The translations under genes were made by a program, and so were the position numbers. DNA of 64,000 nucleotides from Candidatus Spongiisociaceae bacterium. GTDB taxonomy: Bacteria; Actinomycetota; Acidimicrobiia; Spongiisociales; Spongiisociaceae. Below the pieces are notes generated by a model, which worked only from the letters and a program-made list of their open reading frames with translations, was not told the origin of the DNA and searched no databases. The first letter of the stretch is position 1; the number at the start of each line of letters is the position of its first letter. The DNA is taken from NCBI GenBank assembly GCA_965219685.1, contig CBDCOH010000002.1, positions 2,560,001-2,624,000 of the forward strand, given 5' to 3'. This document shows positions 1 through 64,000 of this stretch, in pieces.

Positions 1-864
1 CTGGTGAACGAGGCCCTGATCCTGGCCAAGCGGGATGACCGTGACAAGATCCGGTGGGAGGACATCTGGAAGGCCAAGACCCTGAAGGAGATGGGTCCTG
101 CGGAGGGTTTCGAGTACGTGGAGCGGGAGGAGTTTGCGGTAGCCATCCACGAGGCCAGCCATGCCGTCGCCGCCCACCTGCTGAAGGCCCACCACAACAT
201 CGATGTCGCCACGATCGAACGGCGGGGTGACGTGGGCGGGTTCGTCTCCTATATCGCCCTCGAGGACCGATTCGTCCAGTGGAAGACCGAGTTGGAGGTC
301 GACATCAAGGTGTCTCTCGCCAGCCTTGCCGGGGAGCGGATGTTCTTCGATGGCGACAACTCGATGGGAGTGGGGGGCGACCTACGCAACGGCACCACCA
401 TCGCCAGCCGCATGATCGGGGTGTGGGGTATGGGCGAGAACCTCGCCTCGAGTGCGGGCCTCCCCCAACACGCTCTCGATCAACCACCCGATCCCACCGG
501 TGAAATCGCGAAAGGCATGAACTCCCAGGTCGAACGCAGGCTCCGGCGCCTCTACGACGAGGTGTACGGGATGATCGAAGAGCACAAGAGCGCGGTGTTC
601 AACGTGGCGGCCCGCCTGCAGCAGAAGAAGACCATCTCGGGGGATGAGGTGGCCCGCATCATCGGCGTCGAGGCGGGAGCGGTCACCAAGCGGAAGCCGG
701 TCGGCTTCGCGGCGGTGAGCGTCGACGACTACCGCCACGCCCTCGGGACGGGAATCGGCTCGAATGGACCGGGATCGAACGGGCCGGGCATCGAGTCGAA
801 CGGACCGGGCATCGAGTCACGTGAACCGCGAGTCGGTTCATCGGGACGGCCGACCGAGCGGTAG
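1..864 (+). CDS. FtsH-like AAA protease, C-terminal peptidase M41 domain (5'-partial)
   Basis: AAA lid helix VNEALILA, zinc motif HEASH (HExxH), SLASLAGE and GVGGDL motifs of M41. The frame is open from the window start. Confidence 0.85.
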   Translation: MVNEALILAKRDDRDKIRWEDIWKAKTLKEMGPAEGFEYVEREEFAVAIHEASHAVAAHLLKAHHNIDVATIERRGDVGGFVSYIALEDRFVQWKTELEVDIKVSLASLAGERMFFDGDNSMGVGGDLRNGTTIASRMIGVWGMGENLASSAGLPQHALDQPPDPTGEIAKGMNSQVERRLRRLYDEVYGMIEEHKSAVFNVAARLQQKKTISGDEVARIIGVEAGAVTKRKPVGFAAVSVDDYRHALGTGIGSNGPGSNGPGIESNGPGIESREPRVGSSGRPTER

Positions 865-881
865 GGGTCCTTAGCCGACCA

Positions 882-3800
882 CTACCGGCCAGAGGTGGAT
901 CGGGTGGCTGCTCGTGACCCCACCGCCACAAGGCGGTCGCCGCCGCCCGCCGGATAGTCCGAAGCGGTTATCACCCCGCCCAGACCCTCGGAGATGTACC
1001 GGGCCAGCGCCTGGCGGTAGCTGACGCCCAGATTCGTGAACGGGAGGCCCGCCAACGGGTAACACTCGCCTCCGAGGGCCAGGAAGTCGAGGGTGGCGAT
1101 AACGACCGGGGCTCCGGGGACCACCTCCCCGTTCGCAACGATGATGGTTCCATCATTCAGAACCACCTCGCGCACCCGCGCACCCGGGTCACCGACGAGG
1201 GAGCAGTCCCGGTCCCTGGCAATCTCGCGGGCCGGGGCAGCCGGGTCGTAGTCGACCCTGAATCCCGAGATCTGCGGGAAATGGTCGCCGGCGTCGGGTA
1301 TCCGGTCGAGCGCCTGCTCGAGAAGGACGAGGAACACGTCGCGCGGGACGCTACCCACCGCCACGAAGCTGTCGAACGGGGCGATGTCCCAGGTGGTGGC
1401 GGTCGTTATGTCCCCGGCGGGAATCACCGAGTTGTTGCGGATGCTACCTGCGTGCTGGATGGCGACATCCGGGGGGTCACTCCCGAAGGCCTCCGCGAGT
1501 TGGGAGGCCGAGTTGAGCAGCGCGTCGGCCATCAGATTGCCGGCGTTGGTTGCAGCCGTACCCACCACCGAGACGCGACCGTCGAGCTCCACCTCCGTGA
1601 CACCTATGGCCCGGGCTTCGAAACGGCCGACCGCGGTTGCCAGGGGAACCACCACCTCGGCCTGGATACCGGGGTCGGGCGGCACATCGAGTCCCACCCC
1701 AACGGAACGTCCCTCAGCAGTCAGCACATTCCCCTCGGCATCGAAGGTGACTCTCAACTCTCCGATGCACCGGTACCAGCCCGGGACCGCCGCCAGCGGG
1801 ACCTCCCTCCCGGAACCGTCCTCCAGCCAGATCGGGTACGAGGCGAGCGCCTCCACCTCTTGGAGGCAACTGTCCCCCTCGTTGCGCAGCAGGTAGTTCC
1901 CGCCTCCGGACACGACCACATCCACCCCGGAGAGGCTCCCGGTGAACCGGGCTTCCTCGAAGAGGTCCTGGAGATTGGCGACCAAGAGGATCTTGTTGAT
2001 GCCGAGCTCCTCCAGGCGGGCGACCTCTGCCTGGACGGCCGGAAAGATCCTGGAGGCCTTGGCATTGCGGGGGCTCGAGATATCGGGCAACGCCGACGTG
2101 ACGACTCCGATCACTCCGATCAGTTCGCCACCGGCGTCGATCACGGTGCTACGAGCGATCAGGCCGCGGTCCACCAGGGACTGGAGCACGGGCTCCTGAG
2201 ATGCATCCAGGTTGGCGGCGAGGAACGGGATGGTCGGGACGAACCCTTCGACGAGCCGGCCCGCCACGTCCGGACCCAGATTGAAGTCACCACTGCCTAG
2301 TCCGATCGCGTCGTACAGGCCGCTCAGGGCGACCGAGTCGTAAAGGGGATCTCCTCGCTCCAGGGCGACCTCGAGTTCCGGAGAAGCCTGGATGTTGTCC
2401 CCAGAACCGAGCGTCACTAGCCCGTCACCCGGAGCGTCGGCCTGTAGTTGCTTCATGACGGTGACGAAGCGGGCGGCGCCGGGAACCGAGCCCTCGTCCG
2501 GAAGCAATCTCGACTCGCCGGCGCTGCTGTGCAGGATCGTGAGCACGAATCCGTCGGCCTCGTCGCCCTCGATAACTTCCTCGCCTGCCACCGCCGGCGG
2601 CAGCCCGGCGCCGGCGGTTCCGTCGGTCGGCGTGTAGCGGCATCCCCGGGCGATGGACCTGACCGGCAGGGGCTGGTACACATCGACCAGGGAAACCTCG
2701 TCGGCGCGAATCTGCACCAGGTGCCTTCCGTCCCCGACCGGAGTCACCGTCACCAGGTCGGACTCGCTTTCCGGAGGGACCGGCCATACGAAGTTGTGAT
2801 CGCCCGTGGTCAGGTTCCAGACAGCCACCCCGGTACCGTCGAGTTCGGCAACGTACAGCATCGAGTCGTCGTCGTGCCAGCCGGTCACACCGGACGTCGG
2901 TATGAAACGGTCGATTCCCGGTGGGCCCACCACGCCCTCCCCCTGCTCGTCCAGCAGGTAGTACGTGAGCACCGCCGACCTGTCACCGGTCTCCGGATCC
3001 TGTTCGACCAGTGACACCAGGGCCCGGGCGCCGGAGGGGCTCCGGTAACCCTCGACCGGGATCAGTTCCTGGCCGGATGGCGAGCGCCCCAGAGGCCGGG
3101 TCCAGACCACCGACCCCTCGACCGGATCGACCGCGTGGATGGCGAAGGAGTCGAAGTCGCCCTGCGTCACCGTTCCGGCTACCAGCACAAGGTCCCCTAC
3201 GGAGGTCAGAGCAGTCTCGAAGCCGCCTACCAGCACCTGCAGCGGCCCGGCAGTGCCCTCGATCAGCACCGGCCCGGGATCGATCGGGATCGACACCCCA
3301 TCGGCCAACCTCATTAGGGCCGGTGTCACTCCCGCCGAGACCGCATAGAGCTCCGAATCGAGCGCTACGGCCCGAACCCCTTCCACTCCCGCGAACGGCA
3401 CCCACGACGCGGCCAGCGGAGAGTGCCGGTACATCGCGCCGTCCAAGACGACCGGATCACCGGACTGATCCGGCGAGGCGGAGGCCGGAAGCTCCGCAGG
3501 CCGCACGACCCGCAGTCTCGTCTCGGGAACGATGCCGACGATGCCCCGCAGGGGATCCTCGGGAACCCCCGTGAGCTCGACCTCCAACTCGAAGGGACGC
3601 CCTGCCCGCCAACCTGCCATCCGCAGTGATTCCCCGGGCGCCAGTCCTGTCAGCAGGCTCAACAGTGCCTCGCGCGAGCCCGTCGGAACGCCGTCGACCG
3701 AGGTTATGACATCGCCCGCGCGGAGCACTCCGAAAGCCTTGGTCCCCTCGAACACCTGCAAGACCCTGACCCCGTCCCCGACCGCCAGGAAGCACCCGGC

Positions 3801-3962
3801 GGCATCGGGAAACAGCGTGGCCATGTCGGTCGGGTTGACCCAGTCGGGCACGACCTCCGACGGAAGGTCAAAGGTCGGGGACTCGGGGACGGACTCGGAA
3901 CAAGCCCATCCGATCACTGCGAGCAGGAGAAGGGAGGCAAGAGCCCGGAAGCGCTGCATCAC
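882..3962 (-). CDS. Putative lipoprotein: PDZ domain + beta-propeller-like region + degenerate 5'-nucleotidase (metallophosphoesterase and C-terminal domains)
   Basis: Signal peptide ending GWAC, PDZ motif LRAGDVITSVDG, C-terminal 5'-nucleotidase motifs GNLMADALL, AGSIRN, APFD and FPQISG. Start placed at GTG 3962 because TAGCCT lies 6 nt upstream (the track uses ATG 3968). Confidence 0.8.
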   Translation of the reverse strand: MMQRFRALASLLLLAVIGWACSESVPESPTFDLPSEVVPDWVNPTDMATLFPDAAGCFLAVGDGVRVLQVFEGTKAFGVLRAGDVITSVDGVPTGSREALLSLLTGLAPGESLRMAGWRAGRPFELEVELTGVPEDPLRGIVGIVPETRLRVVRPAELPASASPDQSGDPVVLDGAMYRHSPLAASWVPFAGVEGVRAVALDSELYAVSAGVTPALMRLADGVSIPIDPGPVLIEGTAGPLQVLVGGFETALTSVGDLVLVAGTVTQGDFDSFAIHAVDPVEGSVVWTRPLGRSPSGQELIPVEGYRSPSGARALVSLVEQDPETGDRSAVLTYYLLDEQGEGVVGPPGIDRFIPTSGVTGWHDDDSMLYVAELDGTGVAVWNLTTGDHNFVWPVPPESESDLVTVTPVGDGRHLVQIRADEVSLVDVYQPLPVRSIARGCRYTPTDGTAGAGLPPAVAGEEVIEGDEADGFVLTILHSSAGESRLLPDEGSVPGAARFVTVMKQLQADAPGDGLVTLGSGDNIQASPELEVALERGDPLYDSVALSGLYDAIGLGSGDFNLGPDVAGRLVEGFVPTIPFLAANLDASQEPVLQSLVDRGLIARSTVIDAGGELIGVIGVVTSALPDISSPRNAKASRIFPAVQAEVARLEELGINKILLVANLQDLFEEARFTGSLSGVDVVVSGGGNYLLRNEGDSCLQEVEALASYPIWLEDGSGREVPLAAVPGWYRCIGELRVTFDAEGNVLTAEGRSVGVGLDVPPDPGIQAEVVVPLATAVGRFEARAIGVTEVELDGRVSVVGTAATNAGNLMADALLNSASQLAEAFGSDPPDVAIQHAGSIRNNSVIPAGDITTATTWDIAPFDSFVAVGSVPRDVFLVLLEQALDRIPDAGDHFPQISGFRVDYDPAAPAREIARDRDCSLVGDPGARVREVVLNDGTIIVANGEVVPGAPVVIATLDFLALGGECYPLAGLPFTNLGVSYRQALARYISEGLGGVITASDYPAGGGDRLVAVGSRAATRSTSGR

Positions 3963-4049
3963 CCCCATAGGCTACGCCATATCGCGGTCAAAGAGTGGTG
4001 GACGTCCGCCAGTGGGGTCTTGAGGGGAGGGTGACCGGACGATCCTTCT

Positions 4050-4484
4050 TCAACCCTCGGTGTCGAGATCGTCGACGGCGAATATGTATTCGGCGACCGG
4101 ACGGCCACCCACCAGGTGCTCCTCGATGATGCGGTCCAGAACCTCCCCCGACACCGAGTGGTACCAGACCCCGTCGGGGTACACCACCGCGATGGGACCC
4201 TGCTCGCACACCCGCAGGCAGTCCACCTTCGACCTGAGGACGGTTCCCGTTCCCGGGTCGGCCGGTATGGGAGGCCGGTCGAAGTTGCCCCGCCAGTGAG
4301 GTGGCGCCGAGGCCAGGTCGAGTGCCTTGGTAGCCGACTTCAGCTGTCTCCAGGCGGCCAAGCCCTCCTCGTACGTCGAGCATCGCGGGTTCCGCTGCTG
4401 AGCGCACAGGAAAATGTGCCGCTGGAGACCTCCGATCGACAAGCCTTGCGCGATTCCGTGCAGACGTTCCAGCCGTTCTGTCAT
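4050..4484 (-). CDS. Thioredoxin-like [2Fe-2S] ferredoxin
   Basis: HIFLC...C...[21 protein letters not shown]...IIEEHL.GGRPV signature. ATGA overlap with the selD stop. Confidence 0.9.
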
Positions 4485-5524
4485 GAGACCTCGATCCCCG
4501 GGTTTCGGTCGGTGGCCGCGAACTCGCCGATGACTGTCGTCGCCGGCGCCACGGATGCCACCTGTTCAAGGAGATCTTCAAGTATCCCGGGGGGAACGGC
4601 CATCAGCAAACCCCCGCTGGTCTGCGCGTCGGCCAGGATCTGCAGAACGGTCTCGCCGACCCGGCTCGTAACCATGGGCGCGACCGACCGCAGGTTGCGG
4701 GAACTCCCTCCCGGGTATACCCCCGCCTCCACCAGTCCGGACACACCGTCGAGTACCGGAACTGCGGAAGCGTCCACCCGCGCCGAGACATCCGATGCGT
4801 TCACGATCTCACGCAGGTGACCGAGCAGCCCGTAGCCGGTCACATCGGTGGCGCACCGCACACCGGCCTCCACCATCAGCCTGGATACGGGCCCGTTGAG
4901 GGTCGCCATGACCGACACGGCCTCGTCACGCAGGCTCCGTCCGACCACCCGGCGCTTCAGGCCGGTGATGATAACACCCGTGCCCAGAGGCTTGGTGAGC
5001 ACGATCAGGTCGCCGGGACGGGCCGCGGCATTGGTTGTCATGACCGCAGGATCCACCATCCCGGTGACGGCGAATCCGTAGAGCGGGACCTGCCCGTCGA
5101 TGGAGTGACCGCCGGCGATGGTTGTTTCGGCCTCGACCATGACATCGGCCCCGCCCGCCATCACGTCGGCCGCCAGATCCAGTGGAAGATCGGAGCGCGG
5201 CCATGCCACCAACTGCAGTGCGGTAACCGGGCGTCCCCCCATCGCATACACGTCGGAGAGGGCGTTGGCAGCGGCGATCCGGCCCCAGTCGTAGGGTTCG
5301 TCCACTATCGGGGCGAAGAAGTCCACGGTCTGGACGAGGGCGCGGCCGGGGTCGACCCGGAACACACCCGCGTCGTCAGACGTGGCCACACCTACCAGCA
5401 GGTCCGGATGGGATGTGGATGGATGGCTTGTGAAGGGGCGCAGGACCTGCGCCAACTCGTCGGGGCCGAGCTTGCTGGCTCAGCCGGCGCCCGGGGAGAA
5501 GGACGTCAACCGCATCTCCGGCAC
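4481..5524 (-). CDS. selD: Selenide, water dikinase (selenophosphate synthetase) with in-frame UGA read as selenocysteine
   Basis: [34 protein letters not shown] and DAQTSGGLL motifs. The frame extends upstream through TGA (5480-5482) to GTG 5524, which has an AAAGGAGG RBS, giving [19 protein letters not shown]. Confidence 0.93.
5451..5479 (-). promoter_or_regulatory. Putative bacterial SECIS hairpin immediately 3' of the selD UGA
   Basis: GCCAG-CAAG-CUCG-GCCCCGA-CGAG-UUGGC can pair as GCCAG/UUGGC plus CUCG/CGAG right after the UGA. Folded by eye. Confidence 0.55.
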
Positions 5525-5668
5525 AGGTCACCTCCTTTCGCGGTCCGTCGTCGAGGTGCTTGCTTGATCCCCGGAGAGTCTGGCACAAAGCACCCGCCCG
5601 ACCGCAAGCATCGGTCCTCGCATGATCGTTGCCGCCGAAGGTCCACGGCGCGGGTATCCTCGCGCGTC

Positions 5669-6157
5669 ATGAATACCCCGACCACGTGGCTGACCACGGA
5701 CGCCTATCGCAGACTCCAGGAGGAGTACAACACGCTCACCACCGACGGCCGTCTCCGTATAGCCGACCGCCTGGCCGAGGCGCGCGCCCATGGAGACATC
5801 CGGGAGAACGCCGACTACGACGCCGCCAAGACCGAGCAGGGTCTGATGGAAGCCCGGATCCGGAAGCTCCGCCACCTGCTCGACAATGCGGTCGTCGGGG
5901 ACACCGAGAGTGACCAGCACGACGACGGGACCGTCCGGATCGGATCCGTGGTTACGTTGCGAGACGAGTACGGGGACGAGGACGAGTACTTCGTCGCCAT
6001 ACCCGAGAACAAGGTGCCGGGATACCTGCTCGCCTCCCCGGCAGGACCCCTCGGCACCGCCCTGATCGGAGCCTCGGTCGGCGATGAAGTGTCATACCAG
6101 GCGCCGGGAGGAGCTTTTTCGGTAAAGGTGATCGCCGTCCGACCCTTCGCAGACTGA
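5669..6157 (+). CDS. greA: Transcription elongation factor GreA
   Basis: ARAHGDIRENADYDAAK and SPAGPLGTALIG motifs. Start at ATG 5669 (TATCCT 8 nt upstream), not 4817. Confidence 0.95.
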   Translation: MNTPTTWLTTDAYRRLQEEYNTLTTDGRLRIADRLAEARAHGDIRENADYDAAKTEQGLMEARIRKLRHLLDNAVVGDTESDQHDDGTVRIGSVVTLRDEYGDEDEYFVAIPENKVPGYLLASPAGPLGTALIGASVGDEVSYQAPGGAFSVKVIAVRPFAD

Positions 6158-6163
6158 GAGATC

Positions 6164-6890
6164 GTGCCGAGCCGCACGTATCACCGGACACATCAATGGT
6201 TGACAATCAGGTCCGATCCCGCCGAGTTGCCGCCGGATGCCTGGATGAATCTCGGCGAGGCGGTTGTGAAGTTGCAGTGGATCGACAGTTCCTCAATGCG
6301 GTCCGCAGTGAACAGTCCACGATCGGCACCGTTTGATCGTAGACAAGCCCGGACGAGATGACGTCGACGTGACACTCCCATGCGATCCGCATCTGCAACA
6401 TCGTCGTCGGCAACGGCCCTGACGGCGGCTCGGTCGACGGCGAGTTCCGCATTGGAGGCAAGGTGGGAGGACCACCTCGGTCCCTCTCCGGAGGACTGCA
6501 ACTATCTGCTGGGACGCCTATGCGACTGGATCAACGGTCCCGACTTCGCGGTCGATCACAACGATCCGGATTCCCATTTCAAACCGATCGCCAAGGCGTT
6601 GGTCGCCCATCGCTTCCTGGCCTCCATCCACCCGTTCGCCGACGATAACGGCAGAACAGCGAGGCTCCTGGCGTCCCGATTGCGGGCGAGGCGGCATCCC
6701 GAACGCGACCTGCTACATCCTGGCGAACCACCACAACCGGACCATCACGGAGAACAGCCGGGTGCCCCCGCGATTCGGTCGGGTCGGGCCGAGTGGGATT
6801 GGGAACTTCCTCTCCTATGCCCTGAAGGCCTTGACGGAGGAACCGGACGAAGTGGTCGCCTGGGTCGTCACCGACCACCAACTGATCTAG
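6164..6890 (+). pseudogene. Fic-domain protein pseudogene
   Basis: Fic motif HPFADDNGRTARLL (G to D versus HPFxDGNGR). The coding signal is split across several frames by stops, frameshifts and probable deletions. Confidence 0.75.
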
Positions 6891-7333
6891 GAGGGGTCCC
6901 GGTTCCGGGACTGCTTCCAGTTCCCGGACCGTGGCGACTGGTCCCGTTCGGATAGGTCGGGCGGCCCGAGACCGCGAAAATCGCCGGACCGGACCCCTCC
7001 GGCGGGCCCACCCCCGACCGCCACCTCCTCGACTTCCGAACGCGTCCCGCCATCCCGCAGCGGAGGGTCGGCACAGACAGCATGATCCCTGCCCCGGTCC
7101 GGTCGGTACCGTACTCGGACCGGTGGTGTTTACGGCTACTTACCAGTATGCAACGGGGGTGTGACACGGACAACCCCCATGTTGCAGGAGACCGCGCTGA
7201 TCGTAGACCGGGCAGGTCCTGAACACGGTTGACCGCCCGGCCTATCAGGAGGGGGGCCGAGATGTCGCAGGAGTTGAATCAGGACGACCAATCGGTTAGA
7301 TAGCCTGGCATCGGCGAAGAGGAAGGAATCGCG

Positions 7334-8716
7334 GTGAGGATAAGGCTGCTGCGGCCTCGAGAGTTCGCCCAGCGCCTGCGCAGCGCGGCCCGAGTGCAGC
7401 CCGAGGCGGTCGAGGAGTACCTCGGCTCCCACACGGCCGAGTGGGAGGCGCTGGCGGCCGCCGATCCGCACGATGCCGCCGACATCCTCGAGGAACTGGG
7501 CGCGGAAGCAGCATCCGATCTCCTGGCCGAACTCGACCCGGCTCCGGCCGCCGGAATCCTCGACGAGATCCGCCCGGAGGTCGGAGCGGAACTGCTCGAG
7601 GACTTGGCACCCGATCGTTCCTCCGAGTTGATCGAGGCGATGGACGCCGATATGGCGGCCGATCTGATCGGGGAGTTGGACGCCAAGGACCGGGAAACGC
7701 TTCTCGCCAACCTGGATCCGGACATCGCCCACGAGCTTCTTGCCCTTCTGCAGCATGCCCCCGACTCGGCCGGTGGTCTGATGACCACCGACGTGGCGGT
7801 CCTCCAGATAGGAATAACCGCCGGGGAAGCCATCGAACGCCTACGCCAACTTCACGACCAGATAGGCGACCTTTCCTACGTGTACGTGGTCGACCACCAG
7901 CGTCACCTGATGGGCGTGGTCTCCTTCCGCGATCTGGTGTTCGCTCGCCCGGGTGTCGGCCTCGACGAGACGATGGCCCACCGGCCCGTAGCGGTGCGCC
8001 CGGACACCGACCGCGAGGAGGTCGCGGAACTGGCCCAACGCTACGGCCTGTTCGGCCTGCCGGTGGTGGACCACTCTGGGGTGCTGATCGGGATGGTTGC
8101 GCACGAGGCGGTCGTCGACTCGGTCCAGGCCGAGGCGTCCGAGGACTTCGCCGCCGCCATGGGCGCCGGTCCCGAGGAAACGGTCTTCACGCCGGTGCTC
8201 CGCGCCGTCGCCATGCGACTGCCGTGGATGGTGGTCAACCTGGCGATGGCGGTCGTCGTGGCGCTGGTGATCGAGCGCCAGACCGACGTAATCGATGACA
8301 TCGGCCCGATCCTGGCCGCGTTGATGCCGGTGGTGGCCTTGATCGGGGGAAACGCCGGCGCCCAGAGCCTGGCGGTGGTGATCAGGTCGATGGCGATCGA
8401 CCGTATCGCACCCAGCCGGGTAGGACAGGTCCTGGTGCATCAGGTGGCGATCGGACTCATCAACTCGATTCCTATAGGGATCCTCGCGGCTGCGGTCGGC
8501 ATGGCGTTCGGCGGGAGCCTGCTCTTCGGAGTGACGATGGGCACGGCGACGGTAGCCAACCTCGCGATCGGTACTCTGGCAGGGACCGGCATACCCTTGT
8601 TCCTGCGGCGCATCGGCCTCGATCCCGCCCTGGCCTCGAATATCTTCCTGACCCTGGTGACCGACGTGGTCGGCTTCGGGGGATTCCTGCTGGTTGCCAC
8701 GCTCATGCTTCGCTAG
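7334..8716 (+). CDS. mgtE: Magnesium transporter MgtE
   Basis: Acidic N-domain, SAGGLMT plus CBS pair, RLPW, GGNAGAQS, DPALAS and TLVTDVVG motifs. Confidence 0.95.
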   Translation: MRIRLLRPREFAQRLRSAARVQPEAVEEYLGSHTAEWEALAAADPHDAADILEELGAEAASDLLAELDPAPAAGILDEIRPEVGAELLEDLAPDRSSELIEAMDADMAADLIGELDAKDRETLLANLDPDIAHELLALLQHAPDSAGGLMTTDVAVLQIGITAGEAIERLRQLHDQIGDLSYVYVVDHQRHLMGVVSFRDLVFARPGVGLDETMAHRPVAVRPDTDREEVAELAQRYGLFGLPVVDHSGVLIGMVAHEAVVDSVQAEASEDFAAAMGAGPEETVFTPVLRAVAMRLPWMVVNLAMAVVVALVIERQTDVIDDIGPILAALMPVVALIGGNAGAQSLAVVIRSMAIDRIAPSRVGQVLVHQVAIGLINSIPIGILAAAVGMAFGGSLLFGVTMGTATVANLAIGTLAGTGIPLFLRRIGLDPALASNIFLTLVTDVVGFGGFLLVATLMLR

Positions 8717-8719
8717 ATG

Positions 8720-8792
8720 ATTAGTTCCAGTTGGTAGTTGGTAGTCAGTAGTTGGTAACCGGCACTTACCAAATAACAAAATAACAAATAGT
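8720..8792. repeat. Degenerate heptamer repeats (AGTTGGT-type, then AAATAAC-type) around a TTGGTAA/TTACCAA hairpin between convergent genes
   Basis: AT-rich island with 7-nt periodicity. Perfect 7-bp stem at 8752-8758/8766-8772. Confidence 0.7.
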
Positions 8793-8803
8793 TTCGATGC
8801 GGC

Positions 8804-9376
8804 CTACGAACCGACGGTCAAGCCCGGGAAGTCGGCGTACGGTCCATAGAAGGTGACCTCCACACCGCTCTCGATCCGCAGGAAGGTATGGGCATCGAGG
8901 CGGGCCTGTTGCTCATCGGTTCGTTCCTCGAGCACCGCAAGATCCGCCACATCCCGATCATCCACCACGATCGCCGCGCTGGGCGTGAACCGTTCGACGA
9001 TGTCATGCACGAGGTTCTCCAATTGCACATTGGAATAGGTTCCCGGCTCAACCACGATCACGAGGGTCTCGCGGTCGTCCTCGATCATCCGGTGAACCAC
9101 TTCGTAGCTCGGCAAGCCTGCAACCACCTCAGTGGTGGCGACCGCTGTGGTCTCCGCGGGCTCCTCCGGCGCAGCGTCCGCATCCGGCTCGGCTGGTTCA
9201 GAAGCAACAGTGGTATCGCCGGCGGAACCGCCGACGTCGTCCGCCGCCGAACTGGTCGTAGCGGTAGTTGCAGCCGGCGTCACGGTTGTCTCGGGCGACT
9301 CTTCACCATCCCGATTGCAGGCCACGAGCAGGATTGCAGCGGCCAGAAACAGTCCGATCAGCGCTACAGGCCTCAT
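8804..9376 (-). CDS. Hypothetical lipoprotein with Thr/Ala/Glu-rich linker
   Basis: MRPVALIGLFLAAAILLVAC lipobox, a low-complexity linker, then a globular C-terminal domain. Confidence 0.75.
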   Translation of the reverse strand: MRPVALIGLFLAAAILLVACNRDGEESPETTVTPAATTATTSSAADDVGGSAGDTTVASEPAEPDADAAPEEPAETTAVATTEVVAGLPSYEVVHRMIEDDRETLVIVVEPGTYSNVQLENLVHDIVERFTPSAAIVVDDRDVADLAVLEERTDEQQARLDAHTFLRIESGVEVTFYGPYADFPGLTVGS

Positions 9377-9566
9377 CAGCACCCCTGTCTCCATCCATTT
9401 GGACGGCCGTTCCCATGAGGGTACTGCTTCGCAGCCTCTACCGTGTTCATTCGGTCGTCGACGGCGACCGGGAGAGGCCTCCCCGCCGCCTCGACTGCGC
9501 AAGTGCCCTGGAGCGAGCGTCTGAGGCGGGACGCTAGGGTTCTCTCAGTTCCGGAGAGAGGATGCG

Positions 9567-10400
9567 ATGCCGAAGTGCCTTACCGATGAGCAGGTGACAC
9601 AGTACCGACGCGACGGGTTCGTCTTCCCTGTGCGGGCGATGGACTCAGCCCGGGCGGCGGCCTACCGGCAGCAACTCGAGCGGTTCGAAGCAGAGGAAGG
9701 GCCCGTCGAGGGCGCCCTGCGTAACAAGGCCCACCTGCTGTTTCTGTGGGTTGACGAGTTGATGCGCTACGACGGGATCCTCGACGCCGTCGCGGATCTG
9801 ATCGGGGACGACATCCTGTGCTGGAACACTTTCTTCTGGATCAAGGAGCCCCAGACCGAGTCCTACGTGTCTTGGCACCAGGACCTGAACTACTGGGGAC
9901 TGGACACCGACGATCTGATCACGGTCTGGCTGGCACTGTCCCCGGCTACCCCGCAGAGCGGATGCATGAGCGTGCTTCCCGGAAGCCACAAAGGCGAGTT
10001 CATGCCCCATGAGGACATGTACAGCGACGGCAACATGCTCACCCGGGGCCAGGAGATCACGGTGCAGGTCGACGAGTCCAAGACGGTCGCCATGGCGCTC
10101 AGCCCCGGGGAGATTTCGATGCACAACGGGCGGTTGGCTCATGCCTCACCACCCAATACGTCTACTGACCGGCGTATCGGCCTCTCATTCCACTACATGC
10201 CCACCAAGACCCGCCAGATCATCGGCGACTGGGACAGCGCGGCGCTGGTGCGTGGAGACGACGCCTACGGCCACTTCACCCACACGCCCCGCCCGACCAG
10301 GGACTTCGATCCGGCCACCGTGGCGTTCCACAGCAAGGCCTCCGAAGCGGTGAAGGAGATCCTGTTCCACGGTGCGAAGAAGGTGACACAAGCCCTCTGA
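9567..10400 (+). CDS. Phytanoyl-CoA dioxygenase (PhyH) family Fe(II)/2-oxoglutarate dioxygenase
   Basis: YRRDGF, WHQD (HxD), WLAL...GCMSVLPGSH, distal His in LAHASPPN and DRRIG. GGAGAGAGG RBS. Confidence 0.92.
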   Translation: MPKCLTDEQVTQYRRDGFVFPVRAMDSARAAAYRQQLERFEAEEGPVEGALRNKAHLLFLWVDELMRYDGILDAVADLIGDDILCWNTFFWIKEPQTESYVSWHQDLNYWGLDTDDLITVWLALSPATPQSGCMSVLPGSHKGEFMPHEDMYSDGNMLTRGQEITVQVDESKTVAMALSPGEISMHNGRLAHASPPNTSTDRRIGLSFHYMPTKTRQIIGDWDSAALVRGDDAYGHFTHTPRPTRDFDPATVAFHSKASEAVKEILFHGAKKVTQAL

Positions 10401-10500
10401 TCAACGCCCGGACGCACATGGGACTACCGGCTGGACGTCCCGTGACGGCTCACGACCCCGTGTTACCCCGATCGGGGCAGGAACTCGACGGGCGCCATCC

Positions 10501-11325
10501 TCAGGCCTCGATCAGGTCCTCCACGGCGGTCCTGTAGGCCCTCGCCAGCAGCGCCGTTACGGGGCCGGGTTCGAACCTGTGCTCGCCCACCGCCACGACG
10601 GGCAGTACTTCCTTCACCGACGAGAGTATCGCTATCTCATCGGCGCCCAGCATCCGCTCCAGCGGGTAGTGGCCTTCTCGTATCGCCAAACCCGCCTCTC
10701 GGGCATGACGGAGAGCTATTCGCCGTGTCACCGAGTCGAGTATGCCCAGGTCCAGCGAGGCCGTCTCGATGACGCCATGCACCACCCAGAGCACCGCGGA
10801 CGTGGGACCCTCCAGCACGGTCCCGTCCCGAGACAGGAGCAGGGCGTCGTCATGTCCGGCCGCCTGAGATGTGCGGGTAGCCGCCATGTTGGGGGCATAC
10901 GACAGCGTCTTGACCCCGGCCAAGTCCCAGGGTTCGCCGGCCGGATGCCAGGGTGCGGCCAACGGGAAGAGCCGGTACTCCGGGATGATGTCAGGCAGGG
11001 GAGCCGACAGTACGTATACGTTCGTACCCTCCTGGCCCAGCGACACGAAGATGCGGATCACTCCGTTGCCCTGCTCGGCGGCCACCCGGCGAGCCCACTC
11101 GCCTATGTACGGGACGGGCGGGAGCGGGATACCCAGTGCCGAGGCCGACCGTGCCAGCCGGGCCAGGTGCTCGGCGAGCCCGAAGAGTGCGCCTCCGTAG
11201 GAGCGCAGAGCCTCGAAGCAGCCGTCGCCGCGGGCCACCATCGGGTCGAAGATGGAAACGGATGGGGCTACGTTCCGGCCGTTGCGGAGGACGGGTGGAC
11301 GCATGTCAGCCACGGCGCCATCCAT
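10501..11325 (-). CDS. PLP-dependent aminotransferase class IV (branched-chain aminotransferase / aminodeoxychorismate lyase-like)
   Basis: RGDGCFEALR, HLARL, VKTLSY (PLP lysine), LEGPTS and GILDSVTR motifs. Confidence 0.9.
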   Translation of the reverse strand: MDGAVADMRPPVLRNGRNVAPSVSIFDPMVARGDGCFEALRSYGGALFGLAEHLARLARSASALGIPLPPVPYIGEWARRVAAEQGNGVIRIFVSLGQEGTNVYVLSAPLPDIIPEYRLFPLAAPWHPAGEPWDLAGVKTLSYAPNMAATRTSQAAGHDDALLLSRDGTVLEGPTSAVLWVVHGVIETASLDLGILDSVTRRIALRHAREAGLAIREGHYPLERMLGADEIAILSSVKEVLPVVAVGEHRFEPGPVTALLARAYRTAVEDLIEA

Positions 11326-13018
11326 TGGTGATCGGAAGTCGGCGATCGCGGCCGAAAGCTTTGGCGGTGATCTTGACGCCCGGTGGCGCCTGGCGGCGCT
11401 TGTACTCGTTGCGGTCGACCATGCGGGCCACTCTCGTCACCAGATCCCTGTCGTAGCCGCACGCCACTATGTCGTCCACGGAACGGTCGTCCTCGATGTA
11501 CGCCGCGAGTACAGGGTCTAGGAGGTCGTAAGGGGGAAGGCTGTCGGTGTCGACCTGTCCGGGCCGCAACTCGGCGGACGGTGCCTTGGTAATGGTCGCC
11601 TCCGGGATCACCGGACTCCGGAGATTGCGCCACCGGGCAAGCTCGTAGACCCTGGTCTTGAATACGTCCTTCAGTACGGCGTAACCACCTGCCATGTCGC
11701 CGTACAAGGTAGCGTAACCCACCGCCATCTCGGACTTGTTACCCGTTGCCATCACCATCTCCCCATGCTTGTTGGAGATTCCCATCAGTAGGGTCCCACG
11801 AATACGGGGCTGGAGGTTCTCCTCGGCCACTCCGAACTCAGTACCGGCGAACTGCCCCGACAGAGCAGCTTCGTACTCGGCGTACAGGTCGGCGATGGCG
11901 ATCTGTTCGAACCGGATCCCCAGTTGGCGGGCAAGATCCTCCGAATCTCTCACCGAACCGCCGGAACTGAACTTGGAGGGCATCGTCACGCCCCGTACCG
12001 CATCCGGTCCCAGCGCATCGGCTGCTATGACCGCAGTCAGGGCCGAATCGATGCCACCCGACAGCCCGACCACCACTCTCGAGAAGCCGTTCTTCCGCAC
12101 GTAGTCACGCAAGCCCAGCGTGAGGGCTCGATAGATCTCCTCCAGGCTGTCAAGAGGAGCCACGGGCGGCGGGGACACCGGCTCTGACGGCGGGACGAGG
12201 GGAGCGGTTCGTACGACGCGGGGCGGAGTAGCAGGTCTTGAGCGCTCCCGGGGTTGCACATCCACTACGAAACGGATCTCCTCGAACGAAGGCGCCCTGT
12301 ACTGGAGCGAACCCTCCCGGTCCACCACCATGGAACCGCCGTCGAAGACCAGTTCGTCCTGGCCGCCCACCAGATTCAGGTAGACGACCGGCACACCGGA
12401 GCTGGCAGCCTCCCGGTGGATGTGGCGGGCCCGTTGCGAGTCCTTGGATATCTGGAAGGGTGATCCATTCACGTTGAGCAGGATCTGTGCGCCGGCCGCG
12501 GCCTGCCGGGAGGGGGGACCGCCCGGCACCCAGATGTCCTCGCAGATCGAGACGCCCACCGTGACACCGCCGATGTCCCAGACGGCTCCGGGTCGAGTAC
12601 CCGGCGCAAAGTACCTCTCCTCGTCGAACACCCCGTAGTTGGGCAGCAGCACCTTGTGATAGATGCCTCGCACGCGGCCTCGGTGAAGGAGGGCGGCAGC
12701 GTTGGCTACCACCCGGGGAAGTGCATCTACCTTGCCCCGGCGGTCGCTGTCAGACCGATCCACGAAACCGACCACGGTCACGGTCTCGCCGGCACGAGCT
12801 GCCAAACGTTCCAGGACATCCAGATTGGCGTCGACGAAAGCCCGCCTCATGACCAGGTCCTCGGGTGGATAGCCGGGGACAGCCAGTTCAGGGAGCATGA
12901 GAACGTCGGCACGGTGGGACTCCGCCCAATCCATCGAATCGAGAATGCGGGCCGCGTTGTAGTCGAGATCACCGACCCTCAAGTTGATCTGCGCGCCGGC
13001 CACCCTCATCGTCGTCAT
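11306..13018 (-). CDS. nadE: Glutamine-dependent NAD+ synthetase
   Basis: Nitrilase domain (PEL, YHKVLLPNYGVFDE, ICEDIW) plus GLSGGIDS, TGNKSE and EYKRRQAPPG. Confidence 0.96.
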   Translation of the reverse strand: MTTMRVAGAQINLRVGDLDYNAARILDSMDWAESHRADVLMLPELAVPGYPPEDLVMRRAFVDANLDVLERLAARAGETVTVVGFVDRSDSDRRGKVDALPRVVANAAALLHRGRVRGIYHKVLLPNYGVFDEERYFAPGTRPGAVWDIGGVTVGVSICEDIWVPGGPPSRQAAAGAQILLNVNGSPFQISKDSQRARHIHREAASSGVPVVYLNLVGGQDELVFDGGSMVVDREGSLQYRAPSFEEIRFVVDVQPRERSRPATPPRVVRTAPLVPPSEPVSPPPVAPLDSLEEIYRALTLGLRDYVRKNGFSRVVVGLSGGIDSALTAVIAADALGPDAVRGVTMPSKFSSGGSVRDSEDLARQLGIRFEQIAIADLYAEYEAALSGQFAGTEFGVAEENLQPRIRGTLLMGISNKHGEMVMATGNKSEMAVGYATLYGDMAGGYAVLKDVFKTRVYELARWRNLRSPVIPEATITKAPSAELRPGQVDTDSLPPYDLLDPVLAAYIEDDRSVDDIVACGYDRDLVTRVARMVDRNEYKRRQAPPGVKITAKAFGRDRRLPITNGWRRG

Positions 13019-13049
13019 GCACCCGAGTCTAGGAGGGGTCAGTGGGGCG

Positions 13050-13105
13050 GCGGACAGTCAGCCGTGAGCAGCGAAGCCAAACACAAACACCCAAACACCA
13101 AACAT
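13050..13105. repeat. Degenerate heptamer repeats (CAGTCAG-like, then CAAACAC-like)
   Basis: aaacacaaacacccaaacaccaaacat abuts the tyrA stop codon. Confidence 0.55.
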
Positions 13106-14122
13106 CTACTCCAGGGTGAAGCCCTCCTTCTCTAGGGACTCCCTCAGCGCATCCGCCTCCACCGGGCGCACCGAGAGGGTGAGCACACCGCCTCCACCGT
13201 GAAGGGCATGTCGCAACTGGAGATCCCGGACATCGACCGCGCACTGCTCCAGAGCACGACCCACCGCGGCGATCTCACCCGGTCTGTCCTGGAGAACGAC
13301 GCCCACTCTGATCTCCGGGGACGCCATACCCTGACGCCTGGCCCGGGCCGACCGGATGCGGTGTGCCAGGGAGGCCGGATCGGCCCGGATCTCAGCCCTG
13401 GCCTCCTCGAGCTCCTCGATCATCCCGGTGATCGCCCGGCTCACATTGGCCTCGTTCGCAGCCAGCAACTCGGGCCACCAGCCCGGCTCCGAGGCCGCCA
13501 CCCGGGTCAGATCGCGGAATGATCCGGCCACCAGTTGCATGGCTCCGGGATCCCCGGCGGCGAGGTTGACGAGGGAGACCGCGATGACCTGCGGTAGGTG
13601 TGAGATCGCCGCTACCACCCGATCGTGCTCGGAAGCGGGCATGGTGTACGGGATCGCACCGACCGCCTCGACCATGCTCTCGACGATCGCCACATCCTCG
13701 GGGCCGGCACGGTCCGGGCAGACGATCCAGGCAGCTCCTCTGAAGAGGGCGGGCGTGGCGGCTGCGGGACCCGCCTGCTCTCTCCCAGCCATCGGATGCC
13801 CCGCCACGAGGCGTAGGCCGGGAGGCTTGGACTCCACCACCGGTACCTTGACCCCGGCTACATCGGTGACCAGCGCCGCCGTTTGCAATCCCCTCAAAGT
13901 ATCCAACGTGGCACTCAGTGGACCGGCGAGCACCACCAGTTCGGCACCACCTACAGCCCCATCCAGGGCCGGGTGCGGATGGTCGACCGCGCCCCGCCGA
14001 ACGGCCACCCGCAAGGCTGACGGGTCGGGATCCCACCCTGCGACCACCCAACCCACCTGACGGAGCGCCATCCCGAGAGAGGCGCCGATCAGCCCTGTAC
14101 CGAGAATGGCAGCGCTGCCCAT
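13106..14122 (-). CDS. tyrA: Prephenate dehydrogenase with C-terminal ACT domain
   Basis: GTGLIGAS, TDVAGVK, GHPMAGRE, EHDRVVAAISHLPQ, SFRDLTR and the ACT motif DRPGEI. Confidence 0.93.
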   Translation of the reverse strand: MGSAAILGTGLIGASLGMALRQVGWVVAGWDPDPSALRVAVRRGAVDHPHPALDGAVGGAELVVLAGPLSATLDTLRGLQTAALVTDVAGVKVPVVESKPPGLRLVAGHPMAGREQAGPAAATPALFRGAAWIVCPDRAGPEDVAIVESMVEAVGAIPYTMPASEHDRVVAAISHLPQVIAVSLVNLAAGDPGAMQLVAGSFRDLTRVAASEPGWWPELLAANEANVSRAITGMIEELEEARAEIRADPASLAHRIRSARARRQGMASPEIRVGVVLQDRPGEIAAVGRALEQCAVDVRDLQLRHALHGGGGVLTLSVRPVEADALRESLEKEGFTLE

Positions 14123-14147
14123 GGAGGGTCAGACTGACCTAGACGTA

Positions 14148-14205
14148 CCGGTCACCCGGTCACCAACGAACGACCACCGACGACCGGCAACCGGCAACCG
14201 GCAAC
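14148..14205. repeat. Heptamer repeats (CGGTCAC x2, ACCGGCA x3)
   Basis: Direct reading. Abuts the aroF stop codon. Confidence 0.65.
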
Positions 14206-15218
14206 TAGATGGTGTAGTCGAGCGCAGCCGCCAGAGCCCGCATCTGTTCCATCAGCTCGGCGAACTCGTAGGGCAACAGAGCCTGGTCACCGTCAACCTG
14301 CGCGGTCTCCGGTGCCGGATGCACATCGACGATGAACCCATCGGCGCCGACGGCGATCGCGGCCCTTGCCAGCGGTGTAACCAGGTGGCGCCGACCCGAC
14401 GAATGAGACGGGTCGATAATCACCGGCAGGTGGGACATCGCCTTGATGACGGGCGCCGCCGAAATATCCAGCGTGTTGCGGGTACTCGTCTCGAAGGTGC
14501 GGATACCCCTCTCCACCATGATCACCTCGTGATTGCCCTCCTTGTAGATGTACTCGGCGGCATTCAGCCACTCGTCCACGGTGGCTGTGAAGCCCCTCTT
14601 GAGCAGTACGGGCTTGTGCACCTTTCCCACCTCGGACAGGAGGGCGAAGTTGGCCATGTTCCGGGTGCCGATGCGCAACATGTCGGCGTAACCGCTGATC
14701 ATCTCGACATCACGAGGATCCAGCACTTCGGCGACAAACGGAAGGTCGAACTCCTCGCGTGCCTCCGCGAGGAGTTGCAGGCCTTCCTCGGCCAGTCCCT
14801 GGAAGGAGAAGGGGCTGGTGCGGGGTTTGAAGGCGTCTCCCCTCAGGATGGTGGCTCCGGCATCGCGCACCGCCTCCGCGGTACGGAACAGTAGATCACG
14901 GCTCTCGACGGCACAAGGTCCGGCTATCGGCGCGAACACCCCGCCACCAATCTGTGCCGAGCGCACCTTGATCACGGTGTCTTCGGCCTGGAACTCCCGA
15001 GCGACGAACTTGTAGGGCTTCAGCACCGGAACCGCCCTCTCCACACCAGGCATTGCGCCCCACGGCAACTGCTGGATACGCCCCCGATCACCGATTGCAC
15101 CGATGACGGTGCGGAGTTGCCCGGTCGATATGTGAGCCTCCGAACCGATCTCCGCCAATCGGTGCACGACGCCATCGATCTGTTCCTGGTTGGCGCCCGG
15201 CTTCATGACGATGATCAT
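14205..15218 (-). CDS. aroF: DAHP synthase type I-beta with N-terminal regulatory domain
   Basis: MIIVMK ferredoxin-like N-domain, IAGPCAVE, FKPRTSP, PVLLKRG, ERGIRTFE and DPSH. Confidence 0.95.
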   Translation of the reverse strand: MIIVMKPGANQEQIDGVVHRLAEIGSEAHISTGQLRTVIGAIGDRGRIQQLPWGAMPGVERAVPVLKPYKFVAREFQAEDTVIKVRSAQIGGGVFAPIAGPCAVESRDLLFRTAEAVRDAGATILRGDAFKPRTSPFSFQGLAEEGLQLLAEAREEFDLPFVAEVLDPRDVEMISGYADMLRIGTRNMANFALLSEVGKVHKPVLLKRGFTATVDEWLNAAEYIYKEGNHEVIMVERGIRTFETSTRNTLDISAAPVIKAMSHLPVIIDPSHSSGRRHLVTPLARAAIAVGADGFIVDVHPAPETAQVDGDQALLPYEFAELMEQMRALAAALDYTI

Positions 15219-15273
15219 TGTTCCCTCCGGAAGATGGCATGAGGATAGACCTCACAGGGTCGGGCGTACCAAA

Positions 15274-15418
15274 TGGTGAATGGTGGGTTTGGTGAATGGT
15301 GAATGGTGAATGGTGAATCGTGGCTGGTGAAGGGTGTACCACACTACTTAATCACTGTTAACCTACATCATTCACACTAAACACTAATCACTACCCACTA
15401 CTCACTACCCACTACTCA
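15274..15418. repeat. Two opposed heptamer blocks: (TGGTGAA)-type, then (CTACTCA/CTACCCA)-type
   Basis: About 9 TGGTGAA-like units at 15274-15338, then C/A-rich 7-mers up to the DUF4332 stop. Confidence 0.85.
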
Positions 15419-15820
15419 CTGTTCCACGAGAGGCTGGAATGTGCGGGCTTCGGCCACCCACGCTTTCACGCGCTCGAGGTTGGGCAGCCGGCGAACCATC
15501 CTTCGCCTGCTATTGATCTGGACCATCATCGCGAATAGGGTGTCCGGGTCACGGGTACTCAACTCCTGGGCGGTGGACACGCCGGCCGCGCTCAGCAAGT
15601 CCACATATCTGGTTCCCAGTCCCCTGATCCTCATGAGGTCGATTCGTAACACCAGTTCGAGCAGTTCCCGCTCGTTGACGGACAGTCGCTCGGCCAGATC
15701 GGCCCTTCCCTCCGGGGTTGCCGCTCTACGGAGCAACGCGTCGGTGGTCCTGATACCTGATCGACGGAACCGACGAGCATGCGACAAACCGATGCCGCCC
15801 ACAGCGTCGATCGCAGCCAT
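15416..15820 (-). CDS. DUF4332-like helix-hairpin-helix protein
   Basis: VGGIG...GIRT..LL...TPEGR..LA, DLMRIRGLG..Y..LL..AGV and RRLP...V..WV pattern. Confidence 0.8.
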   Translation of the reverse strand: MAAIDAVGGIGLSHARRFRRSGIRTTDALLRRAATPEGRADLAERLSVNERELLELVLRIDLMRIRGLGTRYVDLLSAAGVSTAQELSTRDPDTLFAMMVQINSRRRMVRRLPNLERVKAWVAEARTFQPLVEQ

Positions 15821-15953
15821 CTAAGCGAGGTCCTCCTCCGGAATTGCTAAATACCCCAATAACAATGTCGTGCCAGGCCGGCTCATCCTGGGCAAAAGAA
15901 GGCTAATTGGTCGGGTACCTCGCGGTCCAACCGGCACCGCCGGCCGGCCCGAC

Positions 15954-16556
15954 TCAGCCGTGGAGATCATCGAGATCCTCCTGCGTGTCGATATCACGAG
16001 GAGCCGCCTCGCCGACCAGAACTTCCTCGACCCATTCCGGATGAGCCAGGAACAGGTTGCGGGCCCCCTGGTCACCTCCCAGTCCGGCGATGAGACGCGG
16101 CCACAGAGTACGGTCCACCAGGACTGGATGGCCCCTTACGAACCGGTACCGGGGTATTACCACCGGACGCCCGCACCTCCGGCCGGCTTCGAGAAGTCTC
16201 GGGATCACACCGTCCGGGACAAGCGGCTGATCGCCCAGTGCGATCAGGACCCGCTCGGCCGTCCTGTCCCCTATCAGCGCGTCGAGGCCTGCTCTGAGAG
16301 AGGAAGCGACACCTTCCGCCCAGTCCAGATTCTCGACCACGGTGGCTCGAGATAGGTCGACCATCTCCATTATCTGTTCCGCCCTGGCCCCGAGCACGAC
16401 GTACACCGATTGCACCTGGGGCCACCTGCCGACTCGCTCAACCACATGCTCGAGGAGAGGCCTGCCCTGCCAGGCGGCCAGTTGCTTGGGCGCGCCGAAA
16501 CGCTTCGACTCCCCCGCGGCCAGGATCAACGCCGCAGTACTCACTGCCGGTTCCAT
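15954..16556 (-). CDS. Molybdenum cofactor cytidylyltransferase-like nucleotidyltransferase (MocA family)
   Basis: ILAAGESKRFGAPKQL, LGDQP, GHPVL, GDQGAR and DIDT. Lies in the Mo-hydroxylase cluster. Confidence 0.9.
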   Translation of the reverse strand: MEPAVSTAALILAAGESKRFGAPKQLAAWQGRPLLEHVVERVGRWPQVQSVYVVLGARAEQIMEMVDLSRATVVENLDWAEGVASSLRAGLDALIGDRTAERVLIALGDQPLVPDGVIPRLLEAGRRCGRPVVIPRYRFVRGHPVLVDRTLWPRLIAGLGGDQGARNLFLAHPEWVEEVLVGEAAPRDIDTQEDLDDLHG

Positions 16557-16593
16557 TGACGGGGCGAGGGATACCCGGTCGACGCCGGGCCGG

Positions 16594-17379
16594 TCATAGG
16601 TCTCCTTCGTCCTCCGTACGTTGGAGGTGAATCCGCCCAGGTCTACCCACCAACGAGTCGCCCGAACCCGATCCGTAACGAACCTGGATCATCTCCGCAA
16701 GGATCGAAACCGCAACCTCGCCGGGTTGCTCGGCCCCTATGTCGAGTCCCACCGGACCATGTATGCGGGCGATCTGCCCCTCGTCGAATCCGGCGGCTCT
16801 GAGGCGATCGACGCGCCGGCGGTGCGTCCGGCGGCTTCCCATCACCCCGATGTACTTGGCCGGGCTCGGCAACACCAGGGGGAGGACCGGATCCTCGAAC
16901 CGGGCATCGTGGCTGAGGAGGACGACATAGGTACGGCCGTCGACCTGCAACCGGTCGGCTACCTGCTCCGGCCACCCGACGATGACCCTCTCGGCTTCCG
17001 GGAAACGCTCCTCGGTGGTGAAGAAGGGCCTGGCGTCGTTGACGATCACGCGGAACCCCAGCCCGTGGGCCATCTTGCACAGCTCCTGGGCGATGTGAAC
17101 CGCACCGAAGATGAGGAGTCGGGGCTGCGGCGCGACGGTCTCGATGTACGCCTGGCGGTTCCCATAGGTCAGGGTGCGGCTCTGCTCGCGGTCCATGAGG
17201 TTGCTCGCATCGGCGACGACATCCGCTGCGATGTCCGTCGGGATGGCTCCGGCGACCAGCCCGTCGGCACGATCCAGCACCCCTTTGGCGCCCGTGTCGG
17301 GGCCGTCGACCACGGTCACGACGGCCCCCAGCCTTTCCGCCTCGACGAGGTGTCGTACGGCTTGCAGAGGGCTCACCAT
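16594..17379 (-). CDS. XdhC/CoxI family maturation factor, C-terminal part
   Basis: [19 protein letters not shown] and [22 protein letters not shown]. Start overlaps the upstream stop. Confidence 0.88.
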
Positions 17380-17681
17380 CGTTCTACGAAAACCTGGATC
17401 GTCCCGCCACACGCCAGCCCGACCTCGAAGGCGTCCTCATCGGCTATGCCATAGGTCACCAGGCGCGGTCGGCCGGATTCCAGGACCCCTTGGGCGTGCA
17501 GGAAGACATCGTTCTCCACGCAGCCGCCACTCACCGATCCCTCCATGTCCCCGGCCGACGATACGAGGAACTTGGCTCCTTCCGGCCGGGGCGCCGACCC
17601 TTTCACCTTCACGACGGTCGCCACTGCGACCTGCTTGCCTTCTCCGGTCCACCGGTCGTAGACCTTCAGCGCATCCTTCAT
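17373..17681 (-). CDS. XdhC/CoxI family maturation factor, N-terminal domain
   Basis: [25 protein letters not shown] and GLACGG. ATGA overlap with the vWA gene. Confidence 0.9.
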
Positions 17682-18832
17682 GAAGCCCACGCTCCCCGTT
17701 TCTGTGTTGGTCTAGGTGTAGCAGGTATCGACTCTAGGAGACGAACGACTCCTGCGAGGTCAGTCAAGCGAGCGGCCGGGAGGAAGTCATCCACATGAGG
17801 AAGCGCGGCCTTCAGGCCCCGGGTCTCGGGTGAGTATCCCTCGCGACCCGCCAACGGATTGAGCCAGATCGTCCGGTGTACAGAACGGGCGAATCTGGCC
17901 ATCTCCCGGCTCAGTAACGCCGGGTCGCCGCGGTCCCACCCATCGCTGATGATCATCCCTATCGGGCCACCACGGGCCACCCGCCTGCTCCAGTGCCTGT
18001 TGTAGGTCTCCAGCGCTTCCCCGATCCGGGTTCCCCCCGACCAGTCGTGAACGCTGCCGGCCACCAAGCGCAGCGCCATCGCCGGGTCGCGCCTGCGGAG
18101 TTCGTGGGTGATGCGCGTGAGGCGAGTGGAGAACACGAACGTCTCGACCCGTCCCAACCGGGCCGGCGCGGAATGTGCGAAGTAGAGGAGCATCTCGACG
18201 TACTTCTCCATCGATCCGCTCACGTCGGCGACGATCACCAAGGGCCGGCGCCGCGGCTTGCGTGACCGGAACTCCAGTTCCAACAACTCGCTGCGCGGAC
18301 CCACCGCGTTGCGCAGGGTCCGCCTCATGTCGGGCCGGCGACCACGCGAGTCCGCGACCCACCGCCGGCTCAGCGCCTGTGCCGGCTTCCACACCATCGC
18401 GGCGATCATGCGCCGCACCTCCGAGATCTCGTCCGCGGTGAGCTCACCGAAGTCCCGTGTGCCGAGGCGTTCGCTGTACGACGCGCCCAGCTGCTCGCTG
18501 CTCTCACGGATCTCCTGCTCATCCGTCCCGGCCTCTGGAGCAAGCACCGGGAGGTAGGACTGGACCATCTGGTCGGACTCCGCGTCTGCGGTCGGCGGTC
18601 GGCGGGCACCTCGCCCGAAGAAGAGCTCGAAGGCTTCCTCGAACACCGGCAACTGGTCGGGGCGGGTGACCACCAGGCATCGGAAGCCGGCCCGGATGTC
18701 CCTGACTTCGTCCAGACCGAGCAGGCGCGCCGCGTGGAGCAAGTCCATTCCGGTGGGTGGGGTCACCTCAAGACCCTTGGCTCGGAGGTACCGGCCGAAG
18801 TGGATCACGTTCTGGGCGAATACGCCGGCCAT
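17678..18832 (-). CDS. vWA domain protein, CoxE-like
   Basis: MIDAS motif [29 protein letters not shown] and WLNP. Confidence 0.92.
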
Positions 18833-18850
18833 CAGCGACGGGCCATCAGG

Positions 18851-19735
18851 TCAGCTCGCAGCGATCAGGCGTCCCACACCTCCGGCTCGGACGCGTTCGA
18901 TGTCTTCCTCGTATTTGAGGATCACCCCCAGCGTGTCAGCGGCCGCTTCCGGTGACAGGACCTCGGTACCCAGTACCTGCAGCGCAGCCGCCCAATCCAG
19001 GGTCTCGGCCACTCCCGGCGGCTTGAACAGCTCGAGGTTTCGAAGGCGCTCCATCGCCCGGGCCAGGTCTCCCGCCAGCGCCTCGGCGATGCCGGGCACC
19101 TTGGTCGTTACGATCTCCACCTCGCGCTCGAAGTCCGGGTAGTCGATCCAGTGGTAGATGCAACGCCGCTTCAGTGCGTCGTGGATCTCCCGGGTGCGGT
19201 TGGAGGTGATGACCACGACCGGCGGTTCCTTGGCGGTCACGGTCCCGACCTCGGGGATCGTCACCTGGAAGTCCGACAACAACTCCAGGAGGTAGGCCTC
19301 GAACTCCTCGTCCGCCCGGTCGAGTTCGTCGATGAGCAGTACCGGGCGGGATCCCGAAGCTGACATCTCGACGGCCTCCAGCAGGGGGCGAGCGATCAGG
19401 TACTCGCGGCTCATGATGTCCGAGATGGCCGCGCCGGCGCCTTCACCTCGGGCTTCGATCAACCGGATGGCCAGCATCTGGCGGGCGTAATCCCACTCGT
19501 AGATGGCATGCCCCGCATCGAGGCCCTCGTAGCACTGCAGCCGCAGCAGCCGCTCGCCGAGGATGGCCGAGAGAACCTTCGCGACCTCGGTCTTGCCCAC
19601 ACCGGCCTCCCCCTCGAGAAACAGGGGGCGGCCCAGTTCCAGCGCAAGGTGGATCGTCACCGCCAACGAGCGGTCGGCGATGTATCGCTGCCCGGCGAGC
19701 GCGTCCGCTACCTCATGTACGGTGGTGGGGATCAT
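18851..19735 (-). CDS. MoxR-family AAA ATPase, CoxD-like
   Basis: Walker A GEAGVGKT, LQCYEGLD, Walker B LLIDE and TSNRTREIHDALKRRC. Confidence 0.93.
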   Translation of the reverse strand: MIPTTVHEVADALAGQRYIADRSLAVTIHLALELGRPLFLEGEAGVGKTEVAKVLSAILGERLLRLQCYEGLDAGHAIYEWDYARQMLAIRLIEARGEGAGAAISDIMSREYLIARPLLEAVEMSASGSRPVLLIDELDRADEEFEAYLLELLSDFQVTIPEVGTVTAKEPPVVVITSNRTREIHDALKRRCIYHWIDYPDFEREVEIVTTKVPGIAEALAGDLARAMERLRNLELFKPPGVAETLDWAAALQVLGTEVLSPEAAADTLGVILKYEEDIERVRAGGVGRLIAAS

Positions 19736-19801
19736 CGAGGGCAGGATACACGCACCGACCGTTGATCAACCATGCCGTTCCGGAAGCTGGAAAGCGTGCC
19801 C

Positions 19802-20032
19802 CTATCCGGACCGATGGACCACCGTGACGCCTCTTGGGCTCACGAGTTCAACCTCGATCGAGCCCACATCCGACTCATGGATGTCCAGCATCAGCGCTAT
19901 CGCCTCGCGAGCAGTGGATTCGACCTGCTCGCGACGCCTGGCCTGTGAGAACACGCCGGCCAACTCAGCAACCGTGATCGCCCACCAGTCGCCGGACCGT
20001 TCGGCGACAACATGGTAAGTGGCCGGGCTCAT
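19802..20032 (-). CDS. HicB-like antitoxin (short, no obvious DNA-binding domain)
   Basis: YHVVAERSGDWWAITV.EL.GVFSQARR.EQVE..AREAIALML. ATGA overlap with the hicA stop. Confidence 0.75.
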   Translation of the reverse strand: MSPATYHVVAERSGDWWAITVAELAGVFSQARRREQVESTAREAIALMLDIHESDVGSIEVELVSPRGVTVVHRSG

Positions 20033-20230
20033 TTGGGTAACACCTCTTCGACCCTCCTGATGATCCCCTCCGCCGTACGTTCGTTGATGTCTCTGTGCCG
20101 TGGAATTACGAGCCGAGCACTCGAGAACCTCCAGATCTCGTGGCTGCCACCCTCGCGGATGAACTCCAACTCGACCCCCCGCCTCCTTGGCGATGACACG
20201 AAGTCGCTTGATGAGCGCACGCTTCTTCAT
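20029..20230 (-). pseudogene. HicA-like mRNase toxin with a +1 frameshift in a G6 tract
   Basis: MKKRALIKRLRVIAKEAG in one frame and VELEFIREGGSHEIW...IPRHRDINERTAEGI in another. Removing one G from 20175-20180 restores a 66-aa HicA. Confidence 0.8.
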
Positions 20231-20336
20231 GCCTCAGGGTCTCAGGTCCCCTCTCGATAGTCAAGGGTCCTGTTCAGTGACTCTCCTTCCCACATGACCG
20301 CATGGGTAGCCGTACAGGAGGATGGACGAGGACTCT

Positions 20337-20394
20337 CCAAAAGGGGAGAACCGGACGCCCTGTGGGGTGAGGGGCGGCCGGTTCTCCTATTTGG
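20337..20394 (-). terminator. Intrinsic terminator after the coxSLM-like operon
   Basis: GGAGAACCGG (20345-20354) / CCGGTTCTCC (20378-20387) stem with inner CGCCC/GGGCG, followed by CCTTTT on the minus strand. Confidence 0.65.
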
Positions 20395-20422
20395 CTGTGT
20401 TGTCTTCGGTTGTGCCGGGCGT

Positions 20423-21289
20423 CTAGCCGGCTGCGGCCAGGGCCGCTTTGATCGCGCGGGCTGCGAACAGCTGCGCCAAGTGGGTCTTGTAGTCGACCGA
20501 CCCGTACAGATCCTCCAGCACCTCGATCCCGGATGCCGCATGAGCAGCCGCCGCCTCTACAGCAGCGTCGGAACCGTCGGATCCGACCAGCGCGCCGGCA
20601 ACGTCGCCCGCCAGAACCGGGCGGTTGCCCACCCCGGTCACGGCAACGGTGGCCGCGCTGACAGAGCCGTTCGACCTCGTGACCGAAGCAGCGACACCCG
20701 CCACCGCGTAATCGGTATGACCACCCCGGCGGCCCAGCTTGTCGTAAGCCGAACCCGTACCGGCTCCAACCTTGGGAATCCGCATCTCCGTGAGGATCTC
20801 GTCGGGCTCCAGCGCGGACATCAACGTGTCCACAAAGAAATCCGCCGCCGCGATCTCCCGCGTGCCACCAGACGACGACGCCACCATCGTGGCGCCCAGC
20901 GCAAGCGCCGCGACCGGCTGGTCCGCCGCCACATCGGCATGGACCATCGACCCGCAACACGTACCCCGGTTGCGGACCTGGCGGTCGCCCGTCCAGGACG
21001 CAGCCGTGGCCAACGCCGCGCCGTGCTCTTGGACCAAGCCACTGGCCGCAACCTCGCCGTGCGTCACCAGCGCACCGATCGAGATGGAATCACCATTGTC
21101 GGTGATGTCACCCAACCCGCCGATGCCGCCGATGTCCACCACCATCTCGGGGGACAGCAGCCGCAGCTTCATCATCGGCAGCAGGCTCATGCCCCCGGCC
21201 AGCACCTTGGCGCCCGGATTGGCATCGAGAGCAGCCAGCGCCTCGTCCAAGCTGGAGGGCGCTACGTACTCGAACTGTCGTGGATACAT
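20423..21289 (-). CDS. Molybdenum hydroxylase FAD-binding subunit (CoxM/CutM-like)
   Basis: AKVLAGGMSLLPMMKLRL, IGALVTH and QVRNRGT. Confidence 0.93.
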   Translation of the reverse strand: MYPRQFEYVAPSSLDEALAALDANPGAKVLAGGMSLLPMMKLRLLSPEMVVDIGGIGGLGDITDNGDSISIGALVTHGEVAASGLVQEHGAALATAASWTGDRQVRNRGTCCGSMVHADVAADQPVAALALGATMVASSSGGTREIAAADFFVDTLMSALEPDEILTEMRIPKVGAGTGSAYDKLGRRGGHTDYAVAGVAASVTRSNGSVSAATVAVTGVGNRPVLAGDVAGALVGSDGSDAAVEAAAAHAASGIEVLEDLYGSVDYKTHLAQLFAARAIKAALAAAG

Positions 21290-21302
21290 GGGCTCCTCCT
21301 CC

Positions 21303-23678
21303 CTACGCCTGCGCGGCCTGGATCGCCTGCCAGACCCGTTGAGGCCGTAACGGCATGTCGATATGGGTCACACCCAACGACTCCAAGGCGTCCACCACCG
21401 CGTTGACAACCGTCTGCGCGGCGCCGATGGTGCCCGCCTCGCCGATGCCCTTGACACCGAGCGGGTTGATGTCGGTAGGCGTCACCGTCCGGCCCAACTC
21501 GAACGAAGGCAGGTCGACCGCAGTGGGCAGGATGTAGTCCACCAGCGAAGCCGTGAGCAGATTCCCGTCCATGTCGTAGACCGCATCCTCGAACATGGCC
21601 TGGCCGACGCCCTGGGCGATACCCCCGTGGATCTGACCGTCCACGATCATCGGGCTGATCACATTCCCGCAGTCGTCCATCCCGATGTAACGCAGGAGCT
21701 TCACATCCCCCGTATCCGGATCCACCTCTACCATGGCGATATGCGTCCCGAACGGCCAGGTGGCATTACCGGGACTGAAGATGGCATGCGCCTCCAAGCC
21801 ACCCTCCAGACCATCCGGCAGGAGATGAGGCTGGTAGGCCGTCTTGGCGATCTCGTCCCAGCTCACCGAGCTGTCGGTCCCGACCACCTGGGCGCCGCCG
21901 TCGGCGAACTCGATGTCGTCCTCCGACGCTTCGAGCAGGTGGGCCGCGATTCTGGCGGCCTTGGCCTGAACCTTCTGAGTGGCCTCGTAGCAGGCGGAGC
22001 CATCCACCGCTGCGGACCTGGACCCGAAAGTGCCGATGCTGGGAGGGGACTCCTCGGTGTCGCCGTGGATGACCCGGATCCTGTCGACATCCATTCCGAG
22101 GCCGTCCCCGACTATCTGTGCCCAGGTCGTCTGGTGACCCTGGCCGGACGGACCCGTGCCGATGGAGACGGTGGCTGAACCGTCCGGGTGCACCCGGACC
22201 AGGCTCGAACCGTTGAATGCCGACGGCATCTGGTACTCGGCCCACGAGAAGCCTAGGTCTACGAGGCCCGAAGGTCCGAAACCACACACCTCGACGTAGG
22301 TTGCGAGACCGACCCCTACATGTCGACCCTCGGCGCGAGCGGCATCCCGCTCGGCCAGCAGGCCGGACCAGCCGGCCGACTCGAGGGCCGCATCCAGGTT
22401 GGTCTCATAGTCCCCGGTGTCCATGGCGAAGCCCATGGGCGACACCGCGGCGGGGAAGTCTGAAGCCGGTATGTAGTTCTTGCGCCGAACCTCGGCCGGG
22501 TCCATCCCGATCTTCCTCGCGTACATGTCGAGGATCCGCTCCAGGTAGTAGGCGGCCTCCGGACGGCCCGCGCCCCGGTAGGCGTCGGTGGTCATGGTAT
22601 GGGTCACCACGCAGTCCATCTTCCAGTGGGTGGGGAAGGAGTACTGGCCCGACCCCACGAACACCCCGAGGAACGGGATGGCAACGGTGAAGTTCTGCGA
22701 GTAGGCACCCATATCGGCGATGCCTTCCAACTCGAATCCGAGAATCTCACCGTCCGTCGTACCGGTCATGGTGGCGGTGGCGATCCAACCGCGTCCCTGG
22801 ATGGTCGAGTTGGCCGCCTCGCGGCGGGTCTCGGTCCACTTGACCGGGCATCCCAGTTGCTTGGAGGCGAAGGCCACGAGGACCTCGTCGTTGTATACGT
22901 TGAGCTTGCAGCCGAAACCGCCTCCCACCTCCATCGCCTTGACGGTCACCTGGTTGAGCGCCATGCCGAAGTACTTGCCGATGGCGCCGGCCAGAGCCGA
23001 CGGGATCTGGGTGGACGAGTAGATGTCGAAGCGCCCGTAACCGATCTGGTAGTCGGCGAGGACGGAGCGAGGCTCGATGGGCACCGGGATGAGCCGCTGG
23101 TTGGTCATCTCCTGGGTGACGACCACCACATCGTCCCTGGACTTCTCGGCATCGATGCCAGCCTGCACAGCCGCCAAGCCGTCGGCGTCGGCGCCGAAAG
23201 GACCGGTCCAGGAAACCAGGGTGTTCGAACCGAGATCGTCGTGGACCAGCATCTCGTCGCTCAACGAGTGCTTCAGGTCCACGACCGCCGCCAGGGCGTC
23301 GTAGTCGACATCCACCGCATCGGCGGCGTCACGGGCAATGTACGGGTCCTCCGCCACCACCATGGCCACCGCTTCGCCGACATGTTTCACAGTGCCGTTG
23401 TTGAGCAGCGGCCGCAGAGCCCCGACCGGTGCCTGGGCTACCAGCAGCCCTAGGTGCTCGACATCGGCTCCCGTATAGACGGCCAGCACGCCGTCCATGG
23501 ATTCGGCTGCGGACGTGTCGACCGAAAGAACGTTGGCGTGAGCGAACGGGCTCCGGACGAAAGCCGCATGGGCAGTACCGGCCAGCTTCACATCGTCGGT
23601 GTAGCGACCGCCGCCCTGGATCAGCGCAGGATCCTCACGGCGCCTTACGACACCGCCAAGCACACTCGTTGAGCTCAT
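21303..23678 (-). CDS. Molybdenum hydroxylase large subunit (form II CoxL / xanthine dehydrogenase family)
   Basis: [44 protein letters not shown] and GVKGIGE. Start at ATG 23678 (ATGA overlap with the small subunit). Confidence 0.93.
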
Positions 23679-24172
23679 GCGTTCTCCCATTCCGCCGGGG
23701 CGGGTTCTTCGCCGCGCATCTTGGCGCCGGCGTACTCGATCGCCCGCACGATGTTGTGGTACCCGGTGCAGCGGCAGAGGTTGCCCTCGATGCCGCGCCG
23801 GATTTCCTCTTCTGAAGGATCGGCATTCTCTTCGAGGAGGGTCACCGCCGACATGATCATGCCCGGGGTGCAGAATCCGCACTGGAGACCGTGACGTTCC
23901 CAGAACCCCTCCTGAACCGGATGCAACTCGCCGTTCTGGGCGAGGCCTTCGACAGTGGTGACGTCGGCGCCCTCGGCCTGGACGGCCAGCATGGTGCAGG
24001 AGAGAACCGCCTTACCGTCCAACTTGACGGTACAGGCGCCGCAGTATGAGGTCTCGCACCCCACATGGGTCCCCGTCAACCGCAGATCCTCTCGTAAGAA
24101 ATGGACGAGCAGGGTACGGGGCTCCACATCCCCCGAGACCTGCCGCCCGTTGACCGACATGGATACCTGCAT
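23675..24172 (-). CDS. Molybdenum hydroxylase [2Fe-2S] subunit (CoxS-like)
   Basis: [20 protein letters not shown] and [19 protein letters not shown]. Confidence 0.95.
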
Positions 24173-24491
24173 ACAGGGTCTCCTTTCGACGCGGGTCGCT
24201 GTCCCGAAACTATCAAAATGCCGAACGCCCTGTCGGGACCAGGCGCCGGTTTCCTTTCCACCGGCCCGGGCTCGAAGCTCGGGCCTCCTGCTTCCGGTTT
24301 AGAGAACCGCCGGCCTCAGGGGCCGGACTGCCGACATGTCGAACGTGTCCGGCCGTTGTGCCGACGATAGCCGAAGTCGAGGCACCGCACCCCGTCCAGG
24401 AAGGCAAATCCGACGGAGCAAGGCCGGACGATTGGCCGCGGTCCCCTCTCGTCCACATACCCACCCTGATGGCATCGGACCGGCCAGGGAA

Positions 24492-25364
24492 TCAGTTCCC
24501 GGCTCGGATGACCTCGGACGCTATGCGCTCGGCGATCTGGTATTGCTCCGGGCGGGGCTGATCGAGGATGAACTCGTTGACACCCACCTCCGAGAACATA
24601 CCGACCACCTCGGAAAAAGCGTCAAGACTCGACCATGGGTCGGGTAGGCCGCTGGAGGCCATCGCCGAGGCCCATCCGTAAAGGGATCGGGTGATCTCCT
24701 CGGGATCTCGGCCGATCTCGAGACATGCCCGATCCAGTATCCGGTTTCGCTCCGCCATCTCCCGGACGGTCCCGGTCGAGTTCCACCGGTCCGCGTACTC
24801 TGCGCAGATCCTGAGCATGCGGGGTCGGTGGGCGCCGAGCGTCAGTGGTGGCCGGGGAGACTGGAGGGGCGGTGGGCGCAGTTGCGCGTCTTCGAGCCGG
24901 TAATAGCGACCTTCGTATGTGGTGATCCGGCCGCGCGCCAGCGAATCGATGACTTCGACCGCCTCCCTGAACCTGGCCACCCGCACAGGCGGGTCCTCCA
25001 ACGGTATGCCGAACCGCTGGTGTTCCGGCTCGAACCACCCGGCCCCCAGACCCAACTCCAGGCGTCCCTCCGAGATGTGGTCGATGGTGATGGCCTGCTG
25101 GGCGACGAGCGCCGGGTGCCGGAAGGTGTTGCTGCTGACCAGCACCCCCACCCTGATCCTCTCGGTCTCGGCGGCCAGCGCAGCCAGAAGGGTCCATCCT
25201 TCGAAGTAGGGACTGGAAGGGTTGCTGGGCCGAACGAAGTGGTCACAATCCCAGATACTGTCGAACCCCAACTCCTCGAAGTAGCGCCACCGCTCCGCCA
25301 TGACGGGATACGGTGCAGTCTGATCAGTACAGATCCCGAAGCGTATGCCCGTGTCCGTCACCAC
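24492..25364 (-). CDS. LLM-class flavin/F420-dependent oxidoreductase
   Basis: GFDSIWDCDHF, EGWTLLAALAAET, RHPAL, ISEGRLELGLGAGW and YADRWN. Confidence 0.9.
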   Translation of the reverse strand: MVTDTGIRFGICTDQTAPYPVMAERWRYFEELGFDSIWDCDHFVRPSNPSSPYFEGWTLLAALAAETERIRVGVLVSSNTFRHPALVAQQAITIDHISEGRLELGLGAGWFEPEHQRFGIPLEDPPVRVARFREAVEVIDSLARGRITTYEGRYYRLEDAQLRPPPLQSPRPPLTLGAHRPRMLRICAEYADRWNSTGTVREMAERNRILDRACLEIGRDPEEITRSLYGWASAMASSGLPDPWSSLDAFSEVVGMFSEVGVNEFILDQPRPEQYQIAERIASEVIRAGN

Positions 25365-25555
25365 TTACAAAGCCCCTCTCTCCTGTGGGACGCGAGGATA
25401 GACAGGCAGGATCATCAACTGCGGCGGCTCAAACCCGTCGCTGTGGTCCGGTTTCGAGCACGACGACGAAAAGAGCGGGCCATCCCCCACCGGACCGATC
25501 ACGATCGGTTGGTGGTGAACGGCCCGCAGCCGTTTCGGTCCAACGGACCCTTTGC

Positions 25556-25753
25556 TTACCCGAGGGCGAAGAAGGCAAGCACGCCGGCGATGCCGACGAT
25601 CACGTAGAGGATCCTGGAGATGGCGTTCGTCTCCCCGAACTTACCGGCCGTGGTAATGGCCGCCACCAGATCGAATCCGAACAACCCGACCAAACCCCAG
25701 TTGATGGCGCCGATCGCCGCCAGCACTACCCCAATGTTCACAAGGGCGTCCAT
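25556..25753 (-). CDS. DUF378 family small membrane protein
   Basis: IGAINWGLVGLFGFDLVAAI...SRILYVIVGIAG. AAGGAGG RBS. Confidence 0.9.
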   Translation of the reverse strand: MDALVNIGVVLAAIGAINWGLVGLFGFDLVAAITTAGKFGETNAISRILYVIVGIAGVLAFFALG

Positions 25754-25824
25754 CGTTCCTCCTTGTCGAGATGACCGAGCAAGTAGCTCACTTTTGTCAG
25801 ACTAGCGACACCCCGACCCTATGT

Positions 25825-25990
25825 CGGCAGAAACCCGGATTTGATTCAGGGGAGGCTGTGGCGTGAGCGTCTGATCAGCCCTGCAACCAGAGGTGGGTAG
25901 CCGGAAGCCGGTAGCTGATGATCAATGGTTGGCGTGAGATCGGGTCATTGTCCAGCCTTGGAAGCGCTGTCCGGGTTTCACGTCGTGCCG
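25825..25990. ncRNA. Candidate structured non-coding RNA (rod-like, unassigned)
   Basis: Nested inverted repeats GAAACCCGGA/TCCGGGTTTC, AGGCTG/CAGCCT, CTGATC/GATCGG and CAACCA/TGGTTG in a region with no credible ORF. Confidence 0.3.
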
Positions 25991-26061
25991 GGAAGTGCCT
26001 CACATACAGAAGATTGGGAACCCGCGGCAAAGAGTGTTGCCATCGCCAACCTGTTGGCCGT

Positions 26062-26580
26062 TCACAGTTCCTGCCATCGCCTTCCGTCGTTCGGTCCGCG
26101 CTCTTGGACCTGATCCGCCAGCGCCTCTATTAGATCATCCTGAACCTCGGTCAGGTAGACGAGGAGCGCCATCTCGGGCTGAGGTCTACGGCGGTCCCCG
26201 ATCCCAGTCCCCCACCCTTCCTCCTCGATCCCGAGCCGGGCAGCCAGCACCAGCCGGGTCTCGTTGATGACCATCAACCAGGAGTCGGCCTCGGCAGGGT
26301 CGAGTCGCACCGAACCGCGGCGGGCAGCTTCGAGCGACGATGCAACCACGGCCCGGTCCAGCCTCCGGTGCTTGTCCAGTTCCGGATCCATGAGCCGTCC
26401 GTATTCGGCCTGAGCTTCTCGATCCTCCGGATAAGCCGCCACCGACAGGCGCTCTACGGCGGGATCCCCGTCGCCGCTCCCGACTGACGAGAGCACCGGC
26501 ATCATCAGGGCGAGCGCGTCGACCTCCTCGCCGCGAAGTTTCAACTCGATGCCACCGGACCGCGGGCGGAAGCGCCTCAT
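26062..26580 (-). CDS. DUF2017-like protein (clpS-associated)
   Basis: DPAVERL..AAY.ED..A.AEY, WL..INETRLVLA.RLGI and YLTEVQDDLIEAL. Coupled to clpS, as is usual in Actinobacteria. Confidence 0.8.
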   Translation of the reverse strand: MRRFRPRSGGIELKLRGEEVDALALMMPVLSSVGSGDGDPAVERLSVAAYPEDREAQAEYGRLMDPELDKHRRLDRAVVASSLEAARRGSVRLDPAEADSWLMVINETRLVLAARLGIEEEGWGTGIGDRRRPQPEMALLVYLTEVQDDLIEALADQVQERGPNDGRRWQEL

Positions 26581-26903
26581 CAGGCCCGCTCGATGGTGGC
26601 CCAGAGGGAGTGGCGATGCAGGGTGTAGCAGTCGATCTCCGCCTTCTCCCGGGGAGCGGTGTTGACCACCGACCGTCCCTCATGGTGGACTTCCAGCATG
26701 AGGCGGGTTGCCTTCTCCTCGGAGAATCCGAACACCTTCCGGAATACCAGAACCACGTAGGACATCAGGTTTACAGGATCGTTCCAGACCACCACGTTCC
26801 ACCCTCGATCGAGGTCCACCTTCTCATCGGTCTCCGGCAGATCGATGATCCCGGGCAGGACCGTTGACTGCGCGAAGGGATTTGTCGCGGAAGGCACGTT
26901 CAT
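26580..26903 (-). CDS. clpS: ATP-dependent Clp protease adaptor ClpS
   Basis: WNVVVWNDPVNLMSYV..VF..VFG...A..LMLEVHHEGR...LH...LWATI. Confidence 0.93.
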   Translation of the reverse strand: MNVPSATNPFAQSTVLPGIIDLPETDEKVDLDRGWNVVVWNDPVNLMSYVVLVFRKVFGFSEEKATRLMLEVHHEGRSVVNTAPREKAEIDCYTLHRHSLWATIERA

Positions 26904-26989
26904 GTTCCTAGGGTATTCGCAAGCCCGGTTCAAGGCTTCGGATTGCGAACCCCTTGCCGGGAGCGTCCTGATCGGGCACCTTGTGGGGC

Positions 26990-27229
26990 ATGAGCAATCC
27001 ACATACCCATGACCCATCCATCCATACGGCTACGGCTCCCATGCGCCGCACCCTGAGGGAGTCCCTGATCGAAGCCGAGCAGTTGCGGCATCCGGTCCGG
27101 CTGGTGACAGCCGGCGGCCGCTCGGTGACCGGGGTCCTGACCGAGGTCGGGATCGACTTCGCCGAGGTACAGACCGAAGACCGCCCGGTCGACATAGCCC
27201 TCTTCTACATCGAGAGCGTCTCGTGGTGA
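26990..27229 (+). CDS. Small hypothetical protein, possible Sm/LSm-like beta-barrel
   Basis: One helix, then strand pattern VRLVT.GG.SVTGVL.EVG.DF.EV...VDIAL..IESV. Codon usage is coding-like. Confidence 0.6.
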   Translation: MSNPHTHDPSIHTATAPMRRTLRESLIEAEQLRHPVRLVTAGGRSVTGVLTEVGIDFAEVQTEDRPVDIALFYIESVSW

Positions 27230-27289
27230 GGAAACCCACGCACGAGTCGGTACCCCCTTATGCCACAACCGGGACAGTCCTGCCGGGCG

Positions 27290-28231
27290 TCATTTCGAGC
27301 GCCCTCGGATCTCGGCCAGCAACTGCTCGATCCGCTCCGAACGAGGGAAGGAAGATTGGGTTCCGGGCCGGGTAACGCTGTCAGCCGCACAGGCATTGCC
27401 GAGGCGAACCGCGTCGCGCTCTCCCAGACCCGTGGCGAGCCCGACCACGAAAGCGCCGACGAAGGCATCGCCGGCGCCGGTCGTGTCAACCGGATCCACC
27501 CTCGGCGCCGGAAGGCGCTCGACCCGGTCGAATCCGGCCGACACCAGCGCTGCCCCGTCTTCACCGAGCGTGACGACGAGGCGAGTGGCGGTCTCTTCCG
27601 CGAAGGCTGCGAGGGCACGGTCCGAGTCCGGAGACTCGCCGGTCAGCGTCTCGAACTCCACCTCGTTGGGAATCAGCCAATCGGTCAACTCCAGCAGGTC
27701 GCTCGATAGGGCGGCGGCGGGCGCCGGGTTCAGGACCGTGGTCGCCCCGGTCGTCCGAGCTGCTCGGAACCCGGCCGCGGTTACCTCCTGGGGTATCTCG
27801 AGCTGTCCGACAACCGCCGCTGCGTCCGGCGTCTGCCTGACCGATCGAGCAGCCTGATCACCGGTCAACTCGTGGTTGGCTCCGGGAATGATGATGATCC
27901 GGTTGCTTCCATCCGCCTCGACCCAGATCGGTGCCACCCCGCTGGCCCCCGCGACCCGATACACGTTGGCGGTATCTATACCGAACGCCGCGAAGTTCTC
28001 GAGTGTCATATCGCCGTAGGCATCGGTCCCCAGGCAATTGACCATGACGACCTCTGCCCCCAGCAGACGCGCCATCACCGCCTGGTTGGCCCCCTTCCCG
28101 CCGAACCCCATCTGGAATCGCTCCCCGACGAGGGTCTCCCCGGACTCCGGGAGTCTCGATGCGTAGGCGACCAGGTCGATCATGGTCGAACCGACTACCA
28201 CAACGGTGGGTGGCTTGGGATCCGTAGTCAT
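27290..28231 (-). CDS. rbsK: Ribokinase
   Basis: VVGSTMIDL, GGKGANQA, QLEIP, LNPAPA, PNEVE and DTTGAGDAF. Confidence 0.92.
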   Translation of the reverse strand: MTTDPKPPTVVVVGSTMIDLVAYASRLPESGETLVGERFQMGFGGKGANQAVMARLLGAEVVMVNCLGTDAYGDMTLENFAAFGIDTANVYRVAGASGVAPIWVEADGSNRIIIIPGANHELTGDQAARSVRQTPDAAAVVGQLEIPQEVTAAGFRAARTTGATTVLNPAPAAALSSDLLELTDWLIPNEVEFETLTGESPDSDRALAAFAEETATRLVVTLGEDGAALVSAGFDRVERLPAPRVDPVDTTGAGDAFVGAFVVGLATGLGERDAVRLGNACAADSVTRPGTQSSFPRSERIEQLLAEIRGRSK

Positions 28232-28285
28232 GGAGCCTCCTCGCTGGCTGTCTACCCGATTTCGCAGAACGAATCCGGATTCGGG

Positions 28286-28336
28286 TTGACGCTTTCACAT
28301 CATATGCTATACAGTTTCTGAAAACGTTGTCAGAAA
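28286..28336 (+). promoter_or_regulatory. Housekeeping-type promoter with overlapping LacI-family operator
   Basis: -35 TTGACG (28286-28291) and -10 region TATACAGT (28308-28315), then the near-perfect 22-bp palindrome TTTCTGAAAACGTTGTCAGAAA (28315-28336) with central CG. Confidence 0.8.
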
Positions 28337-28394
28337 AGGTCGTGCACCTGAACTGGGCCCAGGAGTTCTCCAGGTCGAAGAGGAGCCGGTTGGA

Positions 28395-29435
28395 TTGAGA
28401 GCTGCGACCATCGCAGATGTAGCCGGGGAGGCGGGAGTTTCCGTTTCGACCGTGTCGCGTCACCTACGAGGTGACCGGGTGCTCGCGGCCGAACGCATCG
28501 ACCGCGCCATCGCCCACCTTCGTTACCGGCCGAGCCCCGCCGCGCAGTCGCTCAAGTCGGGAAAGACCGGCGCGATCGCACTCGTGGTACCAGACGTTGC
28601 CAACCCGTTCTTCGCGGCGGTTGTCCGTGGGGCGGAGAGCATTACCGCCCAGGGTGGCCACACCATTTTTCTGGCCAACACGGACGAGAACGACGACCGG
28701 GAGGCGGAAGTGGTCGAAGACCTGCTCACCCGGGTCGACGGCATGCTCCTCGCTCCGGCCAGCGAGAACAACCCGACCCCGCAACGGTTGGCGGATGCCG
28801 GCGTGCCGACCGTCCTCATCGATCGCGAGGCACCGTCCACCAGCGGTTTCGATGCGGTGCTGGTCGACAACTACGGAGGAGCTCGGTCCGCTGTGGAACA
28901 TCTGGTGGCGAACGGTCATGAACGGATTGCGACCATCGCCGGATCCGTCGACTCGACCCCCGGCCGTCTCCGTCTCGAGGGGTACCGGGCGACGCTGGCC
29001 GCCGAAGCGATCGAACCTCCGCCCGACTTCGTGCAGTTGGGGGGATTCATGGAGCATGGTGGCTACCAGTCGATGATGCGGTTGCTGGCGCTTCCCGACC
29101 CACCAACCGCAGTTTTCGTAGCCAACAACCTGATGACGATCGGTGCCTTGAGAGCCGTCAAGGACATCGGGGTACGGATACCCGACGATCTCTCGGTTAT
29201 CGGTTTCGACGACCACCCGTTCTCCGAGATCCTCGATCCTCCTCTCACCGTCATCGACCGTCCGATGGAGCAGCAAGGTGCCCTGGCCATGAGGATGCTG
29301 CTGTCCAGGATGGACGAGGCCTCGGTCCGGATGCCGAGGCGTGTCGTCCTCGACACGTCATTGATAGAAAGAGGGTCCTGCGGGCCCCCGCGGAGTGCAC
29401 CGATGGGCACTGGCGCCAGGGCCGGCGACGTTTGA
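28395..29435 (+). CDS. LacI-family transcriptional regulator
   Basis: TIADVAGEAGVSVSTVSR HTH, NPFF, GHERIA, NNLMTIG, IPDDLSVIGFDD and LIERGS. AGGAG RBS with TTG start. Confidence 0.95.
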   Translation: MRAATIADVAGEAGVSVSTVSRHLRGDRVLAAERIDRAIAHLRYRPSPAAQSLKSGKTGAIALVVPDVANPFFAAVVRGAESITAQGGHTIFLANTDENDDREAEVVEDLLTRVDGMLLAPASENNPTPQRLADAGVPTVLIDREAPSTSGFDAVLVDNYGGARSAVEHLVANGHERIATIAGSVDSTPGRLRLEGYRATLAAEAIEPPPDFVQLGGFMEHGGYQSMMRLLALPDPPTAVFVANNLMTIGALRAVKDIGVRIPDDLSVIGFDDHPFSEILDPPLTVIDRPMEQQGALAMRMLLSRMDEASVRMPRRVVLDTSLIERGSCGPPRSAPMGTGARAGDV

Positions 29436-29528
29436 AATGTCAACCCGGGTAGCTGCAACCGATCCGACCCCGCCGGGGACGGTCGGTATGCAGACGAAGA
29501 AAGTCAACAATCGAGTTAAGGAGAGAGA

Positions 29529-30623
29529 ATGCGAGGAAAACGCACAGTACTTCTAGCCCTCCCGGCCCTCCTTGCCCTGGTTATGGCCACGGCATGCGGT
29601 GGGGAGTCGGAGGAGACCACCACCACGGCTGCCGCGCCTGCCACGACCGCGGCGGCCGAAACGACGACAACAACCGAGGCGGCACCCGAGGCCAGCCTCA
29701 AGGTCGCTGTCGCCTATGACCTGGCCGGCAGAGGGGACGGCGGATTCAACGATCTCGCCTACAACGGCGCCGAGCAGGCCGCGGCCGAACTCGGACTCGA
29801 GCTGACCGAGGTCACCGCGAAGGCGGAGGACACCGACCAGGATCGTTCCGATCGTCTGAGGCTGCTGGCGGATTCGGGTCACAATCCGATCATCGCGGTC
29901 GGGTTCACGTACGCTGGTCCGGTCGCCGAAGTTGCAGCCGAGTACCCCGACGTGTGGTTCGGAATCGTCGACGACGCCACGGTGGAGGCACCCAACGTCG
30001 CCGGTCTGGTGTTCGCCGAGGAGGAGGGTTCCTTCCTCGTCGGAGTGGTGGCCGCGCTCGAGAGCGAGACCGGCCATGTGGGATTCATCGGCGGTGTGAA
30101 CGTTCCGCTGATCGTCAAGTTCGAAGCCGGTTACATCGCGGGTGCGAAGACCGTGAACCCCGACATCGAGATCACATCCACATACCTCAGCCAGCCCCCG
30201 GACTTCTCCGGATTCAACGATCCGGCCAAGGGCAAGGAGGCGGCCAAGGGAATGTTCGATGCCGGTGCCGACATCGTGTACGCAGCCGCCGGTGGATCCG
30301 GCGGGGGACTCTTCGAAGCGGCCACAGAAGGCGGGTACCTGGCCATCGGTGTGGATGCCGACCAGTACCACACGGCTGCGCCCGAGGTACGCGACGTCAT
30401 CATGACCTCGATGCTGAAGAACGTGAACGTGGCCACCCACACCTTCGTCACGCAGGTGGCGGCCGGGTCCGCCCAGGCAGGGCTCAACCTGTTCGATCTC
30501 GAAGCGGGAGGCGTCGGCTATTCGACCTCGGGTGGTCTGATCGACCACATCGTCGACGAAGTAGATGCCTACGCGGCGCAGATCATCTCCGGCGAGATTA
30601 CGGTTCCTTCCACGACAGGCTAG
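29529..30623 (+). CDS. BMP-family (PnrA-like) nucleoside ABC transporter substrate-binding lipoprotein
   Basis: Lipobox ATAC, GRGDGGFND, VGF, FAEEEGSFLVG, AIGVDADQ and TSMLK. Confidence 0.93.
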   Translation: MRGKRTVLLALPALLALVMATACGGESEETTTTAAAPATTAAAETTTTTEAAPEASLKVAVAYDLAGRGDGGFNDLAYNGAEQAAAELGLELTEVTAKAEDTDQDRSDRLRLLADSGHNPIIAVGFTYAGPVAEVAAEYPDVWFGIVDDATVEAPNVAGLVFAEEEGSFLVGVVAALESETGHVGFIGGVNVPLIVKFEAGYIAGAKTVNPDIEITSTYLSQPPDFSGFNDPAKGKEAAKGMFDAGADIVYAAAGGSGGGLFEAATEGGYLAIGVDADQYHTAAPEVRDVIMTSMLKNVNVATHTFVTQVAAGSAQAGLNLFDLEAGGVGYSTSGGLIDHIVDEVDAYAAQIISGEITVPSTTG

Positions 30624-30629
30624 GAGTCG

Positions 30630-32147
30630 ATGCCCGCCCCGGCCATCGAGCTACGAGGAATCACAAAGAGATACCCGGGAGTCGTCGCCAACCGGGACGT
30701 GAACCTCCGTGTCGAGTCCGGTACCGCGCACGCGGTGATCGGCGAGAACGGGGCGGGCAAGTCGACCCTGATGAACATTCTGTACGGGATGGTTGTGCCC
30801 GATGAAGGAGAGATCCTCGTCGAAGGCACACCCATCCCGATGTCGTCGCCGGCCGATGCCATCGCCGCGGGGATCGGAATGGTGCACCAGCACTTCAAGC
30901 TGGCTGACAACCTGACCGTTCTCGAGAACGTGATCCTGGGCGACGAGCCGACCGGACGCGCCGGCCGGATCGATTTCGAGACCGCGCGGGCCCGGATCGT
31001 GGAGTTGGGGGATCACTACCGGATCCCCATCGAGCCGGACGCCCTGGTCGCCGACCTATCCGTCGGGAACCGGCAGCGGGTCGAGATCATAAAGGTCCTC
31101 TACCGCGGCGCGCGGGTGCTGATCCTGGACGAACCCACGTCGGTGCTGGTCCCCCAAGAGGTGGACGAGCTGCTCAAGAACCTGCGGAGGCTGACCGGCG
31201 ACGGCCTGACCGTGATCTTCATCTCCCACAAGCTCGACGAGGTTCTGGCGGTCGCCGACGAGATCACGGTGATGCGGAACGCGAGGACCGTGGCCCACAC
31301 CAGACCGGCGGAGATCACGTCCAGGGAGCTGGCGCAGCTCATGGTCGGCAGCGAGCTACCGACACCCGAGCCGAGGACCGTCGAGGTGCGTCCGGAGGTC
31401 GGGCTCAGGCTCGAGTCCGTGTCCACGCGGGGTAGCGGTCACGAGACCAGCCTCTCGGACATCGACCTCACCGTCCGGTCCGGCGAGATCGTGGGTATCG
31501 CCGGTGTGGAGGGAAACGGCCAGTCCGAGCTCATCGAGACCATTCTCGGGCTGACCAGTCCCGTTGCCGGCCGCGTGCTGTTCGGCAGCGAGGACGTCAC
31601 GGAGGCGGCCACCAGCGTCCGGCGTCGCCTGGGACTCGCCTACATTCCCCAGGATCGTCACCGCGAGGCTCTGTTGCTGGACGCGGCCCTGTGGGAGAAC
31701 CGCATCCTCGGCCACCAGATGCATCCGCCGATCAATCGCGGGGTGTGGATCGATCGCAAGGCGGCCCGCGCGGATACGGAGAGGATCGTCGCCGACTCGG
31801 ACGTGCGCACTCCCAGCATCGAGGTGCTGGCCTCGGCGCTCTCCGGCGGCAACCAGCAGAAGCTGATCGTCGGCCGCGAAATGGCCGGGGATCCCCGGGT
31901 GCTCATCGCGGCCCATCCGACCCGTGGAGTGGACGTGGGCGCCCAGGCAGCGATCTGGACGCGGTTGTCGGCGGTCAGGCGGGCCGGAGTAGCCGTATTG
32001 CTGGTATCGGCGGACCTTGAGGAGTTGATCGGGATCTCGGATCGGATCCTCGTGATCCTGCGAGGCCGCTTGGTGGGCGAGTTCGATCCCGCGGCGATCG
32101 GGCCGGAGGATCTGGGTGCTGCCATGACGGGAGCCGATGCCGCGTGA
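30630..32147 (+). CDS. Nucleoside/sugar ABC transporter ATPase (duplicated NBD)
   Basis: GENGAGKSTLM, GMVHQHF, LILDEPT, GIAGVEGNGQ, LSGGNQQK and PTRGVD. Confidence 0.95.
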   Translation: MPAPAIELRGITKRYPGVVANRDVNLRVESGTAHAVIGENGAGKSTLMNILYGMVVPDEGEILVEGTPIPMSSPADAIAAGIGMVHQHFKLADNLTVLENVILGDEPTGRAGRIDFETARARIVELGDHYRIPIEPDALVADLSVGNRQRVEIIKVLYRGARVLILDEPTSVLVPQEVDELLKNLRRLTGDGLTVIFISHKLDEVLAVADEITVMRNARTVAHTRPAEITSRELAQLMVGSELPTPEPRTVEVRPEVGLRLESVSTRGSGHETSLSDIDLTVRSGEIVGIAGVEGNGQSELIETILGLTSPVAGRVLFGSEDVTEAATSVRRRLGLAYIPQDRHREALLLDAALWENRILGHQMHPPINRGVWIDRKAARADTERIVADSDVRTPSIEVLASALSGGNQQKLIVGREMAGDPRVLIAAHPTRGVDVGAQAAIWTRLSAVRRAGVAVLLVSADLEELIGISDRILVILRGRLVGEFDPAAIGPEDLGAAMTGADAA

Positions 32148-33244
32148 TCGAGACCCGCATCGAACGTGTTCTGCTCCAGTTGATCGCGCCGGTGGTCGCC
32201 ATCTTCTTCGCCGCCCTCCTGGCCGCTGCCATCCTCCACTTCACGGGCGCCGACGCCGGAAGCGTGCTCGGCGAAGTGGTTGCGTTCGGGACCACGCCGG
32301 CGAGCCTGGTGGCTGTGGTCAACAAAGCCACGACGTTCTACCTGGCAGGAATTGCCGGCGCGATCGGGTTCCGGATGCTGCTCTTCAACATCGGCATCGA
32401 CGGGCAGTACCGGCTTGCGGTGTTCTTCGCCGCGGTGGTGGGCGCGTCGGTGTCGCTTCCGCCGGTCCTCCATGTCACGCTCATCATCCTCGTCGCCATG
32501 GTGGTCGGCGCCGGATGGGCGGCACTCGCCGGTTACATCAAGGTGACGCGCGGGGTCTCGGAGGTCATCAGCACGATCATGCTCAACGCCGTCGCAACCG
32601 GAATCATCGCCTACCTCCTCGCTCCTGGAAGACTGGCCGAGCAAGCGGCCGGTAGTAACAACATCCGGACCACACCGATACCGGCCTCCGGGTGGTTTCC
32701 CGGTTTCGAGGTCGCAGGCAAGGAGGTGTTCGGCTTCACGCTGGTGGCGGTGGCTCTGGGCATCGCCTTCTGGATCCTCCTCAACCGGACCCGCTTCGGC
32801 TTCGAGCTGCGCGCCAGCGGCCTCTCGCTCCGGGCTGCCGCGGTCAGCGGCGTCAACTCCAAGCGCATGATCTTCGTGACGATGGTCATGTCCGGAGCGA
32901 TGGCCGGTCTGGTGGGGATACCCCAACTCCTCGGGTCGTCTCACCAGTACGGCCTCGACTTCCCGGCCGGCTTCGGGTTCACCGGCCTCGCCATCGCGAT
33001 CCTCGGCCGTAACCATCCCCTGGGCGTCGCCTTCGGTGCCCTGCTCTGGGCGTGGCTGGAGCGATCCTCCCAGATTCTCGACCTGCTCGGCGTGTCGCGC
33101 GAGATAGTGACCATCATGCAGGCCACGATCGTGTTGAGCGTGGTGGTGGCCTATGAGGTAGTCCGCAGGGTCAACGTGCGCCGGCAGCAGAAGCTGGTCG
33201 GCCGGAGCGAACACGGAGGCATCGAGAACGGGGCAACCGCGTGA
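32144..33244 (+). CDS. Nucleoside ABC transporter permease 1
   Basis: LFNIGIDGQ, SEVISTIMLN, GFELRASG and GFTGLAIAILGRNHP. Confidence 0.93.
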   Translation: MIETRIERVLLQLIAPVVAIFFAALLAAAILHFTGADAGSVLGEVVAFGTTPASLVAVVNKATTFYLAGIAGAIGFRMLLFNIGIDGQYRLAVFFAAVVGASVSLPPVLHVTLIILVAMVVGAGWAALAGYIKVTRGVSEVISTIMLNAVATGIIAYLLAPGRLAEQAAGSNNIRTTPIPASGWFPGFEVAGKEVFGFTLVAVALGIAFWILLNRTRFGFELRASGLSLRAAAVSGVNSKRMIFVTMVMSGAMAGLVGIPQLLGSSHQYGLDFPAGFGFTGLAIAILGRNHPLGVAFGALLWAWLERSSQILDLLGVSREIVTIMQATIVLSVVVAYEVVRRVNVRRQQKLVGRSEHGGIENGATA

Positions 33245-34473
33245 AGACTATCCGCGAGCCCAGGTCTTCGCCCTCGATCTGGGGACGATGGTGGGTGCGG
33301 GTGCTGCTGGCCCTCCTGCTGCTGTCGGCGGTCGCCGACATTGCGAACACCCCGGACCTGCTGTCACGCGGCGCTGTGAGCGCCTCGCTCCGATTTGCGG
33401 TTCCGATCGTCCTGGCCGGGCTCGGCGGGTTGTGGGCGGAGCGCTGCGGCGTCATCAATATCGGCCTCGAGGGCATGATGATCATCGGTACCTGGATGGG
33501 GGCGTGGGCCGGGTTCCAGTGGAGTCCCTGGGTCGGAGTGCTGGCTGCGGTCGCGGGCGGGGCGGTGTTCGGCGCTTTCCACGCCCTGATGACGGTCTCG
33601 TTCGGCGTGGATCAGGCCGTTTCGGGCATCGCCATCAACGTTGCCGCCCTGGGACTGGGCCGGTTCCTGTCGTCGATCTTCTTCGAAGGCCAGCCGGGAG
33701 GAGGGATCAGCCAGTCACCGCACGTCGGCCAGATCGCAAACGTGTCGGTCCCCGGTCTCGCCGAAGTGCTCGATCCGATCGCGCGGCTGGAGACCCCGGT
33801 GATCTCGGACATCGCCGAGATCGGACTCGGCGTGACCACCGGCGTGTCGCTCCTGACCCTGCTGGCGGCCATGCTGGTGTTCCTGTCGTGGTGGGTCCTC
33901 TTCCGGACCAGCTTCGGGCTGCGGCTGCGGGCCTGCGGTGAGAACCCGGCGGCAGCGGATTCTCTCGGAGTGAACCCGAACCGGATGCGCTACGCGGCAC
34001 TCACGGTGTCGGGCGCCCTGGCAGGCCTCGGCGGGGCCTTTTTGGTGACGGTGGCTTCCTCGATCTACCGCGAAGGGCAGGTGGCGGGACGCGGATTCAT
34101 CGGTCTGGCCACGGTCATCTTCGGGAACTGGATGCCGGGTCGCCTCACCATCGGAGCACTTCTCTTCGGGTTCACCGACGCGCTCCGGACCCGCCAGGAG
34201 ACCACGATGACGGCCCTGCTGATCGTCGGGGCGGTGGTGTTCGCCTTCCTTACCGTCCGGGCTATACGCACCCGCAATCGAGGCGCGACCTTCGCGTATG
34301 CGATCGCCGCGGTGGGTCTGGGCTGGTGGTTCCTGGGCTTCGGAGTCGTCCCGTCGGAATTCGTCGGCTTCGCTCCGCACCTGACCACGCTGCTCGTTCT
34401 GTCCCTGGCGCACCAGAAGATTCGCCCTCCGCAGGGAATCGGCGTTCCCTACCGGCGCAGCGAGGCCAACTGA
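33241..34473 (+). CDS. Nucleoside ABC transporter permease 2
   Basis: ERCGVINIGLEGMM, GLRLRACGENP.AADSLG and GRGFIGLA.VIFGNW. Confidence 0.93.
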   Translation: MKTIREPRSSPSIWGRWWVRVLLALLLLSAVADIANTPDLLSRGAVSASLRFAVPIVLAGLGGLWAERCGVINIGLEGMMIIGTWMGAWAGFQWSPWVGVLAAVAGGAVFGAFHALMTVSFGVDQAVSGIAINVAALGLGRFLSSIFFEGQPGGGISQSPHVGQIANVSVPGLAEVLDPIARLETPVISDIAEIGLGVTTGVSLLTLLAAMLVFLSWWVLFRTSFGLRLRACGENPAAADSLGVNPNRMRYAALTVSGALAGLGGAFLVTVASSIYREGQVAGRGFIGLATVIFGNWMPGRLTIGALLFGFTDALRTRQETTMTALLIVGAVVFAFLTVRAIRTRNRGATFAYAIAAVGLGWWFLGFGVVPSEFVGFAPHLTTLLVLSLAHQKIRPPQGIGVPYRRSEAN

Positions 34474-34504
34474 TGGGGTCGAATCCCCCGGAAGGAGAGG
34501 GAAC

Positions 34505-35506
34505 ATGGTGAGAGGACGGTACTGGGAAGGTCCGGTGCTGCGGTCCGTGGCGAACGTGGTGGACCGCTCGCAGCATGTCCATACGTCGAAGGACGCCGTG
34601 GACCGGGTTGCCGCGTGGATGGCCTACGAGGAGTTTTCGTTCCCACGCGGCGGGGCGGTCGGCGAGTTCGACGTGGGCTCCGACCCTGACGACATCATCG
34701 ATGTCACCATGCTGGTGTCGACCCTGAACTTCGCCTTCACGGACTTCGACACCGGACGCAAGTTCGAGGCCGACTACAAGGGGCAGACCTGGTCGGACAG
34801 CCTCGGAATGTTCGCCTGCCTCCATCAGGCCCTCTCGAACGGCGTCCCGCTGCTCGAAGGCCAGTACCTGGCGTCGGTCACGAGAGATGATCTCGATGAC
34901 ATCTTCCGGGGCAACATCGAGATGCCGATGCTCGACGAGCGCAGCGAGATCCTCAACGAGGTAGGGGCTGTGCTGGTGGATCGGTACGGGGGCCGGTTCC
35001 ATCGTTTCGTCCGCAGCTGCGCCCCGGCGATGTACGCGGAAGGTGACGGGCTCATGGAACGGCTCATAGCCGAGTTCCCCCGGTTCGATGACACGAGCAC
35101 CTATCACGGTGCGAACGTGCACATCCACAAGCTCGCCCAACTGGGTCTGTGGACCCTGCACATGGCGCTGCACGCCTCCGGCGAGTGGAGCCTCAGGGAC
35201 CTGTCGATGACAACCGCCTTCGCCGACTACATCGTTCCGGTGGCCTTGGAGGTGATGGGAATCTTCGAGTACACCCCCGAGTTGTCGACCCGCATCGCCG
35301 AGGGCCACATGATCGAGCGTGACAGCGATGAGGAGATCGAGATCCGGGCCCATACCCTGTACGCCACCGCGCTGTTGACGGACGCCATCAACGCTCTGAG
35401 GCCTGCAGACCTCAGCGTTGTGATCCCCCAGGTCGATTTCCGTCTGTGGTCGAAGTACCACGCCACCTTCCGTCCCCACCATCTGACCAGAACGGTGATG
35501 TACTGA
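34505..35506 (+). CDS. Queuosine salvage protein (DUF2419 / QNG1-like queuosine nucleoside/nucleotide N-glycosylase)
   Basis: LNFAF, FPRFDD, KLAQL, TAFADYIVP.AL, EEIEIRA, QVDFRLW and C-terminal PHHLTRTVMY match the conserved blocks of DUF2419. Confidence 0.88.
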   Translation: MVRGRYWEGPVLRSVANVVDRSQHVHTSKDAVDRVAAWMAYEEFSFPRGGAVGEFDVGSDPDDIIDVTMLVSTLNFAFTDFDTGRKFEADYKGQTWSDSLGMFACLHQALSNGVPLLEGQYLASVTRDDLDDIFRGNIEMPMLDERSEILNEVGAVLVDRYGGRFHRFVRSCAPAMYAEGDGLMERLIAEFPRFDDTSTYHGANVHIHKLAQLGLWTLHMALHASGEWSLRDLSMTTAFADYIVPVALEVMGIFEYTPELSTRIAEGHMIERDSDEEIEIRAHTLYATALLTDAINALRPADLSVVIPQVDFRLWSKYHATFRPHHLTRTVMY

Positions 35507-36702
35507 CCTGGCTGCTCCGGCGAACCGGCCCCGGCGGCTATCGGGCCGTGATGCGCATACCTGGGGCCCGGCCTCTGCTGTGGTTCGGGCTGGTCGGTCG
35601 GTTTCCCAACTCCATGTACCCGGTCGGCCTGGTGTTCGCAGTGGAGGCGATCACGGGATCGTACGGGTTGGCGGGCTCGGCCTCGGCGGGCTTCAGCCTC
35701 GCCGGAGCGGTGGCGAAGCCCATCGGCGGACGGCTCGTGGACCGCTACGGCCAGCGCCTCGCGGCGCGGTCCCTGCTGGCAGCCTTCGTAGCTTGCACCG
35801 TGGGCCTGCTGGTGGCGATCAGGGCGGTGGCGGCGCCGTGGATAATCGTGCTGGTGGCGGTCGGTGCGGGGCTGACCGCGCCCACCATAGGCGCCCTGAC
35901 CCGGGTCCGCTGGACCCGGATGGCCGAGGCTTCCGACATGCCACGGTGGCAGGCCCTGGAGTCGGCGAGCGATGAGATCAACTTCATCGTCGGTCCTTCG
36001 GCGGTCTCGGTCATGGCGGCCTGGGTGACGGCTTCGGCATCCCTGGTGGCCGCGACGGCGTTGGCGATCGTAGGCACGCTCGGGGTGACATCACTACCGG
36101 GCGAGCCGCGGGCGGGCCGCGCGAACCGGCCGAGAGCCGGGAACTGGATCAGGGCAACCCATCTTGCCGTACTCGGTTCGGTGGGCGGTCTCGGGATGGT
36201 CCTGGGCGGTGTCACCGTTACGGTCGTCGCCTATACGGCCGAACTCGGATATCCCGCCTGGTCAGCAGTGATCTTTCCCCTCAATGCCGGGGCCAGCTTG
36301 GTGGCCGCGCTGTTCATAGGTCGCATCGGACCTGGCGACCTCATGTCCCAACACCGTAAGGCAACAGTCTGGCTCCTGTTGGTGCTGCTCCCGTACGGCC
36401 TCGGTAACGGCCTCCTGTGGTTCACGGCTACGGCGATGATCGCGGGCCTGGGAACGTCGCCGAACCTGATCCAGGTCAATTCGCTGGCTGTCGCAACCAC
36501 CCCGCCCGAGCGGCGGACCGAGGCACTCTCGTGGATCGCTGCTGCGGCCGGTGTCGGCATCGCCGCCGGATCGGCGATCACCGGCCTGCTGGTGGATGCC
36601 GTCGGTGCTGACGCGGCCCGGATAGCGGTCACCGCTTTCGGTGCTTGTCCCGCCGCTATTACGGTCGCCATGACCTTGACCGGACGGAGAGCGAACCGAT
36701 GA
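35503..36702 (+). CDS. MFS transporter
   Basis: About 12 hydrophobic segments, motif A GRLVDRYGQR, and E..FIVGP. Start uncertain: CTG 35503 overlapping the upstream TGA, or GTG/ATG at 35548-35551. Confidence 0.88.
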   Translation: MTWLLRRTGPGGYRAVMRIPGARPLLWFGLVGRFPNSMYPVGLVFAVEAITGSYGLAGSASAGFSLAGAVAKPIGGRLVDRYGQRLAARSLLAAFVACTVGLLVAIRAVAAPWIIVLVAVGAGLTAPTIGALTRVRWTRMAEASDMPRWQALESASDEINFIVGPSAVSVMAAWVTASASLVAATALAIVGTLGVTSLPGEPRAGRANRPRAGNWIRATHLAVLGSVGGLGMVLGGVTVTVVAYTAELGYPAWSAVIFPLNAGASLVAALFIGRIGPGDLMSQHRKATVWLLLVLLPYGLGNGLLWFTATAMIAGLGTSPNLIQVNSLAVATTPPERRTEALSWIAAAAGVGIAAGSAITGLLVDAVGADAARIAVTAFGACPAAITVAMTLTGRRANR

Positions 36703-37706
36703 CCACACCCATCTTGCTGGATGTCGACACCGGAATCGATGACGCGCTCGCCCTCCTCTACGCGGTGGCCTCCGCCGACGCCCGCCTTGTGGGTGTCAGT
36801 TGCGTCGCGGGCAACGTTTCGCTGGACGAGGTCACAGCCAACACGGCCGCCGTCCTGGATCTGGCCGGATGCCCGGAGACGGAGGTGTCGCCCGGCTGTG
36901 CCCGGCCGATCGAGCGACCGCTCGTCATCACCCCGGAGACCCATGGGCCCACCGGTACCGGGCATGAACGTCTCACGGCATCGCCCCAGCGGATAAGCGC
37001 CAGGTCCGGGGTCGATCTGATAGTCGACACCGCCCGTTCGCATCCGGGGGAGGTAACACTGGTGGCGCTCGGACCGCTGACGAACGTTGCGGTGGCCCTC
37101 GATCGGGAGCCTCGCCTGCTGTACCTGCTCAAGCGATTGGTGATCATGGGGGGTTGCTTCACCGTTGCCGGCAACACTGCTCCTCGTACCGAATGGAACA
37201 TGCATGTCGACCCGGAGGCGGCCAAGGCGGTATTCTCCGCCGCCGGTCGGGGTGCTCGCAGCTTGCCGCTCGTGATGCCGCTGGACCTGACCGAGCATGC
37301 GCGCCTCCTACCGGGCCACGTCTCGCGGATGGCCGAACTCGCCGGAACCGCGATGGAATCGCTGCAACCGCTGGTCTCCGGAGCTCACCCGCTGATGTCC
37401 TTCATCGCCAACGCGCTCAGGTTCTACATGGAGTTCCATCACCGCTACGACGGTTTCTACGGAGCCTTCGTCCACGATCCCTTCGCGGTAGCGGCCGCGA
37501 TGGATCCGTCCCTGGTGACTGTCGTGGAGACCACTGTCGATGTGGAGACGACCGGAGATCTGACGACCGGCGAATCCGTGGCGGACTTCAGAGGCTCCTG
37601 GGGCCGCGGCCGCAATGCCGCAGTCGCCTTGGACGGACGAGCGGACCTGTTCCTGGAACGCCTCGTGGTCAGGATCGGAGAACTGGCCGGCCGCCGGAGC
37701 GGGTAG
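36699..37706 (+). CDS. Nucleoside hydrolase (IU-NH / RihA family)
   Basis: DVDTGIDDALAL (DxDxGxDD), LGPLTNVA, IMGG, EWN..VDPEAA and VHDP. ATGA overlap with the MFS stop. Confidence 0.94.
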   Translation: MTTPILLDVDTGIDDALALLYAVASADARLVGVSCVAGNVSLDEVTANTAAVLDLAGCPETEVSPGCARPIERPLVITPETHGPTGTGHERLTASPQRISARSGVDLIVDTARSHPGEVTLVALGPLTNVAVALDREPRLLYLLKRLVIMGGCFTVAGNTAPRTEWNMHVDPEAAKAVFSAAGRGARSLPLVMPLDLTEHARLLPGHVSRMAELAGTAMESLQPLVSGAHPLMSFIANALRFYMEFHHRYDGFYGAFVHDPFAVAAAMDPSLVTVVETTVDVETTGDLTTGESVADFRGSWGRGRNAAVALDGRADLFLERLVVRIGELAGRRSG

Positions 37707-37819
37707 GAGCACATTGAGACGTCGGTCCCCGAAGGCTGAAGATCATGTCGGAGGTCGCCGAGCGGGCCTATTCAACCGTCGTACGGCCTCGCCGCGATCG
37801 CCGAGCGGGGATCGGTTGA

Positions 37820-38635
37820 TCAGAGGGCATCGGCCGCCGGGTAGGTTCCCAGGATGTGCAACTCCGCGAGGGTCGCAGGCCGCGGCTCTAGTACGGCCCG
37901 GACACCCTCGGGTCCGGGCCGGTGGAGCATGTCCGCGTAGAACCGGTACTTCCACGCTTCCTCGGCCGGTCGCGATTCCAACCTGGTCAGGTTGGCGCCT
38001 CGCAGTCCTAGTTCCGTCAGGGAGAGAGCGAGCGCTCCCGGGGAGTGAGCGGTCGCGAACACGAACGACGTCTTGTTCGCGTCCGGCGCCACTTGATAAC
38101 CGTCGGCTACGAGGACGACGAATCGGGTGGTGTTGTGCTCCCGGTCCATGAAGTCCTTTGCCAGCACAACCACGCTCTCGTCGAGCGCGGTGTCGGGCGG
38201 CGCGAGGGCCGCCGCGGTCGGGTCCCCCATCTCCACTATCAGCCGCACCGCTCCCGCCGTGTCGTGGGTGGCAAGCGGTTCCCATCCGGCCTGTTCGATC
38301 CGGTCGTCGGCCTGGGCCAGAGCCTGGGGATGGGAATGGACCGTCCTGATCATCTGGAGCGTCGCCCCGGCCAGCCCGATCACGGCATGGCGTACCTCGA
38401 CGAGATGCTCCCCAATTATTGAAGCACGGCTCCTGGTAAGCCTATCCAGAACCGGCAGGACGCTTCCCGTCGTGGAGTTCTCGATGGGGAGCATCAGCCG
38501 GTCCACCTCACCGTCGCGCAAGGCGTGGAAAGCGTGCGCGAAACCGCTGAAACCGAACCGCTCCGCATCCGGGAACAGTTCCCGGACCGCCTGGTCCGAA
38601 TACGATCGTCCTTCGCCCTGGTAGCCCACTCTCAT
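37820..38635 (-). CDS. pheA: Prephenate dehydratase
   Basis: VGYQG..SYS, PIENSTTGSV, SHPQALAQ, NTTRF and ACT domain PGAL...NLTRLESRP. Confidence 0.92.
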   Translation of the reverse strand: MRVGYQGEGRSYSDQAVRELFPDAERFGFSGFAHAFHALRDGEVDRLMLPIENSTTGSVLPVLDRLTRSRASIIGEHLVEVRHAVIGLAGATLQMIRTVHSHPQALAQADDRIEQAGWEPLATHDTAGAVRLIVEMGDPTAAALAPPDTALDESVVVLAKDFMDREHNTTRFVVLVADGYQVAPDANKTSFVFATAHSPGALALSLTELGLRGANLTRLESRPAEEAWKYRFYADMLHRPGPEGVRAVLEPRPATLAELHILGTYPAADAL

Positions 38636-38741
38636 CGGCCGCAGGGTACCTGGCCCTGACAACCCCGAAACCGTCCGGTCGAGCCGCATCCAGCCGGGCC
38701 CGGCCGGCCTGCCGGGCCGCTCCGATACCATTCCCTCCGCA

Positions 38742-40286
<1,545 letters not shown>

Positions 40287-40331
40287 CGCTCACCGTCTCG
40301 CGGTTGAATCGGACTGCGGTAGCATGCCCGG

Positions 40332-40949
40332 ATGCCAGCGCGCGGTCCTCTAATCGACAGAGCTACACCGCGAAACGAAGGGTTCAACGCCCAGGCCAAC
40401 CTCCCCTACTCGCTCCGCATCGAGGACTTTCGCCTAGCCATGCTGGACGTCTACGACCTCCTGCATGACATCAACCAGGCTTTACTAACCCGAGGCGTCA
40501 AACGTTTCGAGGAAACGGTTCGGGCAGCCATATTCTCGGGCATTCTGAGTGATACGATCGCCGCCTCTCTCGCCCAGCACTCGCGCGTGCTGACCGAGAA
40601 CGAGTTCCACAATGGCCACCCGGACTTGATACCTACCGGGGTCTATCCGCACAACAAGGTTCAATCCGGACATGAGGGCGTCGAGGTCAAGGCGACCAAG
40701 GGACGCGGGGCGGTGGATACCCACGGAGCCCGGGACGCTTGGCTTGTCGTATTCCGGTACAAGGTGGATTCACAGTCCGAGCCAGCGATCGAACGGGCTC
40801 CCACGAGATTCATCGAGATACTCCTCGGTCAACTAACAACGGACGACTTCAGGCGCAACGAACGGGGGGAGCTAGGAACCCGAACGGCAAGTCCCAACCG
40901 TGCCGGTATGAAAAAGCTACGTGCCAACTGGATCTATCGAGAACTCTGA
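40332..40949 (+). CDS. Putative type II restriction endonuclease (PD-(D/E)xK)
   Basis: HNGHPDL...GVEVKAT catalytic pattern. Adjacent to a DNA methyltransferase, with atypical codon usage. Confidence 0.65.
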   Translation: MPARGPLIDRATPRNEGFNAQANLPYSLRIEDFRLAMLDVYDLLHDINQALLTRGVKRFEETVRAAIFSGILSDTIAASLAQHSRVLTENEFHNGHPDLIPTGVYPHNKVQSGHEGVEVKATKGRGAVDTHGARDAWLVVFRYKVDSQSEPAIERAPTRFIEILLGQLTTDDFRRNERGELGTRTASPNRAGMKKLRANWIYREL

Positions 40950-41851
40950 TCCTCAACCTTCAATGCCGAGAGGGCAGGGATCGACTCCCTTGCGACCCCT
41001 ACGTAGTGGCGATCAATCTCTATGCCGATACTGGCGTATCCGACAGCCTCCGCAGCGGCGAGCGTCGAACCTGAACCGGCAAATGGGTCAAGCACCGTTC
41101 CCTCACCAAGAGGAAGAACCGCTCGAACGATCTGACGCAGAAAGGCCTGTGGTTTAAGACTGGGGTGGGGTGCCAGCCTCCGTTCGGTAGATCGGGTTGG
41201 CGCTGACCGGATCACATCCCCGAATGGGCGAGCATTCGAGATTCGACGCAACCCACCGGTCTTGTACTTCCGGAGATTGTCCATGACCCTCCCTTCGATG
41301 GGTCTCCGGAACAGCAGCCAAGGCTCCCACTGGGAGCGAGGCATGACGCTCACACCAGGGAACTCATCGTGTGCGTTCTTGGGCCGGTCCCCTCCTCGAA
41401 GCGTCTGGACGAGCCTCACCAATTCTCCACGCCGCTCCAACCCTGCTGCAGTCAGTGCCCGGGCGACGATATGGCTCACCAGAGGATTCGACGCAACCAG
41501 AACATGTGCACCCGGAACCAATACGGGCCTGAGGAACTCTCCCCACTCCACGAAGAAGAGTTCCAGCGCGTGAAGATCCCTTGGGCTCAGCGTCGTGAAT
41601 CTAGGTAGAGGAGACCGCTTCGAACCGTCGAAACTCGGGGGTATCCGCCAGACCCCGCCCCGGCCTTGGCGCAACTTGGTTTGCTGTTCTCTCGTGTACT
41701 CCACGAGACCGTACGGAGGATCGGTCACTACGCCGTGCAAGGTCTTCTCCGGCTGGCCCTCCAACCAGGTCATGCAGTCTCCCTCGTAGAGACGGGACTG
41801 CCCGTACTCGAAGGCCAAGGAGAGGCCCGCTGATCCCTGAGGGAACGACAT
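40934..41851 (-). CDS. Beta-class DNA amino-methyltransferase (N6-adenine or N4-cytosine)
   Basis: Motif IV VTDPPY precedes HPSLKP and motif I VLDPFAGSGST. Confidence 0.93.
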   Translation of the reverse strand: MSFPQGSAGLSLAFEYGQSRLYEGDCMTWLEGQPEKTLHGVVTDPPYGLVEYTREQQTKLRQGRGGVWRIPPSFDGSKRSPLPRFTTLSPRDLHALELFFVEWGEFLRPVLVPGAHVLVASNPLVSHIVARALTAAGLERRGELVRLVQTLRGGDRPKNAHDEFPGVSVMPRSQWEPWLLFRRPIEGRVMDNLRKYKTGGLRRISNARPFGDVIRSAPTRSTERRLAPHPSLKPQAFLRQIVRAVLPLGEGTVLDPFAGSGSTLAAAEAVGYASIGIEIDRHYVGVARESIPALSALKVEDQSSR

Positions 41852-41916
41852 ATGTGTAACTTAACATGTGGGTAGGACGGCAACGGTCGCCGGGGGCGAT
41901 GCACCGGTCCCCAGCG

Positions 41917-44061
41917 TTAGTTGTCGAAGACCGAGTCGGCCAGGATCATCGAAATGTCCCTGACCGCCACCGATTCGTCCTCGCCCAACTCCCGGATGCC
42001 GTCGTCGAGCATGACGAAACAGAAGGGGCAGGCCACTGCCACCTCGTCGGCGCCGGTGGCCACGGCTTCCTCGGCGCGATCGATGTTGACCTTCTTGCCG
42101 ACGTGCTCCTCCATCCACATCTGGGAGCCGCCCGCACCGCAGCAGAATGAACGCGTACCCGAACGTCCCATCTCGACCACGTCGATCCCGCCGATCGACG
42201 CCACTACCCCACGAGGGGCCATGTACACGCCGTTGTGGCGACCGAGGTAGCACGAGTCGTGGTAGGTGACCTTCCGCCCTGATCCGTCCTTTGGCTCGAT
42301 CAGGCCCATCTCCACCAGTTCGGACAGGAGTTGGCTGTGATGGATGACCTCGTACTCACCGCCGAACTGCGGATACTCGTTCTTCAGGGTGTTGAAGCAG
42401 TGGGGACACTGGGTGATGACCTTCCTCACCCCTCGCTCCCCCAAGGTCTCGATGTTCTGCAGAGCGAGCATCTGGAAGACGAACTCGTTTCCGGAACGGC
42501 GGGCGGGATCGCCGGTGCACAACTCGGCCGGACCGAGGATGGCGAAGTCCACCCCGGCCTCGTGCATGAGCCGGGCGGTTGCCACCGTCACCTTCTGGTT
42601 CCGGTCGTCGAAGGAGCCCGCGCAGCCGACCCAGTACAGATACTCGGCCGTCTGCACATCCTGGCCGAGGATGGGAACGTCGAAATCCAACCGGGCCGTC
42701 CAGGCAGCCCGCTCACCCTGCCCCATCCCGTAGGGGTTGGAGGAGTTCTCCATCGACAGGTAGGCCTTGCCCAACTCGCTGGGGAAGTCCGCCTCCATGA
42801 GGGCTAGGTAGCGGCGCATGTCGAGGATCTTGTCGAGGATCTCGATGTCGACCGGGCATATCTCGTCGCATGCCTTGCAGGACGTGCATGCCCACAACTC
42901 CTCCGGGGTGATCCTCTCGAACACATTCTCCGCAGAGACGGTTATCGCCTGATCGACCGTGACCGGGGAGGTGACCACAGGCTCGGCGGTGCGGGCGGCC
43001 ACCTCCCCGAGCTTGAGGACGATCTCGCGGGGATCGAGGGGCTTCCCGGTGACGTTTGCGGGACACACCGACGTACACCGACCGCACACCGTGCAGGTGT
43101 CGGTGTCGAGAAGCTGCTTCCAGGTGAAGTCCCCGACCATCGCCGCGCCGACCGTCTCGATGTCCTCAACCTCCATCAGGTTGGGCATCTCCCGCATCGC
43201 GCCCGGTGGACGCTCGCGGGGACCCAAGAACATGTTGACGGGGGATGTGACCATGTGGCGGAGCTTGGTGGTGGGCAGCATCACGAGGAAGACGAGGAAG
43301 GACACGATGTGGAGTATCCAGATGACCTGATGGATGCCGGCGGCGGATCCGGCAGGAACCAGATAGGAGAGCGGGTAACCGACGAAAGACCAGATCTCGT
43401 GGGCCGGCCGGCCCTCCACTGCGATCCTCGCCGCCTCGGTCGCCACCCCCGTGATCCCGATCGCGGCCAGCGTGACGAGGATCCAGAGGTCCTCGGGTCG
43501 GGTCTTCGAGCGCAATCGCCACGGCGCCTGCGCGTACCGGCGAACCGCCGCCCACACCAGGCCGCCCAGGAATACCAGCGCCGCCCCGTCCAGCACGAAC
43601 GAGTAGACGCGGTAAACGTTGTCCTGTAGGAACTTGAAGTCTGCCGGAAGCAGATGGTCTATCTCGAGGGTCACCGTTCCGAGGAACAGGACCAGGAATC
43701 CGTAGTAGACCATCGAATGCATGAGCCCGGCCCACCGGTCCCGCATGAGCGTCTGCATTCGCAGCCCCACGCCCATCGCTTCGAGCCGGTCCTTCCACTG
43801 CCCCGTCCGCCGGTCCGGGCCACCCCGCTGCCAGTTTCGTGCCCGTAACGAGAACAGGTAGAAGGTCAGGAACAGGAAACCTGCCACCGCCACGTAGAAC
43901 AACGCCTCGAGGGCGGTCGGGATGTTGACGAAAACCTCGCGGGAGACGGGACTCTCGGCATGTCCGGGGAATTGACCGCCGAACCAACTCGCCAGCGTGC
44001 CGACGGCCGCCAGCACACCCAACCACACCAGGATCTCGGCGGCGGTGAACTTACGGCGCAT
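41917..44061 (-). CDS. Membrane Fe-S oxidoreductase (FadF/HdrD/GlpC-like, two CCG domains)
   Basis: N-terminal TM cytochrome b-like region, CTVCGRCTSVCP, CTSCKACDEICP, CPHC, YHDSC, CCGAGG and ACPFC. Confidence 0.93.
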   Translation of the reverse strand: MRRKFTAAEILVWLGVLAAVGTLASWFGGQFPGHAESPVSREVFVNIPTALEALFYVAVAGFLFLTFYLFSLRARNWQRGGPDRRTGQWKDRLEAMGVGLRMQTLMRDRWAGLMHSMVYYGFLVLFLGTVTLEIDHLLPADFKFLQDNVYRVYSFVLDGAALVFLGGLVWAAVRRYAQAPWRLRSKTRPEDLWILVTLAAIGITGVATEAARIAVEGRPAHEIWSFVGYPLSYLVPAGSAAGIHQVIWILHIVSFLVFLVMLPTTKLRHMVTSPVNMFLGPRERPPGAMREMPNLMEVEDIETVGAAMVGDFTWKQLLDTDTCTVCGRCTSVCPANVTGKPLDPREIVLKLGEVAARTAEPVVTSPVTVDQAITVSAENVFERITPEELWACTSCKACDEICPVDIEILDKILDMRRYLALMEADFPSELGKAYLSMENSSNPYGMGQGERAAWTARLDFDVPILGQDVQTAEYLYWVGCAGSFDDRNQKVTVATARLMHEAGVDFAILGPAELCTGDPARRSGNEFVFQMLALQNIETLGERGVRKVITQCPHCFNTLKNEYPQFGGEYEVIHHSQLLSELVEMGLIEPKDGSGRKVTYHDSCYLGRHNGVYMAPRGVVASIGGIDVVEMGRSGTRSFCCGAGGSQMWMEEHVGKKVNIDRAEEAVATGADEVAVACPFCFVMLDDGIRELGEDESVAVRDISMILADSVFDN

Positions 44062-44101
44062 CCGGGGCCTCCTAGAGCGACGGTCTCCGGAGTGTAGAGG
44101 G

Positions 44102-44304
44102 TGGTGGGTGGTGAATGGTGAATGGTGAATCGTGAATGGTGAATCGTGAATGGTGAATCGTGAATCGTGAATGGTGAATCGTGAATGGTGGATGGTGGAT
44201 GGTGGATGGTGGATGGTGGATGGTGGGTGGTGGATGGTGAATGGTGAATGGTGAATGGTGAATGGTGAATGGTGAATGGTGAATGGTGAATGGTGAATGG
44301 TGAG
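44102..44304. repeat. Tandem array of 29 heptamers (TGGTGAA with TCGTGAA, TGGTGGA and TGGTGGG variants)
   Basis: Counted directly: 203 nt in unbroken 7-nt phase between proC and the Fe-S oxidoreductase. Confidence 0.97.
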
Positions 44305-44322
44305 GTTCTAACCCATCACCGA

Positions 44323-45138
44323 TCACCGCGAGGCTTCGGCTCCCAGTTCGACGGACCGCTTGGTAGCTGCTGCTATCGCCTCGCCTACCAGTGGCCCGAA
44401 TCCGCCCTGGGCCATCACTGCCAGCGCCGCCTCGGTGGTTCCCCCTGGGGAGGTGACTTTGTGGCGGAGTTCGGCGGGCGAGTCTTCGGACACCTCCATC
44501 AAGCTCCCCGCCCCTTTGATCGTCCGGGCCGCAAGCCGTAGGGCTGTACCCGCGTCCAGACCCTGGCGGACTCCCTCCTCGACCATCGCTTCGGCGAGGA
44601 GGTACACGTAAGCAGGCCCGCTGCCGGACACAGCGGTAACCGCATCGAGGAGTTCCTCCGGCACTTCCTCCACCGCTCCGACAGCTGCGAGCACGGCGCG
44701 CGCCAAGGCCATGTGCTCGGGAGTCGCGTGGGCGCCGGGAGCACAAGCAGTAATACCCTCGCCGATGAGCGCGGGCGTGTTGGGCATCGTCCGGATCACG
44801 GGCACGGCTCCCAGAGCGCGCTCGTAGACGATGATCGGCACGCCGGCCACCAGGGCGACCAGAACCTGGTCAGCTGTCACGACCGCCGCCAACTGATCGA
44901 GGGCCGCGCGGATGTCCTGGGGCTTGACCGCGAGAACCACCACCTGCTGGCCGGAGACGCCATCCTGTGGAGAGGCGACTGTGCGGCAGCCGGTCGTTGC
45001 GCGAAGCTCGGCGGCTCTCGGCTCGTACGCCTCTATCAGGGTGAGCTCCGCCGGCTTCCAACCGGCCTTCATCAACCCTGACAGCACCGCGCCACCCATC
45101 GCACCCACTCCGACTATGGCTATGGAAGGTCTGGCCAT
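44323..45138 (-). CDS. proC: Pyrroline-5-carboxylate reductase
   Basis: GVGAMG, LAVKPQ, RTMPNTP, TAVSGSGPAY and VTSPGGTT. Confidence 0.96.
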   Translation of the reverse strand: MARPSIAIVGVGAMGGAVLSGLMKAGWKPAELTLIEAYEPRAAELRATTGCRTVASPQDGVSGQQVVVLAVKPQDIRAALDQLAAVVTADQVLVALVAGVPIIVYERALGAVPVIRTMPNTPALIGEGITACAPGAHATPEHMALARAVLAAVGAVEEVPEELLDAVTAVSGSGPAYVYLLAEAMVEEGVRQGLDAGTALRLAARTIKGAGSLMEVSEDSPAELRHKVTSPGGTTEAALAVMAQGGFGPLVGEAIAAATKRSVELGAEASR

Positions 45139-45200
45139 CGGCAGTCAGTATATGGCGGATCCGGCATCCGGGACAGGGATCGATAACCGAACCCGTAGGG

Positions 45201-45878
45201 TCAAACCGGTGACGACCGGCCCAGAACCTCCCGGATCGTCGATACCAGCGCCCCCACCGCATCCCGGTTGTATCCCTCGGGGATGATGACGTCGGCATAC
45301 CGCTTGGACGGCTCCACAAACTGGAGGTGCATCGGGCGCACGGTGGCCAGGTACTGACGCACGATGGAGTCGAATGACCTGCCCCGCTCCCTCATGTCCC
45401 GCTCCACCCGGCGGAGCACCCGCACGTCGGGATCGGTGTCTACGAATACCTGCAGATCCATGACCCGGCGCAGTTCGGGTTCCACGAGGATCAGGATTCC
45501 TTCGATCAGGACGACCGGGCGCGGCTCCACCACCGAGGTCTCGGGTCGGCGGAGATGCCGGGAGAAGTCGTAGACGGGTTGGTGGATGGGTCGGCCGGCC
45601 GCGAGATCCGTCACATGGGATGTGAGCAACTCCGTCTCCAGGGAATCTGGATGGTCGTAGTTGACCCTCGTTCGTTCCTCGTATGAGAGTTCGGGCCGGT
45701 GCCGGTAGTAGGCGTCGTGGGCTATCAGCGCCACGTGATCCGGCCCGATCTGCTCGACGATGGAGGCGCAGATGGTCGTCTTGCCGGAGCCCGAACCACC
45801 CGCCACTCCGATCACCAGAGGTGTCCCCTGCGGCCACTCCGGTTCCGGCGGCGCAGCCGTCCGGCCGTCCGGGGTCAC
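45201..45878 (-). CDS. udk: Uridine kinase
   Basis: IGVAGGSGSGKTT, DAYY, NYDHPDS, IEGIL, RDMRERGR and FVEPSKRYADVIIP. GTG 45878 overlaps the upstream stop. Confidence 0.94.
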   Translation of the reverse strand: MTPDGRTAAPPEPEWPQGTPLVIGVAGGSGSGKTTICASIVEQIGPDHVALIAHDAYYRHRPELSYEERTRVNYDHPDSLETELLTSHVTDLAAGRPIHQPVYDFSRHLRRPETSVVEPRPVVLIEGILILVEPELRRVMDLQVFVDTDPDVRVLRRVERDMRERGRSFDSIVRQYLATVRPMHLQFVEPSKRYADVIIPEGYNRDAVGALVSTIREVLGRSSPV

Positions 45879-46444
45879 CGCTTCTTCTTCCGGGCCTTCT
45901 GCTCGGCTTTCATCCGCGCCTTGTGCTGCCTCAGCTCCTCGATCTGATCGAAGTCGGAGATGTCGGCTATGGAAGGCCAGTCGGCCGCCACCGCCTCCCA
46001 GCCCTCCGGTGCCTCCTCCAGACGTTTGCCCACTATTCCTACGAAGATCCGGGACTTGGCGACGCCGAAGCCGGGCAGCTTCTTGAGACGCCTCAGCAGA
46101 TCCGGCCCATCGCCCGCGGTGCGCCAAACAGCCGCTACATCGCCGTCGTAGTCATCGACGAGGGCCTGGCAGAGAGCTTGGGTACGGCGACCCATCGAGT
46201 TGGGGAAGCGGTGCAGCGCCGGCGGCCCCCGGAATATGGACTCGAGTTCATCACCGTCCATCGAGGCAATGTGGGCCGCATCCAACGGACGGCCCAACCG
46301 CTCCTGGAGTAGGTGGGGCGAGTTGAACGCCATCTCCATCTTCACCTGCTGGTCGAGCAGCATTCCGATCATGAGGGCGAGCGGGCTGCGGGCCAGCAAC
46401 CGATTGGCCTCCTCCGAGTACGTCCACGGGAGTGTGTCCGGCAT
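45875..46444 (-). CDS. HhH-GPD-type base excision DNA repair protein (actinobacterial family)
   Basis: PLALMIGMLLDQQV.ME.AF, PALHRFP.SM and the HhH motif LKKLPGFG..KSRIF. Confidence 0.88.
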   Translation of the reverse strand: MPDTLPWTYSEEANRLLARSPLALMIGMLLDQQVKMEMAFNSPHLLQERLGRPLDAAHIASMDGDELESIFRGPPALHRFPNSMGRRTQALCQALVDDYDGDVAAVWRTAGDGPDLLRRLKKLPGFGVAKSRIFVGIVGKRLEEAPEGWEAVAADWPSIADISDFDQIEELRQHKARMKAEQKARKKKR

Positions 46445-46508
46445 CGATCCTCCTCTCGTAACCAAACGGTAGCGGTCGGGCCGGGATGTAGTACCCCGAC
46501 ACATCTGG

Positions 46509-47441
46509 TTGACTTGGAACGTGTCCGTGATGCTAAACCCCACCACCGAGAGGCAGGAGTGGCTGGAGATCCTCCGACGGGAACTCCCCGATGAGCGAAT
46601 CCAGCTGTGGCCGGACATCGACGACCCCGATTCGGTCGAGTTTGCCGTTTTCTGGCTCCACGACACCACCGACCTGCTCCGCTACCCGAAACTGCGGACC
46701 ATCCTGTCGGTGAGCGCCGGGGTGGAGCAGTTCCTCCGTGGCGACTACCCCGACGTACCGATCGTCAGGATGTCCGATCCGGCGATGGCGGACGAGATGG
46801 CGGCCTACGCCGTCCACTGGGTGGTCCACTTCCACCGCCGGATGGCCACCTACCTGGAACTCCAGACCGCGAGCGAGTGGCGTCCGATCAGGACCGTGGA
46901 TGCCCATGGCTTCCCGGTGGGCATTCTGGGTTATGGCATGATGGGCCGCAGGGTTGGAGATGCGCTCGCCCGGCTCGGATATCCGTTGGGGGCATGGACC
47001 CGGTCGGGTGGCCAGAATCCCGGCGTCACGCATTTTCGAGGATCCGACGGTCTCGACCAGATGTTGGGCGTCTCCGCCGCCGTCATAAACATCCTGCCGC
47101 TCACGCCGGACACCGAAGGACTGATGAACGCGGAGCGGTTCGCCCGATTCCGTGGTGGCGCCCTGTACATGTCGATGGGACGGGGCGGCACGACCGTCGA
47201 GGCCGACCTCCTCGCCGCGCTCGACCGCGGTCCCCTGAGGACAGCGGTGCTCGACGTAACCGCCGCGGAGCCACTGCCTCCCGGATCACCCCTCTGGAGC
47301 CACCCCAGGGTCCGGATCACCCCCCACGCAAGCGGGTTCACCAGGGCCCGGACTGCTGCCCCACTCGTAGCCGCCAACGTCCGCCGGATTCGCAGAGGTG
47401 AGCACCCATTCCCGTTGTACGATCCTCAACGGGGCTACTGA
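46509..47441 (+). CDS. Glyoxylate/hydroxypyruvate reductase A-like D-2-hydroxyacid dehydrogenase
   Basis: SAGVE, GILGYGMMG, LPLTPDT, GRG, LDV..EPLP and ITPH. Start uncertain (46509-46530). Confidence 0.9.
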   Translation: MTWNVSVMLNPTTERQEWLEILRRELPDERIQLWPDIDDPDSVEFAVFWLHDTTDLLRYPKLRTILSVSAGVEQFLRGDYPDVPIVRMSDPAMADEMAAYAVHWVVHFHRRMATYLELQTASEWRPIRTVDAHGFPVGILGYGMMGRRVGDALARLGYPLGAWTRSGGQNPGVTHFRGSDGLDQMLGVSAAVINILPLTPDTEGLMNAERFARFRGGALYMSMGRGGTTVEADLLAALDRGPLRTAVLDVTAAEPLPPGSPLWSHPRVRITPHASGFTRARTAAPLVAANVRRIRRGEHPFPLYDPQRGY

Positions 47442-47547
47442 ATGGTGCCACGGCAGCCGGCGCCACGCGGGGGTGACAAGTCCGGAAGCGGACGTCCCGT
47501 CCACCCTCTGGCATGACTCAGGTCCCTCTCGCTACTGTCCTGCGTAT

Positions 47548-48333
47548 ATGGATCTGGCTGACCGGGTGTGCGTGGTAACAGGAGGCGCAGGAGGGATCGG
47601 CGCGGCGCTCGCGCGCAGGTTCGTGGCCGAAGGCGCCGGCGCGGTCGTGATCACGGACCTTGACAAGGACCGGACCGCAGCCGCGGCGGCTGAGATAGGC
47701 TGCATCGGACTCCCCCGCGACGTCACGGATGCGCAGGCGGTCGGAAGCCTCGTCCGGCGCGTGCTTGCCGATCATGGAAGGATCGACCTCTTCGCCTCCA
47801 ATGCGGGGGCGTCCGTGGACGGGGGCGTCGACGTGCAGGACGGGGACTGGCAGAGGTTGTGGGACCTCCACGTCATGGCACATGTCTATGCGGCCCGGGC
47901 GGTGTTACGACCGATGATCGCTGCAGGAGGCGGCTACCTGCTGCAGACGGTGTCCGCCGCCGGGCTCCTCGCATCCCTGACCAGCCTTCCCTACACGGTC
48001 ACCAAGACCGCCTCGCTGGCGTTGGCCGAATGGTTGGCGATCACCTACCGCCAAGCCAACATCCGGGTGTCGGCAGTGTGTCCATTGGTAGTGGACACCC
48101 CTCTTGCGGCGCGCTTCCATCTCGATGGCGGGGCGGGGCCTGCCATGAGCCCGGATGAGGTCGCAGGAGCCGTCGTCGAAGGGATCCGCGACGAGCGCTT
48201 CCTCATCCTCCCCCATCCGGAGGTGGCTGACTTCATGGATCGGAAGGCCTCGGACAGGGATCGCTGGCTGGCCGGCATGTCCAGGTTGTTCGAACATGTC
48301 ACATCCGAGACCGGGGCGGACAGCTCCACTTGA
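47548..48333 (+). CDS. Short-chain dehydrogenase/reductase
   Basis: VTGGAGGIG, SNAG, SAAG and YTVTK (YxxxK). Confidence 0.92.
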   Translation: MDLADRVCVVTGGAGGIGAALARRFVAEGAGAVVITDLDKDRTAAAAAEIGCIGLPRDVTDAQAVGSLVRRVLADHGRIDLFASNAGASVDGGVDVQDGDWQRLWDLHVMAHVYAARAVLRPMIAAGGGYLLQTVSAAGLLASLTSLPYTVTKTASLALAEWLAITYRQANIRVSAVCPLVVDTPLAARFHLDGGAGPAMSPDEVAGAVVEGIRDERFLILPHPEVADFMDRKASDRDRWLAGMSRLFEHVTSETGADSST

Positions 48334-49151
48334 GAGTTGCAGCGATCGATCTGCGCGGCGTCACGGTGATGAAGGCCGGGAAGGAATTGATCTCCGGTGT
48401 GGACTGGCGGGTGGAAACGGGCGAGCGCTGGGTGCTGTTCGGTCCGAACGGGGCAGGTAAGACAACCCTGCTGCAGGTGGTCTCCACCTACCAGTTCCCG
48501 GCCCGGGGGACCGCCACCATCCTCGGCCAGCAGATGGGACACACCGACGTTCGCCGCCTCCGTCCCCGGATCGGCTATGTGGGACCGGCGCCGGCGGCCC
48601 TGGTCAGGCGTCACCTTCCGTGCAGGGACATCGTGGTCACCGGCCGCCATGCGGCGTTCGTGGACACGCGATGGCATCACTACACCGACGCGGACTGGGA
48701 ATTCGCCCACCGTCAAATGGAGACCATGGGAGTAGCGGCTCTGGCGGACCGCGAGTTCGCCACGCTTTCCGATGGGGAGAGGAAGCGGGTCCTCATCGCC
48801 AGGGCCCTCGTGGCTCGTCCCGACCTGCTGCTGCTGGACGAGCCTGGGACCGGGCTCGACCTGGGCGCGCGGGAACGCCTGATCGCTTCCCTGTCCGGCA
48901 TGGCCGGGAATGCGGAGGGCCTGACTGTGATCCTGGTCACCCACCATGTGGAGGAGATCCCCCCCGGATTCGACAGGATGCTGATCCTGGCCGATGGCCG
49001 GGTGACGGCCCGCGGGGAGATCAGCCGGACGCTGACCGGCGACACCCTGACCGCCATCTACGGAATCCCGATCGGGGTGACTTCTTCCAACGGCCGTTAC
49101 ATGGCTACAGGCAACCACCATCCGGGGCGGACCATTGGTCCCAACTCGTAA
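48330..49151 (+). CDS. ABC transporter ATP-binding protein (ModF/YlmA-like, orphan)
   Basis: GPNGAGKTT, LSDGE, LLLDEP and VTHHVEEIP. Confidence 0.9.
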   Translation: MRVAAIDLRGVTVMKAGKELISGVDWRVETGERWVLFGPNGAGKTTLLQVVSTYQFPARGTATILGQQMGHTDVRRLRPRIGYVGPAPAALVRRHLPCRDIVVTGRHAAFVDTRWHHYTDADWEFAHRQMETMGVAALADREFATLSDGERKRVLIARALVARPDLLLLDEPGTGLDLGARERLIASLSGMAGNAEGLTVILVTHHVEEIPPGFDRMLILADGRVTARGEISRTLTGDTLTAIYGIPIGVTSSNGRYMATGNHHPGRTIGPNS

Positions 49152-49342
49152 CTCCTGGTTGGCCCGGCCTTAACCCGGAGGTGGCACGGGATCGACATCC
49201 ATCGGGTACCTTCTCCGGTAACGCTCCGAGACTCGGCGAGCCAGGATTGCGACGCTCGCCGCGGCTCGGAGCCACATGTTCTCAGGGCAGAGGTTTCGCG
49301 CCTTCCGGGAAGCGCACGGTTGTTCCTCGACGGGCCGCCGGC

Positions 49343-49579
49343 TCAGACCTTGATGCCGCGGCGACGCATGTCGGCGATCACGGCCTCTATACCTTTCTTG
49401 TCGATCGTCTTTATCCCCTTGGTGCTGACCGTCAGGGTCACGTAGCGGCGCTGCGACGGAACCCAGTAGCGCTTCTTCTGGACATTCGGGGTCCAGCGAC
49501 GGTTCGAACGCTTGTGAGAGAACGAAACCTTCTTGCCGAACGTGGGCTTCTTCCCCGTCACCATGCAGATCTTGGACAT
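49343..49579 (-). CDS. rpmB: 50S ribosomal protein L28 (zinc-ribbon-less type)
   Basis: [10 protein letters not shown]...VSFSH....[12 protein letters not shown]...[15 protein letters not shown]. Confidence 0.95.
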
Positions 49580-49819
49580 GTCGAGACCCCCGCGATGTAG
49601 AGGGATAGGGCGGATGCCAGTCTAGATGAGATGGCAGGTAGCGCAAGCCCCGCCGCCCCAACTGCGGGACATCTGTCCCGGACGATGGGGTTCCCCGCTA
49701 TCGGGCCAGGTTCCGAGCCCTCCGTGCCGCGGTGAAAACAGGAGCTATTCCCAACCCGGTTTCGTGGCGTCTGCTAGGTTGCGAGAGGTTAGGCCAGCAA
49801 CAGGGGAGACCAGATTCAG

Positions 49820-51208
49820 ATGGAACTCGCGCAACGTAATCGTGTCTTCACGAAGTCCGGAATCGCGGCGGTCGTCGTTCTCACGCTCGGACTGCTATTC
49901 CTCCGACCATTGGTAGTACACGCCGCCGGCTTGGTAGAGGGAGAGACCCAGTTCGTCCTCAACACCTTCGCCTTCCTCGTGTGGGGCGCGCTGGTGATGT
50001 GGATGTGTGCCGGTTTCACGATGCTGGAATCCGGCGCGGTCCGGACGAAGAACGCCTCGATGATCTGCCTGAAGAACATCGGCATCTACTCGATCGCCGG
50101 ACTGGCCTACTTCATTCTCGGCTACAACCTCATGTACGTGGACGTGGGTGGATTCATCGGTAAGTTCACCATCTTCTACGGGTCCTCGGTGAGTGAACTC
50201 GCCCTCCTGGACGGAGCGGCGGGGGCGGCCTCGGAGGTGGTTGGCAACGGGTATGCGGTGATGTCCGACTGGTTCTTCCAGATGGTCTTCGTCGCAACCA
50301 CTGCCTCCATCGTGTCGGGCGCTATCGCCGAGCGGGTCAAGATGTGGTCGTTCTTCCTGTTCACGCTGATCCTGACCGCGGTCCTCTACCCGATCATCGG
50401 CGCTTGGACCTGGGGAGAAGGCTGGCTGTACGAGATGGGGTTCGTGGACTTCGCCGGCTCCACCATCGTCCACAGTACCGGCGGATGGGCGGCCCTGGCC
50501 GGGCTGATCGTCATCGGGCCCAGGCTCGGAAAGTTCCGGAAGGATGGCTCCGTCAAGCCGACTCCCCCGTCCAACGTGCTGGTGGTGACCCTCGGGGTCT
50601 TCATCCTCTGGCTGGGATGGTTCGGGTTCAACGGCGGCTCGCAACTGGCGCTCGGAAGCGCGCTCGACGCGGTGGCCATGAGCAACGTGCTCGTCAACAC
50701 GAACCTGGCTGCGGCTGCCGGTGTCGTGGCCGCCCTCGCCGTCTCACGGCCCCTCCTGGGCAACATGGACCTGTTCGCCGGTCTGAACGGGGCGATCGCC
50801 GGCCTGGTGTCGATCACCGCCGGCCCGAACGTCAACGACCACTGGTGGGCGATCATTATCGGCGCCATCGGCGGCGTGCTGTGCACGGCGGGCATCAAGT
50901 GGCTGACGCAACTGAAGATCGACGACGTGGTGGGGGCGGTTCCTGCTCACCTGTTGTGCGGCATCTGGGGAACCCTGGCAGCCAGCATCGCGGCGGGCGC
51001 ACAGCTCGGGGTGCAGATCGTCGGCATCCTCGCAGTCGGAGCGTTCGCATTCATCGCCTCCTACATCGTGTGGCGTCTGATCGATATGACGGTCGGGCTG
51101 CGGGTGTCGAAGCAGGTCGAGCGGATGGGCCAGGACAGCGGCGAACTGGGGATCGAGGCATATCCCGAGTTCGTGCTCATGCCCGAAGAATTCGGCGACG
51201 AGGACTAG
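49820..51208 (+). CDS. amt: Ammonium transporter
   Basis: GFTMLESG, FFQMVF, IVSGAIAER, DFAGSTIVH, LWLGWFGFNGGS and IDDVVGA.PAH. Confidence 0.96.
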   Translation: MELAQRNRVFTKSGIAAVVVLTLGLLFLRPLVVHAAGLVEGETQFVLNTFAFLVWGALVMWMCAGFTMLESGAVRTKNASMICLKNIGIYSIAGLAYFILGYNLMYVDVGGFIGKFTIFYGSSVSELALLDGAAGAASEVVGNGYAVMSDWFFQMVFVATTASIVSGAIAERVKMWSFFLFTLILTAVLYPIIGAWTWGEGWLYEMGFVDFAGSTIVHSTGGWAALAGLIVIGPRLGKFRKDGSVKPTPPSNVLVVTLGVFILWLGWFGFNGGSQLALGSALDAVAMSNVLVNTNLAAAAGVVAALAVSRPLLGNMDLFAGLNGAIAGLVSITAGPNVNDHWWAIIIGAIGGVLCTAGIKWLTQLKIDDVVGAVPAHLLCGIWGTLAASIAAGAQLGVQIVGILAVGAFAFIASYIVWRLIDMTVGLRVSKQVERMGQDSGELGIEAYPEFVLMPEEFGDED

Positions 51209-51226
51209 GAACGGTACACCCGTCCC

Positions 51227-51275
51227 GGATCCCCTACGGAGCGCCCCGCCGGCGCCCGTAGGGGATCCTTCTTTT
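51227..51275 (+). terminator. Intrinsic terminator after amt
   Basis: GGATCCCCTACGG...CCGTAGGGGATCC 13-bp perfect stem (plus inner GCGCC/GGCGC), followed by TTCTTTT. Confidence 0.85.
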
Positions 51276-51341
51276 CGAGCCCCGTACGAACGCACTAGCC
51301 GAGCTAGCTAAGGGATCTAACCACCGATTATCAACTAGCAA

Positions 51342-52319
51342 CTAGGGAATGAGTACAACCTTGCCGGTGACTTCACGGTTCGCGATGGCCGAGAGGGCCT
51401 CGGTGGCGGACTCCAGGGGGAAGCGAGCGGAGATGCGGGGTTCGATTACTCCTCTGGCCGTCCACTCGAGCAGCCTGGCGAAGTTAGCGCGGTTTCCCTC
51501 CGGATCACGGTCCGCGTAGGCACCCCAGAACACTCCCACGATCGAGGATCCCTTGAGCAGGGGAAGGTTCGTCGGGGCCTTGGGGATCCGGCCCGACGTG
51601 AAGCCCACCACCAGGATCCTGCCCTCCCAGTTGACACAGCGCAGGCACTCCAGGAAGGTGTCGCCACCCACCGGGTCGTAGATGACGTCGGCGCCGACCC
51701 CTCCGGTCAGTTCCTTGGTTCGCTCCTTTAGCGACTCGACGCTGTAATTGATGGTCTCGTCGGCACCGAGGTCCGTGGCCACCCGGGCCTTGGCGTCCGA
51801 GCTGACCGCGGCGATCACGCGGGCCCCAAGGGCCTTTCCGATCTGGATGGCTGCTGAACCCACCCCGCCCGTGGCCCCGGTTATCAGCAGGTTCTCACCC
51901 GGAGCCATACGGGCGCGGTCGACCAGGGCGTGGTACCCGGTCCCGTAGGTTAGCGCCATACACGCCCCCTGCTCCATGGTGACCGCATCCGGAAGGGCGA
52001 ACGTCCTGTCCGCCGGCACTACGAACTGCTCCGCCATTGCGCCCGACAGAAGGTTGAATCCCATCACGCGGTCGCCCACGGAGAGGTGGGTGACCTCTCC
52101 ACCCAACGCAAGGACCCTGCCGGCCGCCTCGGCGCCTGCCACGAAGGGGAGGCGGGGACGGTCCTGGTAGAGACCGCCGATCATCAGGATGTCGGGGAAG
52201 TTCAGCCCGACCGCTTCAACCCCGATCAGGACGTCGCCCGGCCCGGGTACCGGAGGATCGACGTCCTCGTAACGCAGTCCCTCGATCGGACCGAACTCGT
52301 GGACCATCTGGGCCTTCAT
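51342..52319 (-). CDS. NADPH:quinone oxidoreductase family (MDR, zeta-crystallin-like)
   Basis: GLNFPD..GLYQ, G.EAAG, GATGGVG, DVIYDPVGG and TGKVVL. Confidence 0.92.
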   Translation of the reverse strand: MKAQMVHEFGPIEGLRYEDVDPPVPGPGDVLIGVEAVGLNFPDILMIGGLYQDRPRLPFVAGAEAAGRVLALGGEVTHLSVGDRVMGFNLLSGAMAEQFVVPADRTFALPDAVTMEQGACMALTYGTGYHALVDRARMAPGENLLITGATGGVGSAAIQIGKALGARVIAAVSSDAKARVATDLGADETINYSVESLKERTKELTGGVGADVIYDPVGGDTFLECLRCVNWEGRILVVGFTSGRIPKAPTNLPLLKGSSIVGVFWGAYADRDPEGNRANFARLLEWTARGVIEPRISARFPLESATEALSAIANREVTGKVVLIP

Positions 52320-52556
52320 GCCTTCTCCTTTGCGAGCTTGGGGCGCCGTTGGTACGGATTGAGAGGATACCGGCAGCGCGCTACTCCCATCTCACCCGGG
52401 GTCGGTTCGACCCGAAGGCCCACGGCCACATCCCTCAGGAATACCTTGAACATGCAACTGCGACTCATCGGTCGCTCAGGTGCCTTAACGAGGATAGGAT
52501 GAATGTCATGATTGTTTCAGTTGTCTTATAACACGGCACGCAACTAAACTCGTCGC

Positions 52557-53129
52557 ATGGACACGATCTCCCTCATCGATCTGGGCCCGGTGATCGCAGC
52601 CGTTCTCGGCCCGATGCTCGCTTTCGTCGCGGTGTCGATGCGCTATCAGCATGTCGACGGAACCAAGACCCGCCAACTGATCACGGACTCCGAGAAGGAA
52701 GCCCGCGGCCTGGCGGCGAACTCCCGGGAAGAAACCCGCCAACTGATCGCCAACTCCAAGGAAGAGACCCGCGAGCTCATTGCCAACTCCGAGATGGAAA
52801 CCCGCCAACTGATCGATCAATCGAACAAAGACACCCGCCAACTGATCGAGCGATCGAACAAAGACACCCGCCAACTGATCGATCAATCGAACAAAGACAC
52901 CCGCCAACTGATCGATCAATCGAACAAGGAGACTCTGGAAGCCGCACGCGAATTGATCGATGGGATCGCCGCCGGGCTAGCCGAACACCGGCGCGAGACC
53001 AGAGAGGGCTTCAGGGAGGTGAACAGAAGCTTGGCTGACACCCGTGAGAGGCTTGCCCGCATCGAGGGGCATCTCGGCATCGGGATGCCCCTGCCAAGGC
53101 CAGACGGGAACGCAGCCGACGCCGCGTAG
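52557..53129 (+). CDS. Membrane-anchored coiled-coil protein with eight 11-aa repeats
   Basis: N-terminal hydrophobic helix, TRQLIDQSNKD-type repeats and C-terminal ERLARIEG. TTGTCT-N18-TAAACT promoter 6 nt before the ATG. Confidence 0.85.
   Translation: MDTISLIDLGPVIAAVLGPMLAFVAVSMRYQHVDGTKTRQLITDSEKEARGLAANSREETRQLIANSKEETRELIANSEMETRQLIDQSNKDTRQLIERSNKDTRQLIDQSNKDTRQLIDQSNKETLEAARELIDGIAAGLAEHRRETREGFREVNRSLADTRERLARIEGHLGIGMPLPRPDGNAADAA
52668..52931 (+). repeat. Coding tandem repeat, 8 x 33 nt
   Basis: Unit ACCCGCCAACTGATCGATCAATCGAACAAAGAC. The last four copies are nearly identical. Confidence 0.92.
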
Positions 53130-53153
53130 CGCATACGCGCCACAACCAGGCAA

Positions 53154-54299
53154 CTAATACAGGAACATAGGCTTGCCGGCCACGGCTCTGATGTCGGGCC
53201 GGTAGTTCTCGGCATCGTAGAAGGCGTCCACGTCCACGGTCCGCGCCCCCTCCGCCAGCACTGATAGGTGCCGAGTCGTATAGGCGCCGCCCTCAATGGC
53301 GACCATATGCCCGCTGGTGCCGGAGAGCATCAACTCGGCCGCCATCGTGCCGAAGTTGAACCCGACCATCAGGTCGAGGACATCCGGAGGACCGCTACGC
53401 ATGAGATAGGCGACCCGCTGGTTCATGATGCCTATGCCGGTGATCTGTTTGATCAGGCTGCCGGTCATTTCCCCGATCCCGCCCAGCTTGCGGTGACCGT
53501 AGGCGTCGGCCTCTCCCGATTCGACCCGATCCCCACCGGTGAGCGAGGCACCCTCGGAGACGACCACCACTGCGTACCGGCTGGGGTTGGCCTGCCGGTC
53601 AGCCACCACCATCGCGGCCAGGCGCTCGATGTCGAACGGCACTTCGGCTATCAGGGTCCGGTCGGCCGATCCGAGATAGCCGGCCGCCAGGCTGGTAGCT
53701 CCCGAGTAGCGCCCGAACAACTCGACCACGGCCACCCGCTCGTGGCTCCCGACTGCGCTCCGGAGGTTGTTGATGAAACCGACCGATCGCGTGACCGCGG
53801 TTGAGAATCCGACGCAGTACTCGGTCCCGGGCACGTCATTGTCCATGGTCTTGGGAATCGCCACCACGGGCACGCCCTCATCATGCATGCGCAGCGCGTA
53901 CGACAAGGTGTCGTCCCCTCCGATGGCCACCAGCGCGTCGAGTCCCAGACGCTCGACGACCCGGACGGCGTGGCGGGTGAGGTCGTAGGGCGGATCGGAG
54001 GCCGGAGGGGTGATGAAAGAGGGAACGCCGCGCTCCGCCACCCGTCCTGGGTTGGTCCGGCTGCTGTGCAGGATGGTCCCGCCGGTCCGGTCGATCGCCC
54101 GGACCGCCAGGCGGTCCAACTCCATCGTGTGGACGGCGACCGAATCGCGGTCATCAGGATCGATGTTGAGAACCGCACCCCAGCCACGCCGCAGACCGAG
54201 TACGGAGTGTCCGGCCTCCCCCACCCGGGTCACGAAAGCCTTGATGACCGGATTGAGTCCCGGAACGTCGCCTCCCCCGGTAAGGATCCCTATGCGCAC
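53154..54299 (-). CDS. 6-phosphofructokinase, probably PPi-dependent
   Basis: ILTGGGDVPGLN, GGTILHSSR, IGGDDT, PKTMDND and VVVVSEGA. Confidence 0.92.
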   Translation of the reverse strand: MRIGILTGGGDVPGLNPVIKAFVTRVGEAGHSVLGLRRGWGAVLNIDPDDRDSVAVHTMELDRLAVRAIDRTGGTILHSSRTNPGRVAERGVPSFITPPASDPPYDLTRHAVRVVERLGLDALVAIGGDDTLSYALRMHDEGVPVVAIPKTMDNDVPGTEYCVGFSTAVTRSVGFINNLRSAVGSHERVAVVELFGRYSGATSLAAGYLGSADRTLIAEVPFDIERLAAMVVADRQANPSRYAVVVVSEGASLTGGDRVESGEADAYGHRKLGGIGEMTGSLIKQITGIGIMNQRVAYLMRSGPPDVLDLMVGFNFGTMAAELMLSGTSGHMVAIEGGAYTTRHLSVLAEGARTVDVDAFYDAENYRPDIRAVAGKPMFLY

Positions 54300-54434
54300 C
54301 TGTGTCTCCGTCCGTCGCTGCCGTCCCGAGCAGGAGTCGGTGGGAACACCGGACCCGCCGGGCCGTCACATCCGTTGCTTGGGCGGAACGCTACCCGATG
54401 GGATCGGGGTCCGGTACCTGGCTACTCTGACCCG

Positions 54435-54842
54435 GTGAAGCTCTTGAACCTCGACCATGTGGCCATCGCGGTCCATGACCTCGATCAGGCGATCGCCGAC
54501 TACGGACGCAGGTACGGCGTATCGCCCATGCACCGCGAAGTGGTCGAGGAACAGGGGGTGGAGGAGGCGATGCTGCCCGTGGGAGGCTCGTTCGTCCAGT
54601 TGATCACCGCGCTTCGCCCGGACACGCCGGTGGGCAGGTTCCTGGAGCGTCGCGGGGAGGGCCTGCACCACATCGCCTACGCGGTGGTCGACATCGTGGC
54701 AGCCCTCGCCCATCTCGAAGCTGAGGGGGCCAGGCTGGTGGACGAGGTTCCCAGAATCGGGGGTCGAGGCGCCCAGATCGCCTTCGTCCATCCGAAAGGA
54801 GGAAACCAAACCCTCGTCGAGTTGGTCGAATACTCATTGTGA
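54435..54842 (+). CDS. mce: Methylmalonyl-CoA epimerase
   Basis: LDHVAIAV.DLD.A, EEQGVEEA, FLE.RGEGLHHIAY, IAFVHPK and LVELVE. GTG start 6 nt after TACTCT. Confidence 0.88.
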   Translation: MKLLNLDHVAIAVHDLDQAIADYGRRYGVSPMHREVVEEQGVEEAMLPVGGSFVQLITALRPDTPVGRFLERRGEGLHHIAYAVVDIVAALAHLEAEGARLVDEVPRIGGRGAQIAFVHPKGGNQTLVELVEYSL

Positions 54843-55108
54843 ACAATGGACACGCCACAGATTCCGGCGTTTGCTTCCGCATCACCGGGGGCGCCGGGCC
54901 TTACGAAGCAGCGGCTATCGCCGCCGCGATCGACCATTCGCTGGCCGAGGAGCGGAAAGTAGCCGGTCCGCCTGCCCGCAGGTTCTCGAACTGGAGGATG
55001 GTTGCGATGGGCGAGCCGTTCGTCCCACCGCGGCCCATCACCAATGGCGTGCTCAACGGCGCCGCACGATCGAGCGCGCCTCGGCCGAGCCGACCATCAG
55101 GGTCGTGA
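54839..55108 (+). CDS. Acyl-CoA carboxylase epsilon-subunit-like small protein
   Basis: RITGG...EAAAIAAAI...SNWR pattern. GTGA overlap with mce. Confidence 0.55.
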   Translation: MNNGHATDSGVCFRITGGAGPYEAAAIAAAIDHSLAEERKVAGPPARRFSNWRMVAMGEPFVPPRPITNGVLNGAARSSAPRPSRPSGS

Positions 55109-56612
55109 TCAGGTAGACCACCCCGGCGACCCCCAACCCCAGCAAGGTCGCCACCACCCCGGTCGTGAAGTCCGGTACCAGCCCGCCGGTGACCGCGTTC
55201 GCAGCCAGCCAACCGGCGACAGCGGCCAACCCGGTGGCGATGGTTACCTGTCGGACCGTTCGAGCCAACCCGGCGAGGCCCTCCGCAGAGTGGCGACGAC
55301 GCCACAGCAGACCCAGCGTGAGCGCATGTCCGGTGATCGCGAGCGAACTGGCTACCGCGATTCCCGGCACCCCGCCCGCGTGGAAGCCGATCAGGAACAT
55401 GGGAATGGCGAGAAGAGTCCAGCCTGTTCCGGCCCCCACCGGGATCCACATCTGGCGATGGGCGTAGAAGGCCCGGCCGAAGACCTGATGGACGCCCCAG
55501 GCGGGGATGCTCAGCGAGTACCCGACCAGGGCCGCGGCGGTGAGTACCGTTCCTTGCTCGCTGAACTCGCCATGCTGGAAGGCGACCCTGATCGCCGGCT
55601 GGCTGACCGCGATGGCACCGGCCACCGCCGCACCACCGGCGAATACGACCATCCGCGCCGCCCTGCCCATCGAGGCCAGCATCTCGTCGCGGCGGCCTTC
55701 AGCCACGAGACGGGCCAAGTACGGGTAAGCGGCCACCCCTGCAGCCTGGGCGATCACACCCACAGGAACCATGTTCACACGGCGGGCCAGACCCAGACTG
55801 AAGATCGACCCGTCCGGGGCTGCCGCCGCCACGAGCTTGCCGATCGACTCGTCGAGCACCACGATGGACTGCCCGATCATCAGCGGGATCGCCAGGCGGA
55901 GGTACGCCCGGAACTCGGAGTGCGCGAAGTCGGGCCATCCCGCGGTCACGCGCATCCCCGTCCGGCGAGCCCCCCACCATTGCAGGGCCAGGTTGCCGAC
56001 CAGAGCCCCACCCAGCGCTCCGAGGATGAATCCGGTGGCGGCCACCTCACCCGACCCGGTTCCGACCAGGCCACCAACGATTATCCCCGCGTTGTAGATG
56101 ATGGGAGCCAGGACGGGGATGAGAAACCGCCCGTGGGCGTACTGAACGGCCATGAACAACCCGCCGAGCACGAAGAAGACCTGAGCAGGCAGGACCAACC
56201 GGGTGAGGCGGGTCACCTCAACCAACTGATCGGCGTCCAACCGACCGCCAGACCCGAACAGCACCTCGACGATGACCTCCGCAGCAGCCACAGCCAACCC
56301 GGTCAGGATGACGATCAATACCGCGACCGGGCGGAAGACCGCGTTGAACGCAGCACGCGCACCCTCGATGTCGTCGGCGGCGAGATAGCGGCTCAGGATC
56401 GGAATGAAGGTGATAGCCAGAAAACCCCCGGCCATCAGATAGTTGAGAAAGTCGGGAACGATGAAGGCAGCCTCGTAGGCGTCGGCCACCGGCGTGTCAC
56501 CTAGGCGGTTGGCCAGAACCACGTTGCGGGCGAACCCGAGCAGGCGGGACAGGAGGATCCCGGCTGCCACTACCTGCACGGCTCGGGTCATGCCCCTGGT
56601 GGCCCAGATCAT
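55053..56612 (-). CDS. murJ: Lipid II flippase MurJ (MviN)
   Basis: [24 protein letters not shown]...FIP, AP.IYN and R.FYA. ATGA overlap with the PHP gene. Confidence 0.92.
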
Positions 56613-57451
56613 GGGATCCGGTCTCGGAGTGCCTCGAGTACCCGGTCCGGAACCTCCAGATCCCCCCTTCCGACACCCACCCCGATACCCGGCTTGTAAT
56701 CCCCGTGGAAGTCCGACCCGCCCGAAGGCAGCAACCCGAAGGATCGGACCGATCGCTCCAGTTGTCTGCGCATTGCGCTGTCGTACTCGCTGTAGAAGCA
56801 CTCGACACCGACCAACCCCATCCCCGCCAGCCATCGGTAGGTGGCTTCGTACTCCCCTGTACTGTCCAGGCCGAGAGTGTGGGGATGGGCCAGGACCGGT
56901 ACGGCCCCGGAGCGGCGGGCCATTGCGATCGCCTCCTCGGGAGACAACAAGCGGCGGGGCGCGTAGGCCGGTTTGCCAGCCCCCAGGTACTCCCGGAATG
57001 CCGTGGAGATATCCGGAACGTACCCCTTCCGCTTCATCACCGCGGCGAAATGAGGACGGCCGACGCTACCTCTCCCCGCCTCGGCCAGAACCTCCGGGTA
57101 GTCGATGTCGAGACCGAGGTCGCTCAGCCGCCGGGCAATGTCCCGATTCCGTCGATGGCGCGCTTCGCGCAGGTCCGCCAGCCGGTCCTGAAGGGGTCCC
57201 CGGCCGGGCTCCAGGAACAGGACCACCACGTGCAGGCCTCCCCGATCCCACTCGCAGGACAACTCGGTCCCGGGTATCAACTCGATCCCGTGCCGCGCGG
57301 CCTCCGATCGCGCTTCCCCTACTCCCTCGAGCGTGTCGTGGTCGGTGAGCGCAACGGCCGACAGCCCGGCGCGGGCCGCCAGCCTCACCACCTCCGAAGG
57401 CGGCTCGGTTCCATCCGACGCGGTCGAGTGAGCATGGAGATCGACAGCCAT
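56609..57451 (-). CDS. PHP-domain metal-dependent phosphoesterase (TrpH/YciV-like)
   Basis: [32 protein letters not shown] and GGSDFHG. Confidence 0.93.
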
Positions 57452-57505
57452 CCCCTCGGGAGGCTAACCCCCGGCAACCGGTATCAACGGAACAAGGGGT
57501 CCGGT

Positions 57506-57739
57506 TCAGCCGTCCGGAGTGGTTACGTCGGTCACCGAAGGCTGCACCGGTGCCGGATCGGCGGGTTGGTCACCACCGGTGACCAGGTTTCCGATCACGA
57601 AGACCACCACCAGGATGGCCGCTATGACCAGCCCGTTGACTATGCGGCGGCGCCACTTGGCGCGGCGGGCGGCACGCCGCTCCGCCTCGAGCCGCGCTTG
57701 GCGGTTCTGCTTCTGGCGTGCTCGTTTCTCACTGCCCAT
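57506..57739 (-). CDS. Small basic single-pass membrane protein
   Basis: Arg-rich helix, one TM segment and a Pro/Thr tail. TAGAAT lies upstream of the ATG. Confidence 0.7.
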
Positions 57740-57853
57740 GCAGCCACTATTCTAGGGGTGCTGTTGCGGAGCCGGAACTTCGGGCCGTGTGCAGTGCCCG
57801 CGGTGCGGTGCGCGACGGCAGCCTTCAAACTGTTCCCCCCGGGATCCGAACTC

Positions 57854-59092
57854 ATGTCCTTGCTCGTCCAGAAATACGGTGGCACCTCGGTGGCCGACCC
57901 CCAGCGCATCCGGCACGTTGCTCGACGTGTCGCCAGGACGCGCCGCGCCGGCAACGACGTGATCGTGGTCGTGTCCGCGATGGGCAAGTCGACCGACGAC
58001 CTCATCTCGCTTGCCCACCAGGTCAACCGCCAACCACCCGCCCGCGAGATGGACATGCTCCTGACCGCCGGCGAACGGATATCGATGGCCTTGCTCGCGA
58101 TGGCGCTGCACCGCGAGGGAACACCGGCACTGAGCCTCACCGGCTCGCAAGCCGGCATCCTCACCGACGCCGCTCACGGGGAGGCGAAGATCACCGAGAT
58201 CCGCGGCACCCGGGTCCGTGACGGGCTGCAAGACGGCAAGGTGGTGATCGTTGCCGGATTCCAGGGTGTGGATCCCGCGTCCAAGGAGGTGACCACGCTC
58301 GGAAGGGGAGGGTCCGACGCGACGGCAGTGGCGCTGGCATCCGCCCACCGCGCTGACACCTGCGAGATATACACCGATGTCAACGGGATCTACACCGCCG
58401 ACCCCCGGGTCGTATCCGGCGCACGGAAGTTGGACGAGGTGTCGTTCGACGAGATGCTCGAGCTTGCGGCCGGCGGCGCGGGAGTGCTCATGGCCCGATC
58501 CGTCGAGGTGGGCCGCAGATTTGGCGTACCGATCCACGTCCGTTCATCCTTCGCGGAGGACGAGGGCACATGGGTCAAGGAGAGAACTATGGAAGAGGCG
58601 ATCATCAGGGGCGTCGCGCACGACACCTCGGAAGCCAAGGTAACGATCCGGGGAGTGCCGGACCGTCCGGGAGTTGCGGCTGCCCTATTCGAAACACTGG
58701 CAGATGCCCGCGTCAACGTCGACATGATCGTGCAGAATGTCGGGGAGGATGGAAGTACGGACATCAGCTTCACGGTCCCCGAGTCCCATGCTGGTGCAGC
58801 TTCCCGTGCCACCGATCCTTTGGTGGAGGAGTTGGGCGCCCACGGGTTTGCGGTCGACTCCGAGATCGCCAAGGTGTCGCTGGTCGGCGCCGGCATGAAG
58901 TCCAGTCCCGGCGTGGCTGCGCGCGTGTTCCGTGCTCTCGCCAATGCTCGCATAAACATCGAGATGATCTCCACCTCCCCGATCCGGATCTCCTGCGTGG
59001 TCCGCCGGGAGTGTGTCGAACCGGCCGTCAGGGCACTACACACCGAGTTCGATCCTCCGGTGATCACCGAGGAGGTGGGCGCAGATGCCTGA
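57854..59092 (+). CDS. lysC: Aspartate kinase
   Basis: [42 protein letters not shown] and two ACT domains. Start at ATG 57854. Confidence 0.96.
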
Positions 59093-60104
59093 CTCCCCCC
59101 GTATCGCAGTCGTCGGAGCTACCGGCGCGGTGGGCCGGACCATGATTGCCATCCTCGAAGAGCGGAACCTCCCGGTCGCCCAGCTCCGGCTGATGGCCTC
59201 CGAGCGCTCCGCCGGGACCGTGGTGAACACGCGCTGGGGGGAGGTGACGGTCGAGCAACTCGACGAGGCCGACCCCTCCGGGATCGATATCGCTCTGTTC
59301 TCGGCCGGCGCGGCGCGCAGTCGCCGGCACGCGCCCGCCTTTACCGCCGCGGGAGCGGTGGTCGTCGACAACTCCTCGGCCTTCCGCCAGGATCCTGGCG
59401 TGCCTCTGGTGGTGGCGGGGGTAAATGACCACGCCGTAGCCTCGCATGACGGCGTCATCGCCAACCCAAACTGCACCACCATGACGCTCATGATGGCCGC
59501 CGGTCCCCTCCACCGCCACGCCGGCCTGGCGAGGATGGTGGCCATGTCCTACCAGTCGGTGTCGGGTGCGGGGATGAGCGGGATGGATGCCCTCATGCAC
59601 CAGACCGGCGTCCTCATCAGCCAGCCCGAAGCCCTAGTAGCCGGAACCTGGAAGGACCCGGGAAGCGAGCCGTTCCAGCGCCCGATCGGCTTCAACGTCC
59701 TCCCGTTGGCGGGATCGATAACGGGCGCGGGTCACACCGACGAGGAGTGGAAGCTCGTGAACGAGACTCGCAAGATCCTCGAGCGTGAAGACATATCGGT
59801 GGAACCCACCTGCGTGAGGGTGCCTGTCATGGTCGGGCACGGCATCTCGGCCACCATGTGGTTCGACACTCCGCTGGATCCCGAGACCGCCCGTAAGGTG
59901 CTCGAGGAAGCACCCGGCGTGGTGCTGTGGCCCGACGACCACGTGGCGACTCCGCTGGATTCGGCCGGCGCCGACCCGGTGCTGGTGTCCCGGATCAGAC
60001 CCACTCTGGGTCAACCAGGCGGGATAAGCCTATGGACGGTGGGCGACAACCTCCGCAAGGGCGCCGCCCTCAATGCGGTCGAGATCGCCGAACTTCTCAT
60101 CTGA
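59085..60104 (+). CDS. asd: Aspartate-semialdehyde dehydrogenase
   Basis: [41 protein letters not shown] and DNLRKGAA. Confidence 0.96.
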
Positions 60105-60154
60105 TCGGCGCTCCCACAGTGCCCATCGCGGTGCTGCCGGTCTAGACTCATTCT

Positions 60155-60985
60155 ATGGATACCCCCACTCCGGCCTGGGTCTCCGGCGGAGAGTCGACCG
60201 CCGGGCCCCTCTTCCACGAGCCGTCGTTCGAGACCGTCCAAGAGCTCCGCGCCTACCGCAAACAGGTTCTGGTGACCGCGTACCGGCTGTTCGGCGCCTT
60301 CGGGTGGGGTTCACTGGGCGATGGGCACATTACGGCTCGCGACCCGGAGCAGCCCAACGCCATGTGGCTGATCCGCCATGGCGTACCCTTCCACCGGACC
60401 ACAACCTCCGACCTGGTCCTCGTAGGTCCTGATGGACGGGTCGACAGTGGGGACGCCATCAACAAGACCGCCTACTACATACATGCCCCGATACATGAGG
60501 CGCGACCTGAGGTGGTAGCAGTCGCTCACACCCACACCCCATATGCGACTCCGTGGGCCGCCAACGTGGAACCCTTCCAGATGATCTGCCAGGAAGCCAC
60601 CGCCTTCTTCGAGGACCACTCCATCTTCGAGGGTGAGGAGGTTCAGGTCTCCGACTTCGACACCGGCAAGCGTATCGCCGCCGCCCTCGGAGAGACCAAG
60701 GCGGTTCTGCTACGCAACCACGGACCGCTGACGGTGGGGTACTCGGTGGAGGAGGCGATCGGCTGGTTCCTGTTGGTGGAACGAGTGGCGGAGGTTCATG
60801 TCAAGGCCCATCGCGCCAAACCGATAAGCGACGAGTCGGCGCGGCACGCAGCCATCGAGATAGGCCACGTCGGCATGGCCCTCAACGCCTTCGAGTACGC
60901 CGTGATGTCGAAGCTTCCGGAATCCCAGATCTGGGGAGACCCTCGGGGGTCCCACACCCCGGCGTCGTTGACCCGCGGGGCCTGA
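60155..60985 (+). CDS. Class II aldolase/adducin family protein
   Basis: GHITARDP, IHAPIHEARP, AHTH and LLRNHG zinc ligands. Confidence 0.92.
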   Translation: MDTPTPAWVSGGESTAGPLFHEPSFETVQELRAYRKQVLVTAYRLFGAFGWGSLGDGHITARDPEQPNAMWLIRHGVPFHRTTTSDLVLVGPDGRVDSGDAINKTAYYIHAPIHEARPEVVAVAHTHTPYATPWAANVEPFQMICQEATAFFEDHSIFEGEEVQVSDFDTGKRIAAALGETKAVLLRNHGPLTVGYSVEEAIGWFLLVERVAEVHVKAHRAKPISDESARHAAIEIGHVGMALNAFEYAVMSKLPESQIWGDPRGSHTPASLTRGA

Positions 60986-61012
60986 ACGAGTAGTTGGTAG
61001 TTGGGGATCGGG
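60986..61012. repeat. Short heptamer repeat (TAGTTGG x2) between convergent transcripts
   Basis: gagtagttggtagttgggg, the same unit as at 8720-8760. Confidence 0.5.
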
Positions 61013-61051
61013 AGACCGCGGGGTCGCTAGGCAATGGCGAACGGTGTCCGG

Positions 61052-61125
<74 letters not shown>

Positions 61126-61159
61126 TAGGGCGAGTCTACTCGAATCCGCACCGCCCACA

Positions 61160-62419
61160 TCAGACCGGGGTCCTCGAAACTCTCATCTTGGATATCCGGC
61201 GGCGATCCATCACCAGCACGGTGAAGAGCAACCCCTCGTACTCGACGCGGTCCCCGGCTACGGGTATGCGACCGGACACGAACAGGAAGAGACCGGCCAC
61301 CGTTGAGTAGGGACCGTCCTCCACCAGCGCACCGGTCGCCTCCTCGAACTCGTCGATCGGAGTCTTGCCGTCGACCAACCACGTGTCATCGCCGAGCGGT
61401 AGGGCGGTCGGAGCCCGCGGGTCGTACTCATCCTGGAGTCCCCCCACCAGCTCGCCTACGAGATCCTTGATCGTGACGAGGCCGTCAACTCCGCCATGCT
61501 CGTCCATGACCATCGCTATCCCGGTCCGGCGCGCACGCAGATCCCGGAGCACCCGCATCACGGGAGCACTCTCCGGCGCGTAGTAGGGCGTCCGGAGCAG
61601 GCCTAGTACGCCGTCCGGATCGAGTTCGTCCTGCTGGCTCAGCACATCCTTGGCGTAGAGAACACCCCGGACCGAATCCAGGTTCTCCTGCTCGCTGACC
61701 ACCGGAAAGCGAGAGTGTGCTGTGGCCGCCACCGCATGGCGGACTGCCCCGGAGGTCACGGGCATGGGGAGGCTGACTATGTCGACCCTTGGCGTCATCA
61801 CATCCCTGACCGGCTGATCAGCGGTCTCGAACAGGCGCTCGATGATCTCCCTCTCCGCCGAGTCGATCTCGCCCCTGCTCTCGCCGAGGATGGCAAGAGC
61901 CCTCACATCAGCCAGGGTCACTGTCCGCTCCTGCGAAGGCGGCAGCCGGAACAGTCTGATGATCCCGGTTCCGAGGCCGATGAACACCCGTGATATGGGC
62001 CGGAGTCCCACGGCCAGCACCCACACCGGCAGGGCCGCCAGCAATCCGTACCTCTCGGGATAGCGGGCGGCCAGCGTCTTCGGGGTCACTTCGCCCACAA
62101 CCAGAACAAGGATGGTCACCACCACCGTCGAAATGACCGTTCCCCATCCCTCCCCCACCAGGCTGATGGCCACAGCGGCTGCCACGGACGTGGCCAGGAT
62201 GTTCACGAAGTTGTTGGCGACGAGGATCGTGCTGATCGATCCCTCGAGATCGAGCACCAGAGCCTCCAGGCGACGTCCCCGTCTTCCCGTTCCGGCCAGT
62301 TGCTGGACCCGTTCCCTCGGCACCGCGGTCAGGGCGGTCTCGCTGCCCGACAGGAATCCCGAAGACAGCAGACACAACGCGAACACAACCAGCAGGACCA
62401 AGCGCAGGGACCCGATCAT
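61160..62419 (-). CDS. Hemolysin/CNNM family protein (CNNM-CBS-CorC)
   Basis: SGFLSGSETAL, ILVANNFVN, GEVTPK, VMTPR, HSRFPV and VMDEHGG..GLVT..DL. Confidence 0.93.
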   Translation of the reverse strand: MIGSLRLVLLVVFALCLLSSGFLSGSETALTAVPRERVQQLAGTGRRGRRLEALVLDLEGSISTILVANNFVNILATSVAAAVAISLVGEGWGTVISTVVVTILVLVVGEVTPKTLAARYPERYGLLAALPVWVLAVGLRPISRVFIGLGTGIIRLFRLPPSQERTVTLADVRALAILGESRGEIDSAEREIIERLFETADQPVRDVMTPRVDIVSLPMPVTSGAVRHAVAATAHSRFPVVSEQENLDSVRGVLYAKDVLSQQDELDPDGVLGLLRTPYYAPESAPVMRVLRDLRARRTGIAMVMDEHGGVDGLVTIKDLVGELVGGLQDEYDPRAPTALPLGDDTWLVDGKTPIDEFEEATGALVEDGPYSTVAGLFLFVSGRIPVAGDRVEYEGLLFTVLVMDRRRISKMRVSRTPV

Positions 62420-62447
62420 CGGAACACCGGAGGACCCGGGCGTCGGG

Positions 62448-62810
62448 TCAGCGGTCCACTCCCAGCGGAGTGACCCCGGCGAGAACGGAGCGCAACTCCT
62501 GGGCGGCGAAGGGCTTCAGCAACCAAGCATCCGCACCGGCCCTCTTGGCGATGAACGCATCGGCTCGGCGGTCCAACAGCAGCACGATAGGACCGACTCC
62601 AGGATTCGCTCCCTTCAAGGCCCTCGTGATCGCCATGCCCCCCATCGAGCCGACCTGCATGTCGACGATCGCCAGGTCAGCGCCCTCCGCGACGGCCACC
62701 ACCTCAGCGTCGTAGGGGTCAGGCACGCTCACGACCTCGTGACTACCGCTCAGGGCCGCCCGGACCTGGTTCCGAACCCACGGGACATCGCACACCAGCA
62801 ATACCTTCAC
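62448..62810 (-). CDS. Stand-alone response-regulator receiver domain protein
   Basis: VLLVCD, IVDMQ..MGGM, LLLDR.AD and AGAD..L.KPF. Confidence 0.85.
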   Translation of the reverse strand: MKVLLVCDVPWVRNQVRAALSGSHEVVSVPDPYDAEVVAVAEGADLAIVDMQVGSMGGMAITRALKGANPGVGPIVLLLDRRADAFIAKRAGADAWLLKPFAAQELRSVLAGVTPLGVDR

Positions 62811-62906
62811 GGTGCCACTGTAGCGACTCTGCCGAGAGCCTCACCGATCCCACCGATCCCCGCCGTCCCGGCTGGGAAGCAGCACCCATCTATCATCCCC
62901 GCTGCC

Positions 62907-64000
62907 ATGAAGCTCCGTTCTTCCATCCTCCTCGGCATGATCGCCGTGTTCCTGCTCGCGCCAGGAGCCGGACTCGTGATGGCCGACGACGAGGAAACCC
63001 GCGTCGAGATAATCGAGATCAGCGGCAACCTCGACAGGGCGGCGCTCGACTTCGTCGCCAACCGGATCGATGCTGCCGCCCTGTCGGGCGCACGGGCTGC
63101 CATCATCCAGATCGACTCGAGCGCCACGTTGTCGGCTGCGGTGCATCATCTGGTTGCCCGCATAGCAGACCCTCCCCTGCCGCTCGTGGTCTGGGTCGGA
63201 CCGGAACCTGCCGTAGCCTTCGGCGGCGCCGCCCACATGCTGGCAGCGGCGCCGATCAGAGCGGCGGCTCCCGGGGTCCGGATCGGATACACGGACCCGG
63301 TCGTCGCCGGGAACCGCTCTCCGCTCGGTCCCGGGCACCCGCTTGCCGGCTACTCCAACAGCGTGGTCGAGGTGGACGGACCTATTGAGGGCCTCGTCGA
63401 CATCGTCGCTCCGTCGCTCAGCAACCTCATGGTCGAGTTGGCGGGCCGAACGGTACCGGTCCGCGGCCAGACGAGGACGCTCGACACCGTCCGGATCACG
63501 GCGGACGGGACGGTGGCAGTCCCGACCCTGTTCCACGAACCGGGCGTTGTGGTGCGACTCCTGCGGATCGCGACCGGAGCAGAGGCCGCGTTCTTCTTCA
63601 TCATGGTGGGACTCGCCGTCGTCGCCTTCGAGTTCTACGCTCTCGGACCCGGAATCGGTGCCGCCGTCGCCGCCGTCTGCCTGTTGATCGGGGGCTACGG
63701 GCTCGCGGTACTTCCTCTCCGCAGTTGGGCCGTCGCGATGGCGCTCCTCGGGATATGGTTCCTGACCGCAGACTTCCAGCGAGGCCGCAGCGGGCCTCTG
63801 ACAGCAGCCGGCGCTGTCTCGATGATGATCGGAGGCCTGTTCTTCACAGATGCCGCGCCCCAGATCCGACAATCGTGGTGGATAGTCCTCGTGATCGTGA
63901 TCTCGGTCACGGTGTTCTACATAGTGGGCATGCGCACCGTGGCCAGGGCGAGGTTCTCGACCCCGACAGTAGGGAGGGACCACCTCGTAGGCGAGGGCGG
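62907..64000 (+). CDS. NfeD-like membrane protein (3'-partial; not in the ORF track because it runs off the window)
   Basis: Translated by hand from ATG 62907: signal peptide MKLRSSILLGMIAVFLLA, ClpP-like region IIQIDS...PLVVWVGPE...AAAPGVRIG, TM region with FEFY..GPGIG, ending RARFSTPTVGRDHLVGEG. Confidence 0.82.
   Translation, partial: MKLRSSILLGMIAVFLLAPGAGLVMADDEETRVEIIEISGNLDRAALDFVANRIDAAALSGARAAIIQIDSSATLSAAVHHLVARIADPPLPLVVWVGPEPAVAFGGAAHMLAAAPIRAAAPGVRIGYTDPVVAGNRSPLGPGHPLAGYSNSVVEVDGPIEGLVDIVAPSLSNLMVELAGRTVPVRGQTRTLDTVRITADGTVAVPTLFHEPGVVVRLLRIATGAEAAFFFIMVGLAVVAFEFYALGPGIGAAVAAVCLLIGGYGLAVLPLRSWAVAMALLGIWFLTADFQRGRSGPLTAAGAVSMMIGGLFFTDAAPQIRQSWWIVLVIVISVTVFYIVGMRTVARARFSTPTVGRDHLVGEG

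What the first reader, a model, noticed from the sequence alone, without database searches (positions are those of the whole stretch)
27290..37706. Putative queuosine / modified-nucleoside uptake and catabolism operon built around a QNG1-like hydrolase
Seen: one co-directional run lacI - BMP lipoprotein - ABC ATPase - two permeases - DUF2419 - MFS - nucleoside hydrolase, tightly spaced from the BMP gene onward with several 4-nt overlaps. A divergent ribokinase shares an intergenic region with a LacI-type operator. No tgt or que gene is in the window. Established: DUF2419/QNG1 releases queuine from queuosine or its 5'-monophosphate. The bacterial Q-precursor importers I know best are YhhQ and the ECF component QueT, and QueK is an IU-NH family queuosine hydrolase. 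BMP/Nup ABC systems import nucleosides and ribokinase traps released ribose. Inference: a dedicated, inducible route that imports queuosine or related 7-deazapurine or modified nucleosides by a BMP-type ABC system, cleaves them and uses the ribose. I do not know of a described Q pathway with this transporter class and catabolic layout.
Basis: partly seen in the sequence, partly recalled or inferred. Interest (0 to 1): 0.82.

Follow-up and report, generated by a model that had tools for sequence, protein, structure and literature searches.

The report
Nucleoside-scavenging operon with divergent Qng1-like hydrolase
A sponge-associated actinobacterium carries a repressor-controlled operon for importing nucleosides and splitting off their ribose, and its "queuosine salvage" enzyme belongs to a separate branch of that family that has lost the residues that recognise queuosine, so its substrate is probably another guanine-like nucleoside.

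Summary
The gene layout is real. A ribokinase gene lies divergent from lacI, BMP lipoprotein, ABC ATPase, two permeases, a PF10343 (Q_salvage/Qng1) protein, MFS and IU-NH hydrolase genes. There are three 4-nt overlaps and a conserved LacI-type operator.

The PF10343 protein keeps the catalytic core of Qng1. It lacks two of three proton-relay residues, five of six queuine-pocket residues and two of three phosphate contacts. It falls in a well-supported clade (support 0.99) separate from canonical Qng1.

Across 80 related loci this clade lies with PfkB kinases (64) and IU-NH hydrolases (54). None of 20 canonical-type loci does.

The genome has tgt, queA and queG. No queC, queD, queF or known Q-precursor importer was found, so a role in 7-deazaguanine salvage stays open.

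Best reading: an inducible nucleoside uptake and cleavage operon whose Qng1-like enzyme acts on a guanine-like nucleoside. A dedicated queuosine route is not supported.

This scan has met the same theme on other DNA, there with ECF importers.

The parts
27290..28231 (-). Ribokinase (rbsK), divergent from the operon
   Evidence: PfkB E 1.5e-64 and TIGR02152 298.2 bits against a cut-off of 299.65. All 12 PDB matches at E<=1e-30 are ribokinases, and the GGKGANQA and TGAGDAF motifs are visible in the alignment. It is the only hit above 60 bits in its own genome.
28319..28332 (.). LacI-type operator TGAAAACGTTGTCA (extended imperfect palindrome 28315-28336)
   Evidence: Read. It is the only exact copy in the genome. 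A matching site lies in the rbsK-lacI spacer of 12 of 12 orthologous loci. Promoter-like hexamers on both strands flank or overlap it (28286-28315 on +, 28333-28304 on -). These are consensus matches only.
28395..29435 (+). LacI-family repressor
   Evidence: PF00356 plus PF13377. The best NCBIfam models are RbsR 235 bits, CytR 216 and UriR 192, all far below their cut-offs.
29529..30623 (+). BMP/PnrA-type substrate-binding lipoprotein
   Evidence: PF02608 E 1.8e-56. PDB relatives include TmpC/PnrA 2fqw, pneumococcal lipoprotein 6y9u, and BmpA/BmpD. Signal peptide, Cys and linker are seen.
30630..32147 (+). ABC ATPase with two nucleotide-binding domains
   Evidence: PF00005 with two stretches.
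32144..33244 (+). ABC permease 1
   Evidence: PF02653 E 8e-38. 4-nt overlap with the ATPase gene.
33241..34473 (+). ABC permease 2
   Evidence: PF02653 E 1e-35. 4-nt overlap with permease 1.
34505..35506 (+). Qng1-like N-glycosidase of the W216/I243 clade (P0001, 333 aa)
   Evidence: PF10343 E 6.7e-55. StQng1 structures match at E 4e-45. Shine-Dalgarno-like GGAAGGAGAGGG lies upstream. Residue map; clade.
35446..36702 (+). MFS transporter (start uncertain: 35446, 35548 or 35551)
   Evidence: PF07690 E 5e-20. Junction read. Adjacent to the Qng1-like gene in 15 of 80 related loci, including 2 of 4 Chloroflexota loci that have no ABC system.
36699..37706 (+). IU-NH family nucleoside hydrolase (ORF list starts it at TTG 36645; ATG 36699 is more likely)
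   Evidence: PF01156 E 6.9e-86. The N-terminus reads MTTPILLDVDTGIDD. ATGA overlap with the MFS stop. Best PDB relatives are CU-NH, IU-NH and RihA.

Best explanation
This is a LacI-repressed operon for taking up nucleosides and cleaving them. The proposed steps are as follows.
1. A BMP/PnrA-type ABC importer, and perhaps the MFS carrier, bring nucleosides in.
2. An ordinary IU-NH hydrolase and a divergent Qng1-family N-glycosidase split them into base plus ribose.
3. The divergently transcribed ribokinase, the only one found in the genome, traps the ribose as ribose-5-phosphate.
4. One operator between rbsK and lacI controls both directions.

The Qng1-like enzyme keeps the glycosidase machinery and the guanine-face contacts of Qng1. 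It has lost the queuine pocket, the substrate-assisted proton relay and most 5'-phosphate contacts. It therefore most likely hydrolyses a guanine-like nucleoside other than queuosine-5'-phosphate, possibly a modified one that IU-NH enzymes handle poorly.

Shown here: gene identities, layout, operator conservation, residue pattern, clade separation and recurrent linkage.
Inferred: transport substrate, nucleoside rather than nucleotide as substrate, the identity of the base, and the inducer.
For: Families and layout.

Operator: unique in the genome and conserved in 12 of 12 orthologous spacers.

Residue mapping onto StQng1 (with roles from passages of PMC9881137):
- Kept: K199>K209, D231>D241, Y232>Y242, E267>E277, D298>D311, W302>W315, H316>H326, and C-terminal Y323>Y333.
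- Changed: D69>S72, D207>T217, Y93>S99, W94>L100, W299>F312, W48>G49, H53>E54, K233>I243, Q306 deleted, R80>K86.

In 89 clade sequences W216 and I243 are invariant and D207 is never Asp.

Tree of 215 PF10343 sequences: the W216+I243 set (95 sequences) forms one split with support 0.99. The canonical D69/Y93/D207 set (28 sequences) forms another with support 0.98.

Context of the 80 best related loci: 64 have a PfkB kinase (43 at >=200 bits to this ribokinase), 54 an IU-NH, 16 an MFS, 15 a BMP-type ABC and 12 a LacI. Twenty Chloroflexota loci with canonical-signature Qng1, read to +-8 kb, have 0 of 20 with any of these.

Ribokinase pairing fits a ribose product, and loss of K233 and Q306 fits a nucleoside substrate.

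L030 carries the same ABC-Qng1-like-MFS-IU-NH run together with Nuc_deoxyrib_tr, two PNP_UDP_1, DeoC and further IU-NH genes.

The genome has a second BMP-ABC plus IU-NH locus, about nine BMP paralogues, three IU-NH genes and six PNP_UDP_1 matches.
Against: - No substrate was tested, so pocket changes could still leave room for queuosine.
- The genome has tgt, queA and queG. No QueC was found (the only hit is TilS), no QueF (the only hit is FolE) and no QueD. No YhhQ/QPTR, QueT or preQ1-I/III riboswitch was found. The organism must therefore obtain a 7-deazaguanine from outside, and this operon holds the only Q-family gene found.
- None of the 35 Actinomycetota/Chloroflexota-type genomes tested that carry the clade has QueC, while 32 of the 35 have TGT.
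- The mapping of W48 and H53 rests on a stretch of lower alignment confidence.
- PfkB-Qng1-like fusions noted earlier in this scan would favour a kinase-then-glycosidase route.
- The genome is 96.7% complete with 5.9% contamination.
Confidence: 0.6

Rival explanations
1. Dedicated queuosine route. The ABC system imports queuosine, the Qng1-like enzyme releases queuine, ribose goes to ribokinase, and queuine feeds tRNA modification.
For: PF10343 membership with the catalytic Asp, Lys and C-terminal Tyr. The genome has tgt, queA and queG, but no queC/D/F and no known Q-precursor importer was found. The published survey of Qng1 neighbourhoods lists MFS and an ABC family among transporter candidates (PMC11130926, passages).
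Against: - Five of six queuine-pocket residues are changed, as are two of three proton-relay residues and two of three phosphate contacts (K233, Q306; R80 is Lys).
- The protein lies in a separate clade from canonical Qng1.
- The genome's TGT keeps Cys and Val at the positions of Z. mobilis C158 and V233, and queA and queG are retained. That points to preQ1, not queuine, as the inserted base. The role of these residues is recalled, not tested here.
- No QueL search was possible.
- The IU-NH is closest to general CU-NH, IU-NH and RihA enzymes.
- The clade also occurs in QueC-positive genomes (12 of 15).
- No preQ1 riboswitch or other Rfam element was found in the operon.
Confidence: 0.12
2. 7-deazaguanine precursor salvage for a preQ1-type TGT. 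The Qng1-like enzyme frees preQ1, preQ0 or a convertible base from an imported nucleoside. This supplies tgt-queA-queG in a lineage that has lost queCDEF. The rest of the operon handles the ribose and other nucleosides.
For: - Genome profile: tgt, queA and queG present, no queC/D/F found, no known importer found.
- QueC was found in 0 of the 35 Actinomycetota/Chloroflexota-type genomes with the clade.
- 7-deazapurines lack N7, so ordinary hydrolases are expected to handle them poorly (established chemistry, recalled).
- A UPS transporter next to an Acidobacteriota qng1 carried preQ0/preQ1 in E. coli tests (PMC11130926, passage).
- Streptococci present a parallel unsolved case of QueK with a canonical TGT and no QueL (bioRxiv 10.1101/2025.10.13.681863, passage).
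Against: - Free preQ1 or preQ0 ribonucleosides are not known to be abundant (recalled).
- The proton relay that canonical Qng1 uses for a base without N7 is dismantled (D69, D207), which suits an N7-bearing purine better.
- The context is broadly catabolic.
- The clade occurs in genomes with QueC.
- It also occurs in two small assemblies in which no TGT was found.
Confidence: 0.15
3. Kinase-coupled route. The PfkB protein phosphorylates the imported nucleoside at the 5' position, and the Qng1-like enzyme then cleaves the nucleotide to base plus ribose-5-phosphate, as canonical Qng1 does with Q-5'MP.
For: Canonical Qng1 prefers the 5'-monophosphate and its kinase is unknown (PMC9881137, passages). 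The PfkB-Qng1-like pairing is the most conserved link, with 64 of 80 loci and divergent pairs in 12 of 14 other Actinomycetota-type loci. PfkB-Qng1-like fusion proteins were noted earlier in this scan in other genomes (not re-tested here).
Against: The kinase scores as a ribokinase (298.2 bits against 299.65), is the only one found in the genome, and matches only ribokinases in the PDB. The phosphate contacts K233 and Q306 are lost throughout the clade; I243 is invariant in 89 of 89 sequences.
Confidence: 0.1

Closest known systems
Qng1/QNG1 (DUF2419, PF10343): queuosine-5'-monophosphate N-glycosylase of Sphaerobacter thermophilus and human (Hung et al. 2023, PMC9881137; PDB 7UK3, 7U07, 7U91, 7UGK)
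   Same: Same Pfam family, E 4e-45 to the StQng1 chains. HhH Asp and Lys, the ribose-stacking Phe and Tyr, the guanine-face Asp and Trp, and the C-terminal Tyr with its Glu and His partners are all kept.
   Different: Separate clade with support 0.99. The queuine pocket, the D69/D207 relay and the K233/Q306 phosphate contacts are not kept. It is embedded in nucleoside-catabolic operons with ribokinase and IU-NH, whereas 0 of 20 canonical-signature Chloroflexota loci are.
Corynebacterium glutamicum uriR-rbsK1-uriT-uriH uridine/ribose utilisation operon (recalled; NCBIfam models NF051853 UriR and NF052221 UriH appear)
   Same: The same four functional parts: a LacI-type repressor, a ribokinase, an MFS carrier and an IU-NH hydrolase.
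   Different: Scores are far below the equivalog cut-offs (UriR 191.9 against 550; UriH 199.5 against 450). This operon adds a BMP-type ABC importer and the Qng1-like enzyme, and its ribokinase is divergent rather than in line.
PnrA/TmpC and Bmp nucleoside-binding lipoproteins with their ABC importers (PDB 2fqw, 6y9u, 6shu, 9q1u)
   Same: PF02608 binding protein with a lipoprotein-type N-terminus, a two-domain ATPase and two BPD_transp_2 permeases.
   Different: The ligand is not known here. It is one of about nine BMP paralogues in this genome. It is linked to a Qng1-like gene.
Clostridioides difficile queuosine salvage (QueK hydrolase, QueL lyase, QueT ECF component; Yuan et al. 2019, seen only as cited in passages)
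   Same: Transporter and nucleoside hydrolase genes lie clustered in a bacterium that lacks queDECF but keeps a preQ1-type TGT and QueA.
   Different: Different transporter class. The IU-NH here is closest to general CU-NH, IU-NH and RihA enzymes. QueL could not be searched. The Qng1-like enzyme is unrelated to QueK.
Nucleoside-scavenging islands with a Qng1-like enzyme found earlier in this scan (e1-1150047, e1-1266524, e1-2849765)
   Same: A divergent Qng1-like gene lying with ribokinase-like, IU-NH or Udp genes. The follow-up agents also read these as general nucleoside dismantling.
   Different: Those islands use ECF importers. This one uses a BMP-type ABC system plus a LacI repressor with a defined operator.

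Membership tests
Qng1/QNG1 (PF10343) as a protein family | Significant match to the Q_salvage HMM and to solved Qng1 structures | tested here: met
   PF10343 187.1 bits against a cut-off of 25. 7uk3 and 7u07 match at E 4e-45 over residues 11-333.
Qng1/QNG1 (PF10343) as a protein family | HhH catalytic Asp (St D231) and Lys (St K199); ribose-stacking Phe and Tyr; C-terminal Tyr carboxylate with its Glu and His partners | tested here: met
   D241, K209, F78, Y242, Y333 (last residue), E277 and H326. Among 107 family sequences these columns are kept in 103 to 107.
Qng1 as queuosine-5'-phosphate glycosylase (function) | Queuine 7-substituent pocket: P46, W48, H53, Y93, W94, W299 | tested here: not met
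   P47, G49, E54, S99, L100 and F312, so 1 of 6 is kept. The W48 and H53 columns have lower alignment confidence.
Qng1 as queuosine-5'-phosphate glycosylase (function) | Proton relay D69-N72-D207 fed by the substrate's secondary amine | tested here: not met
   S72, N75 and T217. Among 89 clade sequences none has Asp at the D207 position.
Qng1 as queuosine-5'-phosphate glycosylase (function) | 5'-phosphate contacts R80, K233, Q306 | tested here: not met
   K86 (conservative change), I243 (invariant in 89 of 89) and a 3-residue deletion that removes Q306.
Qng1 as queuosine-5'-phosphate glycosylase (function) | Release of queuine from Q or Q-5'MP | not testable with these tools
   Needs an enzyme assay.
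Ribokinase (TIGR02152) | Score over the equivalog cut-off; ribose and anion-hole motifs | tested here: inconclusive
   298.2 bits against a cut-off of 299.65. All 12 PDB matches are ribokinases, and GGKGANQA and TGAGDAF are seen. The motif roles are recalled.
IU-NH nucleoside hydrolase (PF01156) | HMM match and the N-terminal DxDxxxDD metal motif | tested here: met
   289 bits. DVDTGIDD at residues 8-15 of the ATG-36699 form. The motif role is recalled.
QueK subgroup of IU-NH | Grouping with C. difficile QueK and adjacency to queT | not tested
   No QueK reference sequence was available. The best PDB relatives are CU-NH, IU-NH and RihA. No QueT was found in the genome.
BMP/PnrA nucleoside ABC importer | PF02608 lipoprotein with a two-domain ATPase and two BPD_transp_2 permeases; binds nucleosides | tested here: inconclusive
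   The architecture is met. The ligand is not testable here. NCBIfam's only match is a 'putative B6' system, far below its cut-off.
LacI-family repressor with palindromic operator | HTH plus periplasmic-binding-protein-like domain; a 14-bp CG-centred palindrome in its own promoter region | tested here: met

The most novel reading that the evidence does not exclude
The W216/I243 clade of PF10343 is an unrecognised class of HhH-fold nucleoside hydrolase. It switched from queuosine-5'-phosphate to a free, guanine-like and possibly 7-deaza or otherwise modified nucleoside, and became a standard partner of ribokinase in bacterial nucleoside catabolism. In Acidimicrobiia that have lost queCDEF, it would also be the missing source of the 7-deazaguanine base that their preQ1-type tgt-queA-queG pathway needs, with the BMP-type ABC system or the MFS carrier as the missing importer.
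Probability: 0.2. Interest if true: 0.75.

Novelty: new variant of a known kind. Interest (0 to 1): 0.5.

Why it matters
Databases label every PF10343 protein "queuosine salvage protein". In this sample only a minority of family members carry the residues that recognise queuosine: 28 of 215 have the D69/Y93/D207 set. A large, well-separated clade instead travels with ribokinase and IU-NH hydrolases.

If that clade cleaves another nucleoside, three things follow.
- Q-salvage predictions for many environmental and symbiont genomes would be wrong.
- A new nucleoside hydrolase activity would be waiting to be defined.
- The conserved ribokinase pairing would give a simple handle for testing it.

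For sponge symbionts, the operon adds to the picture of heavy investment in scavenging host- or community-derived nucleosides.

Tried and rejected
- RNA evidence: the look-up of sequencing runs listed no RNA holder.
- Rfam: nothing reached threshold in the operon. The only weak chance-level matches had E of 0.1-0.23.
- No preQ1-I or preQ1-III riboswitch was found in the genome. The preQ1-III control rang nowhere, so that blank carries little weight. preQ1-II was not searched.
- Apparent QueC and QueF hits were followed up and proved to be TilS and GTP cyclohydrolase I.
- QueE and QueH were not searched. QueL could not be searched because I had no family accession or reference sequence.
- The tgt neighbourhood was checked for a transporter. 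It is the ordinary ruvAB-queA-tgt-secDF-apt run.
- Table S2 of PMC11130926, the 51 transporter families found near Qng1, TGT and QueK, could not be read. The stored supplement is cut and held no PF02608, PF02653 or PF00005 terms. Whether BMP-type systems were already listed there is therefore open.
- Zallot et al. 2014 is not held.
- Structure prediction, fold search, complex prediction and the protein atlas were not used. The sequence match to solved Qng1 is already strong, and these tools would not show pocket geometry.
- A class-wide presence/absence test of the clade against Q genotype was considered and dropped. QueC was found in none of the 35 related Actinomycetota/Chloroflexota-type genomes, which leaves no contrast.
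- Longer fusion forms were not searched systematically. One GNAT-Qng1-like fusion turned up.

Full report
**Observation**

The window is G000:C2:2560001-2624000 of a 4.4-Mb, two-contig genome that is 96.7% complete with 5.9% contamination. The nearest public relatives of its genes are sponge-associated Acidimicrobiia MAGs labelled Candidatus Spongiisocius or Spongiisociaceae. GC content across the region (0.64-0.67) matches the flanks.

- Ribokinase, 27290-28231 (-).
- LacI-family regulator, 28395-29435 (+).
- BMP/PnrA-type binding protein, 29529-30623 (+).
- Two-domain ABC ATPase, 30630-32147 (+).
- Two BPD_transp_2 permeases, 32144-33244 and 33241-34473 (+).
- PF10343 Q_salvage protein, 34505-35506 (+).
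- MFS carrier ending at 36702 (+).
- IU-NH hydrolase ending at 37706 (+).

Three junctions are 4-nt overlaps: ATPase/permease 1, permease 1/permease 2, and MFS/IU-NH. The last holds with the ATG at 36699, which gives the N-terminus MTTPILLDVDTGIDD. The MFS start is ambiguous: 35446, 35548 or 35551. The BMP protein begins with a signal peptide, a Cys and a Thr/Ala/Glu-rich linker.

**Regulation**

The 163-nt rbsK-lacI spacer holds TGAAAACGTTGTCA at 28319-28332.
- It is the only exact copy in the genome. Only five other sites lie within two mismatches.
- A matching site lies in the same spacer in 12 of 12 orthologous loci, and nowhere else in those ~21-kb loci at up to 2 mismatches.
- Promoter-like hexamers on both strands flank or overlap it. 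These are consensus matches only.

One operator controlling both the ribokinase and the lacI-led operon is therefore well supported by sequence. The inducer is unknown. No Rfam element, preQ1 riboswitches included, reaches threshold in the operon.

**The Qng1-like protein**

P0001 matches the solved S. thermophilus Qng1 chains at E 4e-45 over nearly its whole length. I mapped the residues that Hung et al. 2023 describe (PMC9881137; passages read).

Kept:
- the ribose-stacking F78 and Y242;
- the guanine-face D311 and W315;
- the C-terminal Y333, with E277 and H326.

Not kept:
- the proton relay D69/D207 (S72, T217; only N75 remains);
- the queuine pocket Y93, W94, W299, W48 and H53 (S99, L100, F312, G49, E54; the last two columns are less certain);
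- the phosphate contacts K233 (I243) and Q306 (deleted); R80 is Lys.

This is not a single-sequence oddity.
- In 89 sequences of the clade, drawn from 80 loci plus the query, W216 and I243 are invariant, no sequence has Asp at the D207 position, and 88 of 333 positions are at least 95% conserved.
- In 107 family representatives the catalytic columns are nearly invariant. D69, Y93, D207 and K233 appear in only 17, 10, 27 and 31 of them.
- A FastTree of 215 PF10343 sequences puts the 95 W216+I243 sequences in one split (96 members, support 0.99). It puts the 28 sequences with D69/Y93/D207 in another (30 members, support 0.98). The remaining 92 belong to neither.
- For that tree I kept only representatives of 300-400 residues, which is 106 of the 150 listed.

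**Neighbourhoods**

The search for related loci found 263 relatives and kept the best 80. I searched ORFs of those loci with the nine window proteins.

| Feature within the fetched flank (up to 10 kb) | Loci of 80 |
|---|---|
| PfkB kinase | 64 |
| PfkB kinase at >=200 bits to this ribokinase | 43 |
| IU-NH | 54 |
| MFS relative | 16 |
| BMP-type ABC system | 15 |
| LacI | 12 |

Pattern by group:
- **Spongiisociaceae-like loci (17).** All nine genes are present in 10 of 17. The ABC system plus the Qng1-like gene is present in 13 of 17. Some contigs are cut.
- **Outside that group.** The ABC layout recurs only in L030 (no LacI) and L026 (rearranged, contig cut).
- **Other Actinomycetota-type loci (14).** The unit shrinks to a divergent ribokinase/Qng1-like pair in 12 of 14.
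- **Chloroflexota loci (4).** All four have the ribokinase, and two also have the MFS next to the Qng1-like gene.
- **Acidobacteriota-group loci (45).** 39 have IU-NH genes, often several, and 7 have two or three tandem Qng1-like copies.

Pfam annotation of two of these loci:
- L030 carries Nuc_deoxyrib_tr, two PNP_UDP_1, DeoC, aldehyde dehydrogenases and three IU-NH genes around the same core.
- L059 carries three Qng1-like genes, five IU-NH genes, a large outer-membrane barrel and a PfkB kinase.

As a comparator I searched 301 sampled Chloroflexota genomes with a canonical-signature representative. Sixty-eight had a match (one of them, G088, is flagged unpublished). I fetched +-8 kb around 20 of them. 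All 20 have Y93 and D207, and 19 of 20 have D69. None of the 20 has a homologue of the ribokinase, IU-NH, BMP, MFS or LacI proteins nearby. I then scanned 59 of the 112 ORFs that are at least 230 residues long and lie within about 2.5 kb of the Qng1 gene, covering 14 of the 20 loci. These gave unrelated housekeeping genes and one TGT.

The recurrent catabolic linkage is thus a property of the W216/I243 clade, not of Qng1 in general.

**Other parts**

- The kinase is just under the ribokinase equivalog cut-off (298.2 against 299.65). It matches only ribokinases in the PDB (12 of 12 at E<=1e-30) and has no paralogue above 60 bits in the genome.
- The IU-NH is closest to CU-NH, IU-NH and RihA structures.
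- The BMP protein is related to TmpC/PnrA, the pneumococcal lipoprotein, and BmpA/BmpD.
- The genome is rich in such systems, with about nine BMP paralogues, three IU-NH genes and six PNP_UDP_1 matches.
- A second locus holds a fused double-Bmp protein, ATPase, two permeases, an IS110 transposase, an IU-NH and a P450.

**Queuosine genotype**

- The genome has queA-tgt (4-nt overlap, within the ruvAB-queA-tgt-secDF-apt run) and queG.
- The only QueC and QueF signals are TilS and FolE.
- No QueD, YhhQ/QPTR or QueT was found.
- The TGT keeps Cys and Val at the positions of Z. mobilis C158 and V233. From memory of the TGT literature, this marks a preQ1-type pocket.
- The organism therefore needs an outside 7-deazaguanine, probably preQ1. 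No known importer was found.

Among the genomes behind 50 of the related loci, TGT was found in 47. QueC was found in 0 of the 35 Actinomycetota/Chloroflexota-type genomes and in 12 of the 15 Acidobacteriota-group genomes. One of these genomes, G040, is flagged unpublished. Without it the figures are 46 of 49 for TGT and 11 of 14 for QueC. The three genomes without TGT include those of L026 and L030. They are small assemblies, so absence is not shown.

**Reading**

The parts fit an inducible nucleoside uptake and cleavage operon of the kind known from LacI/ribokinase/MFS/IU-NH operons, enlarged by an ABC importer and a second, unrelated glycosidase.

Two inferences about that glycosidase point the same way.
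- Loss of K233 and Q306, together with constant pairing with ribokinase, fits a nucleoside substrate that yields free ribose. Canonical Qng1 yields ribose-5-phosphate and has no ribokinase neighbour.
- Retention of the guanine-face Asp and Trp fits a guanine-like base. Loss of the relay that canonical Qng1 needs for a base lacking N7, and of the large aromatic pocket, argues against queuosine as the specific substrate.

These are inferences, not measurements.

The queCDEF-less genotype keeps a 7-deazaguanine salvage role alive. I give it about 0.15 as a rival and 0.2 within the boldest reading. A dedicated queuosine route gets about 0.12, and a kinase-then-glycosidase route about 0.1.

**Comparison with what is known**

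- Hung et al. 2023 define canonical Qng1 (passages only).
- Quaiyum, Yuan et al. 2024 (PMC11130926; passages and the supplement list only) surveyed neighbourhoods of Qng1, TGT and QueK for transporters. [quoted passage not shown] They also report that a UPS carrier next to an Acidobacteriota qng1 moved preQ0/preQ1 but not Q. Their Table S2 could not be read.
- My searches found no paper that links DUF2419 with ribokinase or describes this clade. These cover only the held library. No paper on Spongiisocius is held.

Earlier follow-ups in this scan reached the same general reading on three other genomes with ECF importers (e1-1150047, e1-1266524, e1-2849765). They also noted PfkB-Qng1-like fusions. 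I re-derived the residue and context arguments independently on this window and did not re-test those records.

**Verdict**

This is a new variant of a known kind: a BMP-ABC/LacI version of a recurrent nucleoside-scavenging island built around a divergent Qng1-family hydrolase whose substrate is open.

Noticed in passing
G000:C2:2369042-2380610 (locus L135 3042-14610), outside the window: A second nucleoside locus. It holds a 688-aa protein with two Bmp domains, an ABC ATPase, two permeases, an IS110 transposase, an IU-NH hydrolase, a cytochrome P450 and a 330-aa ORF with no Pfam match. The P450 with IU-NH pairing echoes the 'orphan P450' island noted earlier in the scan (e1-2849765) and the P450 at the end of L030.
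   Followed up: partly
own genome: About nine BMP-type binding-protein paralogues with matching permease sets are scattered over C2 between 1.69 and 2.72 Mb. This is a marked expansion of this importer class.
   Followed up: no
L059 5332-20543 (Acidobacteriota-group MAG): Three tandem Qng1-like genes, five IU-NH paralogues, a 1151-aa outer-membrane barrel with a CarboxypepD_reg domain, a TPR protein and a PfkB kinase lie in one run. Pocket positions differ between subgroups of the clade, which suggests diversified substrates.
   Followed up: partly
protein P0123: A 500-aa representative fuses an N-terminal GNAT acetyltransferase domain to a Qng1-like domain that is 53% identical to the window's protein.
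   Followed up: no
L084 4179-12075 (G000:C2:312179-320075): queA and tgt lie in a ruvA-ruvB-queA-tgt-secD-secF-apt run. Conserved synteny of this kind could explain why SecD/SecF appears among the published 'transporter candidates' near tgt (PMC11130926 Table 1). That link is my inference.
   Followed up: no
L132 10159-11349: In one of the 14 canonical-signature Chloroflexota loci that were Pfam-scanned, a TGT gene lies about 1.3 kb from the Qng1 gene.
   Followed up: no
window 37820-38731 (-) and 38742-40286 (+): The operon is followed by a convergent prephenate dehydratase gene and then an alpha-amylase-family (maltodextrin glucosidase-like) gene. No terminator-like site was found after the IU-NH gene.
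   Followed up: no
window 61052-61125 (-): A tRNA gene is the only Rfam match at gathering threshold in the window.
   Followed up: no
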